A stretch of 64,000 nucleotides of DNA from Bacteroidaceae bacterium (GTDB taxonomy: Bacteria > Pseudomonadota > Alphaproteobacteria > RF32 > CAG-239): the NCBI GenBank assembly GCA_963641885.1, contig CAVIDY010000001.1:2855-66854 (forward strand), written 5' to 3'. Shown piece by piece: positions 1 to 64,000 of this stretch. The position numbers and the translations under genes were made by a program. The notes under the pieces are model-generated. The model made no database searches and had not been told where the DNA came from. It worked only from the letters and a program-made list of their open reading frames with translations. Within the stretch, counting starts at the first letter, position 1. The number at the start of each line of letters is the position of its first letter.

Positions 1-66
1 GTTGTTATTGATGGTTAATTCTACGCCAGCAGGAACAACAACAGGATATTTACCAACTCTTGACAT
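1..66 (-). CDS. rplF: 50S ribosomal protein L6, N-terminal fragment (gene runs off the window edge)
   Basis: The reverse complement of 1..66 reads MSRVGKYPVVVPAGVELTINNN, an L6-type N-terminus. It lies directly downstream of rpsH, as in spc operons. Confidence 0.8.
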   Translation of the reverse strand, partial: MSRVGKYPVVVPAGVELTINNN

Positions 67-77
67 TCCATTTCTCC

Positions 78-476
78 TTAGAATACTTGGCACAAAACTT
101 CACCGCCAACGTTTGCCTTGCGGGCTTCGTTATCACTCATAACGCCCATTGGTGTAGAGATGATAGAAATACCGAGGCCGTTGTAAACTCTTGGCAGGTC
201 TTTAACGCTTGAATAAACGCGACGACCCGGTGTAGATACACGGTAAATTTCAGTAATAACTGCACTACCTTCGTAGTACTTTAATTGAATACGAAGTTCA
301 TCAATACCAGGGCGTACATTGGTCTTTTCATAACCTGCAATGTAGCCTTCTCTTTTCAAAACTTCTAACACATTTTCACGCAAGCGAGAAGCAGGTGATA
401 CAACATCACTCTTCTTAGCTCTTTGTGCGTTTTTAATGCGTGCGAGCATATCGCCCAAAGGATCACTCATAGACAT
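78..476 (-). CDS. rpsH: 30S ribosomal protein S8
   Basis: 132-aa ORF with an S8-like sequence ([18 protein letters not shown]...). Its operon position between rpsN and rplF fits. Confidence 0.97.
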
Positions 477-493
477 GATATCATTCTCCCTTC

Positions 494-799
494 TTACCAG
501 CTTGATTTTACTAAACCAGGAATTTTGCCAAAGCTTGCCAAATCTCTCAATTCAACACGGCTCAAGCCAAATTTTCTGTAATAACTACGTGAACGTCCTG
601 TAATTTTGCAACGATTTCTAATACGGCATCTTGCAGAATTCTTAGGAAACTTTTGCAATGCAAATTGAGCTTGCATTCTCTCTTCCGGAGAAGCGTTTTT
701 ATCCATTGCGATTGCTTTTTGTTTTTGACGGCGATTAGCATACTTCTCTGCCATCTTTACTCTTTTCAAGTTTCTATAAACTGAACTTGTTTTTGACAT
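494..799 (-). CDS. rpsN: 30S ribosomal protein S14
   Basis: 101-aa ORF with a basic S14-like C-terminus ([28 protein letters not shown]...GLVKSSW). Operon order fits. Confidence 0.95.
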
Positions 800-813
800 A
801 GTAAAATCTCCGC

Positions 814-1353
814 TTATTTCTTGTAAGGCAGGTTGAATGAAGTCAGCAAGAATTTAGCTTCTTCATCTGTCTTAGCTGTTGTACAAATAACAACATCCAA
901 TCCTCTAACTTCGTCAACTTTTTCATAGTTGATTTCAGGGAAGATTATCTGTTCTTTAATACCGAAAGCGAAGTTTCCTCTGCCGTCAAAGTTCTTGCCG
1001 GTGATTCCGTGGAAGTCTCTGATTCGCGGCAAAGCCATGTTAATCAATCTTTCCAAGAATTCGTACATTCTGTCAGAACGCAAAGTTACTTTGCAGCCAA
1101 TCGGCATACCTTCACGCAATTTGAAGGTAGCGATTGATTTGCGGGCTTTAGTCATAACCGGCTGTTGACCAGCGATTAAAGCCAATTCTTCCATAGCGGT
1201 TGTTACTTTTTTCTTATCGGTAACAGCATCGCCGATACCCATATTCAAAACGATTTTTGTCAGCTTAGGAATCTCGTGTGGGTTCTTGTAACCGAATTTT
1301 TCCACAAGAGATTTCTTTATGACGTCGTTATATAATGTTTCAAAATTTGTCAT
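814..1353 (-). CDS. rplE: 50S ribosomal protein L5
   Basis: 179-aa ORF with L5 motifs ([17 protein letters not shown]). Operon order fits. Confidence 0.97.
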
Positions 1354-1367
1354 AAAATTTTCCCCTA

Positions 1368-1676
1368 TTAATCGATTACGTCACCGGATTTACGTGCAAA
1401 ACGTACTTTTTTGCCATCAACTACTTTGTAGCCAACTTTTGTTGCTTTACCGTCTTTGGCAATGGCAACGTTAGATACGTTAATGGCAGCCTCTTTTGTC
1501 ACAATTCCGCCAGGATTGGTCTGAGAAGGTTTAGTGTGGCGTTTTACCAAATTTACGCCTTCTACAATTACCTTGTTTTCCTTAGGCATTGCTTGTTTTA
1601 CGACGCCGATTTTGCCTTTATCGTCACCCGACAAAACAATTACAGTATCGTTTTTCTTAATTTTCATTTTAGGCAT
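1368..1676 (-). CDS. rplX: 50S ribosomal protein L24
   Basis: 102-aa ORF with a KOW-like motif ([19 protein letters not shown]). Operon order fits. Confidence 0.95.
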
Positions 1677-1677
1677 A

Positions 1678-2046
1678 CTACAATACCTCCGGTGCTAATG
1701 AAATGATTTTCATAAATTTTTTAGCGCGCAGCTCTCTGGTTACAGGGCCAAAGATACGGGTGCCGATTGGCTCGCCGTCTTTGTTAATCAAAACAGCTGC
1801 GTTGCTGTCAAAGCGGATAACACTACCGTCTTTGCGTCTGATGTCGCTGGCAGTTCTTACGATAACAGCCTTATGAACATCACCTTTTTTAACGTGCCCT
1901 TTCGGTAAAGCATCTTGTACAGCTACAACGATAACATCACCGACAGAGGCAGTCATTCTCTTGGAACCACCAAGAACCTTTATGCACTGCACCTGGCGTG
2001 CTCCAGAATTATCAGCAACATCTAGGTTGGTTTGCATTTGTATCAT
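1678..2046 (-). CDS. rplN: 50S ribosomal protein L14
   Basis: 122-aa ORF starting [17 protein letters not shown], the canonical L14 start. Confidence 0.97.
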
Positions 2047-2065
2047 TTTTTTATTCCTTCATTTA

Positions 2066-2302
2066 CTAGGCGTTATCAGAAATGACAGTCCAAGATTTGT
2101 TTTTAGAGATAGGGCGGCATTCTTGAATAGACACTCTATCGCCAACCTTGCACTGATTGTTTTCATCGTGAGCAGCAAACTTTTTACTTTTTTTCACGAT
2201 TTTTTTGTAAACAGGGTGCATAACTTGACGTTCTACACTAACAACAACTGTTTTATCCTGTTTATCACTTACAACAACACCTTGAAGAATTCTCTTAGGC
2301 AT
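2066..2302 (-). CDS. rpsQ: 30S ribosomal protein S17
   Basis: The ORF track runs to 2338. I place the start at the internal Met ([14 protein letters not shown]...) at 2302, which has an AGGAGA Shine-Dalgarno and does not overlap the rpmC stop at 2313. Confidence 0.93.
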
Positions 2303-2312
2303 ATTCTTTCTC

Positions 2313-2510
2313 CTAACTATTCTTCTTGCGCTCAGCAAGGAGCGTGTTGATTTTTGCTACTTCGCGGCGAACTTTCTTCATATTAGAAGTGTTTTGCAGC
2401 TGACCGGTTGATTGTTGAATTCTCAAATTGAATTGCTCTTTTTTATTGGCAACCAATTTTTCTTCCAACTGGTCATTAGTCATAGCGCGTAAATCTTTAG
2501 TTTTAACCAT
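2313..2510 (-). CDS. rpmC: 50S ribosomal protein L29
   Basis: 65-aa ORF, L29-like ([21 protein letters not shown]). Operon order fits. Confidence 0.93.
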
Positions 2511-2944
2511 TATGCTTCTCCTTCAATGGCATCAGAGTTCAAACGTTTTACGAATTTGCTCTTTACCGGCAGTTTTGCAGCACCCAATTCAAATGCTTTG
2601 CGAGCAACTTCTTCAGGAACGCCGCCGATTTCAAACATAATACGACCAGGTTTAACTCTTGCTACCCAAAATTCGATAGCACCTTTACCTTTACCCATAC
2701 GAACTTCAGCAGGTTTATCAGATACTGGAACGTCTGGGAAAATTCTAATCCATACTCTTCCGGCTCTTTTCATTTCACGGGTAATAGCACGACGTGCAGC
2801 TTCAATCTGACGGGCTGTTACGCGTTCAGGAGTAAGAGCTTTCAATCCATATGAACCGAAACTTAATTCTGATCCACCTTTAGCCAAGCCGTGAATACGA
2901 CCTTTATGCTGTTTGTGGAACTTTAAACGTTTTGGACTTAACAT
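2510..2944 (-). CDS. rplP: 50S ribosomal protein L16
   Basis: 144-aa ORF starting [16 protein letters not shown], an L16 hallmark. Confidence 0.97.
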
Positions 2945-2964
2945 TTTATTCTAACCTCTTGTTA

Positions 2965-3633
2965 TTATTTTTGTTCAGCCAACTTTTTATCTTGCGCCAT
3001 TGGATCGTGGCTCATAATTTCGCCTTTATAAATCCAAACTTTTACACCGCAAGCACCATAAGTGGTATGAGCCGTAGAGGTTGCATAATCAATGTCCGCA
3101 CGAAGTGTGTGCAAAGGCACGCGACCTTCACGATAGTGTTCAGTTCTAGCGATTTCAGCACCGCCCAAACGACCGCTACAAGAAACTTTGATACCTTCTG
3201 CACCCAAACGAAGAGCAGACTGCATAACTCTTTTCATAGCTCTACGGAAAGAAACACGACGTTCCAATTGTTGAGCCACAGAGTCAGCAACCAACTTCGC
3301 ATCAAGCTCAGGTTTTCTAACTTCAACGATGTTCAATTGAACTTCAGAATCAGTCAATTTTTGAATATCTTTTCTCAAATTCTCGATATCCTGACCCTTT
3401 TTGCCAATAACAACACCTGGTCTAGCTGAGTGAATAGTAACTCTTGCTTTTTTAGCCGGACGTTCAATAACAATGCGGCTAATACCAGCTTGAGCCAATT
3501 TTTCATTCAAGAATTTTTGAATTTTCAAATCTTCGTGGAGATAGTCAGTAAACTTGTCATCAGCATACCAACGAGAGTCCCAAGTGCGGTTAACGCCCAA
3601 ACGAAGACTTGTAGGATTTACTTTCTGTCCCAT
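2965..3633 (-). CDS. rpsC: 30S ribosomal protein S3
   Basis: The S3 sequence begins [14 protein letters not shown] prefer the start at 3633 (Met 6 of the ORF) because it lies just after the rplV stop at 3638. Confidence 0.95.
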
Positions 3634-3637
3634 CTGC

Positions 3638-3994
3638 TTACTCCCCACGCTCTGCTACAACAACGGTCATGCTTGAGAAAGGCTTCAAAATTCTTGCGCC
3701 TCTGCCGCGACCGCGTGCACTCATACGTTTCATTACAATACCTTTACCGACATAAGCTTCGCTTACTACGAGTTTGTCGATATTCAAATTATGATTATTT
3801 TCAGCATTGGAAATTGCAGATTGCAGCAAACCCAATGCAACTTTTGCGATTCTCTTCTTAGAAAAGCTCAGTTCAGCAACTGCTTTTTCTACACCCAAAC
3901 CACGGATAGATTGAGCAACAAGGTTCAATTTACGCGGACTTGTGCGAATAGAGCGGCAAACAGCCATAGCTTGTTTTTCATTCAATTTAGCCAT
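3638..3994 (-). CDS. rplV: 50S ribosomal protein L22
   Basis: 118-aa L22-like ORF. Operon order fits. Confidence 0.95.
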
Positions 3995-3996
3995 AA

Positions 3997-4278
3997 TTAA
4001 CCTCTCTTTGCAGTTGTGTCAGCTTTGGTGTGACCAAAGAATGTACGGGTCGGAGCAAATTCACCGAATTTGTGACCAACCATATCTTCAGTAACCAAAA
4101 CCGGAATAAATTTGTGACCATTGTGTACGCCGAATGTCAAACCAACAAACTGTGGCAGCATAGTAGAACGGCGAGACCAAATTTTAATCACTTCATTACG
4201 GCTAGAAGCTCTGGCAGCATCAGCTTTCTTCAGAAGATAGCCATCAACAAAAGGTCCTTTCCATACGGAACGTGTCAT
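3997..4278 (-). CDS. rpsS: 30S ribosomal protein S19
   Basis: 93-aa ORF starting [12 protein letters not shown], with [11 protein letters not shown] further in. Confidence 0.97.
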
Positions 4279-4293
4279 TAGCTTTTCTCCTTA

Positions 4294-5127
4294 TTAGTTT
4301 TTGTTATCATGACGAGATCTCATAATAAAGCGATCTGTCTTTTTGTTAGAACGAGTTTTAGCGCCCTTAGTAGGTTTACCCCAAGGTGTAACCGGATGAC
4401 GACCACCTGAAGTTCTACCTTCACCACCACCAAGCGGGTGGTCAACTGGGTTCATAGCAACACCGCGGGAAACAGGTCTCATACCCATCCAACGTGCGCG
4501 ACCAGCTTTACTAAGTGAAACGTTCTGATTATCTGGGTTGGAAACCGCACCAACGGTAGCCAAGCATTCTTCACGAACGATTCTTAATTCGCCAGAGTTT
4601 AATTTCAGTTGAACATAACCGGCATCTTTACCAACAACTTGAGCATAGCAACCAGCAGAACGAACTAATTGTCCGCCTTTGCCAGAGCGCAGTTCAACGT
4701 TGTGTACAATAGTACCAACCGGCATATTCTTCAGAGGCATAGCATTACCCGGTTTAATATCTGCTTTTTCGGCAGAAATGATTTTATCACCGGCTTTCAA
4801 ACGTTGCGGAGCCAATATATAAGCCTTTTCGCCGTCGCTGTAATTTACCAAAGCGATAAATGCAGTACGGTTAGGATCATACTCGATTCTCTCAACAGTA
4901 GCCTCACAATCAAATTTATTACGTTTGAAGTCAATCACACGATAGCTGCGTTTATGACCGCCACCGATACGACGACTTGTAACGTGACCATAGTTATCAC
5001 GCCCACCAGTCTTATTCAGACCTTTTGTTAAACTCTTCTCAGGCTTACCCTTGTACAATTCGCTTTTATCAACGAGTACAAGTTGGCGACGACCTGCAGA
5101 AGTGGGCTTAAATGTATTCAAAGCCAT
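4294..5127 (-). CDS. rplB: 50S ribosomal protein L2
   Basis: 277-aa ORF with L2 motifs ([27 protein letters not shown]). Confidence 0.97.
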
Positions 5128-5129
5128 AA

Positions 5130-5444
5130 CTAAATTCCTGTAGTAACATCAATGTTTTGACCGTCGGCAAGAGTAACGATAGCTTTTTTATAATCAGAAC
5201 GAACGCCCTGATGACCTCTAAAGCTCTTTACTTTACCGAATTGTTTAATTGTATTTACCTTATTAACTTTAACGTTAAAGATGGCTTCAACAGCAGCTTT
5301 AACATCATCTTTCGTAGCTGATAAAGGTACCATAAATACCACTTTTCCAGCTTCCGAAGAAATCATAGATTTTTCGGTAATTACCGGACGAACCAATGTA
5401 TCATACATTGCTGCAGTTACATTGTTTGATTTGCTCTTAACCAT
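5130..5444 (-). CDS. rplW: 50S ribosomal protein L23
   Basis: 104-aa L23-like ORF lying between rplD and rplB. Confidence 0.93.
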
Positions 5445-6060
5445 TTAATCTCTCCTCTAAGCAACTTACTGCATCTTTTGTCAATACCAATTTGTCCTTT
5501 TTCAAGATGTCATATACGTTGGCGCCGATTGTTGGCAGAATATCAATTCCGGCAATATTGCGGCTTGCCAAAGCAAAGTTAACATCTACTTCCTTACCAT
5601 CAATGAAGAGGCAGTTTGTCAGACCGCAAGCATTCAATTTAGCTTGTAAATCTTTTGTCTTAGGAGCTGACAGCTTTGCTTCGTCAATAACAACAAGGTT
5701 GCCTGCTTTTGCTTTTGCAGACAAAGCAGTTTTCAGACCAAGTTTTCTGAATTTTTTGGTCAAATCGAAAGAGTGGTCTCTAACAACCGGACCAAATACA
5801 ACGCCACCTTTTCTGAATTGAGCGCCCTTGCGAGAACCCTGACGAGCATTACCAGAACCTTTTTGTTTGAAAGGTTTAGCAGCTGTCAAAGCAACATCGG
5901 AACGACCTTTGGTAGCGTGGTTGCCGCTTTGTAATCTAGCCAACTGCCAGTTTACAACGCGTTGTAAAATATCAGCGCGAACTTCCAAGCCATAAATGGA
6001 GTCGTTAAGTTCAATAGAGCCGACATTTTTATTTTCTAAATTTAAGATGTCCTGTTTCAT
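5437..6060 (-). CDS. rplD: 50S ribosomal protein L4
   Basis: 207-aa L4-like ORF ([15 protein letters not shown]). It overlaps rplW by 8 nt. Confidence 0.95.
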
Positions 6061-6082
6061 TTTTCTTATTCCTTACACTTCA

Positions 6083-6802
6083 TTAAGCATTTTCAGCCGG
6101 AGTTTCAGCCGCTGCAACAGGTTCATCAACTTTTTTCAATCCTGCAGGCATTGGAACAGAGGCGTTAGCCGATTTTTTAACGGCGTCAGTAACTCTTACC
6201 CATGTGTTTTCAGAACCAGGAACGCCGCCTTTAACCATAATCAAGCCTTTGGCAGCATCAATAGCTACAACTTTCAAGTTTTGAACGGTAACGCGTTCAG
6301 CACCCAAGTGACCAGCCATCTTTTTACCTTTGAAAACTTTACCTGGATCTTGTCTTTGACCAGTAGAACCATGAGAACGGTGAGAAATTGATACACCGTG
6401 AGATGCTTCCAAACCAGCAAAGTTATGACGTTTCATAACACCGGCAAAACCTTTACCGATAGAAGTAGCACAAACGTCAACATACTGACCAGCAACAAAG
6501 TGTTCTACTGATAATTCATCGCCGACAGAAAGCAAGCAATCTTCAGAAACTCTGAATTCGCCCAATTTTTTCTTCGGTTCTACATTAGCCTTTGCAAAAT
6601 ATCCTTTCATAGGCTTGGTTACGTTTTTGGCTTTGATAGCGCCAGTACCAAGCTGAACTGCATTGTAGCCGTCTTTTTCGGCTGTTTTTACATTAACAAC
6701 CTGCAAGCCGTCTACGCTCAAAACAGTTACAGGAACATGAGTTCCATCTGCTTCAAAAATGCGGGACATTCCTAATTTTTTTGCGATTAGACCCGTACGC
6801 AT
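6083..6802 (-). CDS. rplC: 50S ribosomal protein L3
   Basis: 239-aa ORF starting [16 protein letters not shown], with FAG...GHLG motifs. Confidence 0.95.
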
Positions 6803-6859
6803 TATTATTTTTTCCTTTTCTTAATAGGTTGACAACTTTTTAAAAGTGCCAACATTAAA

Positions 6860-7168
6860 TTACAATTTAATTTCAACATTAACACCAGCAGCCAAATCAA
6901 GCTTCATCAAAGCATCAACTGTTTGCGGTGTTGGATCAACAATATCCAGAAGTCTCTTATGAGTACGGATTTCAAACTGCTCACGAGATTTTTTATCAAC
7001 GTGCGGAGAACGGTTTACCGTAAACTTCTCGATTCTGTTCGGCAGAGGAATTGGACCTCTGACGTTAGCGCCTGTTCTTTTGGCAGTATGCACAATCTCT
7101 GCAGTAGAGAGATCAAGCAATCTATGGTCAAAAGCTTTCAAGCGGATTCTAATGTTTTGTGTATCCAT
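6860..7168 (-). CDS. rpsJ: 30S ribosomal protein S10
   Basis: S10 sequence [14 protein letters not shown]...[19 protein letters not shown] place the start at the internal Met ([10 protein letters not shown]) at 7168. Confidence 0.95.
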
Positions 7169-7329
7169 TTTTATACTTTTCCTATAGCTAAACGGCAAAA
7201 ATCACCATAATGGTTATCTGCCATCTAAATTTGTTACATTTCGCAAACTCTTTCGCAACAAAGGTTTGCACTATATTTTATATTTGCTTCGCTGCGGGGC
7301 AACCCCCTCAAAACAATTGTTGTAGCGTC

Positions 7330-7358
7330 TATATACCATAATCACCCTGCCTTTGCAA
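7330..7358 (-). promoter_or_regulatory. Candidate sigma70-type promoter of the S10 operon
   Basis: On the minus strand, TTGCAA is followed by a 17-nt spacer and TATATA, about 160 nt upstream of rpsJ. This is pattern recognition only. Confidence 0.35.
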
Positions 7359-7546
7359 GCAAAAAATGCACAAATTTTAAAAAAAATGACAGAATCGCAT
7401 AATTGAGTCTATTCCAAGTCTAAAACACAGCTAATTATCTGTAAAAACCACTAAGATATCTTCAGATTATTATAAAATCAGATGAAACAGCATAAATAAA
7501 AACTTTTTGATTGCAAATTATATATTGTTAGTTTATATTATAGAAA

Positions 7547-7867
7547 ATGCAACCACTTTACAAGTTACCGGAGTTTCCAATGATAACTATGCAGAACCGA
7601 ATAATTTTTTTAAATGAACACAAAACCAGCATGCGCCTAACCTCTTCAGAATGGTATATTCTAAACCGAATTTGCATTCGCGAGAACCTAAAACGAGATC
7701 AGCTGATAAATTTAATAAACAACAGCCGCATTCCTAATTTGGGATTGACTCCGACTGTGCGGCTTTTTTCGCTTTTATATCTGCATAACCTTGCGCGGCA
7801 TGACCAAAATTATGCCTATGCACCAAACAGCGCCACTCTGCATGAAACACTGAACGAAATGTCCTGA
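7547..7867 (+). CDS. Divergent ribbon-helix-helix (RHH_4/PF13467-like) protein
   Basis: The pattern HKTSMRLTSSEWYILNRICIRENLKRDQLINLI...TVRLFSLLYL parallels the clearer paralog at 46440..46661. The start codon is uncertain. Confidence 0.5.
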   Translation: MQPLYKLPEFPMITMQNRIIFLNEHKTSMRLTSSEWYILNRICIRENLKRDQLINLINNSRIPNLGLTPTVRLFSLLYLHNLARHDQNYAYAPNSATLHETLNEMS

Positions 7868-7869
7868 GC

Positions 7870-8625
7870 CTAAACTCTTTGATATTCAAAAAACACTGGC
7901 TTACGACCCTCCCGCACAGCTTTGCGCTGATATTTGGTTTCAAACCAGTCGGCAGGTGGCAAACGCCAATCATCAGAAGATTTTGCCGTCCACACAAAAT
8001 TTTTATCTTTTGCCATAGTGTGCAACACCCAGCCTTTATAAACAGCGTGATCGGTAGCAATTTGCAATATGCCGCCTTTTTTCAATAAGCGAGCCAATTC
8101 CTGCAAATTGTCTGGATTTACAAAACGCCGTCCTTCATGTTTTTTCTTTGGCCATGGGTCAGGAAACAGCAAATAGATTTTATCAAAACAAGCATCTGGC
8201 AGTACAGAAAACAACAAGCGAGCATCATCATCAAATACCCGTATATTATCCGTTCTTCCCTGTTCCAAAGAAACTTCGCGTGCCAAATCTTCTTCATTCC
8301 CCTCTTTTACGCCGGTAATAAGAGACAGTAGATTCGCCACGCCGTTTTTATAAACTTCAACTCCCACGAACCCTGTCTCAGGCTGGCTTTTCGCAATAGC
8401 CGCCAAATGGCTGCCGTCACCGAATCCAATTTCTAACGCATAACGTTGTTTGGGAGTATCAAAACTTTTATTTAAATCAATTTTTTCGGAAACATTTAAC
8501 AAAAGCCGAGGCAAAAAGTCCTCAAGCAGAAAACTTTTTGCCTTGCGAATTGTCCGTCCTTTGCGTCTGCCAAAAAACTTTGGTTTATCGCTTTGAACAT
8601 ACGGCTGACTAGAATTTGTTTTCAT
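7870..8625 (-). CDS. trmB: tRNA (guanine46-N7)-methyltransferase
   Basis: TrmB motifs are present (EIGFGDGSHL, LLFPDPWPKKKHEGRRF). I chose the start at the internal Met MKTNSS (8625), which overlaps the upstream gene's stop by 17 nt. Confidence 0.88.
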   Translation of the reverse strand: MKTNSSQPYVQSDKPKFFGRRKGRTIRKAKSFLLEDFLPRLLLNVSEKIDLNKSFDTPKQRYALEIGFGDGSHLAAIAKSQPETGFVGVEVYKNGVANLLSLITGVKEGNEEDLAREVSLEQGRTDNIRVFDDDARLLFSVLPDACFDKIYLLFPDPWPKKKHEGRRFVNPDNLQELARLLKKGGILQIATDHAVYKGWVLHTMAKDKNFVWTAKSSDDWRLPPADWFETKYQRKAVREGRKPVFFEYQRV

Positions 8626-9124
8626 CAGCAGCGTCTTTTTCAGCCATAGCCAAATTGCTGTTAGATTTTGACAGAGCAACCATCAAAGTAAACAAGTTTC
8701 TGGCAATAGACCGATTTGGAATTTTATAATAAGCGCGAACCAACTCAAGTGTTTCTTTTCTTTTCATCGGATCATCGTCAAAAGAACGACGATCTTCTTC
8801 AAAGTAATAGTTCTTTTCACTTTGATTTTTATTCAACATACGAGGACTGTTTTTAACAACCTCTTCGTCCATATCTTCAAAGAAAAAGCCCATTGGAACT
8901 TCCAAAACTCGGCTAATATCCCATAGTCTGCTGGCTCCAACGCGGTTCATGCCTTTTTCATATTTTTGTATTTGTTGAAAAGTTAACCCAAGCATTTCAG
9001 CCATTTGTTGCTGAGTGATGTGTAAAATTGTGCGGCGCAGACGGATTCTGTTGCCAACGTGAACATCTACCGGATTTGGTTCGTTATCATTAACTCTTCC
9101 TCTAAGAGATTTAGTTTCTTTCAT
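8609..9124 (-). CDS. XRE/Cro-C1 family helix-turn-helix transcriptional regulator
   Basis: HTH_3 signature: GNRIRLRRTILHITQQQMAEMLGLTFQQIQKYEKGMNRVGASRLWDISRVLEVPMGFFFEDM. Confidence 0.85.
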   Translation of the reverse strand: MKETKSLRGRVNDNEPNPVDVHVGNRIRLRRTILHITQQQMAEMLGLTFQQIQKYEKGMNRVGASRLWDISRVLEVPMGFFFEDMDEEVVKNSPRMLNKNQSEKNYYFEEDRRSFDDDPMKRKETLELVRAYYKIPNRSIARNLFTLMVALSKSNSNLAMAEKDAADENKF

Positions 9125-9346
9125 ATTCTTTACCTCATTTAATCAAATACTCTTATAATTATATAGAATTAACAAAGCCGTTTGTCAAATATTAAATGAC
9201 AAAAAAATATCCCGCAAGCACAATAATTTATCAAATATCGTATGTTTAGAATAAATAACATAGTATATATAAAAACCTAAAATTACGCTAAATTCTGCAA
9301 CTGTTTGTTACAGCAAAATTTCCCTAAATCTACGAAACAAATTCTG

Positions 9347-9449
9347 ATATGTTAAAAATTTTGCATTTTTTTAACATATTTCGACGATATGTTAAATCAT
9401 TTAACATGTTATAAAAACGTGTTAAAAATTTTGCATTTTTTTAACATAT
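9347..9449. repeat. Array of three TGTTAA...TTAACA palindromes, with the outer two sharing an identical 29-nt core
   Basis: Site A (9347-9379) is ATATGTTAAAAA-n9-TTTTTAACATAT. Site B (9389-9407) is ATGTTAAAT-C-ATTTAACAT. Site C (9420-9446) is TGTTAAAAA-n9-TTTTTAACA. Positions 9351-9379 are identical to 9421-9449. The centres lie about 35 bp apart. Confidence 0.7.
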
Positions 9450-9497
9450 CGCAATTAAGTAAAATTTTAACAATGATTATCGTTTAATACTCTGCAA

Positions 9498-9532
9498 TAA
9501 AAAATACCGCCAAGGTATTGGCGGTATTTTTG
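9498..9532. terminator. Bidirectional rho-independent terminator downstream of the pilin-like gene
   Basis: 11-bp stem AATACCGCCAA / TTGGCGGTATT with loop GGTA, flanked by an A-run and a T-run. Confidence 0.7.
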
Positions 9533-9551
9533 CAAGCAAACTGCTGAAAAA

Positions 9552-10247
9552 TCAGTAGTATTTCCATTGAATAGAGCAGCTATTACCTTTGATGCAGCCG
9601 CAAGCCTGAGCAGCTTGAACCACAGACATCGGAACGGACAAAGTAGAACCGCCCGGAGTAGCGATAGCAGAACCACCATTAGCTGTTGTGCTGGCACCGG
9701 AAGCAGCAGAACCGGCATTACCAATCATAACCGCATCCAAAGCAGTATTCATAGCTGTTGCAGTAGAAGAAGAAGATGTACCTGCAGCACGAATAGCGAT
9801 TAAGCCTGAAGAATAACCTGAACCCCAGTCATTGGTAGCCAAAGTAATGCAAGCCTCACGAGACAAGTTGTTAAATTCAATAATGAATGCTTTACCATCG
9901 CCGGTTGTTGTGCTGTCTGATTGTTTAATAAATACACGACCGTTGAAAGCGTTGGTCAAAGTAGCTTTAGCAGAATTGCCAGTACCACTGTAAACAGTAC
10001 CTAGTTCATCAGGAATTACGCCCATAGAAACGGCAGTACCGTTGTTCAATCCGTCATATGTATTCTGTTGTGCATACAAAGTTTTTACGTTAGCGACAAT
10101 CATAGAAACGTTGTCGGCAACTTTGTTGGTCTTAAATTTGTTCATGGCTTTTGAATAGCCGGCAATACCACCAACGGACAATACACCGATAATAGCCAAT
10201 ACACCCAGCATTTCAATCATAGAACGACCAGATTCATTTACTCTCAT
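9552..10247 (-). CDS. Prepilin-type (class III signal peptide) pilin/pseudopilin-like protein, paralog 1
   Basis: The N-terminus is MRVNESG|RSMIEMLGVLAIIGVLSVGGIAGYSKAM: a short basic leader, a Gly, Glu at +5 and a hydrophobic helix. The C-terminus has Cys pairs (REACITL, ACGCIKGNSC). It has a strong Shine-Dalgarno and a terminator. Confidence 0.75.
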   Translation of the reverse strand: MRVNESGRSMIEMLGVLAIIGVLSVGGIAGYSKAMNKFKTNKVADNVSMIVANVKTLYAQQNTYDGLNNGTAVSMGVIPDELGTVYSGTGNSAKATLTNAFNGRVFIKQSDSTTTGDGKAFIIEFNNLSREACITLATNDWGSGYSSGLIAIRAAGTSSSSTATAMNTALDAVMIGNAGSAASGASTTANGGSAIATPGGSTLSVPMSVVQAAQACGCIKGNSCSIQWKYY

Positions 10248-10254
10248 TGTTTTT

Positions 10255-10326
10255 CTCCTAAAAAATATGTTATGAGCCTCCTAAGCTCAAATTAGAATTA
10301 TATTTTGCAGAAACCTCCTAAGTTCC
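10255..10326 (-). promoter_or_regulatory. 5' leader of pilin paralog 1 with three TTAGGAG motifs, two of them in hairpin loops
   Basis: On the minus strand there are two hairpins, GGAAC-TTAGGAG-GTTTC (10310-10326) and TGAGC-TTAGGAG-GCTCA (10273-10289). The third motif, TTAGGAG (10255-10261), is the Shine-Dalgarno 7 nt before the ATG. Confidence 0.45.
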
Positions 10327-10456
10327 GCTGGCAGTGAATATACTGCTTAATTCTTTCAATTTTCTTAATAACATAAAATTTTATGATTTGCAATAAGCAA
10401 TGGGATATAGCACTTTGGTAATAGCTTAGATTAACGTATTGAATATACTAAATAAA

Positions 10457-10531
10457 TGGTAGTTCTGGGCAGAGTTGAACTGCCGACCCATCCATGTGAA
10501 GGATATGTGATAACCGTTTCACCACAGAACT
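10457..10531 (-). tRNA. tRNA-Val (anticodon CAC)
   Basis: Hand-folded 75-nt cloverleaf: AGTTCTG-TG-GTGA-AACGGTTA-TCAC-A-TATCC-TTCACAT-GGATG-GGTC-GGCAG-TTCAACT-CTGCC-CAGAACT-A-CCA. It has A73 and an encoded CCA. Confidence 0.82.
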
Positions 10532-10540
10532 AAAACAAGT

Positions 10541-10615
10541 TGGTAGTTCCGCGCAGAGTTGAACTGCAGACTCATCCATGTCAAGGATACGTGATAACCG
10601 TTTCACCACGGAACT
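10541..10615 (-). tRNA. tRNA-Val (anticodon GAC)
   Basis: Hand-folded 75-nt cloverleaf: AGTTCCG-TG-GTGA-AACGGTTA-TCAC-G-TATCC-TTGACAT-GGATG-AGTC-TGCAG-TTCAACT-CTGCG-CGGAACT-A-CCA. Confidence 0.82.
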
Positions 10616-10758
10616 ATTCTTTTGCTTGCATAATAATCTGAATTTTCGGCTTGTCAAATTTAATTTATAAAAAAAATAAAATACTTTTAAAAAATCTCTT
10701 GAAATTTAAATTTATATCACTAAAACAAGCGATTGAATTTTTAGCGGGGATACAAAAA

Positions 10759-11928
10759 ATGAGAAAGTTCAGTTTATATGTTTTAGCCTTTGGCACTTTC
10801 GGCTTGGGAATGGCGGAATTCGGTATGATGAGCATTTTATCGGTTGCCGCAGCCGGTTTACAGGTTTCCGTTCCGGAAGCCGGACATTTTATTTCTGCTT
10901 ATGCTTTGGGCGTTTGTTTTGGGGCGATTGTTCTTACTTTTATGGCGCAGGGACATTCCTTAAAGTCGCTGCTGATTGCCTTGATGTTGCTTATGTGTTT
11001 TGGTAATATGCTGGCGGCGGTAGCGCCTAATTATGGTTTTATGGTCGTGGCTCGTTTCATTTCCGGCTTGCCGCATGGCGGCTATTTCGGCGTTGCCGGT
11101 ATTGTGGCAAAACGCTTGGCATCCCAAAAGAAGCAGGTACAGGCGGTAGCGATTATGATTTCCGGAATGACGGTTGCCAATTTGCTAGGGATTCCGCTGG
11201 CTGCCTACATCACCCACCTTGTGTCATGGCATATGCTTTTTGCCATGGTTGTCGGCTGGGGCTTGTGGACAGTTTATTGCATACATAAATGGGTGCCGAA
11301 CGTTGCCGTCAAACAAACTGCCGATTTCAAATCTCAATTTGCATTTTTGAAAAAGCCCCTGCCTTGGCTGCTGCTTCTCACCATTATGCTCGGTAACGGC
11401 GGAATTTTTTGTTGGTACAGCTACATCAGTCCGATTATGCTGCATGAAGCTGGCTTTTCCGCGGCTCAAATGTCTTGGGTAATGGTTGTGGCTGGATTGG
11501 GCATGGTTTTAGGCAATCTTTTCAGCGGCAAGCTCTCGCTTTATTTATCGCCGACCAAACTCACCGCCATCATGACTGCCATCATGTTTACAGCCTCACT
11601 GTCTATGATTTTTTCGGCGCAGTATCAGATTTCTGCCCTCGCCGTAATGTTTTTGGGCGTATTCGGGCTGTTCGGCGTTTCCGGACCAGAGCAATATTTG
11701 ATTATTGACACAGCAAAAGGCGGTGAGATTCTCGGCGCTTCCGGCGCGCAGGTTTCATTCAATCTCGGAAACGCCATCGGCGCATATGTCGGTGGTTTGC
11801 CAATAGCCATGGGCTATGCCAATTCTGTTTCCGCTTTGCCAGGGGTGGTTTTAACGGTATTGGGACTAATTACAATCTATTATTTTGGTAAAATGTACAA
11901 CCGAGAAAATAAAACTCTAAATAGCTAG
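10759..11928 (+). CDS. MFS transporter (DHA1/YdhP-AraJ-like)
   Basis: About 12 predicted TM helices with an MFS-like N-terminus (LAFGTFGLGMAEFGMMSIL). I chose the ATG at 10759, preceded by GGGGA, over the TTG at 10651. Confidence 0.85.
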   Translation: MRKFSLYVLAFGTFGLGMAEFGMMSILSVAAAGLQVSVPEAGHFISAYALGVCFGAIVLTFMAQGHSLKSLLIALMLLMCFGNMLAAVAPNYGFMVVARFISGLPHGGYFGVAGIVAKRLASQKKQVQAVAIMISGMTVANLLGIPLAAYITHLVSWHMLFAMVVGWGLWTVYCIHKWVPNVAVKQTADFKSQFAFLKKPLPWLLLLTIMLGNGGIFCWYSYISPIMLHEAGFSAAQMSWVMVVAGLGMVLGNLFSGKLSLYLSPTKLTAIMTAIMFTASLSMIFSAQYQISALAVMFLGVFGLFGVSGPEQYLIIDTAKGGEILGASGAQVSFNLGNAIGAYVGGLPIAMGYANSVSALPGVVLTVLGLITIYYFGKMYNRENKTLNS

Positions 11929-11939
11929 ACAAGAAAACT

Positions 11940-11961
11940 CCCGCCGTTTTAATGCGGCGGG
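11940..11961. terminator. Bidirectional terminator hairpin between convergent genes
   Basis: Stem CCCGCCG / CGGCGGG, with A/T runs on both sides. Confidence 0.6.
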
Positions 11962-11971
11962 ATAAAAATTT

Positions 11972-12274
11972 TTAGTTATTGCTTAAAGTTTTTAAGTTGT
12001 TGATAATGTTTTCAGCGGCGGTTTGCGATTCTTCACTGATTCCCGCAGCCTGCAGGGCCAGTTTTTTCAAGCAGGTGTTAGTAATGTCTTTAGAAGTTTC
12101 GCTGACGGTGTTAACAAACAATGTGCCGTTATATAGACGGCTGTTAGCCTCGTTTAGCATGCACGCCTGCATTTTTTGACGCGGAGTCGCGTCTGCAGAA
12201 ACCGTGGTATATTGAGAAATATTTTCGCAAGAGCTCAAAAGCAAAGCAGCTGCCAAAAGATATACTTTTTTCAT
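11972..12274 (-). CDS. Small lipoprotein, function unknown
   Basis: The signal peptide plus lipobox reads MKKVYLLAAALLLSSC. 100 aa. Confidence 0.6.
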   Translation of the reverse strand: MKKVYLLAAALLLSSCENISQYTTVSADATPRQKMQACMLNEANSRLYNGTLFVNTVSETSKDITNTCLKKLALQAAGISEESQTAAENIINNLKTLSNN

Positions 12275-12379
12275 AATCTAGTCCTTTTATATATTGTTGA
12301 ATTTATGCAAAGGTATAGCGTAATTATGTTAAAAGCAACAAAAAAACTCTCGTTCTGCAAAGAAAGAGAGTTTTAATTT

Positions 12380-12808
12380 TCATTTTTTATAAAAATCATG
12401 CGTTGTCGGCGGCAAGTTTAAAACATATCTGTTCATACACAAATACGCTGCCACATAAAACAACAACGGATAGACAGTCCAACACGACAAATATATCGTG
12501 CAAACAAAAATTCCTTTGATGTTTCTGGCTGCGGCAAGTTTGCTTTGATAAGCCCCTACACTCAATCTTCCCCATTCTCTTTGATAAAATAGCTTGTACT
12601 GATATAGCCGAAATAATGGATAAACCACTCTTCCGGTAAAAACAGCACACAGCAAAAGACACAAAATGGTTACAGGAACCACAAAAAACGGATAGAATTC
12701 AACAATGAAATCGGCTTGTCTAAGCAAAGCGCTACCCATATAAATTGTAGCGGCAACACCGGCAAAAAACCAAAAAACACCCAACTTAAAAATACTACTA
12801 TTTCTCAT
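12380..12808 (-). CDS. Hypothetical integral membrane protein
   Basis: 142-aa ORF with about 4 hydrophobic helices. I recognise no family. Confidence 0.5.
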   Translation of the reverse strand: MRNSSIFKLGVFWFFAGVAATIYMGSALLRQADFIVEFYPFFVVPVTILCLLLCAVFTGRVVYPLFRLYQYKLFYQREWGRLSVGAYQSKLAAARNIKGIFVCTIYLSCWTVYPLLFYVAAYLCMNRYVLNLPPTTHDFYKK

Positions 12809-12953
12809 AAGACACTATAATAATAGGTTATTATCTTTATACTACTCGTGTCGCTGCAATTTGTCAATAAGCAAAATTTTGGCAAAAAACACTTGGCAAA
12901 ACAAATAAAATATGCTAAAAAATAGTCCAAATTTTATAATTTTAACTTTAATT

Positions 12954-13382
12954 ATGCGCAAATTATTATTGTTTTTATTGGTCGCCGCCGCCTTTTATTG
13001 CTGTTCAGAGTTTATGGAGCATCAGCCTCATAATCCTAAAGTTGTGGCAGAAGGCATTATAGTGCAAAAAGTATTTGATACTGGTAGAGATTCTTTTTAT
13101 GCCGCCGTCGGTCAAAAAATGTATCCGGTTGCCCGAGTGCTTTCTGACCAAGGCGCGTGGGCTTACCCCAAAAAAGACAGTGTGGTTACGGGCTTTATTA
13201 CCAAAAAGAATCCGAACATTCGTTTTATGTTCGGCAAAGTCGATGAGGCAAAAATTGAAAAAGCCTTTCAAAAGCAAGCCTCGCATGCTTTAGGTGTGTT
13301 GGTTCTGCTAGCAATACTGGTCATATGCCTTTGGAATCCTGAAGGTGAAGACGATGATTTTCCTGAAATTAAGAAATCTTAA
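12954..13382 (+). CDS. Hypothetical protein with an N-terminal signal/anchor and a C-terminal TM helix
   Basis: The ORF spans 12912..13382. I prefer the internal Met MRKLLLFLLVAAAFYCC. A terminator follows. Confidence 0.45.
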   Translation: MRKLLLFLLVAAAFYCCSEFMEHQPHNPKVVAEGIIVQKVFDTGRDSFYAAVGQKMYPVARVLSDQGAWAYPKKDSVVTGFITKKNPNIRFMFGKVDEAKIEKAFQKQASHALGVLVLLAILVICLWNPEGEDDDFPEIKKS

Positions 13383-13384
13383 TC

Positions 13385-13421
13385 AAAAAATCCTGTTTCA
13401 AAATTGAAACGGGATTTTTTA
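13385..13421 (+). terminator. Rho-independent terminator
   Basis: Stem ATCCTGTTTCA / TGAAACGGGAT (one G:U pair), followed by TTTTTT. Confidence 0.6.
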
Positions 13422-13523
13422 TTTGTTTTAACATTTGACATATAGAGCTGAAATGTTTAAAAGTAAGTGTATCAATTAACCTAAAAATGAGGAAAGAAAG
13501 ATGAAAAACAAGCAATCCAAAGG

Positions 13524-13540
13524 TCTCTCTCTCTCTCTCT
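13524..13540. repeat. (TC)8.5 dinucleotide microsatellite
   Basis: The run tctctctctctctctct was read directly. It lies inside a 20-codon mini-ORF (13501..13563) that has a GAGGA Shine-Dalgarno, about 230 nt upstream of pilin paralog 2. Confidence 0.9.
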
Positions 13541-13771
13541 GCGAATCCTATACATCTGATTAGAGGCACTTTTTCTGCCGTTCAGCACGTTTTTGCAGGG
13601 TTTATTAACTCACCATACGTTTTTAAACACAACTCTTTCAACGTCATTCTTCGGCGTGAACGAAGTGAACTGTCCGGAGAATCCAGAAATAAAAAGTCTA
13701 TATTCTTTAAGCGGATATATTGTACTGGATCCTCTGCGAATGAGCTAACGCTCAAAGCAAAAGATGACAAT

Positions 13772-14416
13772 ATGAGTGTGTCGCAATTTGGTCGTTCGAT
13801 GATAGAAATGCTGGGCGTGCTGGCGATTATCGGGGTGCTATCGGTTGGCGGTATCGCGGGATATTCCAAAGCTATGGATAAGTATAAAACTACAAAGCTT
13901 ATGGGGGAATATAACGAGCTTATTCGTAATTTGATTGAATATCGCCCCAATTTTGAGAAGAATTATCCTAATACAGCCGATTTGAAGAATGTAGTGTTGG
14001 CTGCAGGTTTATTGCCGGCAAAATGGCATCCGGATTATCAGCCTGCTTATTTTAGGGATAGCAAAAACAATTATTTTAGGGTGAATTGGGATTGTTATAA
14101 TGTGAAACCTTGTGCTTATGTTGTTGTTACAACAATCGGAGGCAGTATAAGACTAGACAGTCAAAATCCGGTAAATATAAGGCAAGAATGTGTTGCATTT
14201 TTTCAATATGTTATTCAGCCTTTGCATTCAGTATTAAGATACGGACGTGGAACATGGGCTTTCAGTGGAACAGGTCAAGCTCCGTTATACTACGGAGACG
14301 CTTATTGTGACGCAAGACATAAACCTTGTTTAAGAGATATGACTTTATCTGATATGCGGGATTCTTGTGCTCCGTGTAAGGAGGGGAGAGGCTGTGAAGT
14401 TTCAATGTATTTCTAA
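13772..14416 (+). CDS. Prepilin-type pilin/pseudopilin-like protein, paralog 2 (Cys-rich C-terminal domain)
   Basis: The N-terminus is MSVSQFG|RSMIEMLGVLAIIGVLSVGGIAGYSKAM, with 29 aa identical to paralog 1. The C-terminal part is unrelated and contains 11 Cys. Confidence 0.75.
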   Translation: MSVSQFGRSMIEMLGVLAIIGVLSVGGIAGYSKAMDKYKTTKLMGEYNELIRNLIEYRPNFEKNYPNTADLKNVVLAAGLLPAKWHPDYQPAYFRDSKNNYFRVNWDCYNVKPCAYVVVTTIGGSIRLDSQNPVNIRQECVAFFQYVIQPLHSVLRYGRGTWAFSGTGQAPLYYGDAYCDARHKPCLRDMTLSDMRDSCAPCKEGRGCEVSMYF

Positions 14417-14422
14417 AAAGCA

Positions 14423-14451
14423 AAACACCTCGTCTTGCGGACGAGGTGTTT
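14423..14451. terminator. Bidirectional terminator between pilin paralog 2 and gyrB
   Basis: Stem AAACACCTCGTC / GACGAGGTGTTT with loop TTGCG. Confidence 0.7.
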
Positions 14452-14468
14452 GCCGGAGTTAGAAAACT

Positions 14469-16928
<2,460 letters not shown>

Positions 16929-17077
16929 CTAATTTTTCATTTTGTAAAAATATAGCGCAGACTGCTGAAATTACCAAGCACAAAATGAAAGTTATAAGCA
17001 GAAAACCGTTAAAAAGGCGCTTGATTTTTCTCCTCAACAGCGCTATAATATAACTCTGAATTAAATTATTCTAGCGT

Positions 17078-17494
17078 ATGAAAAATTATATTATTTTAAT
17101 CGGTTTGCTAATTGGAACGTTAGCTTTGGCTGCTGTTGAATATTTCTGCGGCTGCCCTTTTGATTTTCGCTGGAGCGAGTTTATCAGCGGTTGTTTTGTC
17201 TTGATTATCGGTTTGCTTTGGGCATATCGTCTCAACCGCAAAAAAGCCTGCTTAGGTTTAGCTTTTGTCGGCGGAATGGTGTTAATTTGCACAGTAAACA
17301 TCGGCATTAACGCTGTTAACCTGTTCAAAATGCTGCTGGACGCTTATCCCGACATCAACGGCGGATTTCTGATTATTCTAACCCTGATTATGGCGCTTTA
17401 TGTGCCGTTTGTGTATATCGGCGCTATTTTTGTGTATTTGCACTACTTCTGCGATTTGCGCGATGTGTTCAAGCAAATACAGCGCTATGACTAA
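17078..17494 (+). CDS. Hypothetical membrane protein
   Basis: 138-aa ORF with 4 hydrophobic helices. A terminator follows. Confidence 0.5.
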   Translation: MKNYIILIGLLIGTLALAAVEYFCGCPFDFRWSEFISGCFVLIIGLLWAYRLNRKKACLGLAFVGGMVLICTVNIGINAVNLFKMLLDAYPDINGGFLIILTLIMALYVPFVYIGAIFVYLHYFCDLRDVFKQIQRYD

Positions 17495-17500
17495 ATAACA

Positions 17501-17537
17501 AAAAAGGAAATTCCGTAAAAAGAATTTCCTTTTTTGT
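17501..17537. terminator. Bidirectional terminator
   Basis: Stem AAAAAGGAAATTC / GAATTTCCTTTTT. Confidence 0.65.
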
Positions 17538-17542
17538 TTGGC

Positions 17543-18490
17543 TTATTTGCCAGTAAAATCATATAATATTTTACCCTGTTCATTGTCCAAATTAAATACC
17601 CAATCGGCAAAATATTTTTGATTATTTTCCACAAATAACGCCACTTCTTTACGCGGCAACCGCGAAGAACTCAGTTTCACCGCCAGCCAATAATCATCAA
17701 CGGCAGTTTTATACACTTCCAAATTATAAATCAGTCCGACTTTGGTTTCCACCACAATTTTATGCGATTCGATTTTTGCAAAATCTGCCATAAAATCTTT
17801 CTTTAAAGCAATGCCGTTATAATCCATGTATAATAGAGCCACTAAAAACTCTTTCACTCTTTTAGATTTAGCTGTTTCCGGCGGCAAATTTTCTAGAACA
17901 AAAGCCCCCTCAGAAACCGTTATACAACTGACCTGACTTGCCGGAATTTCAAACAACGGAAACGGCATCCAGTCACTGGCTTCTCCCGAAAATCCGCCCG
18001 CCTCGCTAATGCTGTAAACATACGGAAAGCCATTAAGCATAACAAAACGATATTCTCCGTTGGCATAACCGCCGCCTAAAGCAACTTTGTCCAACAAATT
18101 TCCTTCTACGTCAAAAGTTTCGACTAAAGTTTTATGTTCATCGTCCAAACCATATTCAGCCAATTTATCTTTCTGTACTTCAGCAACGGCAACAATAACC
18201 GAGTTGTTTATCATTTTGTAAAAAGAGGCAAGCTGTCCGGCATCGGCAAAATAATCGGCAGCTTCTTTTATCCGCCATTCTCCGCCGTTGTCGTAAATTT
18301 CAAGTTCTCCGTCCACTGTGCTCAGCTTTATTTTTTGCAGCAGCGCCGACTTATGCCGTGTTTGAGCAAAAGTATATTCTCCGCGCCGATTTAAGCCGCT
18401 GCGGACTTTGGCAAACCATACGGATAGTCCGGCTAAAAAGACCATTCCCAGCGCAACGCATAAGCTTATAATCCAATATTTTTTAGGCAC
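17543..18490 (-). CDS. DUF4340-like protein (accessory to a GldG-type ABC system)
   Basis: N-terminal anchor. It is the last gene of the ABC-2/GldG operon and overlaps the preceding gene by 8 nt. The family call rests on context plus general sequence resemblance. Confidence 0.55.
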   Translation of the reverse strand: MPKKYWIISLCVALGMVFLAGLSVWFAKVRSGLNRRGEYTFAQTRHKSALLQKIKLSTVDGELEIYDNGGEWRIKEAADYFADAGQLASFYKMINNSVIVAVAEVQKDKLAEYGLDDEHKTLVETFDVEGNLLDKVALGGGYANGEYRFVMLNGFPYVYSISEAGGFSGEASDWMPFPLFEIPASQVSCITVSEGAFVLENLPPETAKSKRVKEFLVALLYMDYNGIALKKDFMADFAKIESHKIVVETKVGLIYNLEVYKTAVDDYWLAVKLSSSRLPRKEVALFVENNQKYFADWVFNLDNEQGKILYDFTGK

Positions 18491-20801
18491 TATAATTCTC
18501 CTTTATTCGGCTGTTTTGCCGCAATCTGTAAAACCTTGTCAAAAAGAATAAAGCAACAATCTCCAGCAATGGAATGATAAAAATCTGCATTATCATCATT
18601 CTTGCTGTTGCCATTCCATAGTCGCTTTTTATTTTATAATCGATTCGCTGCAGCTTTTCTTCATTTTGCGCCAGTTCCCTGCCTGCTTTTCCAACCTGTA
18701 CCAGCTGTTCATAAAGCAAAGCGTTTTCATTGCTTTGTTCGTATAAAACCCGCTTTTGTTCCTGAATTTTATTCTGCAAAACATTATAAGCCGCTTCCTG
18801 CCGGTTAAAAATATTTTTCATCAGCCGCTGTCCGATACTATCAAGGTTAAAAAGCTGCTTGCCGACCGGCAGCTGCTCATAAATTTGATTATCCGTCATA
18901 TAATCAATTAAAGCCCTCACCGCTGCTCCGTTGCCGCTTTTTTCTATCACGCTGTACGGATTTCTATCCGGAGAATTTTCCGACACCCAAAACGGAGCCT
19001 CCAAAAAGTCAACATCTCCCACCACCGCGGCTTTGCCCACCTTCAGCGATTGTTTCAAAAACGGTTTCATAGTTGCCGCCAGTTCTGTTTCTGCATATGG
19101 ATTCTTGGTATATAAAGAACTAAAAGAGCCTTCCAGCACCGCACCGACCAAACCGTTTTCGTTAGTAATAAAAGGAATCATCTTTACCGCCGGATTATCT
19201 ACCTCAAACAAAAATGCCTTATTCAGCCGCAGTCCCAACGGGCTATAACCGAAAGTTTTTTCCAATTTGCCTTCGTCCACGGCAACAGTCTTTAAGTTCA
19301 CCCGCCAATTATTCAAAAAGTCAACAAACTGCACATCTTCGCTGTTGGTCAAATCCGACTGGCTAGCGGTATAAAAGTCAAAAAAAACCACCACACGCCC
19401 GCCGCGCATAATAAATTGGTCAACTCCGTAACGCAGCGACGGTGAAATTTTTTTAGGATTTATCAGCACCAACAAATCTACTTTGTTAGAAAACTCATAC
19501 ATTGACGGCGAAATATTAAAAACATTATAATCATTTTCAAGATTAAGCAAAATTTCCTGCAAGCCATCTAAATTTTGCATATTATCTACAAACACGCCGA
19601 TATTTTTAACTCTTTCCGGCTCGGTTACTTTTAATAAAGCCGTGTCTATATCTTTTTCCAATAACGGCTGTCTTTGCAGCAAAAATTGCTTTATCACAGC
19701 CTCTTTGCCGACCGTAGTTCTAACTACGGCACCCAAATAATTACGGCTGCCTCCGGCATTAGTTTCAAAATACAAGCCCTTATTCAACACTTTTTCTTCC
19801 AATTCCGAAAAAGGCTCGACATAGGTTATATTTACATCGACAATTCCGCCGCTCAAACGTTGATAGCGCCGCAAAAAGCGCTGAATTTGCTGTAAATAAT
19901 GGAAATAGTCCGAATTAGAATTGATATAATCTTTTGCCGCAAAAACATCAATGGTCACCGTTTTTTGCAACTTATCCAGCAGCTCTGCCGTTTGCGTTTT
20001 CGGCGTATATAACTTAGCTTTGGTCAAATCGGCTTTACCCGCAAAAAAGTTAGATACTGCAATATTAAAAAACGCCGTTCCCAGCAGCAAAATAAGCATA
20101 AACGCGCCAACCTTCTGCCATTTATATTTTTGGCAGCTGCCGTGCAAAGAAAGCACCACAGTGTTCAAAAACACAAAAACCACCGTAAAAGTAACAAAAT
20201 ACAAAACATCAACAGCGCCAATTTCTGCAAACAAAAAATTATTATATATGGTATATAAGCCAAAATAAGGCAAAGCCGTCCACAAGGCAAGGCTGAAGAA
20301 ACTCAGCAAATATGCCAAAATCAAATTGCTTGTCAACGCCGAAACAAAAATTCCGACCGAGCAGAAAAACAGCATAACAAAAAACAAGCCAAGCTCATTT
20401 GTCAGAATATTTTGCCAGTCTAAATTCAACCAGCCAGCGGAATAGATTATAAATGGCGTTAGCCCAAGCATTGCCAAAAGGCAAAAAGCTCCGGCGGCGC
20501 AGAATTTGGCTGCAGTCAATATAGAATAAGGCATCGGTTGGGTCAGCAAATATTCAATGGTGCCGGAACGATATTCTTCCGCCCAGCTGCGCATGGTCAA
20601 AACAGGCATTAACACCGCCAAAATAATTGGCTGCGCATAAAAAAGCGCATACAAAGCCCCGTCATGCATACCTAAATATGAGCCGAAATAAAACGCCGTT
20701 CCCACCGAGGCGAATAAATACACAAACAACACAAAATATGCCGAAAAATTACGGAAATAGCTGCGAAATTCTCTTAACATCAAAGCGGTAAACTGCTGCA
20801 T
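18483..20801 (-). CDS. Fused ABC-2 type permease (GldF-like) and GldG-like auxiliary domain protein
   Basis: 772-aa ORF. The N-terminal ~240 aa form a multi-TM permease. They are followed by a large soluble domain and a C-terminal TM helix, as in ABC_transp_aux/GldG proteins. Confidence 0.65.
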   Translation of the reverse strand: MQQFTALMLREFRSYFRNFSAYFVLFVYLFASVGTAFYFGSYLGMHDGALYALFYAQPIILAVLMPVLTMRSWAEEYRSGTIEYLLTQPMPYSILTAAKFCAAGAFCLLAMLGLTPFIIYSAGWLNLDWQNILTNELGLFFVMLFFCSVGIFVSALTSNLILAYLLSFFSLALWTALPYFGLYTIYNNFLFAEIGAVDVLYFVTFTVVFVFLNTVVLSLHGSCQKYKWQKVGAFMLILLLGTAFFNIAVSNFFAGKADLTKAKLYTPKTQTAELLDKLQKTVTIDVFAAKDYINSNSDYFHYLQQIQRFLRRYQRLSGGIVDVNITYVEPFSELEEKVLNKGLYFETNAGGSRNYLGAVVRTTVGKEAVIKQFLLQRQPLLEKDIDTALLKVTEPERVKNIGVFVDNMQNLDGLQEILLNLENDYNVFNISPSMYEFSNKVDLLVLINPKKISPSLRYGVDQFIMRGGRVVVFFDFYTASQSDLTNSEDVQFVDFLNNWRVNLKTVAVDEGKLEKTFGYSPLGLRLNKAFLFEVDNPAVKMIPFITNENGLVGAVLEGSFSSLYTKNPYAETELAATMKPFLKQSLKVGKAAVVGDVDFLEAPFWVSENSPDRNPYSVIEKSGNGAAVRALIDYMTDNQIYEQLPVGKQLFNLDSIGQRLMKNIFNRQEAAYNVLQNKIQEQKRVLYEQSNENALLYEQLVQVGKAGRELAQNEEKLQRIDYKIKSDYGMATARMMIMQIFIIPLLEIVALFFLTRFYRLRQNSRIKENYSA

Positions 20802-20803
20802 TT

Positions 20804-21514
20804 TTATTCTCCGGTTATTTTTTTAAATGACGCCAGCAAACTTTCCGGCGCGGTCTTTTTGAATTTTGCAAATTTAGTATCGGCAGCCATTTTTCCTTTA
20901 TGCATAAGCAATACTCTCTGCGCCATAGCGTCAACATCTTCCAAAGCGTGAGTAGAAATAATCACCAAATTATTTTTGGCATAATCTTTAATTATCTGCC
21001 GCATACTTTCTTTTTGCACTGGGTCAAGTCCTTCCGTCGGCTCGTCCAACAGCAAAATTTTAGGCATAGCTAACATAGCTGCCGCCAATTCTGCTCTTTT
21101 TTTAAAACCTTTGGACAGTGTTCCCAACGGCTGAAAAATCACATTCTGCAATTCCAGCAGTTTCAGCATTTTTTTTATATTTTCAAATTTCTGCTCTATT
21201 TTCATTTTTTTCAAATCAGCTGAAAAATTCAAAAATTCCAGCGTTGTCATTTCGCCGTACAAAGCAGAAATTTCCGGAACATAACCGATATTCTGCAAAT
21301 ATTTTTCCCGAATGTTTTTAATATTTTCATTTTCGAACAGCACTTCGCCGTTGTCAGCTTCCAAAAATCCGCTGATAATTTTGAACAATGTCGATTTGCC
21401 TGCGCCGTTTTCTCCCAGCAAAACCACTGTTTCATTTTTATCAAATGCTAATGAAACCTCGTCAACTGCCTTAATTTTCCCAAAATATTTGCAGATATTG
21501 TTAATAATCAGCAT
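20804..21514 (-). CDS. ABC transporter ATP-binding protein
   Basis: Walker A GENGAGKST, signature-like LSKGFKKR, Walker B LLLDEPTEGLD. Confidence 0.92.
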   Translation of the reverse strand: MLIINNICKYFGKIKAVDEVSLAFDKNETVVLLGENGAGKSTLFKIISGFLEADNGEVLFENENIKNIREKYLQNIGYVPEISALYGEMTTLEFLNFSADLKKMKIEQKFENIKKMLKLLELQNVIFQPLGTLSKGFKKRAELAAAMLAMPKILLLDEPTEGLDPVQKESMRQIIKDYAKNNLVIISTHALEDVDAMAQRVLLMHKGKMAADTKFAKFKKTAPESLLASFKKITGE

Positions 21515-21608
21515 AAAACAGCTCCATTGTTTAAATAAGATAAACTTTATTCTAATCGGATTTTTTTAAATTTTAACAAATATTTTCAACTTTTGTGAAA
21601 AAACTTTA

Positions 21609-22196
21609 ATGACAAATTGTTTTTATTGGAGTAATAATGTATCAAATTGGCAAAAGCGGAGAAATATTTTGGATAACTTCAACAAAGAAGAATTAAAAAA
21701 TTTTGTAATAGGCTTATGCGTTATCTGCCTGTTTGCAGCTATAATGCTGCTATTTAAGCTTCAGCGTAACGTTTGGAAAGACGCAGAAGACACAGACTAC
21801 CAAATTTATGCCACTTTCAACCGCACCGATGGTTTGGTTGTGGGCAATAAAGTGCGTATGTCAGGTATAGATATCGGACGGGTTGTATCATCTGTGCTTG
21901 ATGATGATTTCCGCGCCACTTTGACTTTACAACTCAAATCTGGTGTTCAAATTCCGGACGATAGCAGCGCCGCAATTGTCAGCTCCGGCATAATGGGAAA
22001 CAAATATATAGAAATAGAACCTGGCGGTTCGGAAGATTATATTGAACCGAACGGAGAATTTGCATATACGCAGGACGCTATGATTTTAGACGAATTGATT
22101 GACCGTGTTATTTCTTTGGGCAAAGCTAAGCGAAAAAAATCTTGTCAGCATACGGAAGAGCCTAAAACCCTAGAAACAACTGAAAGTGGAGAGTAA
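21609..22196 (+). CDS. MlaD/MCE-domain protein 1
   Basis: A TM anchor followed by an MCE domain (TFNRTDGLVVGNKVRMSGIDIGRVVS...NKYIEIEPGG). The start is uncertain. Confidence 0.78.
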   Translation: MTNCFYWSNNVSNWQKRRNILDNFNKEELKNFVIGLCVICLFAAIMLLFKLQRNVWKDAEDTDYQIYATFNRTDGLVVGNKVRMSGIDIGRVVSSVLDDDFRATLTLQLKSGVQIPDDSSAAIVSSGIMGNKYIEIEPGGSEDYIEPNGEFAYTQDAMILDELIDRVISLGKAKRKKSCQHTEEPKTLETTESGE

Positions 22197-22200
22197 TAAA

Positions 22201-22668
22201 ATGAGAAAAAAACCTGTAGAAACCATTATGGGATTAGTAGTGCTGGTTGTTGCCTTGCTGTTTTTGGCATTTGCCTACCGCGTATCCGATTTGCAGGTAG
22301 TTAAGGGCTATCCGCTTAAAGCCGAATTTATGAAAGTCGGAGGTTTAAGCATTGGTTCAGATGTACGCATCAACGGTATAAAAGTCGGCACCGTTACCTC
22401 GCAAAAGCTTAACAATGACGATTATATGGCAGATGTAACTTTCAGCATATCATCTGACATCAAATTACCTAAAGACAGTACAGTTTCAATTGTCAGCGAT
22501 GGGTTAGTCGGCGATAAATTTGTAAAAATCGAGCCTGGAAAATCATCAGAATTCTTGAAAGCAGGCGATTCGTTTGCCAACACCAAAGATTTTAAAACCA
22601 TAGAAGATATGGTTGGTGAAATTATATTTATGGTTACAGATGACGGAAACAAAGATGACAACCAATAA
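22201..22668 (+). CDS. MlaD/MCE-domain protein 2
   Basis: MRKKPVETIMGLVVLVV anchor plus an MCE domain (EFMKVGGLSIGSDVRINGIKVGTV...DKFVKIEPG). I chose the ATG at 22201. Confidence 0.8.
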   Translation: MRKKPVETIMGLVVLVVALLFLAFAYRVSDLQVVKGYPLKAEFMKVGGLSIGSDVRINGIKVGTVTSQKLNNDDYMADVTFSISSDIKLPKDSTVSIVSDGLVGDKFVKIEPGKSSEFLKAGDSFANTKDFKTIEDMVGEIIFMVTDDGNKDDNQ

Positions 22669-23386
22669 ATTTTTATTAAGCGCGGCAGCTTTTGTTTTTT
22701 GCGGGTATGCAGCCAATGCTGCCGAAATAGATATGAATACGGCACGCATGCAGGCAATGGATAAAATTACCGGTCATGTAAAGGTAATAAACGTTCCGGT
22801 CAACGGCAAAGTCAATTTTGGCTCGCTTTCAATAGTGGTGCGCAGCTGCAAAACCCGCCCAGCCGAAGAAACGCCGGAAAACTTTGCTTTTGTAGATATA
22901 GCCGACAAAGACCTGAAAGGCAAAGAAACAAACCTGTTTAAAGGCTGGATGCTGTCATCATCACCAGCAACTAACGCTTTAGAAAACCCAATTTATGATG
23001 TATGGCTTTTGCAATGCCTAAACTCTAAAGTTGACGATTCGGCTTTAATGAGCGAACAAGAATTAACTGAGCGCGATAATCTGCCGATGGCTCCGCGGTC
23101 AAGCCTGCCGACTGCCGTTTCTGCCGAACTAAAAGCCGAAGAAACACCACAGGCTGCCGCCACAGATTCGGCAAAAAAACCAATGGCAGAAATGGAATAT
23201 CTGCCGGAGGAAGATACGGAAAACAAGCCTGAAAATTTGGTTGAGCCGGACAATACGGAAAGTTCGGAATTTTCAGTAGATGAAGAAGATGACGATGATA
23301 CCTCTGCTGAAATTCAAAATGAATTAAATCAAATAAAATCTTCTTGGGAAAACAAAGACGTCAGCGCAGAAAAGCCGACAAAATAG
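22655..23386 (+). CDS. DUF2155-like periplasmic protein with a long acidic C-terminal tail
   Basis: A signal peptide (MTTNKFLLSAAAFVFCGYAANA) is followed by LDKITG-like MDKITGHVKVINVPVNGKVNFGSLSIVVRSC. Its position after MlaD is typical of alphaproteobacteria. The last ~110 aa are rich in Asp/Glu. Confidence 0.62.
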   Translation: MTTNKFLLSAAAFVFCGYAANAAEIDMNTARMQAMDKITGHVKVINVPVNGKVNFGSLSIVVRSCKTRPAEETPENFAFVDIADKDLKGKETNLFKGWMLSSSPATNALENPIYDVWLLQCLNSKVDDSALMSEQELTERDNLPMAPRSSLPTAVSAELKAEETPQAAATDSAKKPMAEMEYLPEEDTENKPENLVEPDNTESSEFSVDEEDDDDTSAEIQNELNQIKSSWENKDVSAEKPTK

Positions 23387-23903
23387 CCGCACTGCCTAAT
23401 AAAGAATAAAACAGTATTCCGCCGACCGAACCGAATGCTACTCTAAAATCGGCGCGCGACGGCATAGAATGCTCAATAAAAAGCGTCAGTAAAAATATAT
23501 AAAGTAAATAGGTTGCGCAGTTTACTGACACAAAATCAAAAAAATGCTTATCAAAAAAATAAGCAAAAATTAACAGTAAGAACGGCGCCATTCCGGTTGG
23601 CAAAGCGTTATAAAATTGCAAATTAGAAAAGCTGACCCGCCCCAAATTATAGTAGCCGTCTTTTTTGCGCGGCAGCAAAGAAAAGTTAACTGGTCGGGCG
23701 TTCAAAATCAATCCGACAGAAAAATGTGCAAATTCATGCAAAGCCGTCCCCGGTAAATTGATAAAAACATACAGCCAAAAATTTCGATAAATTGCATGTT
23801 TTAGCGATGACAAAACAATTACCCATAAAATCAAAAAAAAGCGGCTGGAAACCAAAAAATTTAACATATCTGCCGAATTAAAATATGCCTGTGCATTTTC
23901 CAT
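23361..23903 (-). CDS. Membrane protein with an HExxH motif (Peptidase_M50B-like)
   Basis: ALHEFAHFSVG lies within a polytopic membrane protein. The architecture parallels the paralog at 27850..28533. Confidence 0.5.
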   Translation of the reverse strand: MENAQAYFNSADMLNFLVSSRFFLILWVIVLSSLKHAIYRNFWLYVFINLPGTALHEFAHFSVGLILNARPVNFSLLPRKKDGYYNLGRVSFSNLQFYNALPTGMAPFLLLIFAYFFDKHFFDFVSVNCATYLLYIFLLTLFIEHSMPSRADFRVAFGSVGGILFYSLLGSAAILSAFLR

Positions 23904-23911
23904 ATATCAGC

Positions 23912-24505
23912 CTATTTCTTTTCCAGTACGGACAAACCAGCAACAAAAGTATTAAACATCAGTTGGCAGATAGTTTCTTTATTCACTTTGGTAAATGAGT
24001 CTAAAATATCTTTGGTTAAAAATGAGCTAAGCGCAAATAAGGTCAGCCACAAAATCTGTGACGATAAAATACGTTCAGGACGTTCCATATTCGGCACCAA
24101 ACGGATTAGCAGCTTATTGATGAGACCGGTAATTTTCACCACCTTACGCAAATAAAAATATGAAAAAGTACGATTATTGTTGCGCAAATGAAAGCTATGC
24201 AGCATAAACCAAAGGTTTTTGTTTTCTATCACAAAATTAACAAATTCATGCAAAAAAGCATTCATATCAACAAAAGCATCGTCTGTTACCGAAACTTTTT
24301 CCAAACGCGACGCCAAAGCATCTAAAGTCATATAATTTTGAATTACCACAAAATTATCCATATTGGAAAATTGATTATAAATTGCCCCCACCGAGCAGCC
24401 AGAAGCTTCGGACAATTTACGGACGGTCAAGGCTTCTGTGCCTTTTTCTTGCACAATTTTCCGTCCTGTTTCCAACAACAAATTTTGTATATTGTCTTTT
24501 TCCAT
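23912..24505 (-). CDS. TetR/AcrR family transcriptional regulator
   Basis: TetR_N HTH: GTEALTVRKLSEASGCSVGAIYNQFSNMDNF. I prefer the start at the internal Met MEKDNIQ (24505). Confidence 0.85.
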   Translation of the reverse strand: MEKDNIQNLLLETGRKIVQEKGTEALTVRKLSEASGCSVGAIYNQFSNMDNFVVIQNYMTLDALASRLEKVSVTDDAFVDMNAFLHEFVNFVIENKNLWFMLHSFHLRNNNRTFSYFYLRKVVKITGLINKLLIRLVPNMERPERILSSQILWLTLFALSSFLTKDILDSFTKVNKETICQLMFNTFVAGLSVLEKK

Positions 24506-24615
24506 TTCAGTAATAAATTTACCTGTGTTTAACAAATTATTTGCATTTATGGGACTAGAATAGCGCAAACCGGATTGGTATTCAATTTTTTTTTACGGTT
24601 ATCAAAGGGATAATT

Positions 24616-25596
24616 ATGAAAAAGCTGTTTTTATTTTTTGCATTGTTGTTTTTTTATCAGCCGACTGCTGTTTCGGCTCAAACGATTGACCTTTTGGACA
24701 ATGAAAGCACGGCGACTGAAGCAAACTCAAAAACAGCCGAAGTCGATGCAGCCGCAGCCACCGATTATTTAGACGATTATATTGACGGCGTTGAAACCGA
24801 AAAAAAAGCCCAAAATACGGCACGCGCCCTGCTTAATCAAAAGCCGCAAATTTTAAAACTGCGCCAAAATGAAATAAAAACTCTAGAAAAATTAAAAGAC
24901 AGAACGGCGGAAATACAAACAAAATCACAGCCTGCAGAAAAAATAGAAACTTCGCTGGAAAAGGAAGAAACTAAAGAAGAAATTTTACAAAAACTGCGCG
25001 ATTCGCTGCAAGCGGCTCCTATGGGCTTGTATTGGGCGGCAACCCAAGAGCAAATTCAAGAACTCGGCTTTGAACTGAAACCCGCCGAGCGCAAAGATTA
25101 TAAAAATGTTTTTCAAGTTCTGAATCCTCAGCAAAATAACAACACTTTCGCTGTAACAACCGCTATTTTCGGGTTGCAAAATAAATTATGGTGCATTTAC
25201 GCCCAAGGTGCATTGCTGAATGATGACGCCAAAGCTTCGCAGGTTTTAGCTCTGTACCGCCGCTACTATGAAGCCTTGTCTAAAAAATACGGCAACGCTC
25301 AAGAACATTTTGAACCTTACACTTATCAGGAACAGCTGATTGAAGGCGAAGGCGCTGCCAAAACCACCCGCACCGTTACAAAGCAAAATCCCATCGGCGG
25401 TGATAATTTTTTAAAAGAATTGCAAGAGGGCAAAGCCGTTTTATACTCGACTTTCCAAAATGACGAAATCGGCGTAACTTTAGGTGTTTCAGTTGACGGC
25501 GATGGCAAGAGCTCAATTTCAATCGACTATAAAAACTTTGCTTTAATGGACAGCGAACAGCAAACCGTTTTAAGCAAAACTATTGAAGACTTATAA
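24616..25596 (+). CDS. Secreted hypothetical protein
   Basis: Signal peptide MKKLFLFFALLFFYQPTAVSAQ with an AAGGGA Shine-Dalgarno. I recognise no family. Confidence 0.6.
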   Translation: MKKLFLFFALLFFYQPTAVSAQTIDLLDNESTATEANSKTAEVDAAAATDYLDDYIDGVETEKKAQNTARALLNQKPQILKLRQNEIKTLEKLKDRTAEIQTKSQPAEKIETSLEKEETKEEILQKLRDSLQAAPMGLYWAATQEQIQELGFELKPAERKDYKNVFQVLNPQQNNNTFAVTTAIFGLQNKLWCIYAQGALLNDDAKASQVLALYRRYYEALSKKYGNAQEHFEPYTYQEQLIEGEGAAKTTRTVTKQNPIGGDNFLKELQEGKAVLYSTFQNDEIGVTLGVSVDGDGKSSISIDYKNFALMDSEQQTVLSKTIEDL

Positions 25597-25614
25597 TATT
25601 GAAGGACTAAAATC

Positions 25615-26976
25615 ATGGCTAAAATAAGTTTTTGCGGAATTTCCGGCAGCGGTATGAGCTCACTTGCTCAAATTTTGAAACTTTCAGGCAATCAAATACA
25701 GGGTTCCGACCGCAATTTTGATTTAAACCGCGATTCGGAAAATAAAAAAGCGCTAGAAAACTTAGGTATAAAAATATATCCGCAAGACGGCTCCGGCATC
25801 ACTTCCGACTTGGATTTTGTTTGCGCCTCCACTGCTGTGGAAGATACAATTCCCGATATTAAAGCGGCAAAAGAAAAGAATGTGCCTATAAAAACTCGTC
25901 CGCAGCTGCTCAGTGAAGTATTCCACAGCTATAAATACGGCGTTGCCGTCGGCGGAACTTCGGGTAAAACCACCACAGCCGCCATGGTCGGCTATATTTT
26001 GGACAAAGCCGGTAAAAAGCCGTGCCTTATTAACGGCGGCTTGCTGAGGGACTATGAAGACCGCGTCGGCATACCGAATATAATTTATAATAAAGGCGAT
26101 ATCTGCGTGGTTGAAGCTGATGAAAGCAACGGCAGCATCGACCTTTATAATCCTTATGTTTCAGTTATTAACAATATTTCACACGACCATAAAAGCATTG
26201 AAGAACTTGTAACTTTGTTTCAAAATTTGAGCAACCGCACTAAACAATCGATTGTTGTTAATGATGACTATGAAACCTGCCGCCAGCTCGCTCATAAAAA
26301 TAAAATTACTTTTTCCATAAAAAATCCTCGAGCAGATTTCTTTGCCAGTGAGATAACTCCTTTGCCGCACGGAACCGAATATTCTTTGGACGGACGCAAG
26401 TTTTCACTCAAGCTCATCGGGCAATTTAATGTTGCCAACGCTTTGGCTGCAATTGCCGCCTGCAGTGTTTTCGGCGTTGATAAATTTACCGCCGCTGAGA
26501 TTTTGCAAAATTTCAGCGGAACCAAGCGCCGCCTAGAAGTCATCGGGCAAAAAAACAATATCACCGTTATTGATGATTTTGCCCACAACCCCGACAAAAT
26601 CACCGCCTCCGTTAGCGCCTTGCGCCAATATAAAGGACGCTTGTTGATAATGTTTCAGCCACACGGCTTTGGACCTATGCGCTCCATGGGCAAAGAAATC
26701 ATCGAAAGTTTCGTAAAAAATATGCATCAGAACGATATTTTAATTATGCCGGAAATTTTCTTTGTTGGCGGAACTGTGACCAAAGATATTTCATCGGCTG
26801 ATTTAATTGATTACGCCCGTAAGCTTGGCAAAGCTACTGCTTATTTTGTAGAAAACAAAGCAAACGCCGCCGATTTTTTGGTAAAAGAAGCAAAATCCGG
26901 CGACAGAATTGTCGTTATGGGCGCTCGCGACAACTCTTTAACCGACTTGTGCAAACAAATTTTAGAAAGGCTCTGA
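25615..26976 (+). CDS. Mur ligase family protein (Mpl / MurC-like)
   Basis: An N-terminal Rossmann-like region (GISGSGMSSLAQILKLSGNQIQGSD) and the P-loop GGTSGKTTT. It is followed by an LD-carboxypeptidase gene 3 nt downstream, which favours a murein-peptide recycling (Mpl-like) role. Confidence 0.78.
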   Translation: MAKISFCGISGSGMSSLAQILKLSGNQIQGSDRNFDLNRDSENKKALENLGIKIYPQDGSGITSDLDFVCASTAVEDTIPDIKAAKEKNVPIKTRPQLLSEVFHSYKYGVAVGGTSGKTTTAAMVGYILDKAGKKPCLINGGLLRDYEDRVGIPNIIYNKGDICVVEADESNGSIDLYNPYVSVINNISHDHKSIEELVTLFQNLSNRTKQSIVVNDDYETCRQLAHKNKITFSIKNPRADFFASEITPLPHGTEYSLDGRKFSLKLIGQFNVANALAAIAACSVFGVDKFTAAEILQNFSGTKRRLEVIGQKNNITVIDDFAHNPDKITASVSALRQYKGRLLIMFQPHGFGPMRSMGKEIIESFVKNMHQNDILIMPEIFFVGGTVTKDISSADLIDYARKLGKATAYFVENKANAADFLVKEAKSGDRIVVMGARDNSLTDLCKQILERL

Positions 26977-26979
26977 AAT

Positions 26980-27870
26980 ATGGAAAAACTTAAAAAAGGC
27001 GACAAAATTGCGTTAATAGCTCCGTCCGCACAAATCGGAAGCCAAGATAAAATTCAAAAAGGCTTGAATTTTTTGCAATCTTTGGGTTTAGAGCCGGTTT
27101 TTGCTCCGCATCTTTATAATATCCGCCGCTACATGGCTGGAACAGATGAAGAACGCGCCTCTGATGTGAATTGGGCATTTTCTAAGCCGGAAATAAAAGC
27201 CGTGTTCTGTGTACGCGCTGCCGCCGGTGCTGCCCGTATTTTGCCGTATATTGACTATGAACTTATCAAAGCCAACCCTAAACCTTTGGTCGGTTTTTGC
27301 GACAACGCGGCGCTAATGTTGGCACTGAACCAAAAATCAAACATTATCAGTTGGAACGGATTTTTACCTACTTATGATTTTCGCGGAGATTCTCTCGATT
27401 TACAAGTTAAAGACAGCTTGCTGGCTTTAATTTCCGGCAAGCCGCAAAAAATCATTTCCGGCACAACTTTGCGCATCGGACAAACCGAAGGAACTTTTTT
27501 ATGCAGCAATTTAAGCGTATTGATGAAACTTGCCGGAACGCCGTATTTTCCAGATTTACGGGGTAAAATTCTGCTGGTGGAAGATATACGCGAACGCCTG
27601 CACAAAATTGATTTAATGCTTCAGCAGCTCAAACAACAGCCACAATTCAACGAGCTTAACGGACTTATTTTCGGACATTTCACCGATTGCAGCGGCGATG
27701 AAGAAGACGGAACTTTAGACGATTGCTTTGCCGACTTTTTGCATGGCACGGCTTTTCCTTGCCTCAAAGATTTTGAATTTGGACACACGCCAAGCCGCTA
27801 TGTTTTGCCTTTGGGAGCGCAGGTAAAATTCAACGCCGACAAAACCGAGCTAGAAATTTGCCGCTACTAA
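26980..27870 (+). CDS. S66-family LD-carboxypeptidase (LdcA-like), with Cys at the nucleophile position
   Basis: Family landmarks are GDKIALIAPS, LLVEDIRE and FGHTP. The G-x-S-D nucleophile elbow reads VGFCDNAAL, with codon TGC at 27298-27300. Confidence 0.75.
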   Translation: MEKLKKGDKIALIAPSAQIGSQDKIQKGLNFLQSLGLEPVFAPHLYNIRRYMAGTDEERASDVNWAFSKPEIKAVFCVRAAAGAARILPYIDYELIKANPKPLVGFCDNAALMLALNQKSNIISWNGFLPTYDFRGDSLDLQVKDSLLALISGKPQKIISGTTLRIGQTEGTFLCSNLSVLMKLAGTPYFPDLRGKILLVEDIRERLHKIDLMLQQLKQQPQFNELNGLIFGHFTDCSGDEEDGTLDDCFADFLHGTAFPCLKDFEFGHTPSRYVLPLGAQVKFNADKTELEICRY

Positions 27871-28533
27871 AGCGTAAATTTTTTCAGCATATTCCAAATT
27901 CAGCTTGTTTACCAATTGCAAAAAAGTCAGCACTCCGTTCCACGATTTGCTGGCAAAAGCCAACACTATACCATTGCTAAACAAATTTGCGCTAACAATC
28001 ACTATGCCGGAAAAAACAAACCCAACCTGACTTAAATCCGTCTGTTGCGGGTGCACCTGCGTCAAAACCACCAACCAATGATATGCTAAAAAATAACCGA
28101 GTATCGCATAAACCACCCAATTATTATCCGAAACTTCCAGCAAATACGGCATCAACAGCATATAAAAAAACGCAAACAACGGGAAAAAATACGGCGCTAG
28201 ACTAATCAGCCAGTTACCATGTCCGTTTAATTGCATAGACCCGCCGCTTCCGTCAGGGTTCAAGCGGATTCGTCCGGCATTATGCAAAGTCAGATAGGCA
28301 AAAAATGTGTGGGTAAGCTCATGTGAAATCACTTGCATAGCGCTACGAGTAGTATAGCCGGACAGGAATATTGTTCCCCAAAAGAAAACAAAACCCGCGC
28401 CGACCATTAAAAATTTAAAAGTGTAAAAATCAAAATACCGGTAAACCGTAACCAGCGCTGGCACGGAAAACAGCAAATACAGCGCCGTCGGCAACTTCAG
28501 CAGATTAACGATATAATCAATTATTTTGTGCAT
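27850..28533 (-). CDS. Peptidase_M50B-like integral membrane metalloprotease
   Basis: HELTHTFFAYLTLHNAGRIRLNPDGSGGS matches my recollection of the M50B-like pattern (HExxH followed by ..I.L.pdGSG). The protein is polytopic. Confidence 0.6.
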   Translation of the reverse strand: MHKIIDYIVNLLKLPTALYLLFSVPALVTVYRYFDFYTFKFLMVGAGFVFFWGTIFLSGYTTRSAMQVISHELTHTFFAYLTLHNAGRIRLNPDGSGGSMQLNGHGNWLISLAPYFFPLFAFFYMLLMPYLLEVSDNNWVVYAILGYFLAYHWLVVLTQVHPQQTDLSQVGFVFSGIVIVSANLFSNGIVLAFASKSWNGVLTFLQLVNKLNLEYAEKIYALVAANF

Positions 28534-28613
28534 TTTACCCTCAAATTTTAGATAAATTTTAACTTCAATATCCTAAAATATTTTTAATATCAACTTAAAA
28601 GGACTAAAAAAAG

Positions 28614-28907
28614 ATGCCTGATTTTAACACCTTTGATTTTATGATTACCGATGAAAATGATGTTATGCTGCTGCTTTACGCCCGCAACACCGCTCCAGAA
28701 AATCCGCAGATTCAGCTGAACCCGCAAGAGCACAACATTGTACTTTCCCGCAACAGTGATGATGTTATCACTTTAGAAGGTATTGAAGACGAAATTTTCA
28801 ACAACCTGCAAGAAGAAAATACCTTGCTGGTATGCGAAATAGAGCCAAGCGACAACGAAGAAGAAGCCGAAATAGTTTACACTTACGAAGCGCAAATTGT
28901 TGAATAA
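28614..28907 (+). CDS. Small acidic hypothetical protein
   Basis: 97-aa ORF with an AAGGA Shine-Dalgarno. I recognise no family. Confidence 0.5.
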   Translation: MPDFNTFDFMITDENDVMLLLYARNTAPENPQIQLNPQEHNIVLSRNSDDVITLEGIEDEIFNNLQEENTLLVCEIEPSDNEEEAEIVYTYEAQIVE

Positions 28908-28995
28908 ATAAAATATACATACCTGAATGTATATTTATTTTGTTGAATTTCCAGCAAACATAAACTATTATCTTTGCTGTGGAGGAATAATAAAA

Positions 28996-29385
28996 ATGCG
29001 TAAAATTTTATTTTTATCGTTATTATGCGCTTTGAGTGTTAACTGCGCCAAAGCTGACACCATAATCATTATGGACGACAATAACAATGTAAAACAACAA
29101 ATCTACACCCTGCCCAACACGACGGTGCAAACTACCGCCACTCCGCAGCCTGTGGTGCAAACCCAACCGGTGTATGTTACTTCGGCTCCTTTGCCGCCGC
29201 AGCAGGTGATTGTTACACGACCAGTTCCGCCGGTAGTAGTGGTCAGAGAAACACCTCTGCCGCGCAATTATTACTATGATTCTACGGCAACTGCGGCATT
29301 TGCCGGATTTACGGGTGCTTTGATTGGCGGCTACATCTACGGCAGAGCCGACCACCATCATCACCGCCCACATCACAGAAGATAG
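28996..29385 (+). CDS. Secreted Pro/Val/Gln-rich protein with a Gly-zipper helix and a His-rich tail
   Basis: GGAGGA Shine-Dalgarno 9 nt upstream, then MRKILFLSLLCALSVNCAKA. The C-terminus reads ...GGYIYGRADHHHHRPHHRR. Confidence 0.5.
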   Translation: MRKILFLSLLCALSVNCAKADTIIIMDDNNNVKQQIYTLPNTTVQTTATPQPVVQTQPVYVTSAPLPPQQVIVTRPVPPVVVVRETPLPRNYYYDSTATAAFAGFTGALIGGYIYGRADHHHHRPHHRR

Positions 29386-29391
29386 TGTGGA

Positions 29392-29817
29392 TTGATGCTT
29401 ACACTGCTGACACATAAATTTTGGGAAGCCCTTAAACAAAAGGGTCTTCCTTTTTTATTGGTCGGTATTTGGAACACCGTTTTCGGCATCGGGCTATATA
29501 CAGCCGCCGTACTGTGGCTTGGACAGCGCTATTACTTGTGGCTAAGCGTGATTGTCGGCTTTATCGCCGTAGTGCAGGCTTATTTATGCCACAAATTTTT
29601 TGTATTTAAAACCAAAGGACATTATCTTACGGAATTTGCTAAATTTTATATGGTATATCTGGTTTCTATGCCGATTAGCTTAGGTTTGATGTATATTTGC
29701 GTTGATGTACTAAAAATTCCAGCGATTTACGCCAATATTTTAGTCACCGGAGCAGTCACGGTTTTCAGTTTTATCGGACACAATTGGTTTTCTTTCAAAC
29801 CGCTGAATTTAAAATAA
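29392..29817 (+). CDS. GtrA family membrane protein
   Basis: 141-aa ORF with 4 TM helices and a GtrA-like N-terminus (FLLVGIWNTVFGIGLY). Confidence 0.72.
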   Translation: MMLTLLTHKFWEALKQKGLPFLLVGIWNTVFGIGLYTAAVLWLGQRYYLWLSVIVGFIAVVQAYLCHKFFVFKTKGHYLTEFAKFYMVYLVSMPISLGLMYICVDVLKIPAIYANILVTGAVTVFSFIGHNWFSFKPLNLK

Positions 29818-29820
29818 AAA

Positions 29821-29896
<76 letters not shown>

Positions 29897-29924
29897 AACA
29901 CACAAATACATAAAGCACTTTTAT

Positions 29925-32900
29925 TCATTTTGCAAGCAATAACTTCAAGCATGCGCATTTAAAATGCTTTAGCTTGTTTATGTATAAATATATCACCGGC
30001 GTAAAAAATATGGTTAAAAACTGGCTGCACAGCAAGCCTCCGACAATGCAAACCCCCAGCGGTTGACGCAGTTCGCTTCCTGTACCTTGCCCCACAATCA
30101 ACGGCATTCCTGCCAAAATCGCGGCGATTGAAGTCATTAAAATAGGGCGGAAACGGCTTATTGCTGCCTTATAAATTGCCAGTTTCGGAAAATATCCCGA
30201 ATTTTCTAAATTATTAGCTTCTTCAACCATTAAAATGCCGTTTTTCAAAACCAAGCCAACAATCATTATCATGCCGATCAAAGCCATTACGGAAAAGTCC
30301 ATACGCCACAGCCAAAGTGCTGAAACCACACCAATCAATCCGGACGGAACGGTTGAAAGAATTGTAAGCGGAGCCGTATAACTTTCATATAGAACACCTA
30401 AAATAATGTAAACAGCAATTAACGCCAGCAAAATCAGCCAAACTTCATTTTGCATGGCTGAAGCAAATTCTTTTGCCGAGCCTTGCGGCTGCCCTAATAT
30501 ATCCGCTGGCAGTTTCAACTCATTGCGTGCTTTTTCAATATGCGCTAAAACCTCGCTCAAAGACACCCCATCCGCCAAATTGAATGAAATATTAACTGCA
30601 GGCAGCTGCCCTTCACGATTTATAACCAACGGACCCGCCGAATCTTTTTCCAACTTAGCAACTGAACTTAGCGGAATAAGCTCGCTGTTTAAAGGTGAAC
30701 GTAAATAAAGGTAGTTAAAGCTATCCGCAGTTTGCGCATACCTATCTGCTAGTTTCATCACCGTTTTATATTGATTCTCTTGAGTTTGAAACTCGCTAAT
30801 TTGTCTTTGCCCAAAAGCATCATAAAGCAGTTGATCAATATCTTCGACAGATATTCCATATTGCGCGGCAAGTTCACGGTTGATGTTGAGCTTACGCAGA
30901 CGCGTGCCAATTTGCAAATCGCTGCGCACGTCCATAAACAACACATCTTCAGTCAATTTATCAGTCATTTTCTGCGCCCATGTATAAAGCTTTGACATAT
31001 CTGCCGACTTCAAAGTATAAACATATTGCGCTGTCGATTGAAATGCGCTGAAATTCATATCTTGCACTGCTCGCAGAGACATTTTAATCCCCGATACTTT
31101 GTTAAATTGCTGGCGCAAATCATTTATCAATTCTTCCTCCGAGACATCGCGATCCTTACGATCTTTCAACACCAGCCAAAACTTGCCGTTGGAAAGAGAG
31201 CTGAAGTTCTTGTCGCCAATAGCGTGCGTATAGGTCAAAATTGCCGGATTTTTTGCAATTATTTCCGCCAGCTGTTTATGTTTTGCCGCCATATCCGAAT
31301 ATGAAATATCTTCTGCCGCTTGGGTGCTTCCGCTAATATAGGCAATATCCTGCAACGGAAAAAATCCTTTATTCATATAACAAAAACCTATCACCGCCGC
31401 TAGAACAGTTGAAATAAACAACGAAAGCACCACGCTTTTATATTTTAGTGACTTATACAAATAAAACGCATAAACCCTTTCCATAAGTTTTTTTTCTTTG
31501 ACCACCTTTAAGGGTTTTAAATATTTTGCCGCCAGCATTGGAGCCAAACTTAAACTGAAAACAACCGAACACAATATTGTTATGGCAACCGTTGCCGCAA
31601 ACTCCAAAAACAAACGACCTACCACACCTTGCATAAAAAACAACGGCACAAAAGCGGCAATCAGCGAAAGGGTAATTGCAATCAGCGTGAAAAAAATTTC
31701 CTGCGACGCCTCTGTTGCTGCCTCTGTTGGGTTTTCGCCGTTTTCCAAATGATTATAAATATGTTCCACCACCACAATAGCGTCGTCAACCACAAAACCG
31801 ATAGCAATGACCAAAGCGGTCAACGTTAAATTGTTAATGCTGAATCCGCACAGATACATACCGCCCAGCACTGCAAATAATGAGATTGCCAAAACCGCAC
31901 CGACAATAAGCGTCGCCATCATACTGCGTAAAAATATTTTCATTACTGATAACACTAAAATAAAAGTAATTATCAAAGTAATTTGTATTTCGTGCAAAGA
32001 AGAACGAATGGTACGTGTTCTGTCATTCAAAACCGAAAGCTCTGCCGTCTGCGGAATCATTTTCTGCAAATACGGCAACATTTCCCGAACTTTATCGGCA
32101 ATCTGCACAATATTTGCATTCGGCTGTCTTTGAATTTCTATACTGATACCGGAATGCCCTTCCGGCCAAGAATGCACAAATTCATTTTCCGCTCCCAAAG
32201 TTACTTCCGCCACATCTTTCAAATAAACAGAATGTCCATTATGCTTGGCAATTACAATATTTTCATATTCCTCCGGTAAAAAAAGCTGATCATTAGTCTG
32301 CAAAACAATAGTTTCCTTTTCGCCGTAAATATTGCCTTTTGCATGATTTACACTCGCCTTTTGTAATGTAGTGCGCAATTCTTCCATTGTAATATTCAGC
32401 GCAGCCAATTTATCCGGCAAAACTTTTACCACCATAGCCGGACGCCGCTGCCCAATAAGGTTAACTTCCGCCACGCCGTTAATTTGCATAAGCTGTTTGG
32501 CAATAATATTCTCCGCCAAATCGCTAAGCGTTGTAACTGGTAAATAATCCGATTTCAGAATCAAAACCAAAACCGGCATATCTGCTGGATTTACTTTTTT
32601 CCAACTCGGCTGCGACGGCATATCCTTAGGCAGTTTTCCCGAAACATTGTTAATTGCCGCCTGCACTTCCTGAGCCGCCGCGTCCACAGAACGAGACAAA
32701 TCAAATTGCAAAGTAATGGTTGTCCGTCCTGAACCGCTGCTTGATATAAGGCTGTTAATTCCCGACAAGCCGCTAAAAGCATTTTCCAGCGGAGAAGCCA
32801 CTGCCGATGCCATAGTTTCAGCACTTGCCCCAGGGAAGTCAGCAGTTACTTTTATTGTTGGTATATCGGTTTGCGGCAGCGGCGCTAGCGGCAAAAGCGG

Positions 32901-32996
32901 AATAGCTGCTAAGCTGCAGACCAAAACCGCACATGTCAGCAAAACCGTAGCAATCGGACGTTTAATAAACCAAAAAGAAAAAGACTTATTGTTCAT
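29925..32996 (-). CDS. RND efflux transporter permease (AcrB/MdtB-C family)
   Basis: 1023-aa ORF starting FWFIKRPIATVLL, with 12 TM helices and two large periplasmic loops. Confidence 0.93.
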   Translation of the reverse strand: MNNKSFSFWFIKRPIATVLLTCAVLVCSLAAIPLLPLAPLPQTDIPTIKVTADFPGASAETMASAVASPLENAFSGLSGINSLISSSGSGRTTITLQFDLSRSVDAAAQEVQAAINNVSGKLPKDMPSQPSWKKVNPADMPVLVLILKSDYLPVTTLSDLAENIIAKQLMQINGVAEVNLIGQRRPAMVVKVLPDKLAALNITMEELRTTLQKASVNHAKGNIYGEKETIVLQTNDQLFLPEEYENIVIAKHNGHSVYLKDVAEVTLGAENEFVHSWPEGHSGISIEIQRQPNANIVQIADKVREMLPYLQKMIPQTAELSVLNDRTRTIRSSLHEIQITLIITFILVLSVMKIFLRSMMATLIVGAVLAISLFAVLGGMYLCGFSINNLTLTALVIAIGFVVDDAIVVVEHIYNHLENGENPTEAATEASQEIFFTLIAITLSLIAAFVPLFFMQGVVGRLFLEFAATVAITILCSVVFSLSLAPMLAAKYLKPLKVVKEKKLMERVYAFYLYKSLKYKSVVLSLFISTVLAAVIGFCYMNKGFFPLQDIAYISGSTQAAEDISYSDMAAKHKQLAEIIAKNPAILTYTHAIGDKNFSSLSNGKFWLVLKDRKDRDVSEEELINDLRQQFNKVSGIKMSLRAVQDMNFSAFQSTAQYVYTLKSADMSKLYTWAQKMTDKLTEDVLFMDVRSDLQIGTRLRKLNINRELAAQYGISVEDIDQLLYDAFGQRQISEFQTQENQYKTVMKLADRYAQTADSFNYLYLRSPLNSELIPLSSVAKLEKDSAGPLVINREGQLPAVNISFNLADGVSLSEVLAHIEKARNELKLPADILGQPQGSAKEFASAMQNEVWLILLALIAVYIILGVLYESYTAPLTILSTVPSGLIGVVSALWLWRMDFSVMALIGMIMIVGLVLKNGILMVEEANNLENSGYFPKLAIYKAAISRFRPILMTSIAAILAGMPLIVGQGTGSELRQPLGVCIVGGLLCSQFLTIFFTPVIYLYINKLKHFKCACLKLLLAK

Positions 32997-34080
32997 CTAC
33001 TTGCTCCGCTTTAACATCGGCATTGTTTGCTAGTTGCGAAAAACCATCGCAGATAATTTCATCGCCAGCGTCAACGCCCAAAGAAATAACTGTTTCTTTT
33101 TCATTTTGATAGCCAGTTTCAACTGACTCTATTTGTACTTTGCCATTTTTTACTTTATAAACAACATTTCCATTCAAGCTTGGGCGCACTGTTTCGTTTG
33201 GCAAAACCATCGCATTTTCTAAAACTTCGTAAATTAGTTTAACTTTAACAAACTCGCCGCTCCATAATGTATCATTATCATTGCTAAATTCTGCCTTCAG
33301 CTCCAAAGTTCCGCTTTGCTTGTCTATTTGATTATCCACCGCTGAAACATATCCTTTAGCTAAAACTTTATCGTTCATTCTATCCAAAGCTTGAACTTGC
33401 AATTTACTATCTTTATTTAAATACGGCAACAAATCTTGCGAAACCGAAAAAACGACTTCAATAGGATTCGTCTGTACCACCGTTGTTAAAATTTTTTCTT
33501 CTGAAGCCCGCACAAAATTACCTGCATCCATTTGTCTTAAACCAACTTTGCCGCTAAAAGGAGCTCTGATTTCCGTATATTCCAAGTTAACGCGTTGCAG
33601 CACAACCTGTTCTTTGTCTTTTTTAACCTGTGCAGTTTGCTGCTTATACAGTGATTGCTGTTCTTCCAGCGCTTTCTGCGAAACCACAGAACTTTTGTTC
33701 AATTTTTCAAACCGCTTTAAATTATTGCTTATTTCTTTTAATTTAGCCTCATCTGCCGCCAAATCAGCTTCTGCTTTATCCAGCTCCGCTTCAAAAATGC
33801 GGTTGTCAATCTTTGCCAGCACCTGCCCTTGCTTTACATTTTCGCCTTCATTAAATAAAATCTCCGTCAATACACCGTCAACCTGCGGGCGCAGTTCGGC
33901 TTTTTGCTTGGGCTGAACAACCCCGATTGTCTGATAGGTTAAAGAAATTTGCCGCGGTTTAACTTTTATAGTTTTAACCGACGGAATCTCCTCTGCATTT
34001 TTATTTCCGGCATTACGTTCCATATTATAAAAAAGTCCTAATAAAATCAGACACAAACAAAAAATAATCGTTTTTTTCAT
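32986..34080 (-). CDS. RND efflux periplasmic adaptor (membrane fusion protein)
   Basis: 364-aa ORF with an N-terminal anchor and lipoyl/coiled-coil/beta-barrel MFP signatures (VKQGQVLAKID, YTEIRAPFSGKVG). It overlaps the pump gene by 11 nt. Confidence 0.9.
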   Translation of the reverse strand: MKKTIIFCLCLILLGLFYNMERNAGNKNAEEIPSVKTIKVKPRQISLTYQTIGVVQPKQKAELRPQVDGVLTEILFNEGENVKQGQVLAKIDNRIFEAELDKAEADLAADEAKLKEISNNLKRFEKLNKSSVVSQKALEEQQSLYKQQTAQVKKDKEQVVLQRVNLEYTEIRAPFSGKVGLRQMDAGNFVRASEEKILTTVVQTNPIEVVFSVSQDLLPYLNKDSKLQVQALDRMNDKVLAKGYVSAVDNQIDKQSGTLELKAEFSNDNDTLWSGEFVKVKLIYEVLENAMVLPNETVRPSLNGNVVYKVKNGKVQIESVETGYQNEKETVISLGVDAGDEIICDGFSQLANNADVKAEQVDEQ

Positions 34081-34155
34081 CTTTCATCTTCCTATTTTGC
34101 AATGGATTTACAGCGGCTATCTGAAAATTGGCTGAAAATTTTTTACAAAAAACTC

Positions 34156-34186
34156 TTGACCTAAAGCGTACTCTAAGGATTAAATA
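34156..34186 (+). promoter_or_regulatory. MerR-type promoter (19-bp spacer) upstream of the flavoprotein gene
   Basis: TTGACC - TAAAGCGTACTCTAAGGAT (19 nt) - TAAATA, followed by an AAGGAGG Shine-Dalgarno. It is nearly identical to the element at 35968. Confidence 0.5.
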
Positions 34187-34209
34187 AATATCAAAGGAGG
34201 ATAAAGAAT

Positions 34210-34752
34210 ATGACTAAAAAAATTTTGATAATTTCAGGAAGTCCGCGCGCACACGGCAATTCAGATATTTTGTGCGATGAGTTTAAACGCGGAGCCTTAG
34301 AGGCTGGCAACGAAGTGGAAAAAATCCGCTTGAGCGACAAAAAAATAAATTATTGTCTTGGCTGCGGGGTCTGCAACGCCACCGGAAAATGCGTGCAAAA
34401 AGACGATATGGCTGAACTTTTGCAAAAAATGGTCAATGCCGATGTTATTGTTTTGGCAACTCCGGTTTATTTCTATGCCATGAACGGACAAATGAAAACT
34501 TTTATCGACCGCACTGTTCCGCAATATACCAAAATTTCGGACAAAGATTTTTACTTTATTATCACTGCCGCCGACACCATGCAGAAACATATGGAAAAAG
34601 TTATTGAAGGTTTCCGCGGATTTACTGCTGATTGTTTAGATAATGCGCATGAAAAAGGCATTGTCTATGGTTTGGGCGCTTGGCAGAAAGGTGAAATTGA
34701 AAACAACCAAAATGCCATGAAACAAGCCTATGAATTTGGCAAAAATGCTTAA
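34210..34752 (+). CDS. Flavodoxin-fold NAD(P)H-dependent FMN reductase / iron-sulfur flavoprotein-like
   Basis: MTKKILIISGSPRAHGNS plus the Cys cluster CLGCGVCNATGKC. Confidence 0.8.
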   Translation: MTKKILIISGSPRAHGNSDILCDEFKRGALEAGNEVEKIRLSDKKINYCLGCGVCNATGKCVQKDDMAELLQKMVNADVIVLATPVYFYAMNGQMKTFIDRTVPQYTKISDKDFYFIITAADTMQKHMEKVIEGFRGFTADCLDNAHEKGIVYGLGAWQKGEIENNQNAMKQAYEFGKNA

Positions 34753-34760
34753 AAATAACA

Positions 34761-34795
34761 AAAACCGTCCCTAATTGCTAAGGACGGTTTTTATT
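34761..34795. terminator. Bidirectional terminator
   Basis: Stem AAAACCGTCC / GGACGGTTTT between convergent genes. Confidence 0.55.
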
Positions 34796-34796
34796 T

Positions 34797-35384
34797 TCAG
34801 TCTATTTTAGTAAAAGTTCTGCTTTCACTGTCATATTGCAAATGCAGCACTGAACAATTTTCATAGCATACATTTTCCAGTTGATAGCCGCACTGCAAAG
34901 CGCTGATAACTCCGGCATGGCAAACCACTCCGACATTATCTTCCGCTCCGGCGGCAATTTTTTGCAAGCAAGCGTCAACCCGCTTAAAAACATCGTGTTT
35001 GCTTTCTCCGTTTGGAAAATGCAAATCCCAAGTCTGCGGTGTCGGAAACAACAGATTTTGTTCAAAATTGCTGCCAAATTTTTTACGCACTTCCTCAAAA
35101 GTCAAACCTTCCGCCGTGCCAAAATTTACTTCGCGCAAACCGCTCATAATTTCAAAGCGGATACCAGCGTAGTTTTCTATAATGTATAATGCCGTCTGCC
35201 ATGCTCTGATAAGCGGAGAGCAATATACTTTTTCCAACTTCAGGTTTTTAACTTTTTGAGCCAACTCTTTGGCTTGCTGCACTCCTGTTACATTTAAGGC
35301 GTCGTTAATGCTGGCGCCTTGCCATTTTTGCTCCAGATTATGATTTGTCTGACCATGGCGAAAAATATAGATATTCTTCTTCAT
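34797..35384 (-). CDS. Histidine phosphatase (phosphoglycerate mutase) family protein
   Basis: RHG motif (IYIFRHGQTNHN) and a distal His (VVCHAGVI). I place the start at the internal Met MKKNIYIF (35384). Confidence 0.85.
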   Translation of the reverse strand: MKKNIYIFRHGQTNHNLEQKWQGASINDALNVTGVQQAKELAQKVKNLKLEKVYCSPLIRAWQTALYIIENYAGIRFEIMSGLREVNFGTAEGLTFEEVRKKFGSNFEQNLLFPTPQTWDLHFPNGESKHDVFKRVDACLQKIAAGAEDNVGVVCHAGVISALQCGYQLENVCYENCSVLHLQYDSESRTFTKID

Positions 35385-35481
35385 AATGTGTATGTAAAAT
35401 ATATTTTTTAAGATTTTGAATCTTCTACCAAAAGGCAAGAGTTCTTGTTTTTATTGCAAAAAACAAGAACTCTTAAACTAT

Positions 35482-35850
35482 TTAGAACAATGCAATTTTA
35501 GCATCGTTCTCCGACAATGTTTTCATTCCCTCGGGAGCCGTCCAAATCCACAAATTCATGTGGCGGGTTGTACTGTGGCAATACTCCGACGGAAAATACT
35601 GACCGCCAAAAGCGTTAAACAAAGCCGCAGCATGGTCTTTTGTACCGGCAAAATAAGGACCATTGTCTAAAGCCAGTACCTCAAAGTCTAAACCGATAGA
35701 TTTTGAACGGTTAAAAACAACATCGCGCAACACACAGCCGTTTCCTTCACGAACAAAGAAAACCGAACCATTGTTTTCTACTTTACGAAAGACACGCTCT
35801 AAAGCTGCTTTAATCAGAGCTAAACGCTCCTTCTTAGTTTTTAAATCCAT
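35482..35850 (-). CDS. Hypothetical protein
   Basis: 122-aa ORF. I cannot assign a family with confidence. Confidence 0.5.
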   Translation of the reverse strand: MDLKTKKERLALIKAALERVFRKVENNGSVFFVREGNGCVLRDVVFNRSKSIGLDFEVLALDNGPYFAGTKDHAAALFNAFGGQYFPSEYCHSTTRHMNLWIWTAPEGMKTLSENDAKIALF

Positions 35851-35967
35851 AAAATACAGATTAAGTTCAACAAAAATTTACAATATAATTAAAATACGGC
35901 TTTAACCTAGCATAATTTTTCATTTATAGCAAGTTTTTTTGTCAAAAAATTATTATTTAAAAAACGC

Positions 35968-35998
35968 TTGACCTAGAGTGTGCTCTAAGAATTATTAT
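35968..35998 (+). promoter_or_regulatory. MerR-type promoter (19-bp spacer) upstream of the membrane metallophosphoesterase gene
   Basis: TTGACC - TAGAGTGTGCTCTAAGAAT (19 nt) - TATTAT. The spacer contains the imperfect dyad CTAGAG-TGTG-CTCTAA. Confidence 0.5.
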
Positions 35999-36022
35999 AT
36001 ATGAAGTGAAAGGATAGTAAAA

Positions 36023-37138
36023 ATGCGTATGTGGATTATACTTTTTGTAATTTTGATATTTTCAACTCTTGCTGGTTTAGCCTATTTAAGCAGCCGCGTG
36101 GCTAAGTTTGCCTTTATGCTAAAATTAGCGGGTGGCAGCACCAAATTGCTTTATCTCTACAGCCTTATTGCCGTATTGGCTGTTTTCGGCATACTTTGTT
36201 ATAGCCTGAATTTGATGAACGCTGTTATTGTTTTGTTGCATTTAATGATTTTCTGGCTTATCAGCGACCTTGTTTTCGGCATTATTGAACACTATCAGCC
36301 ACAGCCGTTTCAGCATTACTTTGCCGGTATAGCCGCTTTGGCTTTAACTTTTATCACCTTAGGAACTGGCTGGTTTTTAGACCATCACGTTTGGACGACT
36401 TATTACAATTTGGAAACCTCCAAAACCGACAAGCCGCTCCGTATCGTGCAATTTGCGGATTCGCATATTGGCACTACCTTTGATGGTGGCAAGTTTGCTG
36501 AATATGTAGAATATATGCAGTCGCTCAACCCCGATGCAGTAGTTATTGTCGGCGACTTTGTAGATGACGACACTATGCTTGCCGACATGCAAAAAGCCTG
36601 CGCCGCTTTGGGCAAGCTCAAAACCACCTATGGCGTATATTTTGCCTTTGGCAATCATGACAAAGGCTATCACAGTCCTGAAAAACGCGGATACACTGGC
36701 TATGACTTAATCAAAGAGCTGCAAAAAAACAATGTCACAGTTCTGCAGGACGAAACCGTATTGATTGCTGACGATTATTATATTTTAGGACGTCAGGACA
36801 GTTCGGAATTTTACCGCGGCGGCAAGCGTGAAAATATGGACACACTGGTAAAACCTTTAGATAAAAGCAAATACATTGTGGTTTTAGATCACCAGCCGAA
36901 CGACTACAAAAATCAAGCTGCCGAAGAAGTTGACCTAGTACTTTCAGGTCACACGCACGGCGGACAGCTTTGGCCTTTGAACAAAGCCGGAGAATGGATG
37001 GGGGCTAATGATAAAACCTATGGTTATGAACGCCGTAATCTTACAGATTTTATTGTAACTTCAGGAATTTCTGACTGGGCGATAAAATTCAAAACCGGCA
37101 CAAAATCAGAAATAGTGGTTATTGACATAAACAAATAA
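36023..37138 (+). CDS. Membrane-anchored calcineurin-like metallophosphoesterase (YkuE-like)
   Basis: N-terminal TM helices followed by DSHIG, GDFVDD, GNHD and GHTHGGQ motifs. Confidence 0.85.
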   Translation: MRMWIILFVILIFSTLAGLAYLSSRVAKFAFMLKLAGGSTKLLYLYSLIAVLAVFGILCYSLNLMNAVIVLLHLMIFWLISDLVFGIIEHYQPQPFQHYFAGIAALALTFITLGTGWFLDHHVWTTYYNLETSKTDKPLRIVQFADSHIGTTFDGGKFAEYVEYMQSLNPDAVVIVGDFVDDDTMLADMQKACAALGKLKTTYGVYFAFGNHDKGYHSPEKRGYTGYDLIKELQKNNVTVLQDETVLIADDYYILGRQDSSEFYRGGKRENMDTLVKPLDKSKYIVVLDHQPNDYKNQAAEEVDLVLSGHTHGGQLWPLNKAGEWMGANDKTYGYERRNLTDFIVTSGISDWAIKFKTGTKSEIVVIDINK

Positions 37139-37174
37139 AAAACTACATAGATATCTTCCAGCAAACTGGGCTTC

Positions 37175-37209
37175 TACAGAAAAGGCATCTAAAAGATGCC
37201 TTTTCTGTA
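37175..37209. terminator. Strong terminator hairpin
   Basis: 15-bp stem TACAGAAAAGGCATC / GATGCCTTTTCTGTA with loop TAAAA. Confidence 0.7.
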
Positions 37210-37322
37210 CATCTCAAACCGGAGCTAACCTATATGTTGATAATACATTAAAGAACACCAAACACAAAAGCACCAGTCTCAATAATGAAACCGGTGCTAA
37301 ATTTTTGCTGTTACAGCGCTTT

Positions 37323-39944
37323 TTAATCACGACCGCCGCGAGTGGTAAAACTTCTGCTTCTACCGCGAACTTTGTTGCTGTTCACATCAAGGTTGCCGTC
37401 AGTAGCGCCTTCGTTAATAACCACTTTTCTCTGTGCTGGCGTTTCATTAACAACCTCTTCACTGATATGAACAGGCTTTTTAGCAGGAGCCTCGTTTACA
37501 ACCACTTCTTCAGTAGCAACAGGCTGTTTTTCCGGTTCTGGAGCAGGCGTCGGAGCTGGAGCCGGTTCAGCTTCCACAACCGGCTGCGGAGCAACATGCT
37601 GATGATGAGCAGCAACCTTGCGCGCTGCGCGTTCCCAAGCGTTTTGATAATCATCGCCGCATCTCATACGTCCGCCAACATAGCGGTTATTTGTAATACC
37701 GCGGTCAGCATCAGGTCCGATATAACCGCCTCGTTTTTCATCAACATAATCCAGCATTTGACCGATTTTAGCCGCCGGAACCTTAACTTTTTTACCGCAC
37801 AGAATAATGTCATTCAGCGCACGCATAACTTCGGTTCTTTCTTTTCCGTTATACATTGGCAAACCATTTTCATCTAACTTGGTAACCAACATTCCTTTTG
37901 GTCCAACAGAAGCTTGTTCGGTGGTTTCAATCAATTTCATATATTTATACAAAACTTGCTCTTTAGTTAAGTTACCAAAATATTCCGGATTAGCTTTCAT
38001 AGCGTTATCCAAATTTTGATAAGTTTCCTGCCACATATCTTGTGGATTGATGTTTTCTTTACCAAAAATTTTAGCATGGTTTTCAAAAATCCCTGGTAAT
38101 TTACGCTGCATTTCTGCCCAGTGCGATTCGCTTATGCCCATATCTGCATTATATTCTGTTGGAACAACCGCAGCGGCATCAGCAGCATCTGCTGCATTGT
38201 CAACTACAGCTTTGCCCAAATTACCTGCTGTGCCATTGCCGGACAAAACTTCCGCTTTTGTTGTATCAACTGCGGCAACATTTGCTGTATCTGTTTGCGC
38301 AATTGAATCATTCTTTGAAAAGATACCTTTAACCTTGTCCATAAAGCCACCTGAATTTTCAGCAGCTGCAACTTTTTCAACATGCGCAAAGCTCAGGAAA
38401 TTTCCTGCCAAAGCAATAACGCTGCCCAAACCCAAGCCGATCTTAGCTTGTTTCAATTTAGCTCTGTTTTCTGCAGACGGGTCGGCTTTAAAGTCTTTTT
38501 TCACGTCATGGTAATTCAAGCCCTGATTGGTTAAAGAGCCGACAGAACGCACTACCGTAGAAACCAAACGCGCCGTAGCCACGCCAGCTTTATCAGCAAC
38601 CCAGCCGGAAGTTATCCCCATTCCGGCAACCAAACCTGCGCCGGCAATGCCGAAACCTGTTCCGGTGTAAGCTCTGTTTTTATATTTCTTATATTCTTTT
38701 TCATCGCTTTTAATTGCGGCAAAGGCTTTTTTCAATCCCTTGAAACCTGTCCACTCTTCAGCATCTTTTCCGGCTTTCTTTGCCTCGCGGATAGCTTTTG
38801 TTTTCTTTTCAACCAATGGCCATACCCAAGAACCGGCGGCAGAATATACCGCATATCCGGCAATCACTGGCAATGCCAAGCCTGAACCAGCTGAAACGGC
38901 AACAATTCCGGTAGCAGCGGTGTCGGCAAACAAACGCCATTTATTGTTTTTAATGTGTTCAGCAGCAGCTTGTTTAACTTCATAAGCTTTGCCGAACAGG
39001 TTTTTCATTTTAGAATCATATTGCTCGCGACGCTTGCCAAATACCGAAGCAACTTTCTTAAAGCCCTTCTGCAGCCAACGATGGGTATAAGACGCCATTT
39101 TTTTGGAAGTTTCTACGGCATTATGCAAAAAGAAACCTGTTTTAACTTTGACTTTATTGCCTTTTTCAAACAAATCGCTCAAAGCTTTTTCAGCCTTAAC
39201 AGCTTGAGATTTTACATATTTCGCATAATCTTTGCTTTCCGGCGCAACTTGTTTTTCATTAGGAGTATCCATTGCACTTCCGGCAACGCCTTGAGCCAAG
39301 CCAATAGCCCAAAAATCTTTAATATCGCGGTTTAAGGTTTGGCGTTTTTCCTCTTCTTTTTTCATAAAGAATTTAGTATCGCCTGCACGCAGCATAATAG
39401 CCTGCTGTTTTGCCGTTTCCAACAAAGAATCCCAATACTTTTGTGCCTCATCAGCTGTCAATGTTTGACCGGAGTCGTCAACCACTTCAACTTTTTCTTT
39501 TAAGGTGTTTAATTCGTCGGCATTAGCCTGATCTTTTTCAAAAGAATCCGCCATTTCGCTGATTTTTTGCGTATTGCGCAAAACAGCTTCTTCATCTTGC
39601 ATATTCAGATGATTTTCTTCATCAAAAACTTCTTGCTCATCGGCAGTTTCTTCTTGAACAGCCTTGTCGCCTTTCAAAAGTTTCAAAGCCGCGTCCATGC
39701 GTTCGTCATATTCTTCATCAGCCAAAGCCTGCTGCAAATATGCCTTAGCCCGAGCTTTTTTAGCTTTTGCAACTGATTGTTCGTCTTTTAACGGTATCAA
39801 AACTTCATTTTCGGCATCATGTTCTTTCAAATAAGCTACGGCGGCGTCAAACTCACTGCCAAACTCATAACCTTCTTTAATCAAGCGTACTGCCTCTTCT
39901 ACCGTCATTTCTTTAGCCATTGTCATTAACTCCTTGTCAGACAT
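37323..39944 (-). CDS. Large (873 aa) protein of unknown function: acidic coiled N-terminus, Gly-rich hydrophobic hairpins, globular C-domain, Pro/Ala linker and an Arg-rich tail
   Basis: One long uninterrupted ORF. It has no signal peptide and I recognise no family. Confidence 0.75.
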   Translation of the reverse strand: MSDKELMTMAKEMTVEEAVRLIKEGYEFGSEFDAAVAYLKEHDAENEVLIPLKDEQSVAKAKKARAKAYLQQALADEEYDERMDAALKLLKGDKAVQEETADEQEVFDEENHLNMQDEEAVLRNTQKISEMADSFEKDQANADELNTLKEKVEVVDDSGQTLTADEAQKYWDSLLETAKQQAIMLRAGDTKFFMKKEEEKRQTLNRDIKDFWAIGLAQGVAGSAMDTPNEKQVAPESKDYAKYVKSQAVKAEKALSDLFEKGNKVKVKTGFFLHNAVETSKKMASYTHRWLQKGFKKVASVFGKRREQYDSKMKNLFGKAYEVKQAAAEHIKNNKWRLFADTAATGIVAVSAGSGLALPVIAGYAVYSAAGSWVWPLVEKKTKAIREAKKAGKDAEEWTGFKGLKKAFAAIKSDEKEYKKYKNRAYTGTGFGIAGAGLVAGMGITSGWVADKAGVATARLVSTVVRSVGSLTNQGLNYHDVKKDFKADPSAENRAKLKQAKIGLGLGSVIALAGNFLSFAHVEKVAAAENSGGFMDKVKGIFSKNDSIAQTDTANVAAVDTTKAEVLSGNGTAGNLGKAVVDNAADAADAAAVVPTEYNADMGISESHWAEMQRKLPGIFENHAKIFGKENINPQDMWQETYQNLDNAMKANPEYFGNLTKEQVLYKYMKLIETTEQASVGPKGMLVTKLDENGLPMYNGKERTEVMRALNDIILCGKKVKVPAAKIGQMLDYVDEKRGGYIGPDADRGITNNRYVGGRMRCGDDYQNAWERAARKVAAHHQHVAPQPVVEAEPAPAPTPAPEPEKQPVATEEVVVNEAPAKKPVHISEEVVNETPAQRKVVINEGATDGNLDVNSNKVRGRSRSFTTRGGRD

Positions 39945-40185
39945 ATTAACTCAATTTATAGTGTGACTATACACTATTTTGGCAGTGATTGCAATATCTT
40001 TTTTGTCAAAAAAATGTAAAAAAACAAAAAAATCTACATATTTAAGCCATAAAACCGCTATTATTGCCCCAACTTGACAAATAGAACAAATATTGTCAAA
40101 TATTTAGCAAAAAAGCGCTTGCGTTTAGTTCCGGCATATATTACAAGATATACAAAGCAAACGCAAAATAAGGACATGAAAAAAG

Positions 40186-41268
40186 ATGAAAGTTGATATT
40201 TTTGATTTTGATTTGGATAAAGATTTAATTGCCAAAAAGCCAGCAGACCCGCGCGACAGCTCGCGCCTATTGGATTTGTCCGATGAAACCTCTATGTACG
40301 ACCGCCATTTTTTTGATTTGCCGAAAATTTTGCGCCCTGATGATGTTTTGGTTTTTAATGACACTAAAGTAATTCCTGCCCGCCTCTACGGTCAGCGCGG
40401 CGAAGCACTGGTGGAAGTGACGCTCTATCACCCTGACGACGGTATCAGCTGGTGGGCTTTTATCAAAAACGCAAAAAGATTACATATTGGCGATATTGTT
40501 CACTTTTACACAGCGGAAATTTCTGCCGAAAATTCTGATTTCAGCGCCGAAGTGCTGCAAAAAGACGATGAAGACGGCGTTAAAATCCGTTTTACCTGCT
40601 CTCCTGACGACCTTGGCAAAAAACTAGAGCAATACGGTTCCATGCCTTTACCGCCTTATATCAAACGCGACAAACCACTTGCCGGATTATGGAATCCGTA
40701 TAATGACAAAGAAGACTATCAAACAGTATACGCCAAGCATGAAGGTGCCGTTGCCGCTCCGACAGCCGGTTTGCACTTTACCGACCGCCTGCTTAAAGAA
40801 ATTGACGATATGGGAATTAAACGAGTGTTCTTAACCCTGCATGTTGGCGCCGGCACATTTTTGCCAGTAAAAACCGAAGACACCGAAAATCATAAAATGC
40901 ACTCCGAATATGGCGTAATCACGCCTGAAGCTTGTCAAATTATAAACGACGCCAAAAAACAAGGACGCCGTATTATCGCCGTCGGCACAACCTCTGTCCG
41001 CTTGCTGGAAAGCACTGCCGACAATTCCGGAGTTTTACACCCTTTCTGCGGCGAAACAAGCATTTTTATCACCCCTGGCTATAAATTCAAAATTATTGAT
41101 ATGATAATCACTAATTTCCACTTGCCTAAATCCACCTTGTTTATGCTTATCTGCGCCATTGCCGGAACCGAAAGAATGAAAGCCGCTTATGCTCACGCCA
41201 TTAAAGAGCGCTATCGTTTTTATTCTTACGGCGACAGCTCTATTTTAAAATGTATAAACAAAATTTAA
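40186..41268 (+). CDS. queA: S-adenosylmethionine:tRNA ribosyltransferase-isomerase
   Basis: 360-aa ORF with QueA landmarks (MKVDIFDFDLDKDLIAKKPADPRDSSRLL, TAGLHFT, VGTTSVR). Confidence 0.95.
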   Translation: MKVDIFDFDLDKDLIAKKPADPRDSSRLLDLSDETSMYDRHFFDLPKILRPDDVLVFNDTKVIPARLYGQRGEALVEVTLYHPDDGISWWAFIKNAKRLHIGDIVHFYTAEISAENSDFSAEVLQKDDEDGVKIRFTCSPDDLGKKLEQYGSMPLPPYIKRDKPLAGLWNPYNDKEDYQTVYAKHEGAVAAPTAGLHFTDRLLKEIDDMGIKRVFLTLHVGAGTFLPVKTEDTENHKMHSEYGVITPEACQIINDAKKQGRRIIAVGTTSVRLLESTADNSGVLHPFCGETSIFITPGYKFKIIDMIITNFHLPKSTLFMLICAIAGTERMKAAYAHAIKERYRFYSYGDSSILKCINKI

Positions 41269-41307
41269 ACCCTTTATCATTATACTACCTGCCAAAGGAG
41301 CAAAACA

Positions 41308-42480
41308 GTGATAGAATCCGGCAGTGTAAAATATGTGATGTCAACTATAAAAAGTTCTTTTTTACCGGCGATATTATTTGCCGGTGGTTTGATTTTATTT
41401 TATGCGCAAAACCCTTATGCCGCTGAAACATCTTTATCCTTACATCTAGCTTTTTATATTGTTTCAATCGTAGGTTTGGCGGTGTTGGCGCTGGTTAACC
41501 ACTCCAAACCGTTTTTCAGTTTCTTAACCGGAGTCATCTGCTACTTTTTTCTAAACTGGAGCAAAAACAGATATGGAGCTGAATACACTTCTTCTTTTGA
41601 ATATTTATGGCTATGCTTTTTGCCTCCGTTAAATCTGCTTTTATTTTACTTTTTGAAACCGCAGAAACTGCAAAGCCGCAGCAGTTTTTGGATTATAATT
41701 GCCTTGTTGGGACAATTAGCGTTTATTCAGCATTTCGGCAGCATTATACTGCAATTGCCATACACCGACATCTGCTTTGGCGCAATGCCTATGGAAGCTG
41801 CAGTTTTATGGATATTAGTTCTAGCTCCAATCGCCATTGACATCAGTTTCAAAAACACCCATCTTAACACCGGACTTTTATATGCTGACACCTGCCTATT
41901 TTTAGGATTGATGTATTCAAGTTCCGCTTCGGGAGCAACCACTTTCTTTTTAAGTTTTGCCATGATTTTATGCTGCACCACCATCTTAGACCTCTATCAT
42001 CAGTATAATTACGATGGTTTAGAAAATGTCGGTAGCTATAACGCCTATTTATCCTGCGCCAACAATAACAAATTTAAGTATAAATACACTATAGGCTTGT
42101 TCTGCATCGACAACAGCGACAAACTGCAAAAAGTTTTAGGCGAGCGCAAAATGCGCGAATTAGAGCAAATGTTGGTAAACCGTATAATTGAATTTCCTTA
42201 TAATATTTCCGTTTACCGCTATGCTCAAACACCGGAGCTGATTATGGTTTTTCAAAATGAAGACGCCAAGCATGTTATGGAATATGCTGAAAACGTGCGC
42301 CACGTTATAGCGGCTTCAGAATTTATCTTTTCAAATGGAAAAAGCATAAAAATAACCATATCGGTCAGCGTCTCCGAAAAAACCCGCTTAGACTTAAACG
42401 CCACCAGCGTAACTTCCAGAGCTCATACCTCTCTGCAAAAAGCCTATCGCTTTAACTGCAATATTGTTACCAAGGCTTAG
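41308..42480 (+). CDS. Polytopic membrane protein with a degenerate C-terminal GGDEF domain
   Basis: GTG start with an AAAGGAG Shine-Dalgarno 7 nt upstream. The C-terminal ~160 aa align to GGDEF landmarks, but the active site reads RYAQTPEL instead of RxGGDEF. Confidence 0.55.
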   Translation: MIESGSVKYVMSTIKSSFLPAILFAGGLILFYAQNPYAAETSLSLHLAFYIVSIVGLAVLALVNHSKPFFSFLTGVICYFFLNWSKNRYGAEYTSSFEYLWLCFLPPLNLLLFYFLKPQKLQSRSSFWIIIALLGQLAFIQHFGSIILQLPYTDICFGAMPMEAAVLWILVLAPIAIDISFKNTHLNTGLLYADTCLFLGLMYSSSASGATTFFLSFAMILCCTTILDLYHQYNYDGLENVGSYNAYLSCANNNKFKYKYTIGLFCIDNSDKLQKVLGERKMRELEQMLVNRIIEFPYNISVYRYAQTPELIMVFQNEDAKHVMEYAENVRHVIAASEFIFSNGKSIKITISVSVSEKTRLDLNATSVTSRAHTSLQKAYRFNCNIVTKA

Positions 42481-43271
42481 TTTTGCTGCGGCTTAGCGGC
42501 AATCAATAAATACAGACCGCCGATAAAAGCAGGCAGGGAAAGCAGTTGCCCCATCGTTAGACCGCCCCACAAAAAACCGAGTTGCTCGTCCGGTTCTCTA
42601 AATTGCTCAACAATCAAACGGCACAAAGCATAGCCGAAAAGAAACGCACCGGAAATAAATCCCTTCCGTTCGCGGCACCATTTATTTTGCCACAGCAAAT
42701 TCAACACGATAAACAAGCAGATTCCTTCCAAGCAAGCCTCATAAAGCTGCGACGGGTGACGCGGCAAATATCCGCCGTGCGGAAAACGAACCGCCCACGC
42801 AACATCGGTAACCCTGCCCCATAATTCATCGTTTACAAAATTAGCCAGCCGCCCTAAAAATATACCAATTGGCACAAGCGGAGCTGCTAAATCCGTTAAA
42901 CGCAAAAATGAAAATTTCAATTTGTGCGAAACCAAAAGCATGGCTATAATCACTCCGATAATTCCGCCGTGAAACGACATTCCGCCATGCCAAACTGCAA
43001 AAATCTCTAAAGGATTCTGCCAAAACTGACCGGAGCCATAAGCCAAAACATATCCCAAACGTCCGCCCAAAATAATTCCCAAGGTAAAGTAAAAAACAAT
43101 ATCTTCCAAATTATTTTTAGTCAGGGATATTTGATATTTATTTATTCTTTTTGCCGCCAGCCACCATGCCGCCAAAATTCCCACTAAATAAGCCATAGAA
43201 TACCACCGCAAAGCAAATGGTCCTATTTGAAAAATAATCGGAGAAATCTCCGGATATGCCAAACCAATCAT
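42477..43271 (-). CDS. lgt: Prolipoprotein diacylglyceryl transferase
   Basis: MIGLAYPEISPIIFQIGPFALRWYSMAYLVG..., plus HGG and GRLANF motifs. I place the start at the internal Met (43271). Confidence 0.92.
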   Translation of the reverse strand: MIGLAYPEISPIIFQIGPFALRWYSMAYLVGILAAWWLAAKRINKYQISLTKNNLEDIVFYFTLGIILGGRLGYVLAYGSGQFWQNPLEIFAVWHGGMSFHGGIIGVIIAMLLVSHKLKFSFLRLTDLAAPLVPIGIFLGRLANFVNDELWGRVTDVAWAVRFPHGGYLPRHPSQLYEACLEGICLFIVLNLLWQNKWCRERKGFISGAFLFGYALCRLIVEQFREPDEQLGFLWGGLTMGQLLSLPAFIGGLYLLIAAKPQQN

Positions 43272-43500
43272 AATATCCCTCTGTTTTTTATTATTGCTTA
43301 AAAGTATATTAACAAAAATCAGATAATCCACATTTTAAAAAAATTATAAACACCCCAAATTTTTATCTCTTTGATATAATGTAATTTCTTTTTTTGCTAA
43401 CTTCGTAAAAAATAAAAAAAGTGGAAAACTTGCTAAAGTTAATTGTATTTTACCAAACTAATGTGCCAATTTTAAGATGTATTTTTCAAAAGGATTTGGC

Positions 43501-43977
43501 ATGCTGGCGCAAAAATTATATAAATATAACCCATTGGACGACATCGAATGTCTGTTTGCCAATCGGCAATATACAACAGAACGCCGCAATTCGCATGAAA
43601 TTGTCATTGAGGTTGCCGGCAAATGGGACAATATGCTGTTGTTTTTTGCATGGGAAGAAAATATGAACTGCCTGCACATTTCCTGTCTGTTGAATCTAGA
43701 ACCTGTCAATGTAAATCTGCCCAGCATTTTTGAGCTTCTTGCCCTCTTAAATGAAGACTTATGGGTTGGCTATTTCTCGTATTGGGAAGAAATGAAAATG
43801 CCTGTTTTCAAGCATTCGCTCTTTATTGACGCCGACGAATTTAATTTCAGCGGCAAGCTTCAACAGGTTATAAACATCGCACTCACCGAATGTGAACGAG
43901 CCTATCCGATTTTCCATGCTGTTCTAAAGCAAAATATTGCTCCGCGCAAAGCTTTACTGCCTCTTACTATAATGTAA
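43501..43977 (+). CDS. YbjN-domain (putative chaperone-like) protein
   Basis: YbjN-like pattern: EVAGKWDNMLLFFAWEENMNCLHISCLLNL...IFELLALLNEDLWVGYF. The ATG at 43501 has an AAAGGA Shine-Dalgarno. Confidence 0.6.
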   Translation: MLAQKLYKYNPLDDIECLFANRQYTTERRNSHEIVIEVAGKWDNMLLFFAWEENMNCLHISCLLNLEPVNVNLPSIFELLALLNEDLWVGYFSYWEEMKMPVFKHSLFIDADEFNFSGKLQQVINIALTECERAYPIFHAVLKQNIAPRKALLPLTIM

Positions 43978-44713
43978 TTTTACGCCATTTAATCCGGCAT
44001 CGTGATAATTCGGTTGTTTTATCGGATTCGCGAATGGAATGAAATGTGTCTTCACCGTCTTTTGCCGTTAAAACTGCAATTTTATCTCCGTAAACTGCGC
44101 TTTTTTTGAAATTTATTTCAATTTCCGCCGGAATATGCGTTAATCTAAAGTCTATTTCAGCACACTCACTAGCCCATAACGGATAAATGGCATTGTTTAC
44201 ATGATTATTGATGTCTATATCGTCAAAACGAACATTAAACGCATCTTCGCGCTCAAAATTATCCGGCTCTTTGATTTTCATAAAATCAACCGACAAAGCG
44301 CGCTCATTCAGCGGAGTATAATCCGGAAAATATTTGCTGAGCATCGCCGGACGCTTTCTGGCAATATCTATCAGCACCCATTGACTGCTGACTTTGATAA
44401 TAACTTTTCCATTATCATCATATACCAAAAAATCACGAATCGCGCCCCATAATTTGGTTTCTGCCGGCCAAGTTTCTATCACAAAATGCTCGCCTATTTT
44501 CGGCAGGCGCTCAATTTGCAAATAATAATCCGAGCCAAACCAAGTTAGCCCTTGTTTTACGCATTTTTCCAAACCAAAACCCAAGACATCGGCACTTTCC
44601 ATTGCCGCATCTTGCAACACATTCATCAAAGTAAGCAGGCGTAAAAAGCCATGACAATCGGCTTCATAGCTTTTTACGACATACTCTTTTCTTAATTTAG
44701 CAACATTTATCAT
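43967..44713 (-). CDS. Acyl-ACP thioesterase
   Basis: 248-aa double hot-dog protein. The N-terminus, YVVKSYEADCHGFLRLLTLMNVLQDAA, is typical of the FatA/B-like Acyl-ACP_TE family. Confidence 0.78.
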   Translation of the reverse strand: MINVAKLRKEYVVKSYEADCHGFLRLLTLMNVLQDAAMESADVLGFGLEKCVKQGLTWFGSDYYLQIERLPKIGEHFVIETWPAETKLWGAIRDFLVYDDNGKVIIKVSSQWVLIDIARKRPAMLSKYFPDYTPLNERALSVDFMKIKEPDNFEREDAFNVRFDDIDINNHVNNAIYPLWASECAEIDFRLTHIPAEIEINFKKSAVYGDKIAVLTAKDGEDTFHSIRESDKTTELSRCRIKWRKITL

Positions 44714-44718
44714 ATTAA

Positions 44719-45327
44719 CTAAAACAACTTAGTTCCGGCAGCAAATCCTGCCACTTTATATTTTTCGAAACGGCTTTCCAAACGTTTGGTATAGGCTTCG
44801 CCTTTTTGCGGATTTGCCGAATGATAGCGTTTGGCTGCCTTCTTCCAATTTTGTCCGTGCTTGCTGTACAATGTACGCAAAAATTTAGCGCTATATTTCA
44901 CGTTATTGGAAGGATCTATTGCTTCATCAACGGAATTAAATGCTTCTCCGTGATATTTCAAGTTAATTTGCATACAGCCCACGTCAATACTTTCAATTCC
45001 CTGTGCCTGAAATTTTTTTACAGCGCGCACAGCGTCTTCGCGTGAGGCAAAATAGTAGCCTTTTCCTTCAACATTAACTGTCCATGGCCAAGCCACATAT
45101 CTGTTTTGCAAATCATCCCATCTGCCGCTTTCCACCGCTGAAATGGTTTGCAGCAAATCAAATTTAACGCCGTATTCATTACCTGCTTCTTTTGCGGCAA
45201 TAGAACAAAGAGCACCGTCAGAAACCAGCTCTTTTACCGGCAGTAAGTCAGCGTCTCCGTTTGCATAAATAGCGTTACTAAAAAGCACCAGCCCGCTGGC
45301 TAACAAAAAACAAAATTTATTAAACAC
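44719..45327 (-). CDS. Lytic transglycosylase (SLT domain), secreted
   Basis: A signal peptide, then ISAVESGRW...PWTVNVEGKGYYF...DVGCMQINLKYHG. Confidence 0.85.
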   Translation of the reverse strand: MFNKFCFLLASGLVLFSNAIYANGDADLLPVKELVSDGALCSIAAKEAGNEYGVKFDLLQTISAVESGRWDDLQNRYVAWPWTVNVEGKGYYFASREDAVRAVKKFQAQGIESIDVGCMQINLKYHGEAFNSVDEAIDPSNNVKYSAKFLRTLYSKHGQNWKKAAKRYHSANPQKGEAYTKRLESRFEKYKVAGFAAGTKLF

Positions 45328-45624
45328 GATAAGGTGTCATCCTATAATGCCGCTTCACCGACAAACAGCATCCCGTCTTTTAAGAATTTCTGCTGTTTTT
45401 TGCAATCCAATGCAGTCAAGCCAAGAGGCGTTAAACACTTTTAACCCTTCATTAAAAAACATTAACGAACGATTAAACGTTGAGTCATATAGCACCTATT
45501 TTTTCAAAAATCCAGTAAAAAGAGTCCGATTCGCCGAAAATTTAAATCTTGACAGAACTTAACATATTGATTTGTCTTGATTTTATTTTATTATTTTATA
45601 AATAAACATTCCAATTTATAAAAC

Positions 45625-45652
45625 TTGAATTTTTTTTAAAAACCGCTATATT
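45625..45652 (+). promoter_or_regulatory. Candidate promoter of ssrA
   Basis: TTGAAT, a 16-nt spacer and TATATT, just upstream of the tmRNA precursor. Confidence 0.4.
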
Positions 45653-45658
45653 ATAAGG

Positions 45659-45956
45659 CGTCAGCTTGCTGACTATGACACCAGAAGCCTTATGAAATAG
45701 GTACATTGGACCCGGGGGCAGTACCCGGCACCTCCACCAATTTTATGGGGGTGAACCAGGCTCGACAGTGTATAGTAAAGATATGTGTTGTGTTCGGTGA
45801 GATACCACCGTTATCGGTTCAAATTTAAATGAATGCAAATGATAATTTTGCACCAGTTGCTGTAGCTGCTTAATTAAGCTAAAGTAACAAACTTAAATTC
45901 TTCTGCCTTTGGTTAGGCAAAAGTGGGGTCGGGGTCGCCCAGCAACAGAGAGACCC
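45659..45956 (+). ncRNA. ssrA: tmRNA (ssrA), circularly permuted two-piece alphaproteobacterial type
   Basis: The acceptor piece ends ...CACCTCCACCA at 45739. After a 7-nt spacer the coding piece starts GGGGGTG at 45747; it pairs with CACCTCC and gives G3:U70. The tag ORF at 45835..45873 encodes ANDNFAPVAVAA*. The outer boundaries are approximate. Confidence 0.85.
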
Positions 45957-45981
45957 TAAATTTTATTTTTTAGGTGATGTA

Positions 45982-46440
45982 ATGGTAAACTTTGTAGAAA
46001 AAATAGATTATGATGAACTGGTAGAAAAATCTTTACGCAGTGTGGTTTATTATGCCCTAAAAATTGTGGAAGAACAAGGTTTGCCTGGAGAAAACCATTT
46101 CTATATCACATTTAAAACCAATTTCCCCGGCACCATAATTTCTAAAAACCTGCAAGTGCAATATCCTGATACCATGACCATTGTATTGCAGAACCAGTTT
46201 GAAAATTTAGTGGTACGCCACAACAGTTTTTCTGTGGATTTAAGCTTTGGCGGCATTCCGCAGACCATCACCATTCCTTATGACGCTATAACCTATTTTG
46301 CTGACCCTTACGCCAAATTTGGACTAAGTTTCACGCTTGATGAAGGCAACACGCCGACAGCCAACAATTCTGCGGCTCCGCAATCTGCAGCCTCCGGTGA
46401 TGCTCAGGTTATTTCTTTTGACAGCTATCGCAAAAAGTAA
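45982..46440 (+). CDS. sspB: SspB-alpha-like ClpXP adaptor (stringent starvation protein B family)
   Basis: YDELVEKSLRSVVYYAL...GLPGENHFYITFKTNFPG...MTIVLQNQFENL matches the alphaproteobacterial SspB pattern. It lies immediately downstream of ssrA. Confidence 0.78.
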   Translation: MVNFVEKIDYDELVEKSLRSVVYYALKIVEEQGLPGENHFYITFKTNFPGTIISKNLQVQYPDTMTIVLQNQFENLVVRHNSFSVDLSFGGIPQTITIPYDAITYFADPYAKFGLSFTLDEGNTPTANNSAAPQSAASGDAQVISFDSYRKK

Positions 46441-46661
46441 TGATTAAAAAATCTGTTGTAATTGCCGGCAGGCACGCCACCAGCATTTGTTTGGAAAAAG
46501 AATTTTATGACGCTTTGCAGTCCATTGCCGACGAACAGCAAATCAGCTTAAATCGGCTGATTACTATAATCGACAGTGAACGCACCACTTCTAATTTATG
46601 CAGCGCTCTGCGTTTATATGTTTTGAAATATTATCAACAAAAATCAGCTACGCCAAAATGA
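46440..46661 (+). CDS. Ribbon-helix-helix protein (RHH_4 / PF13467-like)
   Basis: KKSVVIAGRHATSICLEKEFYDALQSIADEQQISLNRLITIID...NLCSALRLYVL. Its start overlaps the sspB stop. Confidence 0.75.
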   Translation: MIKKSVVIAGRHATSICLEKEFYDALQSIADEQQISLNRLITIIDSERTTSNLCSALRLYVLKYYQQKSATPK

Positions 46662-48080
46662 ACGGGTAAAAATAACCATTACGGTTATCACTTCCAAGCG
46701 CCCCAGCAGCATGGCAAAGCATAAGATATATTTGACCGGAGCAGAAAAGAACGCATAATTTCCGTTTGGTCCGATTATTTCCACGCTGCCAACACCAACA
46801 TTTGTCATGCAGGCAACGCTTGCTGCCAAAGAAGTGTTAAAATCCACTCCGCACAAACTAACTACTACGCCTATCAGCAATATGCTTATAATAAAAGAAA
46901 AAACATAGACAAACACAGATGTAATCACATTCTGCGGCGGATTTATACTGCCGACTTTCAAAGGAATAACGCGATTCGGCTCAACCATTGACAGCACATA
47001 TTTATGCAAATAGGCATAAATAACCTGCCAGCGGAAAATTTTGATTGAACCACTGGTCGAGCCAGTGCACCCGCCACTTAGTGAAAGCAGCATAAACACC
47101 GCACTGGTCCATACGCCCCATTCCACAAAATTCACCGAAGAAAGTCCGGTGGTCGTCATAATGGAAATCACGCTGAAAAAGCTATAGCGCATACTTTGCA
47201 ACAAAGAATAATCAGATGTTGCAAACAGATATATACTGACAAACAAGCTGCAATAAAAAACAGCTTTCAAAAAAACGGAAACCTGATAGTTTTTATTAGC
47301 CTCGCCATGGCGGAATAATAAAATATAAAAGGTTAGCGGCAAGGAACCTGTCAGCATAAAAAACATAATAACAACTTCTATCGAAACACTGTCAAACGCT
47401 TCTACGGAGTTGTTTTTGGTAGAAAAGCCGCCAGTGCCGATTGCTGACATAGCGTGATTAACCGCATCAAACCAATCCATTCCACACCAAAACAAAGATA
47501 CCGAGCATAATACGACAAGCGCCGTATACACAAAAACTATCCGCTTGGCAATATAACTGAACTTAGGCATAAATTTATCATTGGAATCTGAATTTTCACG
47601 CTGAAAAATACGCATACCGCCAATACCCAAAAACGGCAGCAGCGCCACCGCAAAAATAACAATTCCCAAACCGCCGAGTAAATTCAGAATTGACCGCCAC
47701 AGCAAAATAGAATGAGGCAGGCTTTCCACATCTGAAAGAATTGTCGCTCCTGTTCCCGTAACTCCGGAAACAGTTTCAAAAAACATATCGGCAAAAGCAT
47801 AATTTTGATTAAAAAACAAAAACGGAAGCGTGGCAAACGCCCCGACAATGCACCAGCTTACCGAAGTAACCAAATAAGCTTGTTTCAACGAAATTTTTTC
47901 TACCTTGGTATAGTTTGCCAAAAACAAGGAAAGCCCTAAAAAAACGGTTATTACCGCCGCCGGAACAAACGGTGATAAAACCTCTTTATTTTCAGCAAAA
48001 TCCAACCCTGCCGGCACCAGCATAATCAAGCCTAAAATGCCCAGTATATAGCCGCTTATCATAAAAACAGGCTGCCACAT
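46644..48080 (-). CDS. trkH: TrkH-family potassium uptake protein
   Basis: 478-aa polytopic protein with TrkH-like pore repeats (SGVTGTGAT, AIGTGGFS, MTTTGLS, GCTGSTSGSIK). Confidence 0.9.
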   Translation of the reverse strand: MWQPVFMISGYILGILGLIMLVPAGLDFAENKEVLSPFVPAAVITVFLGLSLFLANYTKVEKISLKQAYLVTSVSWCIVGAFATLPFLFFNQNYAFADMFFETVSGVTGTGATILSDVESLPHSILLWRSILNLLGGLGIVIFAVALLPFLGIGGMRIFQRENSDSNDKFMPKFSYIAKRIVFVYTALVVLCSVSLFWCGMDWFDAVNHAMSAIGTGGFSTKNNSVEAFDSVSIEVVIMFFMLTGSLPLTFYILLFRHGEANKNYQVSVFLKAVFYCSLFVSIYLFATSDYSLLQSMRYSFFSVISIMTTTGLSSVNFVEWGVWTSAVFMLLSLSGGCTGSTSGSIKIFRWQVIYAYLHKYVLSMVEPNRVIPLKVGSINPPQNVITSVFVYVFSFIISILLIGVVVSLCGVDFNTSLAASVACMTNVGVGSVEIIGPNGNYAFFSAPVKYILCFAMLLGRLEVITVMVIFTRSFWRS

Positions 48081-48092
48081 GAAAATATTTCC

Positions 48093-48956
48093 TTATTGCA
48101 AAGCCACGTTACGCGCCATTTTTTTATCCACCAGCGCCTTATTGATAAATTCCCCGTTTACAAAACAAAGCGCTGTCGCCGTTTGATTATAGGTTTGAGC
48201 GATAATTTCACAACGCACAATCTGACCTTTGGTGGTTTTCATCAAATAGTCAGCAGCTATTTCTTCGCTATAAAAATTCGGATCCGTATATATGCCGTAC
48301 AAAAACATAAACTTGCCGTCAACATACAGACTGTTCGCGCCGGCTATTTCAGCTTCACCGAAAACCTGCTGCGGAGTTTTCAAATATTCCAAATGCAGCG
48401 CATCATTTTTCTTATAATAGCTATGTATATTATCCAATGAATAATTCTGCCCTGCACTTTCTACACTTTTTTCTGCCGAATTATCAGTTAAAGATATATC
48501 TGCTTGGGCTTGAGTTTCAATATCTTGCTTTTCACCAACCGATATTTCCGACAGTTCCAACTCTTTATTGTCAACATTCAGAGGTTCATACTTAACTTTG
48601 TTAAATTTAACCGCATTCCAATTGGCGGAACGTTCTTTATCTTCTTTTTTAGATTCAATACCTGAAGTCGGGTTAATGTTTCGCACAATTTCTCCCAAAG
48701 AAGAACGTAATTCCGAAAGCTTTTCTTCTATTCTGTCGGTTGTTTGTTTTTTTATAACCGCTGCCTGCTGCACCGGCTCCGGCATTTTGTGCTGATATTT
48801 CAGCCATAAATCTGTAAGTTCGTGCCGATAAAAAGCCAATAGCACTACAATAGTCACAAAAGGGTGACGCACCGGATAAGTCAGCCCTAAATACAGCTTA
48901 TACAGCAAACCACTGAATCCTTTTGTTTTTATGTCATCCCATTCGTAATGCGGCAT
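48093..48956 (-). CDS. Hypothetical protein with an N-terminal anchor and a possible degenerate SNase-like C-domain
   Basis: 287-aa ORF. The C-terminal segment VDGKFMFLYGIYTD...IVRCEII...ALCFVNGEFINKALVDKKMA resembles a thermonuclease fold without obvious catalytic residues. Confidence 0.55.
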   Translation of the reverse strand: MPHYEWDDIKTKGFSGLLYKLYLGLTYPVRHPFVTIVVLLAFYRHELTDLWLKYQHKMPEPVQQAAVIKKQTTDRIEEKLSELRSSLGEIVRNINPTSGIESKKEDKERSANWNAVKFNKVKYEPLNVDNKELELSEISVGEKQDIETQAQADISLTDNSAEKSVESAGQNYSLDNIHSYYKKNDALHLEYLKTPQQVFGEAEIAGANSLYVDGKFMFLYGIYTDPNFYSEEIAADYLMKTTKGQIVRCEIIAQTYNQTATALCFVNGEFINKALVDKKMARNVALQ

Positions 48957-50654
48957 CTATTTTGCTCCGCTGTATTTTTGCTGCAATTCGGCTGCTCTTT
49001 CCGGTGTAATACGCTCAAACAAAGCCTCTCCGGCTTCAAAAGTGTGACCAGCTTTCAGGGCAGACATTTCTTTTTCTACATTAAAATCTTTCAGCGACGG
49101 CATATCTTTGCTGCTCAAACCGAATTTAGCCATAATTTTCTCTGCTGTATCCGGCATAAACGGAGCGCTCAAAGCCGCATAAATACGCACCAAATTCAGA
49201 CACAGCCGCAAAATAGTGGCGGCGCGGGTTTCGTCTTCTTTAATAACCATCCAAGGCTCAGTAGTCGAAATATAGTTATTGCCTTCAACCCAAATTGCCC
49301 GCAATTCTGCCGTTGCCTTTCTGAATTCCATTTCATTTAGGTATTTAAAATAATCATTAACGCGGGCTTGCAAAACCTTAATCAGTTCATTGTCTTCAGC
49401 TTGCAATTCACCGCCTTCCGGCACTTGAGCCCCTAGCTTGGAAGCAGTCATTTTCATCACACGTTGTGCAAAGTTGCCTAATACGCCGTTTAAATCTTTA
49501 TTAACCGTGTTTACAAAGCTTTCAAAAGTAAAAGATGAATCCGAACTTTCCGGAGCATTTGCCATCAGCCAATAGCGCCAGTAGTCAGCCGGAAACTCTT
49601 TAACTGCATCTTCGGCAAACACGCCGCGGTGCTCGGACTTAGAGAATTTTCCGCCTTCAAAAGTCAGATAGCTGAACCCTTTTAAAAAATCTACCTTAGT
49701 CCAGTTTTCACCTGTACCCAGCAAAGTTGCCGGAAAAGTGATAGAGTGATAAGGCACGTTGTCTTTGCCCATAAACTCAACATAACGTACATCTTTAGCG
49801 TTCAGCCACCAATCTTTCCAGTTACGCTCTGCCGGATTTTCATCTGACCATTGCTTAGTGATGCCGATATAGCCGATTGGAGCGTCAAACCACACATAAA
49901 ATACCTTATCTTCAAAGCCTTCTTTATTAACCGGAAAGCCCCATTTCAAATCACGGGTAATGCAGCGCGGCTGCAAGCCTTCTTTGACCCATTTTTTAGC
50001 AATGGAATAAGCTACATCCGGCCAAAAAGCTTCTTTAGTTTTAAGCCATTCCACTAATTTTGTTTCAATTTTCGGCAAATTTAAAAACAGGTGTTTGGTT
50101 TCGCGCACTTCCAAATTGGTGCTGCCGGAAATAGTGCTGCGCGGATTGATTAAATCTGTCGGTTCCAAAACTTTTGTGCAGTTCTCGCACTGGTCGCCGC
50201 GGGCTTTTTCATAGCCGCAATGCGGACAAGTTCCGGTAATATAGCGATCTGCCAAAAACATTTTGTCATCAACCGAATAAACTTGCTTCATTGTTCTTTC
50301 TTCAATAAAGCCGTTTTTATCCAGCTGTGAAAAAATATGATAAGTCATCTCTTTGTTTTGTTCGCTGGAGGTGCGACCGAAATAATCAAATGACAAATTA
50401 AAATCTTTATATGTTTGAATATGGCGGGCGTGGTATTTATCACAATATTCTTCTACCGGCATACCTTCTTTCAAAGCGCCGACTTCTGATGCCGTGCCAT
50501 GTTCATCATTTCCGCAAATATACAAAACTTCATTACCCAGCATTCGCATATAACGGGCATAAACATCAGACGGTAGTAAGCAGCCGACCATGTGTCCAAG
50601 GTGCGGAATCCCGTTAATATACGGCAGTGCGGAAGTAATCAAGACTTTTGACAT
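48957..50654 (-). CDS. metG: Methionine--tRNA ligase
   Basis: HIGH-type motif (PHLGH), KMSKS-type motif (KFSKS) and a Zn knuckle (CPHCGY...CENC). The start is at MSKVLITSALPY (50654) with an AAGGAGA Shine-Dalgarno. The ORF-track extension to 50807 is spurious. Confidence 0.95.
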   Translation of the reverse strand: MSKVLITSALPYINGIPHLGHMVGCLLPSDVYARYMRMLGNEVLYICGNDEHGTASEVGALKEGMPVEEYCDKYHARHIQTYKDFNLSFDYFGRTSSEQNKEMTYHIFSQLDKNGFIEERTMKQVYSVDDKMFLADRYITGTCPHCGYEKARGDQCENCTKVLEPTDLINPRSTISGSTNLEVRETKHLFLNLPKIETKLVEWLKTKEAFWPDVAYSIAKKWVKEGLQPRCITRDLKWGFPVNKEGFEDKVFYVWFDAPIGYIGITKQWSDENPAERNWKDWWLNAKDVRYVEFMGKDNVPYHSITFPATLLGTGENWTKVDFLKGFSYLTFEGGKFSKSEHRGVFAEDAVKEFPADYWRYWLMANAPESSDSSFTFESFVNTVNKDLNGVLGNFAQRVMKMTASKLGAQVPEGGELQAEDNELIKVLQARVNDYFKYLNEMEFRKATAELRAIWVEGNNYISTTEPWMVIKEDETRAATILRLCLNLVRIYAALSAPFMPDTAEKIMAKFGLSSKDMPSLKDFNVEKEMSALKAGHTFEAGEALFERITPERAAELQQKYSGAK

Positions 50655-50777
50655 ATTTACATTTCTCCTTAAAAGACATACAATAACAATTGCTTGGAGT
50701 TTACTCTCTTTTGCTAAAATCTCAAGCAAAAAGACTATATAGAACACGATTTTTTTATGGCAGCAAAAAATATCAAA

Positions 50778-50800
50778 GGGCGGAGCTTGAAAACCCCGCC
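50778..50800 (-). terminator. Terminator after the 23-aa peptide gene
   Basis: On the minus strand, stem GGCGGGG / CTCCGCC is followed by CTTTGATATTTTTT. Confidence 0.5.
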
Positions 50801-50808
50801 TCATCATA

Positions 50809-50880
50809 CTAGTTAAGAATTATTATGATGATTTTTAACATCAAGATAATGATGTTAAGAACTTTGATAACATTGTTCAT
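50809..50880 (-). CDS. 23-aa Ile-rich hydrophobic peptide (candidate small membrane protein or toxin)
   Basis: A GGTGAAAGAG Shine-Dalgarno-like sequence immediately precedes the ATG. The ORF encodes MNNVIKVLNIIILMLKIIIIILN* and has its own terminator. It is too short to appear in the ORF track. Confidence 0.4.
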   Translation of the reverse strand: MNNVIKVLNIIILMLKIIIIILN

Positions 50881-51023
50881 CTCTTTCACCTTTCAGCTCT
50901 GTTGAGCGGTTGGAAAGGGATAAACCCGCCTAAATTTGCTAAAAGCCTTGACTTTTATACAAAAATAGGTTATCTTTAACTTAGAAATGAGTTAAAGTTT
51001 GGGTTTAACCCTTTCATGTTAAA

Positions 51024-51053
51024 TAACGTCCAGTGCGCCAACACCGGACGTTA
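51024..51053. terminator. Hairpin terminator downstream of the TolC-like gene, which could also end a short plus-strand transcript
   Basis: Stem TAACGTCCAGTG / CACCGGACGTTA (one mismatch) with loop CGCCAA, flanked by T/A runs. Confidence 0.5.
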
Positions 51054-51232
51054 ATTTTTATAGCAATACAATTTAGAAAAATCAAGAAAAATAAATTTTT
51101 AGGATATACATACTATCTGATACGATACAGATATTTCTTTTATACTCGTTTCCTATAAATACACTATATAGAACTATAAAAAAAGAGCCTGCCTAATTTC
51201 TAAGCAGACCCTTTTATTAAAAACCGCAGAAC

Positions 51233-53116
51233 TTATCTGACCGGAGCAAACACTTGCACGTCGTCTAGTGTTTCGTCCGTGCACTGATTGCCGTGGCAGC
51301 GTTTCATTACTGTTGCTTTACGAGACTTATTAAGCCCGCGCACTTTAATTGACGGCACGTAAACTTCAATAATTGTCAGTTTAAATGTCAAATAAGCAAT
51401 GTTGTTGTTTTTATCCAAAGCATAAATTTTAATTTTATAAACTCCGCCGTCTTTCGGCATAGCCATACCGGTAAAGACCATCGCATTAGAATTATAATGC
51501 AGCCATTTCGGCAGTGGAGAATCATCAACTAAACCTGCTTTAGTAGTGAAAGTCCCCGGTTTCCAGCCCATTTTTTCAAAAGCTGAATTAGGAATTTTAA
51601 TTTCGATATGCTCGCCGGTTTCATACGTTACGTCCGGCAGCAATTTTTCAGACGACAAATTAACCGGCGGACGGCGGCTTGGAATATCCATCAAATACGG
51701 ACGGTTATCCGGTATAAATTCGCCCTGACGCCATTTGTCAAGATTATCGCGCAAAGCAATGGCAATTTTAGACGGCGATTCGTTCAGCATATAATACGGA
51801 ACTGCGTCCAAACCAATTGTTGCATATAAAGTGCCTAAAGCGTCCTGCAAATCCACATAAGCTAAAGAAGCTTTTGTTTCATCGGCAATCGCGCGTGCGG
51901 CTTCAAGCTGGCTTTTTTCAGCTTGACTACCGTTTGCAGAAGTCACATCTTCGGCAATATTTTCTGATGTTCCGGCAATTTCATAAGCAATTTGATAATC
52001 TTCGGTTGCCGATGTATAGCGAGCCCAAGCAATATAAACCTGATTCAAAATCAACGAGGTCATACGCTGGCGGCGCAAAGCCGTCATAGTTTGCTGATTA
52101 GCCGCATTGCGGGAATCTTCATAAACCAGCATAGAGGCTTCTTTCGCCGCGTTGCACCATTTTTGATTATAGGTGTTCGGACTGTTTTTATAACCGCTGC
52201 CGTTATCATCGCGGAAGTTAGAAATAATAAGTTCCAAATCGTCATTACCAGTCAGCAAATCGTGAACTTTCAATTCCGGACGGTTGGTTAAAGCCAGCCA
52301 TTCCAAACGTGAAAGGTTAGATTTAATTTCCGGCAAGGCAAAATTGCCGTATTCTTTACCCACCAATGTAAACTGTGTGGCTGGGTGCAGCCCCATCAGC
52401 GATGCTAAACGCTCGTGAGCGGTTTCCATATCGCGCTTCAAAGCCGAAAGTTTTTTAACAGCTTCCATATACTTACGCTTTTTAACCAGCTCTTCTGTCG
52501 ATGGATTTTGCCCTTGTACCGCCAATTCTTTAGCTTTGGCATTCATTTCATCAACATCAAGAGTGATATGTTCTATTGTATCGTCAATAACCGGAATCAA
52601 ACGCTGCGCGGTCAAGGCTTTCCAATACAAAACGCGTGCTTCCTGTAAAATATTTTGAATAACTTTGCGACTTTGCTCAACTGCCACGTTTTGCTTAAAC
52701 TCCGGAGAATTATTCATATAATACAAAGTAGAAATATCCAGTACATTCCAAGCTACTTTCAAATCAGGACTGGTATGCTCATTGCTGTTGGTGTTTATAT
52801 AGCCGGCGTTAGAGGCAATTTCCGGCAGCTGCGAATAAGCCGATTTTCCTGCTTTAAGCAAGCTTTCCTGATAGCGAATCATTCGTCCGGTATAGTTATA
52901 TTTCAGCGCCAAAGCCATAGACATATACATATCTATAGGTTTTTCTAATTTCAGCGGTGCATTGGCATACATATTCTGCATATCAACATCATAGCGTACA
53001 GCCCTGTCCCAATCTGAATAATAAGCGGCGTCCGGTCCGTTCTTATAAGAAGAGTCATTTTTAGCACAGCCGGAAACAGCTAAAAAACTCATCATCAAAA
53101 ACAGTAGTTTTTTCAT
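51233..53116 (-). CDS. TolC-like outer membrane efflux lipoprotein with a C-terminal Ig-like (He_PIG/cadherin-like) domain
   Basis: Lipobox MKKLLFLMMSFLAVSGC with the start at 53116. OEP-type repeats are present (...LALTNRPELKVHDLL...). The C-terminal motif LPKWLHYNSNAMVFTGMAMPKDGGVYKIKIYALD resembles a putative Ig domain. Confidence 0.65.
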   Translation of the reverse strand: MKKLLFLMMSFLAVSGCAKNDSSYKNGPDAAYYSDWDRAVRYDVDMQNMYANAPLKLEKPIDMYMSMALALKYNYTGRMIRYQESLLKAGKSAYSQLPEIASNAGYINTNSNEHTSPDLKVAWNVLDISTLYYMNNSPEFKQNVAVEQSRKVIQNILQEARVLYWKALTAQRLIPVIDDTIEHITLDVDEMNAKAKELAVQGQNPSTEELVKKRKYMEAVKKLSALKRDMETAHERLASLMGLHPATQFTLVGKEYGNFALPEIKSNLSRLEWLALTNRPELKVHDLLTGNDDLELIISNFRDDNGSGYKNSPNTYNQKWCNAAKEASMLVYEDSRNAANQQTMTALRRQRMTSLILNQVYIAWARYTSATEDYQIAYEIAGTSENIAEDVTSANGSQAEKSQLEAARAIADETKASLAYVDLQDALGTLYATIGLDAVPYYMLNESPSKIAIALRDNLDKWRQGEFIPDNRPYLMDIPSRRPPVNLSSEKLLPDVTYETGEHIEIKIPNSAFEKMGWKPGTFTTKAGLVDDSPLPKWLHYNSNAMVFTGMAMPKDGGVYKIKIYALDKNNNIAYLTFKLTIIEVYVPSIKVRGLNKSRKATVMKRCHGNQCTDETLDDVQVFAPVR

Positions 53117-53237
53117 GGTTATTTCCTTAAAGTATACTTCATTTATTCTGCCCTCATAATAATCGCTAAAAATTAACATTTTGTTACACTTTTGCTTATA
53201 TCATACAACTAAACACAAATTTGAGGTATAAATCGAC

Positions 53238-54014
53238 ATGGTTTCAATTTTAGGCACCTTATTTAAATATAAAGAAAAAGAATCTCCTGATGTTTTGGGA
53301 TATTTTCCAGAGCGAGTGCATGTCGATGCTTTTCCAGAGCGCCGCTATTTGTGGACTTCGCGCTTTTTGGTTATGGTAACCTGCCTCAGCATCTGCCTGA
53401 ATATGATTATTGCCAGCATTATCTATATGATATTGCCTGAACAACATGTCCAGCCGCGGCTTTTTGTAATGAACAAAGATACCAATCAGCTAGAGGTCAT
53501 GGAACGCGACGAACGATATTATTACGCTTCCGACCTGATTGCCGAGCAATATATCAGAGATTATATGGTGCTGCGCTATACGGTGACGGAAGATTATGCC
53601 GAATTAAAAGACAGATGGCGCAAAAATTCAATTTTATATTGGTATTCCAGCGAAGACGTTTTTAATGAATTTCTAAAAAAGGACGCAGCCACCGCTGATC
53701 AGCAATTTAAAAGCATCGGTTTGCAGCGCTATATTGAAATAGATTGGACTAAACGCGTGTCGCTTTCTATGTGGATGGTGCAATTCAAAACTTACGATAT
53801 CACCCGTGACAACCCTAAGCCTAAAGTTGATGTATGGCGCGCCACTCTGCGGGTGGGCTATGACGGCAACCTGCGTTTTAAAAAACCAGAAGACCGCATC
53901 AAAAATCCGTATGGATTCTTGGTTTACAGCTATACGCTTTCTTATCAGGGCGACTACCGCAACGGACCAGAAGAGGTCAATTCAAACCTAAAATATAATT
54001 TGATGATGTACTGA
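53238..54014 (+). CDS. VirB8-like (type IV secretion VirB8/TrbF family) protein, orphan
   Basis: The layout is bitopic: a ~45-aa cytoplasmic N-terminus, one TM helix, then a ~190-aa periplasmic domain. It has a C-terminal NPYGFLVYSY motif (compare NPLGF.V..Y) and AEQYIRDYMVLRYTV. No other T4SS genes lie in the window. Confidence 0.55.
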   Translation: MVSILGTLFKYKEKESPDVLGYFPERVHVDAFPERRYLWTSRFLVMVTCLSICLNMIIASIIYMILPEQHVQPRLFVMNKDTNQLEVMERDERYYYASDLIAEQYIRDYMVLRYTVTEDYAELKDRWRKNSILYWYSSEDVFNEFLKKDAATADQQFKSIGLQRYIEIDWTKRVSLSMWMVQFKTYDITRDNPKPKVDVWRATLRVGYDGNLRFKKPEDRIKNPYGFLVYSYTLSYQGDYRNGPEEVNSNLKYNLMMY

Positions 54015-54030
54015 TTTAATACATCATCAA
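54000..54030. terminator. Hairpin overlapping the VirB8-like stop codon; likely a bidirectional terminator
   Basis: Stem TTGATGATGTA / TACATCATCAA. Confidence 0.5.
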
Positions 54031-54094
54031 ATACAAAAACTACGCATTCACCATAAATTGCGCATTGTTAGCGGTTGCTTGCCTCAACAACCTA

Positions 54095-55303
54095 TCATCT
54101 TAAAATATCTAACAACTTTTGATAATATGCATCATCTAAGGTAAATGTTGTGTTTTCATTTAAAATAGTACCGTTTTCAAGCTGAAAATATCCATTATCC
54201 AAAATCTGCCCATTCACTAATTCTTTTAGTAATTTACCTTCTGCATCTAAACCATTATAATTTTGATATTTCTTTTCTATCAGATGAAAACATTGTTTCA
54301 TAGAAAACTCATTGCCCGTTTGGCTAATTGACGACCCGCAGCAGCCAGCACAGCAAGCCATCGCATATTCACAAGTTTTGCAAGCTCCCTGCAATTTTTT
54401 GTACTTAATAAAAGACTTATTCCAAGCGCAAAAATCTTCACTGTTCCAAATTTCTTCCAAAGGATGCTCTCTTAAATCGCCTTCTATGTAGTTGTCATCA
54501 TAAATTGATAAGCAGCCAACCACTTTTCCGTTGCTTCGTATCCCTAAAACCTGTCTACCAGCAGGACAGCCATGCCAGTTTTTGTTATATACATTAACAG
54601 AGTTAGGAATAACCTTGGAGTAATATCCCAAATCGTGCATACCTAAAATGGCAAACTTCCCTTTATATCTTTTTTGCATCAGAGCAATAAAAATACCGAC
54701 AACATAAAATTCAAGTTCCGATAAAACCATATTTTCTTCAAGTCTGCCAAAAGGCTGTCCTATCTGTATTTGCCAGGAGCAAAAAAACGAATTACTGACA
54801 AGTTTCATCAAATTCGGCAAATCAAGAACATTTTTATGTGTTACGGTAGTAATGGCTATGGTCGGAAGAAGATTTTTACAAATATCTTCAGACAACGACA
54901 TTATATGTTCAAAAATACCTGGAACCCTTCTAATTCCATCATGAAGAGCAGAGTTAGAACCATCTAGGCTGATTCCCAAAGTTTCTATTTTCTGTGAGCT
55001 TAAAAAACGTATTTTATCACTGTTTAAAGACAGCGCGTTTGTAATAATCTGTACATCTATATCTAAAGAACGCAGCTTTTGCACAATTTCTTTCCATAAG
55101 TGATGTAAAAAAACTTCTCCTCCGATAAGAGCCACTGTTTTGCATTTCAGCTTTGCCAACTCATCGCAAACACGCATAATTTCATCATCGGTTAAATTAT
55201 CTTTTCTATCAATGCCAGCGGAAGACCCGCAATGAACACAATGAGCATTACATCGCAAGGTCAATTCCCACACGGCATTTATCAGAGTCTTAGAACATTC
55301 CAT
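54095..55303 (-). CDS. Radical SAM / SPASM-domain peptide-modifying enzyme
   Basis: The CX3CX2C motif is CNAHCVHC. The SPASM region reads GCPAGRQVLGIRSNGKVVGC ... CKTCEYAMACCAGCC (CX2CX5CX3C). I prefer the start at MECSK (55303), 16 nt after the upstream stop. The alternatives at 55363 and 55402 overlap the upstream gene. Confidence 0.9.
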   Translation of the reverse strand: MECSKTLINAVWELTLRCNAHCVHCGSSAGIDRKDNLTDDEIMRVCDELAKLKCKTVALIGGEVFLHHLWKEIVQKLRSLDIDVQIITNALSLNSDKIRFLSSQKIETLGISLDGSNSALHDGIRRVPGIFEHIMSLSEDICKNLLPTIAITTVTHKNVLDLPNLMKLVSNSFFCSWQIQIGQPFGRLEENMVLSELEFYVVGIFIALMQKRYKGKFAILGMHDLGYYSKVIPNSVNVYNKNWHGCPAGRQVLGIRSNGKVVGCLSIYDDNYIEGDLREHPLEEIWNSEDFCAWNKSFIKYKKLQGACKTCEYAMACCAGCCGSSISQTGNEFSMKQCFHLIEKKYQNYNGLDAEGKLLKELVNGQILDNGYFQLENGTILNENTTFTLDDAYYQKLLDILR

Positions 55304-55319
55304 AGCTGATACTAAACTA

Positions 55320-56027
55320 TTATTCTCTTGCTTTAGACTTGAAGAGCGTTGCCTTAAATTCATGTTTTTCGCTTTGTACGCTGCTTCTCTGTTGCAGTTC
55401 AAGCTTTATGCGATTAGACAAACTGTCATTGTTTTCACCCCTTGGAAGCAGCATAGATTTTCCGTTATTATCCGCCACAAAATCCATTCCGCGAGCTCCC
55501 ATATATTTAGTTGCATACACAACTTGAGCATTATCTGCATTGAAAAATTGATTATCTCTGCGTGTTGCAGGTGCATTTGCAACTTGAGTAGTGTCCGCGT
55601 TGGTATTTTGATTATTTCCATGGTCGAGTTGTTCAACTTTTTTCTTTACTTCTGCCAGCAATTTTTCTACTTCTTTTATTTGTTCCTGCACCTTTTTTAT
55701 ATCATCTTTTCTTAAATCGCTTTTAGAAATGCTATCAAGCGTATGCCTTGAGGCTTCTATTACATTTGCATCTCGATTCGGATTATATAGTGCACCTTTC
55801 ATAACTTTAGCAACATACGGTACTAATGCAGGATTAACAACTTCTTCATTTTTACCTTTACGATAAAAACTAAATTCCTGAGCATGCATCACAGCAACCG
55901 TTAACACAACAGCTGTAGTGTCTCTTTGAGTAAAAGAATACAATTCCCGCAAAGCCGCAGGTCTAGGTTTTCCTAATTTAACGGAATTTTCCAACGCCGA
56001 CATTTTTGCTAAGTCAACCCGTTCCAT
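55320..56027 (-). CDS. Unknown 235-aa protein lying between the precursor peptide and the rSAM maturase
   Basis: It is co-oriented and tightly spaced within the operon. It has a globular ~100-aa N-domain, a coiled-coil segment (KKVQEQIKEVEKLLAEVKKKVEQL) and an Asn/Gln-rich C-half. I recognise no family. Confidence 0.65.
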   Translation of the reverse strand: MERVDLAKMSALENSVKLGKPRPAALRELYSFTQRDTTAVVLTVAVMHAQEFSFYRKGKNEEVVNPALVPYVAKVMKGALYNPNRDANVIEASRHTLDSISKSDLRKDDIKKVQEQIKEVEKLLAEVKKKVEQLDHGNNQNTNADTTQVANAPATRRDNQFFNADNAQVVYATKYMGARGMDFVADNNGKSMLLPRGENNDSLSNRIKLELQQRSSVQSEKHEFKATLFKSKARE

Positions 56028-56080
56028 CTTTACTTTATTTGGTTTCTTAGGAAATGTAATATTTGGCTTCGGTGCTTCCG

Positions 56081-56269
56081 TTAACCAAGCCTTTCTTCCG
56101 GAATTAATTCATAATCTGCATATGGTAAATCATAATCATTATCTCTTGGTGCCAATTCATAATTTTCTTCTGATAGCTCATGACTATCGTTATCCAATGG
56201 TGCTAATTCATAATTTTCTGTTTTTGCGTCTGCAGTGCTTGTCAATTCTGTGTCTGTAGCGTCGGTCAT
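56081..56269 (-). CDS. Candidate RiPP precursor peptide: 62 aa, Cys-free, hyper-acidic, with three Y-E-L-(A/I)-P repeats
   Basis: An AGGGGA Shine-Dalgarno lies 6 nt before the ATG. The sequence is MTDATDTELTSTADAKT-ENYELAPLDND-SHELSE-ENYELAPRDND-YDLPYA-DYELIPEE-RLG. It is the first gene of the rSAM operon. Confidence 0.6.
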   Translation of the reverse strand: MTDATDTELTSTADAKTENYELAPLDNDSHELSEENYELAPRDNDYDLPYADYELIPEERLG

Positions 56270-56287
56270 TTCTTTTCCCCTTTTAGT

Positions 56288-56392
56288 TTATTGTTCATAT
56301 AAGTTCAGTTTACCCCCCTGATTTTTTGTCAAGTATTTTTTGATAATTTGTACTAAATTTTTTCTTTTTTCATCAAAACTTATATTTTCCAT
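56288..56392 (-). CDS. Possible additional 34-aa peptide (MENISFDEKRKNLVQIIKKYLTKNQGG-KLNLYEQ)
   Basis: It uses an internal Met of the 67-aa ORF, with GAAGGG about 10 nt upstream. It ends 18 nt before the precursor start. An 85-aa plus-strand ORF competes for the same DNA. Confidence 0.2.
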   Translation of the reverse strand: MENISFDEKRKNLVQIIKKYLTKNQGGKLNLYEQ

Positions 56393-56694
56393 TGATTTAC
56401 ACCCTTCAGACATTTTGAGAGAGTTTAGCGTTGAATTTCTGGTGAGGGGTATGTTAGACGAATTTAACAATATAAACAAAGAATTATACACTCAATATCC
56501 AATGGCTGAAACTGTAAAGGTTTTAAATTTGGTTCCCCAAACATGGACTAGAGTCACTGTACAAGATTTAACCGATACATGGGGAAATCGGAGCTGATTT
56601 TAAATTTTTAAAGTCTACTTCACAAACATATTGTTTTATACTTGTTTTTGTGTTATAAAAATAGTGTTTTCAAATTATTCAAAATTTTATTATT

Positions 56695-57003
56695 ATGAGC
56701 ATATCAAACAGATTATTTGAAAGACGCAAGAGCTTTAACAAATTAACCGACAAAGTAACCAGAGTTCAATATTCTGAAACTCTTGGTGAATGGACAATTT
56801 ACTGCGACTGGTTTGAACATTGGGGATATCGAGGCTACTATTTTGTAATAAGCAAGCCCGATGTCGGCAAAGAAATACCCAAAATAGGAGATAAGGTCAC
56901 AATCCTTGAATTTGACAGCATTATAAAACGGATTTTCTTAAATGGGCAAATTTTTTGGACAGACCGCCGCACTGATAAACCTAAAAAACTTATATTTTAT
57001 TAA
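56695..57003 (+). CDS. Hypothetical Trp/Tyr-rich 102-aa protein
   Basis: The ORF is followed by a terminator. It has no clear Shine-Dalgarno and I recognise no family. Confidence 0.45.
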   Translation: MSISNRLFERRKSFNKLTDKVTRVQYSETLGEWTIYCDWFEHWGYRGYYFVISKPDVGKEIPKIGDKVTILEFDSIIKRIFLNGQIFWTDRRTDKPKKLIFY

Positions 57004-57008
57004 ACGCC

Positions 57009-57037
57009 AAAGGACCTATATTTCAGGTCCTTTTTTA
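57009..57037 (+). terminator. Rho-independent terminator
   Basis: Stem AAAGGACCT / AGGTCCTTT, followed by TTTTAT. Confidence 0.6.
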
Positions 57038-57078
57038 TATAAAAGAAAATAGCAAATCTTGGCAGTTGCCGCTTTCCG

Positions 57079-57588
57079 TTAGTAAGTCTCATTTTTAATA
57101 TCTACTATTTCAACAGTATTCCCATGCTCTTCAATAAGTTTAACCAAATCAGCTGATTTCAACCAAATTGTTGCTGTATTATCATTGGGATGAACGCATA
57201 TTAAAGACGTGTCTTTAAAAAAATATCTATCCAAAAATAACGTTACTCTCAACTGTTCATCATTTAATATACCCAATGGAGTAACAGCCCCAGGCACTAG
57301 TTTCATAATATCCATTAAGTCGCTTTCCGAGGCAAAACTCAACGGACGAATACCATTATTTTTACGAAATTCTTTAAGATTGACCTTTTTATTCCCTTTA
57401 ACCGTAATAAGATAATAATTTTGCTTTTTATCATCTCTCACAAAAAGGTTTTTGGCATCGGCTTGAGGATACGGCATATTAACTTGAAACAAATCTTCCA
57501 TATTATAAACCGCTTGATGTTCGGTTACTTCATACCATATATTATTTTGCTTTAGATAATCATATATTTCTTGCTTGTTCATATGCAT
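57079..57588 (-). CDS. YbaK/ProX-type aminoacyl-tRNA deacylase (prolyl-tRNA synthetase-associated domain)
   Basis: MHMNKQEIYDYLKQNNIWYEVTEHQAVYNMED...NLFVRDDKKQNYYLITV...GAVTPLGILND. The ORF-track extension to 57735 reads through tRNA-Glu and I rejected it. Confidence 0.78.
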   Translation of the reverse strand: MHMNKQEIYDYLKQNNIWYEVTEHQAVYNMEDLFQVNMPYPQADAKNLFVRDDKKQNYYLITVKGNKKVNLKEFRKNNGIRPLSFASESDLMDIMKLVPGAVTPLGILNDEQLRVTLFLDRYFFKDTSLICVHPNDNTATIWLKSADLVKLIEEHGNTVEIVDIKNETY

Positions 57589-57607
57589 ATGCCTTACATC
57601 ACTAATT

Positions 57608-57640
57608 AGAAAAGCCTCACCATAAATGTGAGGCTTTTCT
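57608..57640 (-). terminator. Terminator of tRNA-Glu
   Basis: 13-bp stem AGAAAAGCCTCAC / GTGAGGCTTTTCT, lying 5 nt downstream of the tRNA 3' end. Confidence 0.65.
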
Positions 57641-57644
57641 GTAT

Positions 57645-57719
57645 TGGTGATCCCAACGGGACTCGAACCCATATTGCCACCGTGAAAGGGTGATGTCCTA
57701 ACCATTAGACGATGGGACC
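57645..57719 (-). tRNA. tRNA-Glu (anticodon UUC)
   Basis: Hand-folded 75-nt cloverleaf: GGTCCCA-TC-GTCT-AATGGTT-AGGAC-A-TCACC-CTTTCAC-GGTGG-CAAT-ATGGG-TTCGAGT-CCCGT-TGGGATC-A-CCA. Confidence 0.92.
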
Positions 57720-57740
57720 ATATGTTTAATAACAAGCGTA

Positions 57741-57769
57741 TATATACTTGGATTTTTCGCTAAGGTCAA
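57741..57769 (-). promoter_or_regulatory. Candidate promoter of tRNA-Glu
   Basis: On the minus strand, TTGACC, a 17-nt spacer and TATATA, about 20 nt upstream of the tRNA 5' end. Confidence 0.45.
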
Positions 57770-57798
57770 GAACTTTTTTCACATAAAATCAATTTTTT

Positions 57799-58899
57799 TT
57801 AATTTTCCGCTTTTTTATTCACTTCCTTAACCAAATCTCCCAAGCGAACCAGTCTGATTTTGCGTTCCGGCAAATCTTTTATCCAATCCCGCAAAGCCAA
57901 ATAAGTTTGCGTGCGCGGGTGACCGATAGCCACAGCGTAACCGCGCATATGCGCTATTTTTTCGGTTTGGCGGAGCTGTTTCATAATATAATTATAGTCG
58001 TTTTCATTGTCCAAAAAGACATCTCTAGCAATATATGGCACGCCATATTCAGCCGCAACTTTTTCACCCACGGATTTTGCAGTTGTCTTAGAGTCTAAAA
58101 AGAAGAGGTTTCTTTCTTTTAAAACCTGCATAACATAGCCAAGACTTTTTTCGTCTTCGGTAAACAAACTGCCCATGTGGTTATTTACCCCCTTCATGCC
58201 TAAGCCTTTGTAACGATCAAGCATTTGCACAAAATCATTTTTGATTTCATCTTCAGACATATTCGGCGACAACGTAACCGGAGCCAAATCAGCCTTAACA
58301 TGAGGCATCATCGGCACATGTAGCATCACTTCAAAACCTTTTTCTTTAGCCTCTTTAACTTGTTTGCTATTTGCCGCGCCATAAGTTAAAAAAGATGCGG
58401 TAATAGGTTTTTCTAAGCTCAAAATATCGCGAGTGTGCGGAACGCTCACTCCCATATCATCAATCACTACCGCAATCATAACCGATCCGCCGATAACGGC
58501 TTTTGACAATTTCTGCGGCTGCTTATTTTTTACAGACTGTTCAGTTTTTTTTTCTACATTTTGAACAGCCGGCTTTTCTAAACCATTTTGCTTTTGAGCA
58601 TTTTGCGCATTTGCATTATCTGCTGCCGCCGACTGTACGATAATTTGATTAAGCAAAGAATTTTCCATCATCAGTGATTTTACATAATCCAAATCAGCTA
58701 ACATTTTTGCTGTTTGACCATTTTCAAACACAAATGGTTTTATCTCAACCACGCGAGCCGGAATATTGGTTTCCGTCTCTGCCAATGTATAGTTTTCAGG
58801 ATTCGCCCGCAGCAAATCATAGACAACAATAATGCCTTCAAGCAAAACTATTGCCGACAAAACCAGCGAAACCACCCAAACACGCTTTATTTTTTTCAT
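57799..58899 (-). CDS. Divergent polysaccharide deacetylase family protein (YibQ-like)
   Basis: An N-terminal anchor, then IAVVIDDMG...FLDSKTT...RDVFLDNE landmarks. Confidence 0.78.
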   Translation of the reverse strand: MKKIKRVWVVSLVLSAIVLLEGIIVVYDLLRANPENYTLAETETNIPARVVEIKPFVFENGQTAKMLADLDYVKSLMMENSLLNQIIVQSAAADNANAQNAQKQNGLEKPAVQNVEKKTEQSVKNKQPQKLSKAVIGGSVMIAVVIDDMGVSVPHTRDILSLEKPITASFLTYGAANSKQVKEAKEKGFEVMLHVPMMPHVKADLAPVTLSPNMSEDEIKNDFVQMLDRYKGLGMKGVNNHMGSLFTEDEKSLGYVMQVLKERNLFFLDSKTTAKSVGEKVAAEYGVPYIARDVFLDNENDYNYIMKQLRQTEKIAHMRGYAVAIGHPRTQTYLALRDWIKDLPERKIRLVRLGDLVKEVNKKAEN

Positions 58900-58900
58900 T

Positions 58901-60373
58901 TTAATCCTTCTTTCTCAAAGTCGGGAAAGCGATAACATCGCGGATTGTATCAGCGCCAGTGAACAAAATTGCCAAACGATCAATACCCATTCCCATACCG
59001 CCTGACGGAGGAAAACCATTTTCCAAAGCGTTAATAAAGTCTTCATCCAGCATTTGTGCCTCATCGTCGCCTTTTTCACGAGCGGCAACTTCGGCTTCAA
59101 AGCGTTCACGCTGTTCCAACGGATTAGAAAGTTCCGAATAAGCACAGCCGATTTCCATACCACCCAAATAAGCATCAAAGTGTTCTACCAAACGTGGATT
59201 AGAGCGATGAGTTTTTGCCAAAGGAGAAATATCTCTCGGCATATCCATCACAAATGTCGGCTCAATCAAAGAAGCTTCAACTTTTTCGTCAAACACTTCT
59301 TGGACCACTTTGCCCCAGCAGCTGCATGCTCCGGCATCAACACCTATTGACTTAGCCATTTCCTGAGCTTGTTCCAAAGTTTCTGCCTGCAGCAAATCAA
59401 TTCCTGTTTTATCTTTTATCAAATCAACAATAGACTTGCGGACAAATGGTTTTGACAAATCAACTTTCTTATCGCCGATTGTCAAAACTTGCGTGCCCAA
59501 AACTTCTTGCGCCACAAAACGCAACAGTTCCTGAATCAAATCTGCCATATCGTTATAGTCGGCATAAGCTTGATATGCTTCCAAGCCCGTAAATTCTGGA
59601 TTATGGTTTTTATCAATGCCTTCGTTTCTAAAATTGCGACCAATTTCAAAAACTCTGTCAAAACCGCCAACGACCAATTTTTTCAAATAAAGCTCCGGAG
59701 CAATACGCAGATATAAATCCATATCCAAAGCGTTATGGTGGGTAATAAACGGCTTTGCGTTAGCGCCGCCCATAATTGGGTGCAGCATCGGAGTTTCTAC
59801 TTCCAAAAATTCCTGCTGTTCAAAAAAGCGGCGAACGGCAGAAGTAATGCGGCAACGCTTTTTGAAAATTTCTTTGCTGTCGTCATTCATTATAAAGTCT
59901 ACATAACGCTGACGATAACGCGCGTCCATATCTGTCAAGCCGTGGAATTTTTCTGGCAGCGGCTGCAATGACTTGGCTATAATATCAAATTTTTCGGCAG
60001 CAATCGTCAATTCTCCGCGCGGGGTACGGCGAACAAAACCGCTGACGCCAACCATATCGCCGACATCTAGGCATTTTAACAATTCCATATCAGCTTCCGG
60101 CAAAATCTTTTTATAGCAAAAAGCCTGAACTTTTCCGCTTTTATCTTTAATATCCACAAACATACCGCTGTTGCGCACAGCCATAGCGCGACCCGCAACC
60201 GTAACACGGTCTTCAGTATCGGTGCCTGCTTCCAAACCTTTATATTTTTCCTGCAATTCCGCAGCATAAATTGTCGGCACAAATTTATACGGATATGGAT
60301 TATATCCTTTTTCCTGCAAAGTTTTCAATTTTGCCAATCTGGATTCTCTGTGAATATTTGTTTCATTTGCCAT
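58901..60373 (-). CDS. lysS: Lysine--tRNA ligase (class II)
   Basis: 490-aa ORF with an OB-fold N-domain and class II motifs ([25 protein letters not shown]). Confidence 0.97.
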
Positions 60374-60508
60374 TTTTTATATCCTAAATTTCTAAATTCT
60401 AAACTATCACCGACTATAAACGCTGCGGATTTTTTTTTCAATAAAAAACTGGCATTTTAGACAGAATTATGCTAGAATTAGTTATGTACATATAAAGATG
60501 AGGGAAAA

Positions 60509-61813
60509 ATGACTAAACCAAACAAAGATTCGTTGTTAGAAAAATTGAAAATGACATTTATGGGATTTGCGGCGACAATCTCATTGAACTCTTTTGCCCA
60601 ATCCCCAAAAACTAAACAGCAAAAAGAAGATGCAGTCACAATTTTAAAAGCACCGGAAAGCAGGGAAGTTCAAATTTCCGAAACCGATTTAGCGCAGGCA
60701 CAAGCTCAGGTACAGGCAAAAATCCAAGCCAAAAAGCAAGCCGCCGAAAAGTCTGCCGCACGGAATCATTCTTTTGAAAAACTGGAAGAATTACCATATG
60801 GTTTGATGAATCAGCAAGCCGCATATGTTATGTCAGCAGATGAATGGAATGATAACAGCACCATCAATATAAAACGCGTAGATAAAGACAAAATTGCCAG
60901 TTATGATATGGTTTCGGTTATGGAAGCTCGAGAGGGCAAAAAAGGCGACGTGGTAAATAAAAATGCTTCCGGAAGCCGTATGTTTATGTTCCAAAGCACT
61001 CCGGCAATGGGGAAATATTTTATGCGCTACCTCTATTGCTCTAATAATGAAGATTTGCATAAATTCGCCGCCAAATACATCAGGAACACGCAAATCAACC
61101 AAAAAGCTATGGAAAATGTGCAAAAATATCTATACGATGAAGACGGAGAGCTCAAAACTGGCTTAGAAGGCACGCTTGAGCGCCAAAACGCCATTAAAGA
61201 AATGAAAAAAATAACTGTGGGTAACATTGGAGAAACACGCTATTCAGCGACGTTTGTTAAAGATTTTGAAAATCTTGCCAAAAGACATTACGATGAAGTT
61301 TTAAATGCTCAGAAAGAATTTATAGTTGGCATTTATCCTTTGATTGGCACTCGCTCTAACCAAGTGGCAAATGGTATTGAAAAACTCGCTAAACAATTTG
61401 GAAAACGCGATGGTTCTTGTTTGCAGCTGGGTGACGCCGGAAAAGTTGTCGCTTCCAAAATTGCATTCGGTGCAGGTTCAGAAAAACTGCTAGCAGAACC
61501 AAAAGTTAAAAACAAAGCTAAAGAAATAAATCAAACCAACTACATCACCTTAGACGCTGCTAGGCAGATGGCAATCGGCGGAATTAACGGCGCAGATAAA
61601 ATGTATAAAGATTTCAAGCAAAAAGTCGATGAATACCAATATAATATGGAAGAATACGTAAAAGAGCTGACCACGCCTGATTTAACTATAAAACAGGATG
61701 CTATTAAAGATTATCGTGAAGAGGCAGACAAGCAACAAAACCAAATGTCTCAGCCGCAGCACCATAATATAGATCTTCAAAAATATCTTCAGCAAAAAAA
61801 TTCAGGACGGTAA
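60509..61813 (+). CDS. Hypothetical 434-aa protein, possibly secreted
   Basis: GAGGGA Shine-Dalgarno. A hydrophobic segment (MTFMGFAATISLNSFAQ) lies near the N-terminus, followed by an AQ-rich repeat (AQAQAQVQAKIQAKKQAA). I recognise no family. Confidence 0.6.
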   Translation: MTKPNKDSLLEKLKMTFMGFAATISLNSFAQSPKTKQQKEDAVTILKAPESREVQISETDLAQAQAQVQAKIQAKKQAAEKSAARNHSFEKLEELPYGLMNQQAAYVMSADEWNDNSTINIKRVDKDKIASYDMVSVMEAREGKKGDVVNKNASGSRMFMFQSTPAMGKYFMRYLYCSNNEDLHKFAAKYIRNTQINQKAMENVQKYLYDEDGELKTGLEGTLERQNAIKEMKKITVGNIGETRYSATFVKDFENLAKRHYDEVLNAQKEFIVGIYPLIGTRSNQVANGIEKLAKQFGKRDGSCLQLGDAGKVVASKIAFGAGSEKLLAEPKVKNKAKEINQTNYITLDAARQMAIGGINGADKMYKDFKQKVDEYQYNMEEYVKELTTPDLTIKQDAIKDYREEADKQQNQMSQPQHHNIDLQKYLQQKNSGR

Positions 61814-61830
61814 TTTTATGATATTTACCA

Positions 61831-61861
61831 AAAACTCCGCCTTTCACAAAAGCGGAGTTTT
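61831..61861. terminator. Bidirectional terminator
   Basis: Stem AAAACTCCGC / GCGGAGTTTT. Confidence 0.6.
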
Positions 61862-61863
61862 AT

Positions 61864-62580
61864 TTATTTCCCTCTAAAAAGTTTAGTTAGTTTTTTTACA
61901 TCGTCATTGCTTAAAATTTTTGGCACAGCAACCGTTTTTTGCCACAATTTTCCGCCATAATAAGAATGCTGCCAGCGAAAACCGTCTTTCAGCGAGCTGA
62001 AATTTTCCAACGGCTGCTCCCACAAACTTTCACAAAATGGTCTGTACAGCCTGTTAAAAATAAACAAAGGATAGCGGAAAATCTGCCACCACAAAGGCTT
62101 TGCATAATCAACAAATATAGCCTTGCCGCCAGTCGTCAGGCTTTTCAGCACATTATCCATTACCTGCTGTCTGGTTTTCAACGGCAATTCATGCAAAAGA
62201 TTATAGCAAATAACCACATCATATTTTTCGTCCCAAGCCAGTGCAGCATTATAATTGCTTAATTCAATATTTTTTCGGGCATATTTATCCTTAGCTCGCT
62301 GCAGCTGTATATCCGAAACATCAAATACATCAAGCTTGCCTTGTTTTTTAACTTTGTCATAAATTTGCTCCAGTTCATCGCCAAAAGTCAGCCCAATTTG
62401 CAAAACATGCGCATTTTTTGCCACATCGCGGAGCAAATCCTTCATTATTTTCTTTTTTTGCCCTAAATGGCATAGTTTGACGATTCTTTCATCATCGCAG
62501 ACGCCGGAAACTATTTTATTTGTATAAATGCGGTTAAATAAGATATTCATATAAGGCGGCAGACTGTTAATTTTAGTCAT
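61864..62580 (-). CDS. Class I SAM-methyltransferase-fold protein with a degenerate motif I (possible RquA-like)
   Basis: It has the MTase fold (DVVICYNLLHELP, GGKAIFVDY). Motif I reads VLQIGLTFGDE instead of the usual hh(D/E)hGxGxG. Confidence 0.7.
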   Translation of the reverse strand: MTKINSLPPYMNILFNRIYTNKIVSGVCDDERIVKLCHLGQKKKIMKDLLRDVAKNAHVLQIGLTFGDELEQIYDKVKKQGKLDVFDVSDIQLQRAKDKYARKNIELSNYNAALAWDEKYDVVICYNLLHELPLKTRQQVMDNVLKSLTTGGKAIFVDYAKPLWWQIFRYPLFIFNRLYRPFCESLWEQPLENFSSLKDGFRWQHSYYGGKLWQKTVAVPKILSNDDVKKLTKLFRGK

Positions 62581-62590
62581 AACGTTCTCC

Positions 62591-63268
62591 TTATTCTTTA
62601 TTTTTCAGCAAGCCGCAGCGGCGGGCTTCATTCACTGCCTGCACTCGATTGCTAACTTCCAAAGCCCGCATCAAAAGCGTGATATGAATTTTGACTGTGC
62701 CTTCGCTCAATCCCAAACGATAAGCTATTTGTTTATTAGAAAGCCCTTCAGCCAAACACTGCACCACTTCGGTTTGCCGCGGTGTCAGTATCTTATTTTC
62801 TTTGGTTTGTTTCGGATTCTCGTCCAAATCAGCAATCAGCTCGTGAATAGGCAAAGAGATATCTTTTAAATTAACCTGCAGCAGTTCCGGCGGAATATAC
62901 ATGCCGCCTGCCAGCACCAAATTTATTGCGCTTAGAATTATGCTGTTTGGAAATGCTTTGGAAATATATCCGGACACGCCGATATTATAGGTTTTTTGTA
63001 AAATTTCTTTATCAAAAACCGCAGAAATAATAATAATCGGCACTTCAGCGCAGGTTGTGTGAATACGACTTATAGCCTCTAGCCAATTTGCCCCAGGCAT
63101 TGCCAAATCAGTAATAATCAAGTCAAAATCTTTTTGTTTTTCCAAAATCTCAAAAATTCCGGTATAGCTGTTTGTCAACACAGTTTCCGCCTCGGGGTAT
63201 TGCTTATGCAAAATAAAATCCAATCCCTGCAAAAATAATTCATGGTCATCTGCAATCAAAAACTTCAT
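62591..63268 (-). CDS. Two-component response regulator, NarL/FixJ (LuxR-type HTH) family
   Basis: Receiver domain (MKFLIADDHELF...DLIITDLAMPG) plus GerE HTH (LTPRQTEVVQCLAEGLSNKQIAYRLGLSEGTVKIH). No kinase gene is adjacent. Confidence 0.92.
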   Translation of the reverse strand: MKFLIADDHELFLQGLDFILHKQYPEAETVLTNSYTGIFEILEKQKDFDLIITDLAMPGANWLEAISRIHTTCAEVPIIIISAVFDKEILQKTYNIGVSGYISKAFPNSIILSAINLVLAGGMYIPPELLQVNLKDISLPIHELIADLDENPKQTKENKILTPRQTEVVQCLAEGLSNKQIAYRLGLSEGTVKIHITLLMRALEVSNRVQAVNEARRCGLLKNKE

Positions 63269-63269
63269 T

Positions 63270-63986
63270 TCACCAATCTCCGTTTATAGCCTGCCAGCAA
63301 GACAGCGCCGCAATTGCCGCTGTTTCGGCTCTCAATATTCTTTGTCCCAACGAAATACTTTTCACAAAAGGCAGAGAACGCAATTTCTGCGCCTCGCTTT
63401 CACTGAATCCGCCTTCCGGTCCAATAATTATCGCGGCTTTTTTGCACCCCTGCATTGCTTCCGTAATTTTACCGCCAGCGCCGCGTTCATCTAAAAAGAA
63501 CAAAATTCTGTCTGCGTCCCAATTTTCCAAAACTTTATCCAAAGTCTGCACTTTGCTTATCTCCGGCAAATCCAAGCGTCGGCATTGCTCTGCCGCTTCT
63601 ATTGACTGCGCCTCATAGCGCTCCAGCCGCACTTTTTCTGCATTGGTAAATGCCGTCTGCACTGGTATAATACAGCTTGTTCCAAGCTCAACTGCTTTTT
63701 GTACTACAATATCTGTTTTATCTTTTTTCAATGGTGCAAACAACAGCCATATATCCGGAGAATACTGCATTTTCCGGCTTTTTTCTCGCAGAACCGCCCG
63801 CACGTTTTTTTTATTTACTTCTGTCAGTTCTGCTTTATATTCGCCGTTTTTGCCGTCAAACAAATATACCAAATCGCCGGAACGCAGCCGTAAAACATTG
63901 CTCAAATAGTGGCTTTGCTTTTCATCAAATTCCACTAATTGCCCAATATCGTTCAAACTCTCTTTATAATATAATCTTACAATCAT
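63270..63986 (-). CDS. rsmE: 16S rRNA (uracil1498-N3)-methyltransferase
   Basis: 238-aa ORF with a PUA-like N-terminus (HYLSNVLRLRSGD) and a SPOUT C-terminus (IIIGPEGGFSESE...LGQRILRAETAAI). Confidence 0.9.
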   Translation of the reverse strand: MIVRLYYKESLNDIGQLVEFDEKQSHYLSNVLRLRSGDLVYLFDGKNGEYKAELTEVNKKNVRAVLREKSRKMQYSPDIWLLFAPLKKDKTDIVVQKAVELGTSCIIPVQTAFTNAEKVRLERYEAQSIEAAEQCRRLDLPEISKVQTLDKVLENWDADRILFFLDERGAGGKITEAMQGCKKAAIIIGPEGGFSESEAQKLRSLPFVKSISLGQRILRAETAAIAALSCWQAINGDW

Positions 63987-64000
63987 ACCGCGCCAAAAAA

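What the first reader, a model, noticed from the sequence alone, without database searches (positions are those of the whole stretch)
54095..56392. Unrecognised radical-SAM/SPASM RiPP-like operon built around a Cys-free, Tyr-repeat acidic peptide
Seen in sequence:
- Three co-oriented minus-strand genes lie close together. The peptide stop at 56081 is 53 nt from the 235-aa gene start at 56027. That gene's stop at 55320 is 16 nt from the rSAM start at 55303.
- The enzyme has CNAHCVHC (CX3CX2C).
- It also has a complete SPASM region: GCPAGRQVLGIRSNGKVVGC followed by CKTCEYAMACCAGCC (CX2CX5CX3C).
- The leading 62-aa ORF has a good Shine-Dalgarno, no Cys and no Trp.
- It carries three near-identical units: ENYELAPLDND, ENYELAPRDND and DYELIPEE.

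Established knowledge: SPASM maturases sitting beside small repeat-bearing peptides are the hallmark of RiPP pathways. Thioether classes (sactipeptides, ranthipeptides) need Cys and are therefore excluded. The known Cys-free, Tyr-directed SPASM chemistries are PqqE (Glu-Tyr C-C), MftC (Val-Tyr) and the three-residue cyclophane formers (aromatic-X-X).

Inference: each Y-E-L(-A/I-P) unit is a modification site, for example a cyclophane or a Glu/Tyr cross-link. I do not recognise the motif, the partner protein or the combination as any named RiPP class.
Basis: partly seen in the sequence, partly recalled or inferred. Interest (0 to 1): 0.85.

Follow-up and report, generated by a model that had tools for sequence, protein, structure and literature searches.

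The report
Splicease-type radical SAM and substrate protein
This is not a new peptide class built on the Tyr-repeat peptide: it looks like a two-gene "splicease" system, a known kind of radical SAM enzyme that cuts tyramine out of a Tyr site in the neighbouring protein, here with an unusual Tyr-Met site and a frameshifted substrate gene.

Summary
The three minus-strand ORFs, the CX3CX2C and SPASM motifs and the YEL repeats are all present as described.

The interpretation needs revising in three ways.

(1) The 62-aa "precursor" is not a conserved peptide. It has no relative among 5.8 billion proteins. In the closest relatives the same start (MTD/MAD…) belongs to a single gene fused to the 235-aa homolog. 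The window differs by a ~108-nt repeat insertion and a 1-nt deletion that creates the stop codon.

(2) What co-occurs with the enzyme's orthologs is a Tyr site in the gene directly upstream: TKYGV, KYGVAPV or DYG[LF]. It is found in 21 of 22 loci. The upstream ORFs hold 41 YG dipeptides against 8.6±2.8 expected. The window's subclade instead has the invariant stretch YATKYMGARGMDFV.

(3) The enzyme's best named matches (TIGR03913, TIGR04103) sit beside X-Y-G precursors in annotated genomes. X-Y-G is the published target of spliceases such as PlpX, which excise tyramine and leave an α-keto-β-amino acid.

Best reading: a binary, splicease-type module acting on Lys174-Tyr175 of the adjacent protein. 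It is a variant with Met instead of Gly after Tyr. The chemistry is inferred, not shown. Interest is moderate to low.

The parts
54095..55303 (-). Radical SAM/SPASM enzyme, 402 aa, a splicease-type maturase. The real start is ATG 55303, not the upstream TTG 55402.
   Evidence: PF04055 and PF13186. The best NCBIfam hits are TIGR03913 (167 bits) and TIGR04103 (150 bits), both below cutoff. Orthologs are about 402 aa, 89% down to 40% identical. The AF2 model has pLDDT 91.
55229..55252 (-). CNAHCVHC: the CX3CX2C motif that binds the radical SAM [4Fe-4S] cluster (residues 18-25).
   Evidence: Read directly. C18, C22 and C25 are invariant in 30 homologs.
54290..54568 (-). SPASM auxiliary-cluster region (C246 to C338).
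   Evidence: PF13186 covers residues 246-312. C246, C264, C308, C311, C317, C321 and C338 are invariant.
54098..54289 (-). Post-SPASM C-terminal extension (residues 339-402). It is structured and is shared with the nif11-class-3 and GDL-type maturases, but is missing from the more distant ~345-aa relatives.
   Evidence: The alignment shows LDNGYFQLENG against FDNGEFAIIEEP and FAIGEFALITEP. The TIGR04103 alignment runs to residue 377. pLDDT is 82-96.
55320..56027 (-). 235-aa ORF: the conserved substrate protein. It is the 3' part of an ancestrally single gene.
   Evidence: Homologs lie directly upstream of every close ortholog of the enzyme. No Pfam or NCBIfam family matches.
55476..55517 (-). 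Invariant stretch YATKYMGARGMDFV (residues 171-184). The predicted modification site is K174-Y175-M176, at 55508-55500.
   Evidence: It is invariant in proteins that are 61-71% identical overall. It corresponds to STKYMGARG (L001), STKYMAARG (L091) and TKYGV and similar sites in 21 of 22 orthologous loci.
56081..56269 (-). 62-aa ORF: the 5' fragment of the substrate gene, holding the conserved start MTDATD and a variable acidic region.
   Evidence: P0122 starts MADAAD and P0123 starts MTDSAD, both as N-termini of the fused gene.
56093..56218 (-). YEL[A/I]P repeat region, a lineage-specific insertion of about 108 nt made by local duplication.
   Evidence: Absent from L081. Direct repeats of 34 nt are 85% identical and 51 nt apart. 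No homolog was found anywhere.
56090..56098 (-). Frameshift site. The window has a 1-nt deletion relative to L081 (GGAAGA-AAGG against GGATGATGAGG), which brings TAA 56083-56081 into frame.
   Evidence: Alignment A2. Inserting one base gives a single 316-aa ORF reading …YELIPExKAWLTEAPKPNITFPKKPNKVKMERVD….
53998..54032 (-). Terminator-like hairpin (15-bp stem plus a T-run) just after the rSAM stop codon.

Best explanation
The locus is a two-component ('binary') splicease-type module.

The 402-aa radical SAM/SPASM enzyme acts on the protein encoded immediately upstream. That protein was ancestrally a single gene of about 316 aa. In this genome a 1-nt frameshift splits it into the 62-aa and 235-aa ORFs.

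The conserved target is the Tyr in the invariant segment YATK-Y-MGARGMDFV, near the C-terminus of the 235-aa protein. This site is the counterpart of the X-Y-G sites (TKYGV, KYGVAPV, DYG[LF]) found next to all orthologs.

By homology with PlpX-type spliceases, the enzyme is inferred to use a 5'-deoxyadenosyl radical to excise a tyramine equivalent (C8H9NO, -135.06 Da) from Tyr175. It would then rejoin the backbone, turning Lys174 into an α-keto-β-amino acid, a Lys-type ketoamide. A ketoamide is an electrophilic warhead of the kind that inhibits Ser/Cys proteases. With Lys at the warhead position, trypsin-like proteases are the plausible target.

The YEL repeats are a recent duplication in the variable N-terminal region and are not the conserved site.

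Shown here: enzyme family similarity, the conserved neighbour motif, the gene fusion and frameshift, and the lack of conservation of the 62-aa ORF.

Inferred: the chemistry, its tolerance of Met after Tyr, and the protease-inhibitor role.
For: (1) Conserved neighbour motif. Twenty-one of 22 orthologous loci, from Alphaproteobacteria, Elusimicrobia, Melainabacteria and one Gammaproteobacteria MAG, have at least one YG in the ORF directly upstream of the enzyme. That is 41 YG against 8.6±2.8 in shuffles (0 of 20,000 shuffles reach it). KYG is 29-fold enriched over control ORFs. Apart from the site, these proteins are unrelated: some carry a signal peptide, some a TM anchor, some are multi-TM, and some are soluble.

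(2) Closest named enzyme families. The best NCBIfam hits are TIGR03913 (167 bits) and TIGR04103 (150 bits). The next hit, heme b synthase, scores 108 bits.

(3) Annotated members of those families sit beside X-Y-G precursors.
- The Nostoc Nif11 precursor ends …SIALYGLPPELF, and a small Y-like ORF follows the enzyme.
- The Azospirillum and Burkholderia DUF1843/DUF1842 proteins carry [MLP]YG…GDL.
- An Agathobacter rectalis homolog (35% identical) has an unannotated upstream ORF reading …PVMYGTGVRM.

(4) Literature. Spliceases are rSAM/SPASM enzymes that excise tyramine at XYG. Binary systems without a Y protein exist, and proteins can be substrates. About 939 systems have been predicted by mining YG-rich neighbours. 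Ketoamides inhibit proteases (PMC11414181, PMC11626197, PMC10533398, PMC10849128, PMC9811515). The published splice tags …(M/G)YGVVFP and …(L/G)YGLPI resemble L008 TKYGVVFPDD and L004 TKYGVVRPE.

(5) The post-SPASM C-terminal extension is shared with both reference enzymes.

(6) The Tyr-Met site is under constraint. YATKYMGARGMDFV is invariant in three proteins that are 61-71% identical overall. L001 and L091 keep Y-M within STKYMGARG and STKYMAARG. Tyr-Met also recurs at the Y-X10-GDL position of a conserved Azospirillum paralog.

(7) The fusion and frameshift are documented.
Against: - The window's own substrate lacks the defining Y-G. Tyr is followed by Met, and no reference read here shows splicing at a non-Gly +1 position.
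- The enzyme scores far below the trusted cutoffs of both named families (167 against 592 bits; 150 against 725 bits), so it is not a member of either equivalog.
- Not every XYG is spliced. The DYG site of RcsA was not modified (PMC11626197).
- I could not read Scott et al. 2022 (Chem 8:2659), so I do not know whether GDL-type systems or this clade were validated.
- No splicease structure exists for comparison.
- The frameshift may reduce or abolish expression of the substrate, or it may be an assembly error.
- The substrate model was unusable (pLDDT 42).
Confidence: 0.55

Rival explanations
1. The 62-aa ORF is a stand-alone RiPP precursor, and each Y-E-L-(A/I)-P unit is cross-linked by the rSAM (a cyclophane or a Glu-Tyr link). 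This would define a new class.
For: The ORF has a strong Shine-Dalgarno sequence and is co-oriented with the enzyme. The repeat is real. Y-E-L-A-P loosely resembles the Y-G-V-A-P sites of the Elusimicrobia orthologs.
Against: - No homolog was found in 5.8 billion proteins.
- The repeats are absent from the relatives whose enzymes are 89%, 85%, 79% and 67-68% identical.
- The ORF's start is the conserved start of the fused neighbouring gene, and its stop arises from a 1-nt deletion.
- The enzyme's closest named families are YG-associated, not the cyclophane formers, PqqE or MftC.
Confidence: 0.06
2. An add-on to the main model. In the unshifted full-length protein, the three YEL(A/I)P units are extra sites for an enzyme that in this subclade no longer needs Gly after Tyr (Met at the conserved site, Glu in the repeats). 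The product would carry several warheads.
For: The subclade's conserved site is Y-M, so the +1 position is not restricted to Gly. Orthologs often carry 3-4 repeated sites of the form Y-G-[VL]-x-P. YELAP shares the Y-x-[VL]-A-P spacing.
Against: - The repeats are unique to one genome.
- The residue before Tyr is N or D rather than the K typical of the family.
- A DYG site was not spliced in RcsA.
- The region is now out of frame with the rest of the protein.
Confidence: 0.13
3. The enzyme performs a different Tyr-directed reaction at K-Y-(G/M), not tyramine excision. Candidates are a Lys-Tyr or Tyr-to-+2-residue C-C/C-O cross-link (triceptide-like) or an epimerisation.
For: The clade is only 26-31% identical to the annotated nif11-3 and GDL maturases and scores below their cutoffs. 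SPASM enzymes are chemically diverse. The strongly conserved Lys before Tyr and the hydrophobic residue at +2 could be cross-link partners.
Against: - The only chemistry experimentally tied to X-Y-G neighbours of this enzyme lineage is splicing.
- The site context matches published splice tags.
- The top 25 NCBIfam hits include WgkB, PqqE and MftC only at much lower scores.
Confidence: 0.18
4. The module is decaying in this genome. Gly-to-Met at the site and the frameshift make the substrate non-functional, and the enzyme is a remnant.
For: The frameshift splits the substrate gene. The 235-aa ORF has only a weak ribosome-binding context.
Against: - The enzyme ORF is intact, with all invariant Cys.
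- Y-M is invariant across six relatives whose enzymes are 67-89% identical. That implies selection, not decay.
- The internal Met of the fused gene is conserved and could serve as a start.
Confidence: 0.08

Closest known systems
Spliceases / spliceotides (PlpX, PcpX, RhaX, RasX, RcsX; Morinaka et al. 2018 Science; Scott et al. 2022 Chem). The binary 'type II-like' systems without a Y protein are the closest.
   Same: - The enzyme is rSAM/SPASM, and its closest named HMMs belong to this lineage.
- The substrate is encoded immediately upstream.
- Orthologs carry the X-Y-G site, in contexts close to published splice tags (YGVVFP, YGLP).
- Repeated sites and protein-sized substrates occur.
- No Y protein, protease or exporter is present in the module.
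- The post-SPASM extension is shared.
   Different: - The window's site is K-Y-M, not X-Y-G.
- The enzyme is only 26-31% identical to annotated members and scores below the family cutoffs.
- The substrates have no Nif11 or NHLP leader. They are diverse proteins, many of them exported or membrane-anchored, and Lys is strongly preferred as X.
- The hosts are mostly animal-gut MAGs.
- The chemistry is untested.
TIGR03913: GDL motif peptide-associated radical SAM/SPASM maturase, with DUF1843/DUF1842 partners.
   Same: It is the best-scoring named family (167 bits). Its partners carry [MLP]-Y-G at a fixed position, and one conserved paralog has M-Y-M-A, the same Tyr-Met variant as in the window.
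   Different: The window's substrate has no Y-X10-GDL motif and no DUF1843 domain. The score is well below the 592-bit cutoff. The TIGR03913 enzymes are longer (about 490-515 aa).
   Same: They share the rSAM/SPASM fold and act on a Tyr-containing substrate. PqqE is among the structural neighbours.
   Different: The scores are much weaker: PqqE 67 bits against a cutoff of 381, and MftC 91 against 265. There is no RRE or PqqD-like partner. The conserved motif is X-Y-G, not E-x3-Y, a C-terminal G-V-Y, or Ω-x-x repeats.

Membership tests
Radical SAM superfamily (PF04055) | CX3CX2C cluster motif and a match to the core domain | tested here: met
   CNAHCVHC at residues 18-25. PF04055 scores E=1.8e-17, 64.5 bits against a cutoff of 29.5.
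SPASM subfamily (PF13186) | C-terminal Cys-rich auxiliary-cluster domain | tested here: met
   PF13186 scores 46.1 bits against a cutoff of 21.5. Seven Cys are invariant across 30 homologs. The fold neighbours are SkfB, SuiB, PqqE and anSME.
Spliceases (spliceotide maturases) | The enzyme is more similar to PlpX-lineage maturases than to any other named rSAM family. | tested here: met
   TIGR03913 (167 bits) and TIGR04103 (150 bits) rank first. The next hit scores 108 bits. A C-terminal extension is shared. That TIGR04103 is the PlpX family rests on two things: the Nostoc locus architecture and my own recollection. PMC11002830 gives only IPR026482.
Spliceases (spliceotide maturases) | The enzyme scores above the trusted cutoff of a curated splicease-lineage model (TIGR04103 or TIGR03913). 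| tested here: not met
   150 against 725 bits, and 167 against 591.75 bits. It belongs to an unnamed sister clade.
Spliceases (spliceotide maturases) | X-Y-G motif in the adjacent precursor (orthologous loci) | tested here: met
   Found in 21 of 22 loci: 41 YG against 8.6±2.8 expected. KYG is enriched 29-fold.
Spliceases (spliceotide maturases) | X-Y-G motif in the adjacent precursor (this window) | tested here: not met
   Neither the 62-aa nor the 235-aa ORF contains YG. The conserved site is K-Y-M-G.
Spliceases (spliceotide maturases) | Loss of C8H9NO (-135.06 Da) and formation of an α-keto-β-amino acid | not testable with these tools
   This needs co-expression and HR-MS/MS.
Type I (ternary) spliceases | A small PqqD-like Y protein encoded next to the X enzyme, with a Nif11/NHLP leader on the precursor | tested here: not met
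   There is no ORF between the rSAM stop (54095) and the terminator or the convergent VirB8-like gene. The substrates match no Pfam or NCBIfam family. If this is a splicease it is of the binary type.
TIGR03913 GDL-motif system | The partner peptide carries Y-X10-GDL (DUF1843). | tested here: not met
   Neither window ORF contains GDL. Neither matches DUF1843.
Sactipeptide / ranthipeptide maturases | Cys in the substrate for thioether formation | tested here: not met
   Neither the 62-aa nor the 235-aa ORF contains Cys. Most ortholog sites lack Cys as well.
Anaerobic sulfatase-maturating enzymes | A sulfatase substrate encoded nearby | tested here: not met
   No sulfatase lies in the window's neighbourhood or in the 30 or more orthologous loci.
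PqqE / MftC | A score above the family cutoff, plus PqqA/PqqD or MftA/MftB partners | tested here: not met
   PqqE scores 67 against 381 bits and MftC 91 against 265 bits. No such partners are present.
Three-residue cyclophane formers (triceptides) | An XyeB/GrrM/FxsB-type enzyme with Ω-x-x repeat precursors | tested here: inconclusive
   None of these families is among the 25 best NCBIfam hits shown, out of 62. Y-G-V could formally be an Ω-x-x unit, and the chemistry is untested.

The most novel reading that the evidence does not exclude
The window's subclade (enzymes at least 67% identical, site [AS]TKYM[GA]ARG) is a splicease variant that has dropped the Gly requirement after Tyr. It would then process Tyr-Met, and possibly the Tyr-Glu of the YEL repeats. 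Alternatively it has switched to a different Tyr-directed reaction. More broadly, the ~402-aa clade may install Lys-type ketoamide warheads on exported or surface-anchored proteins of gut bacteria, acting as genetically encoded inhibitors of trypsin-like proteases.
Probability: 0.2. Interest if true: 0.6.

Novelty: new variant of a known kind. Interest (0 to 1): 0.35.

Why it matters
If the inference holds, several things follow.

- Tyramine splicing would extend to an unnamed enzyme clade found mainly in uncultured animal-gut Alphaproteobacteria, Elusimicrobia and Melainabacteria.
- That clade acts on leaderless, protein-sized substrates, many of them exported or membrane-anchored, through a short K-Y-G tag.
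- A conserved Lys at the warhead position points to trypsin-like proteases as targets. That would be a plausible adaptation to the gut.
- The Tyr-Met site would relax the "XYG" rule used for genome mining and for protein-engineering splice tags.

For the scan itself, the useful result is corrective. The eye-catching Tyr-repeat peptide is a frameshifted, lineage-specific fragment, and the real conserved site lies in the neighbouring ORF.

Tried and rejected
- **Exact look-up of the 62-aa product:** not on record.
- **Homolog search with the 62-aa peptide:** it found only itself.
- **JGI metagenome scan for the repeat DNA:** no hit.
- **Tandem Repeats Finder on the repeat region:** nothing at score 30 or above. 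The repeat finder did show the 34-nt copies.
- **Pfam and NCBIfam scans of the substrates from the window and eight orthologous loci:** no family matched.
- **Validated splicease sequences from paper supplements:** none are held.
- **Scott et al. 2022 (Chem):** not held. I could not check whether this clade or the GDL type was among the 27 validated or 939 predicted systems.
- **PDB sequence and fold searches:** only generic SPASM maturases came back, and no splicease structure exists.
- **Enzyme residues that separate the Y-M subclade from the Y-G clades:** only one column differs (M192 against Leu), which is not informative.
- **AF2 model of the 235-aa protein:** unusable, with pLDDT 42 from a 3-sequence alignment.
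- **Other substrates in the window:** the only other TKY[GM]/KYG hits lie in a housekeeping-length ORF or in non-coding frames, so none was found.
- **Rejected outright:** the sulfatase-maturase, sactipeptide/ranthipeptide and PqqE/MftC readings (see the membership rows).
Full report
**1. Observation**

The three co-oriented minus-strand ORFs are as described.
- The 62-aa ORF is 56269-56081.
- The 235-aa ORF is 56027-55320.
- The radical SAM gene is 55303-54095.
- The gaps between them are 53 nt and 16 nt.

The enzyme has CNAHCVHC and a complete SPASM region. Pfam confirms PF04055 and PF13186. The 402-aa length from ATG 55303 equals that of its orthologs, so the longer TTG-initiated ORF in the mechanical list is not the gene.

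The 62-aa ORF has no Cys or Trp. It carries ENYELAPLDND, ENYELAPRDND and DYELIPEE. At DNA level these are 34-nt direct repeats, 85% identical and 51 nt apart, plus a weaker third copy. A terminator-like hairpin follows the rSAM.

**2. The 62-aa ORF is a fragment of the neighbouring gene**

The peptide has no relative other than itself among 5.8 billion proteins. Its repeat DNA has no match in the JGI metagenomes.

Relatives of the enzyme have a single gene upstream:

| Enzyme identity to window | Loci | Upstream gene |
|---|---|---|
| 89% | L081, L083 | 260 aa, MADAADKEITEYDD…KEKMERVDLAKMS… |
| 85% | L088-L090 | 349 aa, MTDSADVKNEQHKVV…, with an extra module of about 120 aa |
| 79% | L085, L086 | more than 385 aa (N-terminus cut by the contig end) |
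| 67-68% | L001, L091 | 356-357 aa |

The window's 62-aa ORF begins MTDATD, which is the conserved start of that gene. The DNA alignment with L081 shows two differences in the window. One is an insertion of about 108 nt that holds the YEL repeats. The other is a 1-nt deletion (GGAAGA-AAGG against GGATGATGAGG) immediately before the TAA stop.

Adding one base restores a single 316-aa ORF. Its junction, …KAWLTEAPKPNITFPKKPNKVKMERVD…, matches …EAWIEIEPEQDKKFPENPNKEKMERVD… in L081. I cannot tell whether the frameshift is real or an assembly error.

**3. What is conserved next to the enzyme**

A genome scan returned 22 orthologous loci at 68% down to 39% identity. By their record titles they come from gut and rumen Alphaproteobacteria, Ca. 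Enterousia, Elusimicrobia, Melainabacteria/Gastranaerophilales and one Gammaproteobacteria MAG.

The ORF directly upstream of the enzyme varies widely in length and architecture. Even so, it carries a short Tyr site in 21 of 22 loci:
- TKYGV(V/A/G) in alphaproteobacterial relatives, three copies in L003 and L004.
- YVTKYGV(Y/F)FPDD in signal-peptide proteins of Melainabacteria.
- Three or four copies of KYGVAPV in TM-anchored proteins of Elusimicrobia.
- A C-terminal DYG[LF] in multi-TM proteins of other Alphaproteobacteria.

In numbers, the upstream ORFs hold 41 YG dipeptides against 8.6±2.8 in shuffles (0 of 20,000 reach it). KYG is 29-fold enriched over other long ORFs of the same loci.

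In the window's own subclade the equivalent site is [AS]TKYM[GA]ARG. The 14-residue stretch YATKYMGARGMDFV is invariant in the three closest proteins, which are 61-71% identical overall. The conserved partner and site are therefore the 235-aa protein and its K174-Y175-M176, at 55508-55500.

**4. What the enzyme is related to**

The best NCBIfam hits are TIGR03913 ("GDL motif peptide-associated radical SAM/SPASM maturase", 167 bits) and TIGR04103 ("nif11-class peptide radical SAM maturase 3", 150 bits, aligned over residues 9-377). The next hit, heme b synthase, scores 108 bits. All are far below the trusted cutoffs.

Annotated members found in plasmid records show what these families sit beside:
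- The Nostoc nif11-3 enzyme follows a Nif11 precursor ending …SIALYGLPPELF. A 71-aa ORF follows the enzyme.
- The Azospirillum and Burkholderia GDL-type enzymes follow DUF1843/DUF1842 proteins. These carry MYGVAIQSAAASGDL, LYGGAMTEAIASGDL or PYGVAISDAIVSGDL.
- A 35%-identical Agathobacter rectalis enzyme has an unannotated upstream ORF reading …GPVMYGTGVRM.

The window enzyme shares with the Nostoc and Azospirillum enzymes a post-SPASM extension, LDNGYFQL against FDNGEFAI and FAIGEFAL. In the AF2 model that extension is structured (pLDDT 91 overall).

Among more distant relatives of about 345 aa, 14 of 55 loci have a YGx(1-3)P neighbour. That is a 3.8-fold enrichment, p=5e-6.

PDB sequence and fold searches return only generic SPASM peptide maturases.

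**5. Link to known chemistry**

The literature identifies X-Y-G as the target of spliceases.
- PlpX and its relatives are rSAM/SPASM enzymes that excise a tyramine equivalent (C8H9NO, -135.06 Da). They leave an α-keto-β-amino acid derived from residue X.
- Binary systems without the Y protein exist.
- Splicing can be leader-independent and can work on proteins.
- Mining for YG-rich neighbours predicted about 939 systems in 189 genera, of which 27 were validated.
- Ketoamide products inhibit Ser/Cys proteases.
- The published splice tags (AVAAGYGVVFP, PIRPLYGLPI) closely resemble L008 TKYGVVFPDD and L004 TKYGVVRPE.

The most economical explanation is that this ~402-aa clade is a splicease-type maturase with a cognate substrate encoded upstream.

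**6. What differs in the window**

The site is K-Y-M, not X-Y-G. Two observations suggest this is a functional variant and not decay.
- Y-M is invariant across six relatives whose enzymes are 67-89% identical.
- The same Tyr-Met substitution occurs at the Y-X10-GDL position of a conserved paralog in two Azospirillum species, (P)MYMAT[VM]TDAIA[KG]GDL.

Whether Met at +1 permits splicing is untested. I found only one enzyme column that separates the Y-M subclade from the Y-G clades, M192 against Leu, and it explains nothing.

**7. Function (inferred)**

The residue before Tyr is Lys in most sites, so the product would be a Lys-type ketoamide. Many ortholog substrates look exported or membrane-anchored, judging by eye from their N-termini. 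Most of the hosts are animal-gut MAGs. Protection against, or inhibition of, trypsin-like proteases is a reasonable hypothesis. It is speculation.

The window's neighbourhood is housekeeping: MetRS, LysRS, a tRNA-editing protein and TrkH. It also contains a VirB8-like gene and an OEP/Ig-like protein. No protease or exporter is present, which fits a two-gene module.

**8. Rivals and verdict**

A weaker form survives at low probability: the YEL units could be extra sites in the full-length protein, because Y-E-L-A-P echoes Y-G-V-A-P. A different Tyr-directed chemistry at K-Y-(G/M) cannot be excluded without mass spectrometry.

Overall, the locus is a new variant of a known kind. It is of moderate to low interest, and most of that interest lies in the Tyr-Met site and the Lys-specific, protein-embedded tags of a gut-associated clade.

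Noticed in passing
L006 3446-4516, L008 4450-5526, L009 3773-4846, L012 4094-5146: The Melainabacteria-type loci carry a second, well conserved rSAM of about 356 aa (…MTYKCNHKC[LI]FCSCPWE…). It lies 0.5-1.5 kb upstream of the KYG-protein genes, which suggests a larger cassette in that lineage.
   Followed up: no
L007 5574-5741; L011 1378-1611: The Elusimicrobia loci encode an additional TM-anchored small ORF just upstream of the main KYG protein. It ends …VQTKYMVGPVGQMK or …IKEKYGLGAIGQMK, so Tyr-Met and Tyr-Gly alternate at the same position there too.
   Followed up: partly
L094 2081-2245; L098 1040-1234: Azospirillum DUF1843 paralogs next to the GDL-motif maturases carry M-Y-M-A at the Y-X10-GDL position, where their sister paralogs have [LP]-Y-G. 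This is a conserved Tyr-Met variant in a named family.
   Followed up: partly
L096, about 2380-2490 (upstream of the rSAM at 2492-3646): The Agathobacter rectalis record has an unannotated 35-aa ORF, MFNLEELSLEFVKISELKTSKNLFGPVMYGTGVRM, directly upstream of a 'radical SAM protein' and an MFS transporter. It is a likely unannotated spliceotide-type precursor in a common human gut species.
   Followed up: no
window 53238-54014 (+), 51233-53179 (-), 44719-45327 (-); L081 2385-3470: A VirB8-like gene converges on the rSAM. An OEP plus He_PIG Ig-like 648-aa protein and an SLT transglycosylase lie nearby. In the closest relative a Fic-domain gene lies just downstream of the rSAM. The window-clade substrates also end in Lys/Arg-rich tails (…KATLFKSKARE). 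No link to type IV secretion was tested.
   Followed up: no
window 56270-56340 and ORF 56288-56491 (-): The 5' untranslated region upstream of the 62-aa ORF is about 90% identical to that of L081, including the Shine-Dalgarno sequence. The overlapping 67-aa ORF is interrupted by stops in L081 and is probably not coding.
   Followed up: partly
P0123 residues 10-125; L001 4925-5998; L091 4604-5674; L085 3-1172: Several window-clade substrates carry an N-terminal module of about 120 aa (…HKVV[IV]N..YGGF.LS.EA…NPALVRCVE.LGE…Y.I.EYDG.E…) with no Pfam match. The window and L081 have lost it. The L081 N-terminus (EITEYDDMEIVRTPDDEAWIEI) looks like its remnant.
   Followed up: partly
window 56093-56218 (-): The acidic E-N-Y-E-L-A-P units resemble short acidic Tyr motifs of secreted effectors (EPIYA-like or pYEEI-like). 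This comparison is from memory and was not tested.
   Followed up: no

What the first reader, a model, noticed from the sequence alone, without database searches (positions are those of the whole stretch)
56081..56269. Precursor architecture: 17-aa leader-like N-terminus and three (possibly four) Y-[ED]-L-x-P units, net charge about -16
Read directly, the peptide is MTDATDTELTSTADAKT | ENYELAPLDND | SHELSE | ENYELAPRDND | YDLPYA | DYELIPEE | RLG.

The repeats map to 56186-56218, 56135-56167 and 56093-56116. The first two repeats share the ENYELAP core at the DNA level as well, with at least one substitution between them: ggtgccaattcataattttc versus ggtgctaattcataattttc on the plus strand. YDLP at residues 46-49 looks like a degenerate fourth unit.

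The peptide has 19 Asp/Glu against 3 Lys/Arg. A Pro fixed at +4 from each Tyr suggests a structural requirement for enzyme recognition or ring closure. Repeated cores within one precursor are known from other rSAM RiPPs, but not with this motif as far as I know.
Basis: seen in the sequence. Interest (0 to 1): 0.7.

Follow-up and report, generated by a model that had tools for sequence, protein, structure and literature searches.

The report
Detached head of a splicease-type precursor
The 62-residue acidic repeat peptide is real, but it is the fast-evolving front end of a larger protein that a neighbouring radical SAM enzyme modifies elsewhere, cut off here by a one-base frameshift, so its Tyr-Glu-Leu-x-Pro repeats are most likely not the enzyme's targets.

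Summary
The sequence observation holds. The ORF, the four Y-[ED]-L-x(0,1)-P units, the 51-nt duplication and the net charge of -16 are all as described, and the repeats are far beyond chance.

In every relative recovered, the gene directly upstream of the orthologous rSAM/SPASM gene is a single ORF of 216-526 aa. It has an optional, highly variable N-terminal extension, then a conserved helical region, then a C-terminal core.

The window's 62-aa ORF shares its start and upstream region with those genes. It runs into the 235-aa ORF (55320-56027) through a 1-nt deletion near 56093/56094. The repeats sit in a 108-nt in-frame insertion that the closest relative lacks. No other locus has them.

The conserved Tyr site is K-Y-M-G-A-R-G (55488-55508). 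It aligns with canonical S-K-Y-G-V sites in homologous partner proteins. More distant relatives carry 1-4 (T)KYG(V)xP sites, like the splicease substrate PlpA3 (MYGVVFP).

The locus is therefore a divergent, binary, splicease-like system of an alphaproteobacterium, with Y-M in place of Y-G. The repeat peptide is a lineage-specific appendage.

Whether the frameshift is biological or an assembly error cannot be decided here.

The parts
56081..56269 (-). 62-aa ORF. It is the N-terminal, lineage-specific acidic extension of the precursor protein gene, ended early by a frameshift.
   Evidence: The start codon, Shine-Dalgarno sequence and M[TA]D..D N-terminus are shared with the long genes of L007, L010 and L005.
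56106..56213 (-). 108-nt in-frame insertion relative to the closest relative (L007/L009). It holds the YELAP, YELAP and YDLP units and the start of the YELIP unit, whose remaining codons (56102-56105) align with L007.
   Evidence: Alignment A2, columns 209-316. The coordinates were converted from alignment columns.
56135..56219 (-). Tandem duplication: two 34-nt copies, 85% identical, 51 nt (17 codons) apart, encoding ENYELAP[LR]DND.
   Evidence: family D1. A second, weaker family D2 has a 48-nt spacing.
56085..56101 (-). Frameshift site. The window reads CCGGAAGA-AAGGCTTGG where L007 reads CCGGATGATGAGGCATGG. One base is missing near 56093/56094, in or next to the AAA run.
   Evidence: single gap, column 329. 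Adding one A restores a 316-aa protein...DYELIPEEKAWLTEAPKPN...MERVDLAKM....
56025..56108 (-). Stretch that is open in the -1 frame (INSGRKAWLTEAPKPNITFPKKPNKVKM). It is homologous to the L007 linker AWIEIEPEQDKKFPENPNKEKM and has no start codon before the ATG at 56027.
   Evidence: The codons were read.
55320..56027 (-). 235-aa ORF. It is the conserved part of the precursor protein: a helical leader-like region plus the C-terminal core.
   Evidence: jackhmmer finds it directly upstream of the rSAM gene in 20 loci, about 9 distinct proteins. Alignment A3. No Pfam or NCBIfam family.
55488..55508 (-). K-Y-M-G-A-R-G, the conserved Tyr site and the predicted target of the rSAM enzyme.
   Evidence: K and Y are invariant across A3. 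The site aligns without gaps to SKYGV in L095 and L098.
54095..55303 (-). rSAM/SPASM maturase, 402 aa. The true start is the ATG at 55303, not the TTG at 55402.
   Evidence: All homologues are about 402 aa. Pfam Radical_SAM and SPASM hit. CxxxCxxC and the SPASM Cys columns are invariant. AF2 model pLDDT 92; nearest folds are SuiB, SkfB, PqqE and anSME. The best curated families are TIGR03913 and TIGR04103, both below cut-off.
56270..56370 (-). Conserved non-coding region upstream of the cassette, probably promoter and 5' UTR.
   Evidence: 90% identical to L007. For comparison, the rSAM gene is 85% identical, the conserved precursor part 79.5% and the N-terminal coding part 57%.

Best explanation
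The 62-aa ORF is the first 59 codons of a precursor-protein gene of about 316 codons, followed by three out-of-frame codons and a stop. That gene forms a two-gene cassette with the rSAM/SPASM gene at 54095-55303.

The gene has three parts:
- A variable N-terminal extension. Here it is an acidic stretch in which a remnant like the ..EYDxxExVxTPD.. of relatives appears to have been enlarged by a recent 108-nt in-frame expansion that includes a 51-nt tandem duplication. That expansion created the Y-[ED]-L-x-P units.
- A conserved helical region of about 150 aa that plays the role of a leader.
- A C-terminal core with the invariant K-Y site (KYMGARG).

A 1-nt deletion near 56093/56094 separates the extension from the rest. 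This is either a real lesion (gene fission or early decay) or an assembly error.

Inferred, not shown: the rSAM enzyme is a distant relative of tyramine spliceases and acts on the conserved K-Y-M site. [quoted passage not shown] The Y-E-L-x-P repeats are not its substrate and are a by-product of rapid evolution of the appendage.
For: One gene, not two:
- In L001-3, L005-7, L009-13 and L092-100 the ORF directly upstream of the rSAM gene is single and is 216-526 aa long.
- The window and L007 (rSAM 89% identical) share the upstream region and the start codon. They differ by a 108-nt in-frame insertion and one 1-nt gap.
- The frame downstream of the gap reads AWLTEAPKPNITFPKKPNKVKM, against AWIEIEPEQDKKFPENPNKEKM in L007.
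- There is no Shine-Dalgarno sequence and no earlier start codon before the ATG at 56027.

Repeats not conserved:
- They are absent from L007 and from all 103 loci.
- The peptide has no homologue among 5.8 billion clusters. Exhaustive HMMER found only compositional matches to giant proteins that lack the motif.

The real site:
- K-Y is invariant in alignment A3.
- Partner proteins of L095-L098 are homologous (jackhmmer E 1e-55 to 1e-63) and carry SKYGV and NSYGI at the aligned position.
- [KRL]YG[VILM] occurs 33 times in 2,950 partner residues against 3 times in 25,733 background residues. The sites are mostly in the C-terminal half.

Link to spliceases:
- PlpA3 has the core AVAAMYGVVFPWD (PMC10533398, Table S3).
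- A Nostoc locus annotated as TIGR04103 has a PlpA3-like Nif11 precursor ending in LYGLPPELF and a small gene in the PlpY position.
- TIGR04103 and TIGR03913 are the two best curated matches of the window rSAM and of all its relatives.
- The XYG rule and the chemistry come from PMC11414181, PMC11626197 and PMC9811515.

The enzyme looks intact: all Cys motifs are present and the AF2 model has pLDDT 92.
Against: - The conserved site is Y-M (Y-M-G, or Y-M-A in L092), not the X-Y-G of characterised spliceases. The chemistry at this site is therefore unproven.
- The window rSAM is only 26% identical to a TIGR04103 member and 31% identical to a TIGR03913 member. It scores far below both curated cut-offs.
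- Because +1 is not Gly in this clade, Y-E cannot be excluded as a site on sequence grounds. Pro at +4 in YELxP matches KYGVxP of distant relatives.
- Stand-alone partner proteins of 216-247 aa exist (L094, L095, L098). A separate 235-aa precursor is therefore within the family's range, and the split could be functional.
- Ten other ORFs checked in the window, including several closely adjacent or overlapping pairs, show no split genes. There is therefore no sign of an error-prone assembly.
- The structure model of the 235-aa protein was useless (pLDDT 41.7).
Confidence: 0.75

Rival explanations
1. One reading: the 62-aa peptide is a genuine multi-core substrate of the rSAM enzyme. Each Y-[ED]-L-x-P unit would be a modification site (splicing, or a Tyr-centred cross-link such as a three-residue cyclophane over Y-E-L). 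The frameshift would have freed it as an independent precursor.
For: - Tyr with Pro at +4 is shared with the KYGVxP sites of distant relatives.
- The clade's own conserved site has Met, not Gly, after Tyr, so Gly at +1 is not obligatory here.
- The peptide has its own strong ribosome-binding site and the cassette's conserved upstream region.
- Multi-site precursors are the rule in relatives (L020 has 4 sites, L100 has 3).
Against: - There is no conservation of any kind.
- The units lie N-terminal to the conserved leader-like region, whereas the family's sites are mostly C-terminal.
- There is no YG in the peptide. The residue before Tyr is N or D, not the K/L/S/T seen in the family.
- The units are explained by a recent duplication.
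- Known splicease systems are activated by a helix supplied by the precursor leader or by a Y protein (PMC11414181). No counterpart can be pointed to in the 62-aa peptide.
- Among the 25 best NCBIfam matches of the enzyme, none is named as a cyclophane (triceptide) maturase.
Confidence: 0.1
2. The acidic Tyr/Pro repeat extension has a role of its own that does not involve the rSAM enzyme. It could be a host-directed or protein-binding short linear motif array (an acidic Tyr motif of the kind phosphorylated in effector proteins), or a solubility or targeting tail. This would be analogous to the other modular N-terminal extensions of this family.
For: - N-terminal extensions are modular in relatives: MORN repeats in L099, an unknown domain of about 130 aa in L005/L010/L013/L092, and a coiled coil in L001.
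- A VirB8-like gene is next to the cassette in the window. Fic-domain genes are next to it in L007, L008 and L094.
- The cassette occurs in different genomic contexts.
Against: - It is a single occurrence with no conservation of the motif.
- No known family matches it.
- The host-motif idea rests on my memory of effector Tyr motifs only and was not tested.
Confidence: 0.1
3. The ORF is not translated: it is a chance ORF or non-coding repeat DNA.
For: - The repeats are unique to this window.
- The N-terminal part is only 57% identical in DNA to L007.
Against: - The start codon, Shine-Dalgarno sequence and first residues are conserved with intact long genes.
- The insertion is a multiple of three (108 nt) and keeps the frame.
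- Two of the five nucleotide differences between the two repeat copies are synonymous (Leu TTG/TTA, Asn AAT/AAC), read.
Confidence: 0.03

Closest known systems
Spliceotides: tyramine spliceases PlpX/PcpX (type I, with PlpY) and RhaX/RcsX/RasX (type II, binary), with their A-protein precursors (Morinaka 2018; Scott 2022; PMC11414181; PMC11626197)
   Same: - An rSAM/SPASM enzyme is encoded directly next to, and co-directional with, its precursor.
- The precursor has a long leader-like region followed by one or several Tyr-centred sites near the C-terminus.
- Relatives of the window enzyme sit next to (T)KYG(V)xP sites that resemble PlpA3 MYGVVFP.
- TIGR04103, which I show to be the PlpX-type family through a Nostoc locus, is one of the two best curated matches.
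- Protein-sized precursors are described for spliceotides (PMC9811515).
   Different: - 26% identity to a TIGR04103 member, and 150 bits against a cut-off of 725.
- No PlpY gene and no Nif11 or NHLP leader.
- The conserved site is K-Y-M-G/A, not X-Y-G.
- Precursors carry modular N-terminal extensions.
- The 62-aa ORF itself has no YG at all.
TIGR03913 'GDL motif peptide-associated radical SAM/SPASM maturase' with DUF1843 peptides (for example Azospirillum sp. B510 plasmid pAB510c)
   Same: It is the best curated HMM match of the window rSAM (167 bits), with 31% identity over 341 aa. Its peptides are encoded directly upstream and contain PYG and AYGD.
   Different: The score is far below the cut-off of 592. 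The enzyme here is 402 aa against 516 aa. The window's partner protein has no DUF1843 hit and no [TK]GDLAxMK motif, as read.
Multi-core rSAM RiPP precursors in general, for example freyrasin PapA with six Cx3D units, or triceptides with three-residue aromatic cyclophane motifs (from my own knowledge, not tested against sequences)
   Same: A short motif repeated within one small acidic ORF next to an rSAM/SPASM gene.
   Different: In those systems the repeats are conserved among homologous clusters and lie C-terminal to a leader. Here the repeats are unique to one genome, arise from a recent duplication, and lie N-terminal to the conserved region.

Membership tests
Spliceotide system (splicease plus A-protein) | The rSAM/SPASM enzyme belongs to the PlpX family (NCBIfam TIGR04103, which is probably InterPro IPR026482; that mapping is from my memory). 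| tested here: not met
   150 bits against a curated cut-off of 725, and 26% identity to an annotated member. It is nevertheless one of the two best curated matches (150 bits; the third-best is 108 bits) for this enzyme and for all its relatives. It is a distant relative, not a member of the curated family.
Spliceotide system (splicease plus A-protein) | X-Y-G splice motif in the precursor core. | tested here: not met
   The 62-aa ORF has no YG. The 235-aa ORF has K-Y-M-G. Homologous partner proteins in L095 and L098 have SKYGV and NSYGI at the aligned position, and more distant relatives have 1-4 KYG[VI] sites.
Spliceotide system (splicease plus A-protein) | The precursor gene is adjacent to and co-directional with the rSAM gene. 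| tested here: met
   The 235-aa ORF ends 16 nt before the rSAM ATG. The same arrangement is found in all relatives.
Spliceotide system (splicease plus A-protein) | Type I: a separate PlpY activator and a Nif11 or NHLP leader. | tested here: not met
   There is no small gene between the rSAM gene and the VirB8-like gene. The partner protein has no Nif11 or NHLP hit. The layout is binary, as in type II.
Spliceotide system (splicease plus A-protein) | Loss of a tyramine equivalent (-135.06 Da) with formation of an alpha-keto-beta-amide. | not testable with these tools
   This needs co-expression and tandem mass spectrometry.
   It is absent from the closest relative. None of 103 loci has 2 or more matches. 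No homologue was found in two protein libraries.
   Relatives have one long ORF. The window ORF ends at a 1-nt gap relative to L007.
   The units lie at 0.06-0.18 of the reconstructed protein, upstream of the conserved region. The family's sites mostly lie at 0.5-0.97.
TIGR03913 GDL-motif peptide system | The enzyme scores above the curated cut-off, and a DUF1843 / GDL-motif peptide is encoded upstream. | tested here: not met
   167 bits against 592. The partner has no Pfam hit. The Azospirillum reference locus was used for comparison.

The most novel reading that the evidence does not exclude
This alphaproteobacterial clade may have relaxed the Gly requirement after the target Tyr: K-Y-M is invariant across the clade members recovered (about seven distinct partner proteins). 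If so, the newly duplicated N-Y-E-L-x-P units could already be accepted as sites. The frameshift would then have released them as a free, leaderless, multi-site peptide. That would catch the birth of a new RiPP precursor by duplication and gene fission.
Probability: 0.07. Interest if true: 0.75.

Novelty: new variant of a known kind. Interest (0 to 1): 0.35.

Why it matters
As submitted, the finding would have sent an experimenter to the wrong peptide. The protein to test is the 235-aa ORF, or the repaired 316-aa protein, and the site to test is Tyr in KYMGARG.

The wider result is modestly interesting in three ways:
- This is an uncurated clade of splicease-like rSAM enzymes in low-GC Alphaproteobacteria. 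Related loci occur in Melainabacteria, Elusimicrobia and archaea.
- Its protein-sized precursors carry swappable N-terminal modules.
- Its conserved site breaks the X-Y-G rule by using Y-M.

If tyramine excision still occurs there, the sequence scope of backbone splicing would widen, which matters for protein engineering. If it does not, a new Tyr-directed reaction is waiting to be found.

Tried and rejected
- A word-indexed search with the peptide found only the peptide itself.
- Exhaustive HMMER found two giant proteins. On inspection these are compositional matches without the motif.
- The word-indexed search with the 235-aa protein found only two relatives. Loci were therefore collected through the rSAM enzyme instead.
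- Tandem Repeats Finder reported nothing. The repeat finder did report the duplication.
- An exact-pattern scan and a profile scan of the JGI metagenome collection found nothing.
- A look-up of the window's own peptide gave no record, so the source assembly and its sequencing technology remain unknown.
- AF2 of the 235-aa protein with a 3-sequence alignment gave pLDDT 41.7 and was not used.
- The fold search with the good rSAM model only confirms a generic RiPP-type rSAM/SPASM fold.
- Programmed -1 frameshifting was considered and rejected. GAA-GAA-AGG is not an X-XXY-YYZ slippery site, no AAG codon is in frame, and the A run is too short for transcriptional slippage. This is my reading.
- A sigma-70 promoter built on the TTGACA at 56327-56332 was considered. 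The spacing to the possible -10 hexamers is 14 or 25 nt, and the scan did not list it. The conserved upstream region therefore remains unexplained.
- Literature searches for TIGR04103, TIGR03913 and 'GDL motif' found nothing useful. Scott et al. 2022 (Chem), which classifies splicease types, is not in the library. I could not check whether this clade is already one of its types.

Full report
**1. The observation.** ORF 56081-56269 on the minus strand reads MTDATDTELTSTADAKTENYELAPLDNDSHELSEENYELAPRDNDYDLPYADYELIPEERLG, exactly as reported. It has 19 Asp/Glu against 3 Lys/Arg. The pattern Y[ED]L.?P matches four times, at residues 20, 37, 46 and 53.

The first two units belong to a 34-nt direct repeat at 56135-56168 and 56186-56219. 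The copies are 85% identical and 51 nt (17 codons) apart. None of 200,000 composition-preserving shuffles gives three or more matches.

The ORF has a good Shine-Dalgarno sequence. It had been called as a gene in the source collection.

**2. The surroundings.** Two more genes follow on the same strand. The first is a 235-aa ORF (55320-56027) with no Pfam or NCBIfam family. The second is an rSAM/SPASM enzyme.

All close homologues of the enzyme are about 402 aa. Its real start is therefore the ATG at 55303, 16 nt after the stop of the 235-aa ORF. The CxxxCxxC motif and the SPASM cysteines are invariant columns in a 30-sequence alignment.

An AlphaFold model built on that alignment is confident (pLDDT 92). 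It resembles SuiB, SkfB, PqqE and anSME. The window comes from an alphaproteobacterium, because it carries an alpha-type tmRNA at 45621-45960.

**3. Relatives show one gene, not two.** I fetched the genomic context of rSAM homologues at 89, 85, 79, 68, 67, 66, 60, 55 and 51-52% identity. In every case the ORF directly upstream of the rSAM gene is single and is 216-526 aa long.

Its C-terminal portion of about 220 aa is homologous to the window's 235-aa ORF. The phmmer/jackhmmer E-values range from about 1e-55 to 1e-110 for full-length matches. Its N-terminal part is highly variable:
- nothing in L094, L095 and L098;
- an unknown domain of about 130 aa in L005, L010, L013 and L092;
- a coiled coil in L001.

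L099 (rSAM 55% identical) has an N-terminal MORN-repeat extension. Its upstream ORF was not recovered by the jackhmmer search.

The closest relative, L007/L009, encodes a 260-aa protein. It begins MADAADKEITEYDDMEIVRTPDDEAWIEIEPEQDKKFPENPNKEKMERVDLAKM.

**4. How the window differs from its closest relative.** A DNA alignment of the window with L007/L009 shows three things:
- The upstream region and the start codon are shared.
- The window has a 108-nt in-frame insertion (56106-56213) that contains the YELAP repeats.
- The window has one single-base gap, CCGGAAGA-AAGGCTTGG against CCGGATGATGAGGCATGG.

Downstream of that gap the window's -1 frame is open from 56108. It reads ..AWLTEAPKPNITFPKKPNKVKMERVDLAKM, which matches L007. 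Adding one A restores a 316-aa protein.

There is no Shine-Dalgarno sequence and no alternative start codon before the ATG at 56027. The 62-aa ORF is therefore the head of the precursor gene, cut off by a frameshift.

The site is not a plausible programmed-frameshift signal. Ten other ORFs I checked in the window, including several closely adjacent or overlapping pairs, are not split genes. I cannot say whether the missing base is biological or an assembly error.

**5. The repeats are private to this genome.**
- No homologue of the peptide exists in the 5.8-billion-cluster collection.
- The exhaustive HMMER search returned only two giant proteins. They match by composition and lack the motif.
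- None of 103 fetched loci has a six-frame segment with two or more Y[ED]L.?P matches.
- An exact-pattern scan of JGI metagenomes found nothing.

In the protein alignment, the window's last unit plus junction (DYELIPEEKAW) aligns with EYDDMEIVRTPDDEAW of L007. It also aligns with the end of the N-terminal domain of L010 and L005 (EYDGWETVETPDNTNW). The units therefore look like a remnant of a degenerated domain that was amplified by a recent duplication.

DNA identity to L007 varies along the cassette:

| Region | Identity to L007 |
|---|---|
| Upstream 100 nt | 90% |
| rSAM gene | 85% |
| Conserved precursor part | 79.5% |
| N-terminal coding part | 57% |

**6. Where the enzyme most likely acts.** Across the partner-protein alignment (A3) the only invariant residues in the C-terminal region are K-Y, followed by D and G eleven and fourteen residues after the Tyr.

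- In the window's clade (rSAM at least 66% identical) the site reads (S/T)KYM(G/A)AR(G/A). In the window it is 55488-55508.
- In the homologous partners of L095 and L098 (rSAM 60% identical) the same columns read SKYGV(I/V)NSYGIV.
- L099 has TLYGIVTPQ.
- L014 and L100 have three TKYG[VI] sites each.
- The Melainabacteria, Elusimicrobia and other alphaproteobacterial loci at 39-45% identity have small signal-peptide proteins with 1-4 KYGVxP sites.

[KRL]YG[VILM] occurs 33 times in 2,950 partner residues and 3 times in 25,733 background residues. The sites lie mostly at relative positions 0.5-0.97. KYMG lies at 0.81 of the repaired window protein, whereas the YELxP units lie at 0.06-0.18.

**7. 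What is known.**
- Tyramine spliceases are rSAM/SPASM enzymes that excise all but C1 of a Tyr in an X-Y-G motif. [quoted passage not shown]
- They occur in many bacteria with distinct classes of precursor proteins. Type I needs a small Y protein, and type II is binary.
- The PlpA3 core is AVAAMYGVVFPWD (PMC10533398, Table S3). This is very close to YVTKYGVYFPD of L015 and L016.
- A Nostoc plasmid locus annotated 'nif11-class peptide radical SAM maturase 3' (TIGR04103) has a PlpA3-like Nif11 precursor ending in LYGLPPELF. It also has a 71-aa gene in the PlpY position. TIGR04103 is therefore the PlpX-type family.
- TIGR04103 and TIGR03913 ('GDL motif peptide-associated', with DUF1843 peptides) are the two best curated matches of the window enzyme and of all its relatives. 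The next family scores clearly lower: 108 bits for the window enzyme, and a wider gap for most relatives.
- The window enzyme is still far below both cut-offs. It is only 26% and 31% identical to members of the two families.

The system therefore works like a binary spliceotide system but is not a member of a curated family. Its conserved site (Y-M) fails the X-Y-G test. I could not read Scott et al. 2022, so I cannot say whether this clade is one of its described types.

**8. Verdict.** The repeat peptide is nevertheless not the precursor core. It is a lineage-specific, recently expanded N-terminal appendage of a splicease-type precursor protein, detached by a one-base frameshift. The conserved target is KYMGARG in the next ORF.

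The finding as filed deserves low to moderate interest. The underlying system is a new variant of a known kind.

Noticed in passing
window 56270-56370 (-): About 100 nt upstream of the cassette is 90% identical to L007, which is more conserved than any coding part of the cassette. The listed ORF 56288-56491 that covers it is not conserved in frame. It is probably a promoter, operator or 5' UTR, but no convincing sigma-70 spacing was found.
   Followed up: partly
window 45621-45960 (+): Alphaproteobacterial two-piece (permuted) tmRNA, 224 bits. It places the window in the Alphaproteobacteria.
   Followed up: no
window 57648-57719 (-): A tRNA lies inside the 5' end of the listed ORF 57079-57735 (tRNA_edit/YbaK-like). 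That gene must therefore start further downstream. The tRNA is about 1.4 kb from the cassette, and the cassette region has a slightly lower GC content (0.32-0.37 against about 0.40).
   Followed up: no
L001, L002, L003 (gene at 5001-6212 in each): The same rSAM protein (P0009) and its partner gene sit in three different genomic neighbourhoods. The two-gene cassette appears to be mobile. Fic-domain genes flank it in L007, L008 and L094.
   Followed up: partly
L010:303-1352, L005:3-1172, L013:2925-3998, L092:2931-4001: The partner proteins carry a shared N-terminal domain of about 130 aa (HKVVxN..GGFxLSEEA..NPALxRCVE..EYDG) with no Pfam match. L099 (1417-2997) instead has MORN repeats, and L001 has a coiled coil. 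The N-terminal modules are swappable.
   Followed up: partly
L095:2402-3271, L098:255-1103: In the clade with canonical SKYGV/NSYGI sites, a further conserved gene of 282-289 aa with no Pfam match precedes the precursor gene.
   Followed up: no
L031:3393-3916, L037, L036, L049:5070-5339, L060:5071-5714: Archaeal (Thermoplasmatota and Asgard) homologues of the rSAM enzyme sit next to small ORFs that end in ..G[FY]YGTISxK[DN]F or ..FYS[ST]VK[IV]KDF. This suggests Tyr-site peptide systems of the same superfamily in archaea.
   Followed up: no
L083:94-285 and 596-1084: A Clostridia locus has two upstream peptides with VMYAAPP and LEYGAPS sites. The longer peptide has an AGG (double-Gly-like) motif before its site. 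Ala after Tyr is another departure from strict X-Y-G.
   Followed up: no
L102:2290-2745 (Azospirillum sp. B510 pAB510c): The TIGR03913 reference locus has two DUF1843 peptides with [TK]GDLAxMK and with PYG / AYGD. The 'GDL motif' family may also be Tyr-Gly directed.
   Followed up: no
window 21609-23386 (+) and L099:5330-7221: A MlaD-MlaD-DUF2155 gene cluster occurs in the window, about 31 kb from the cassette. In L099 the same cluster lies about 1.1 kb downstream of the rSAM gene, after one intervening gene.
   Followed up: no
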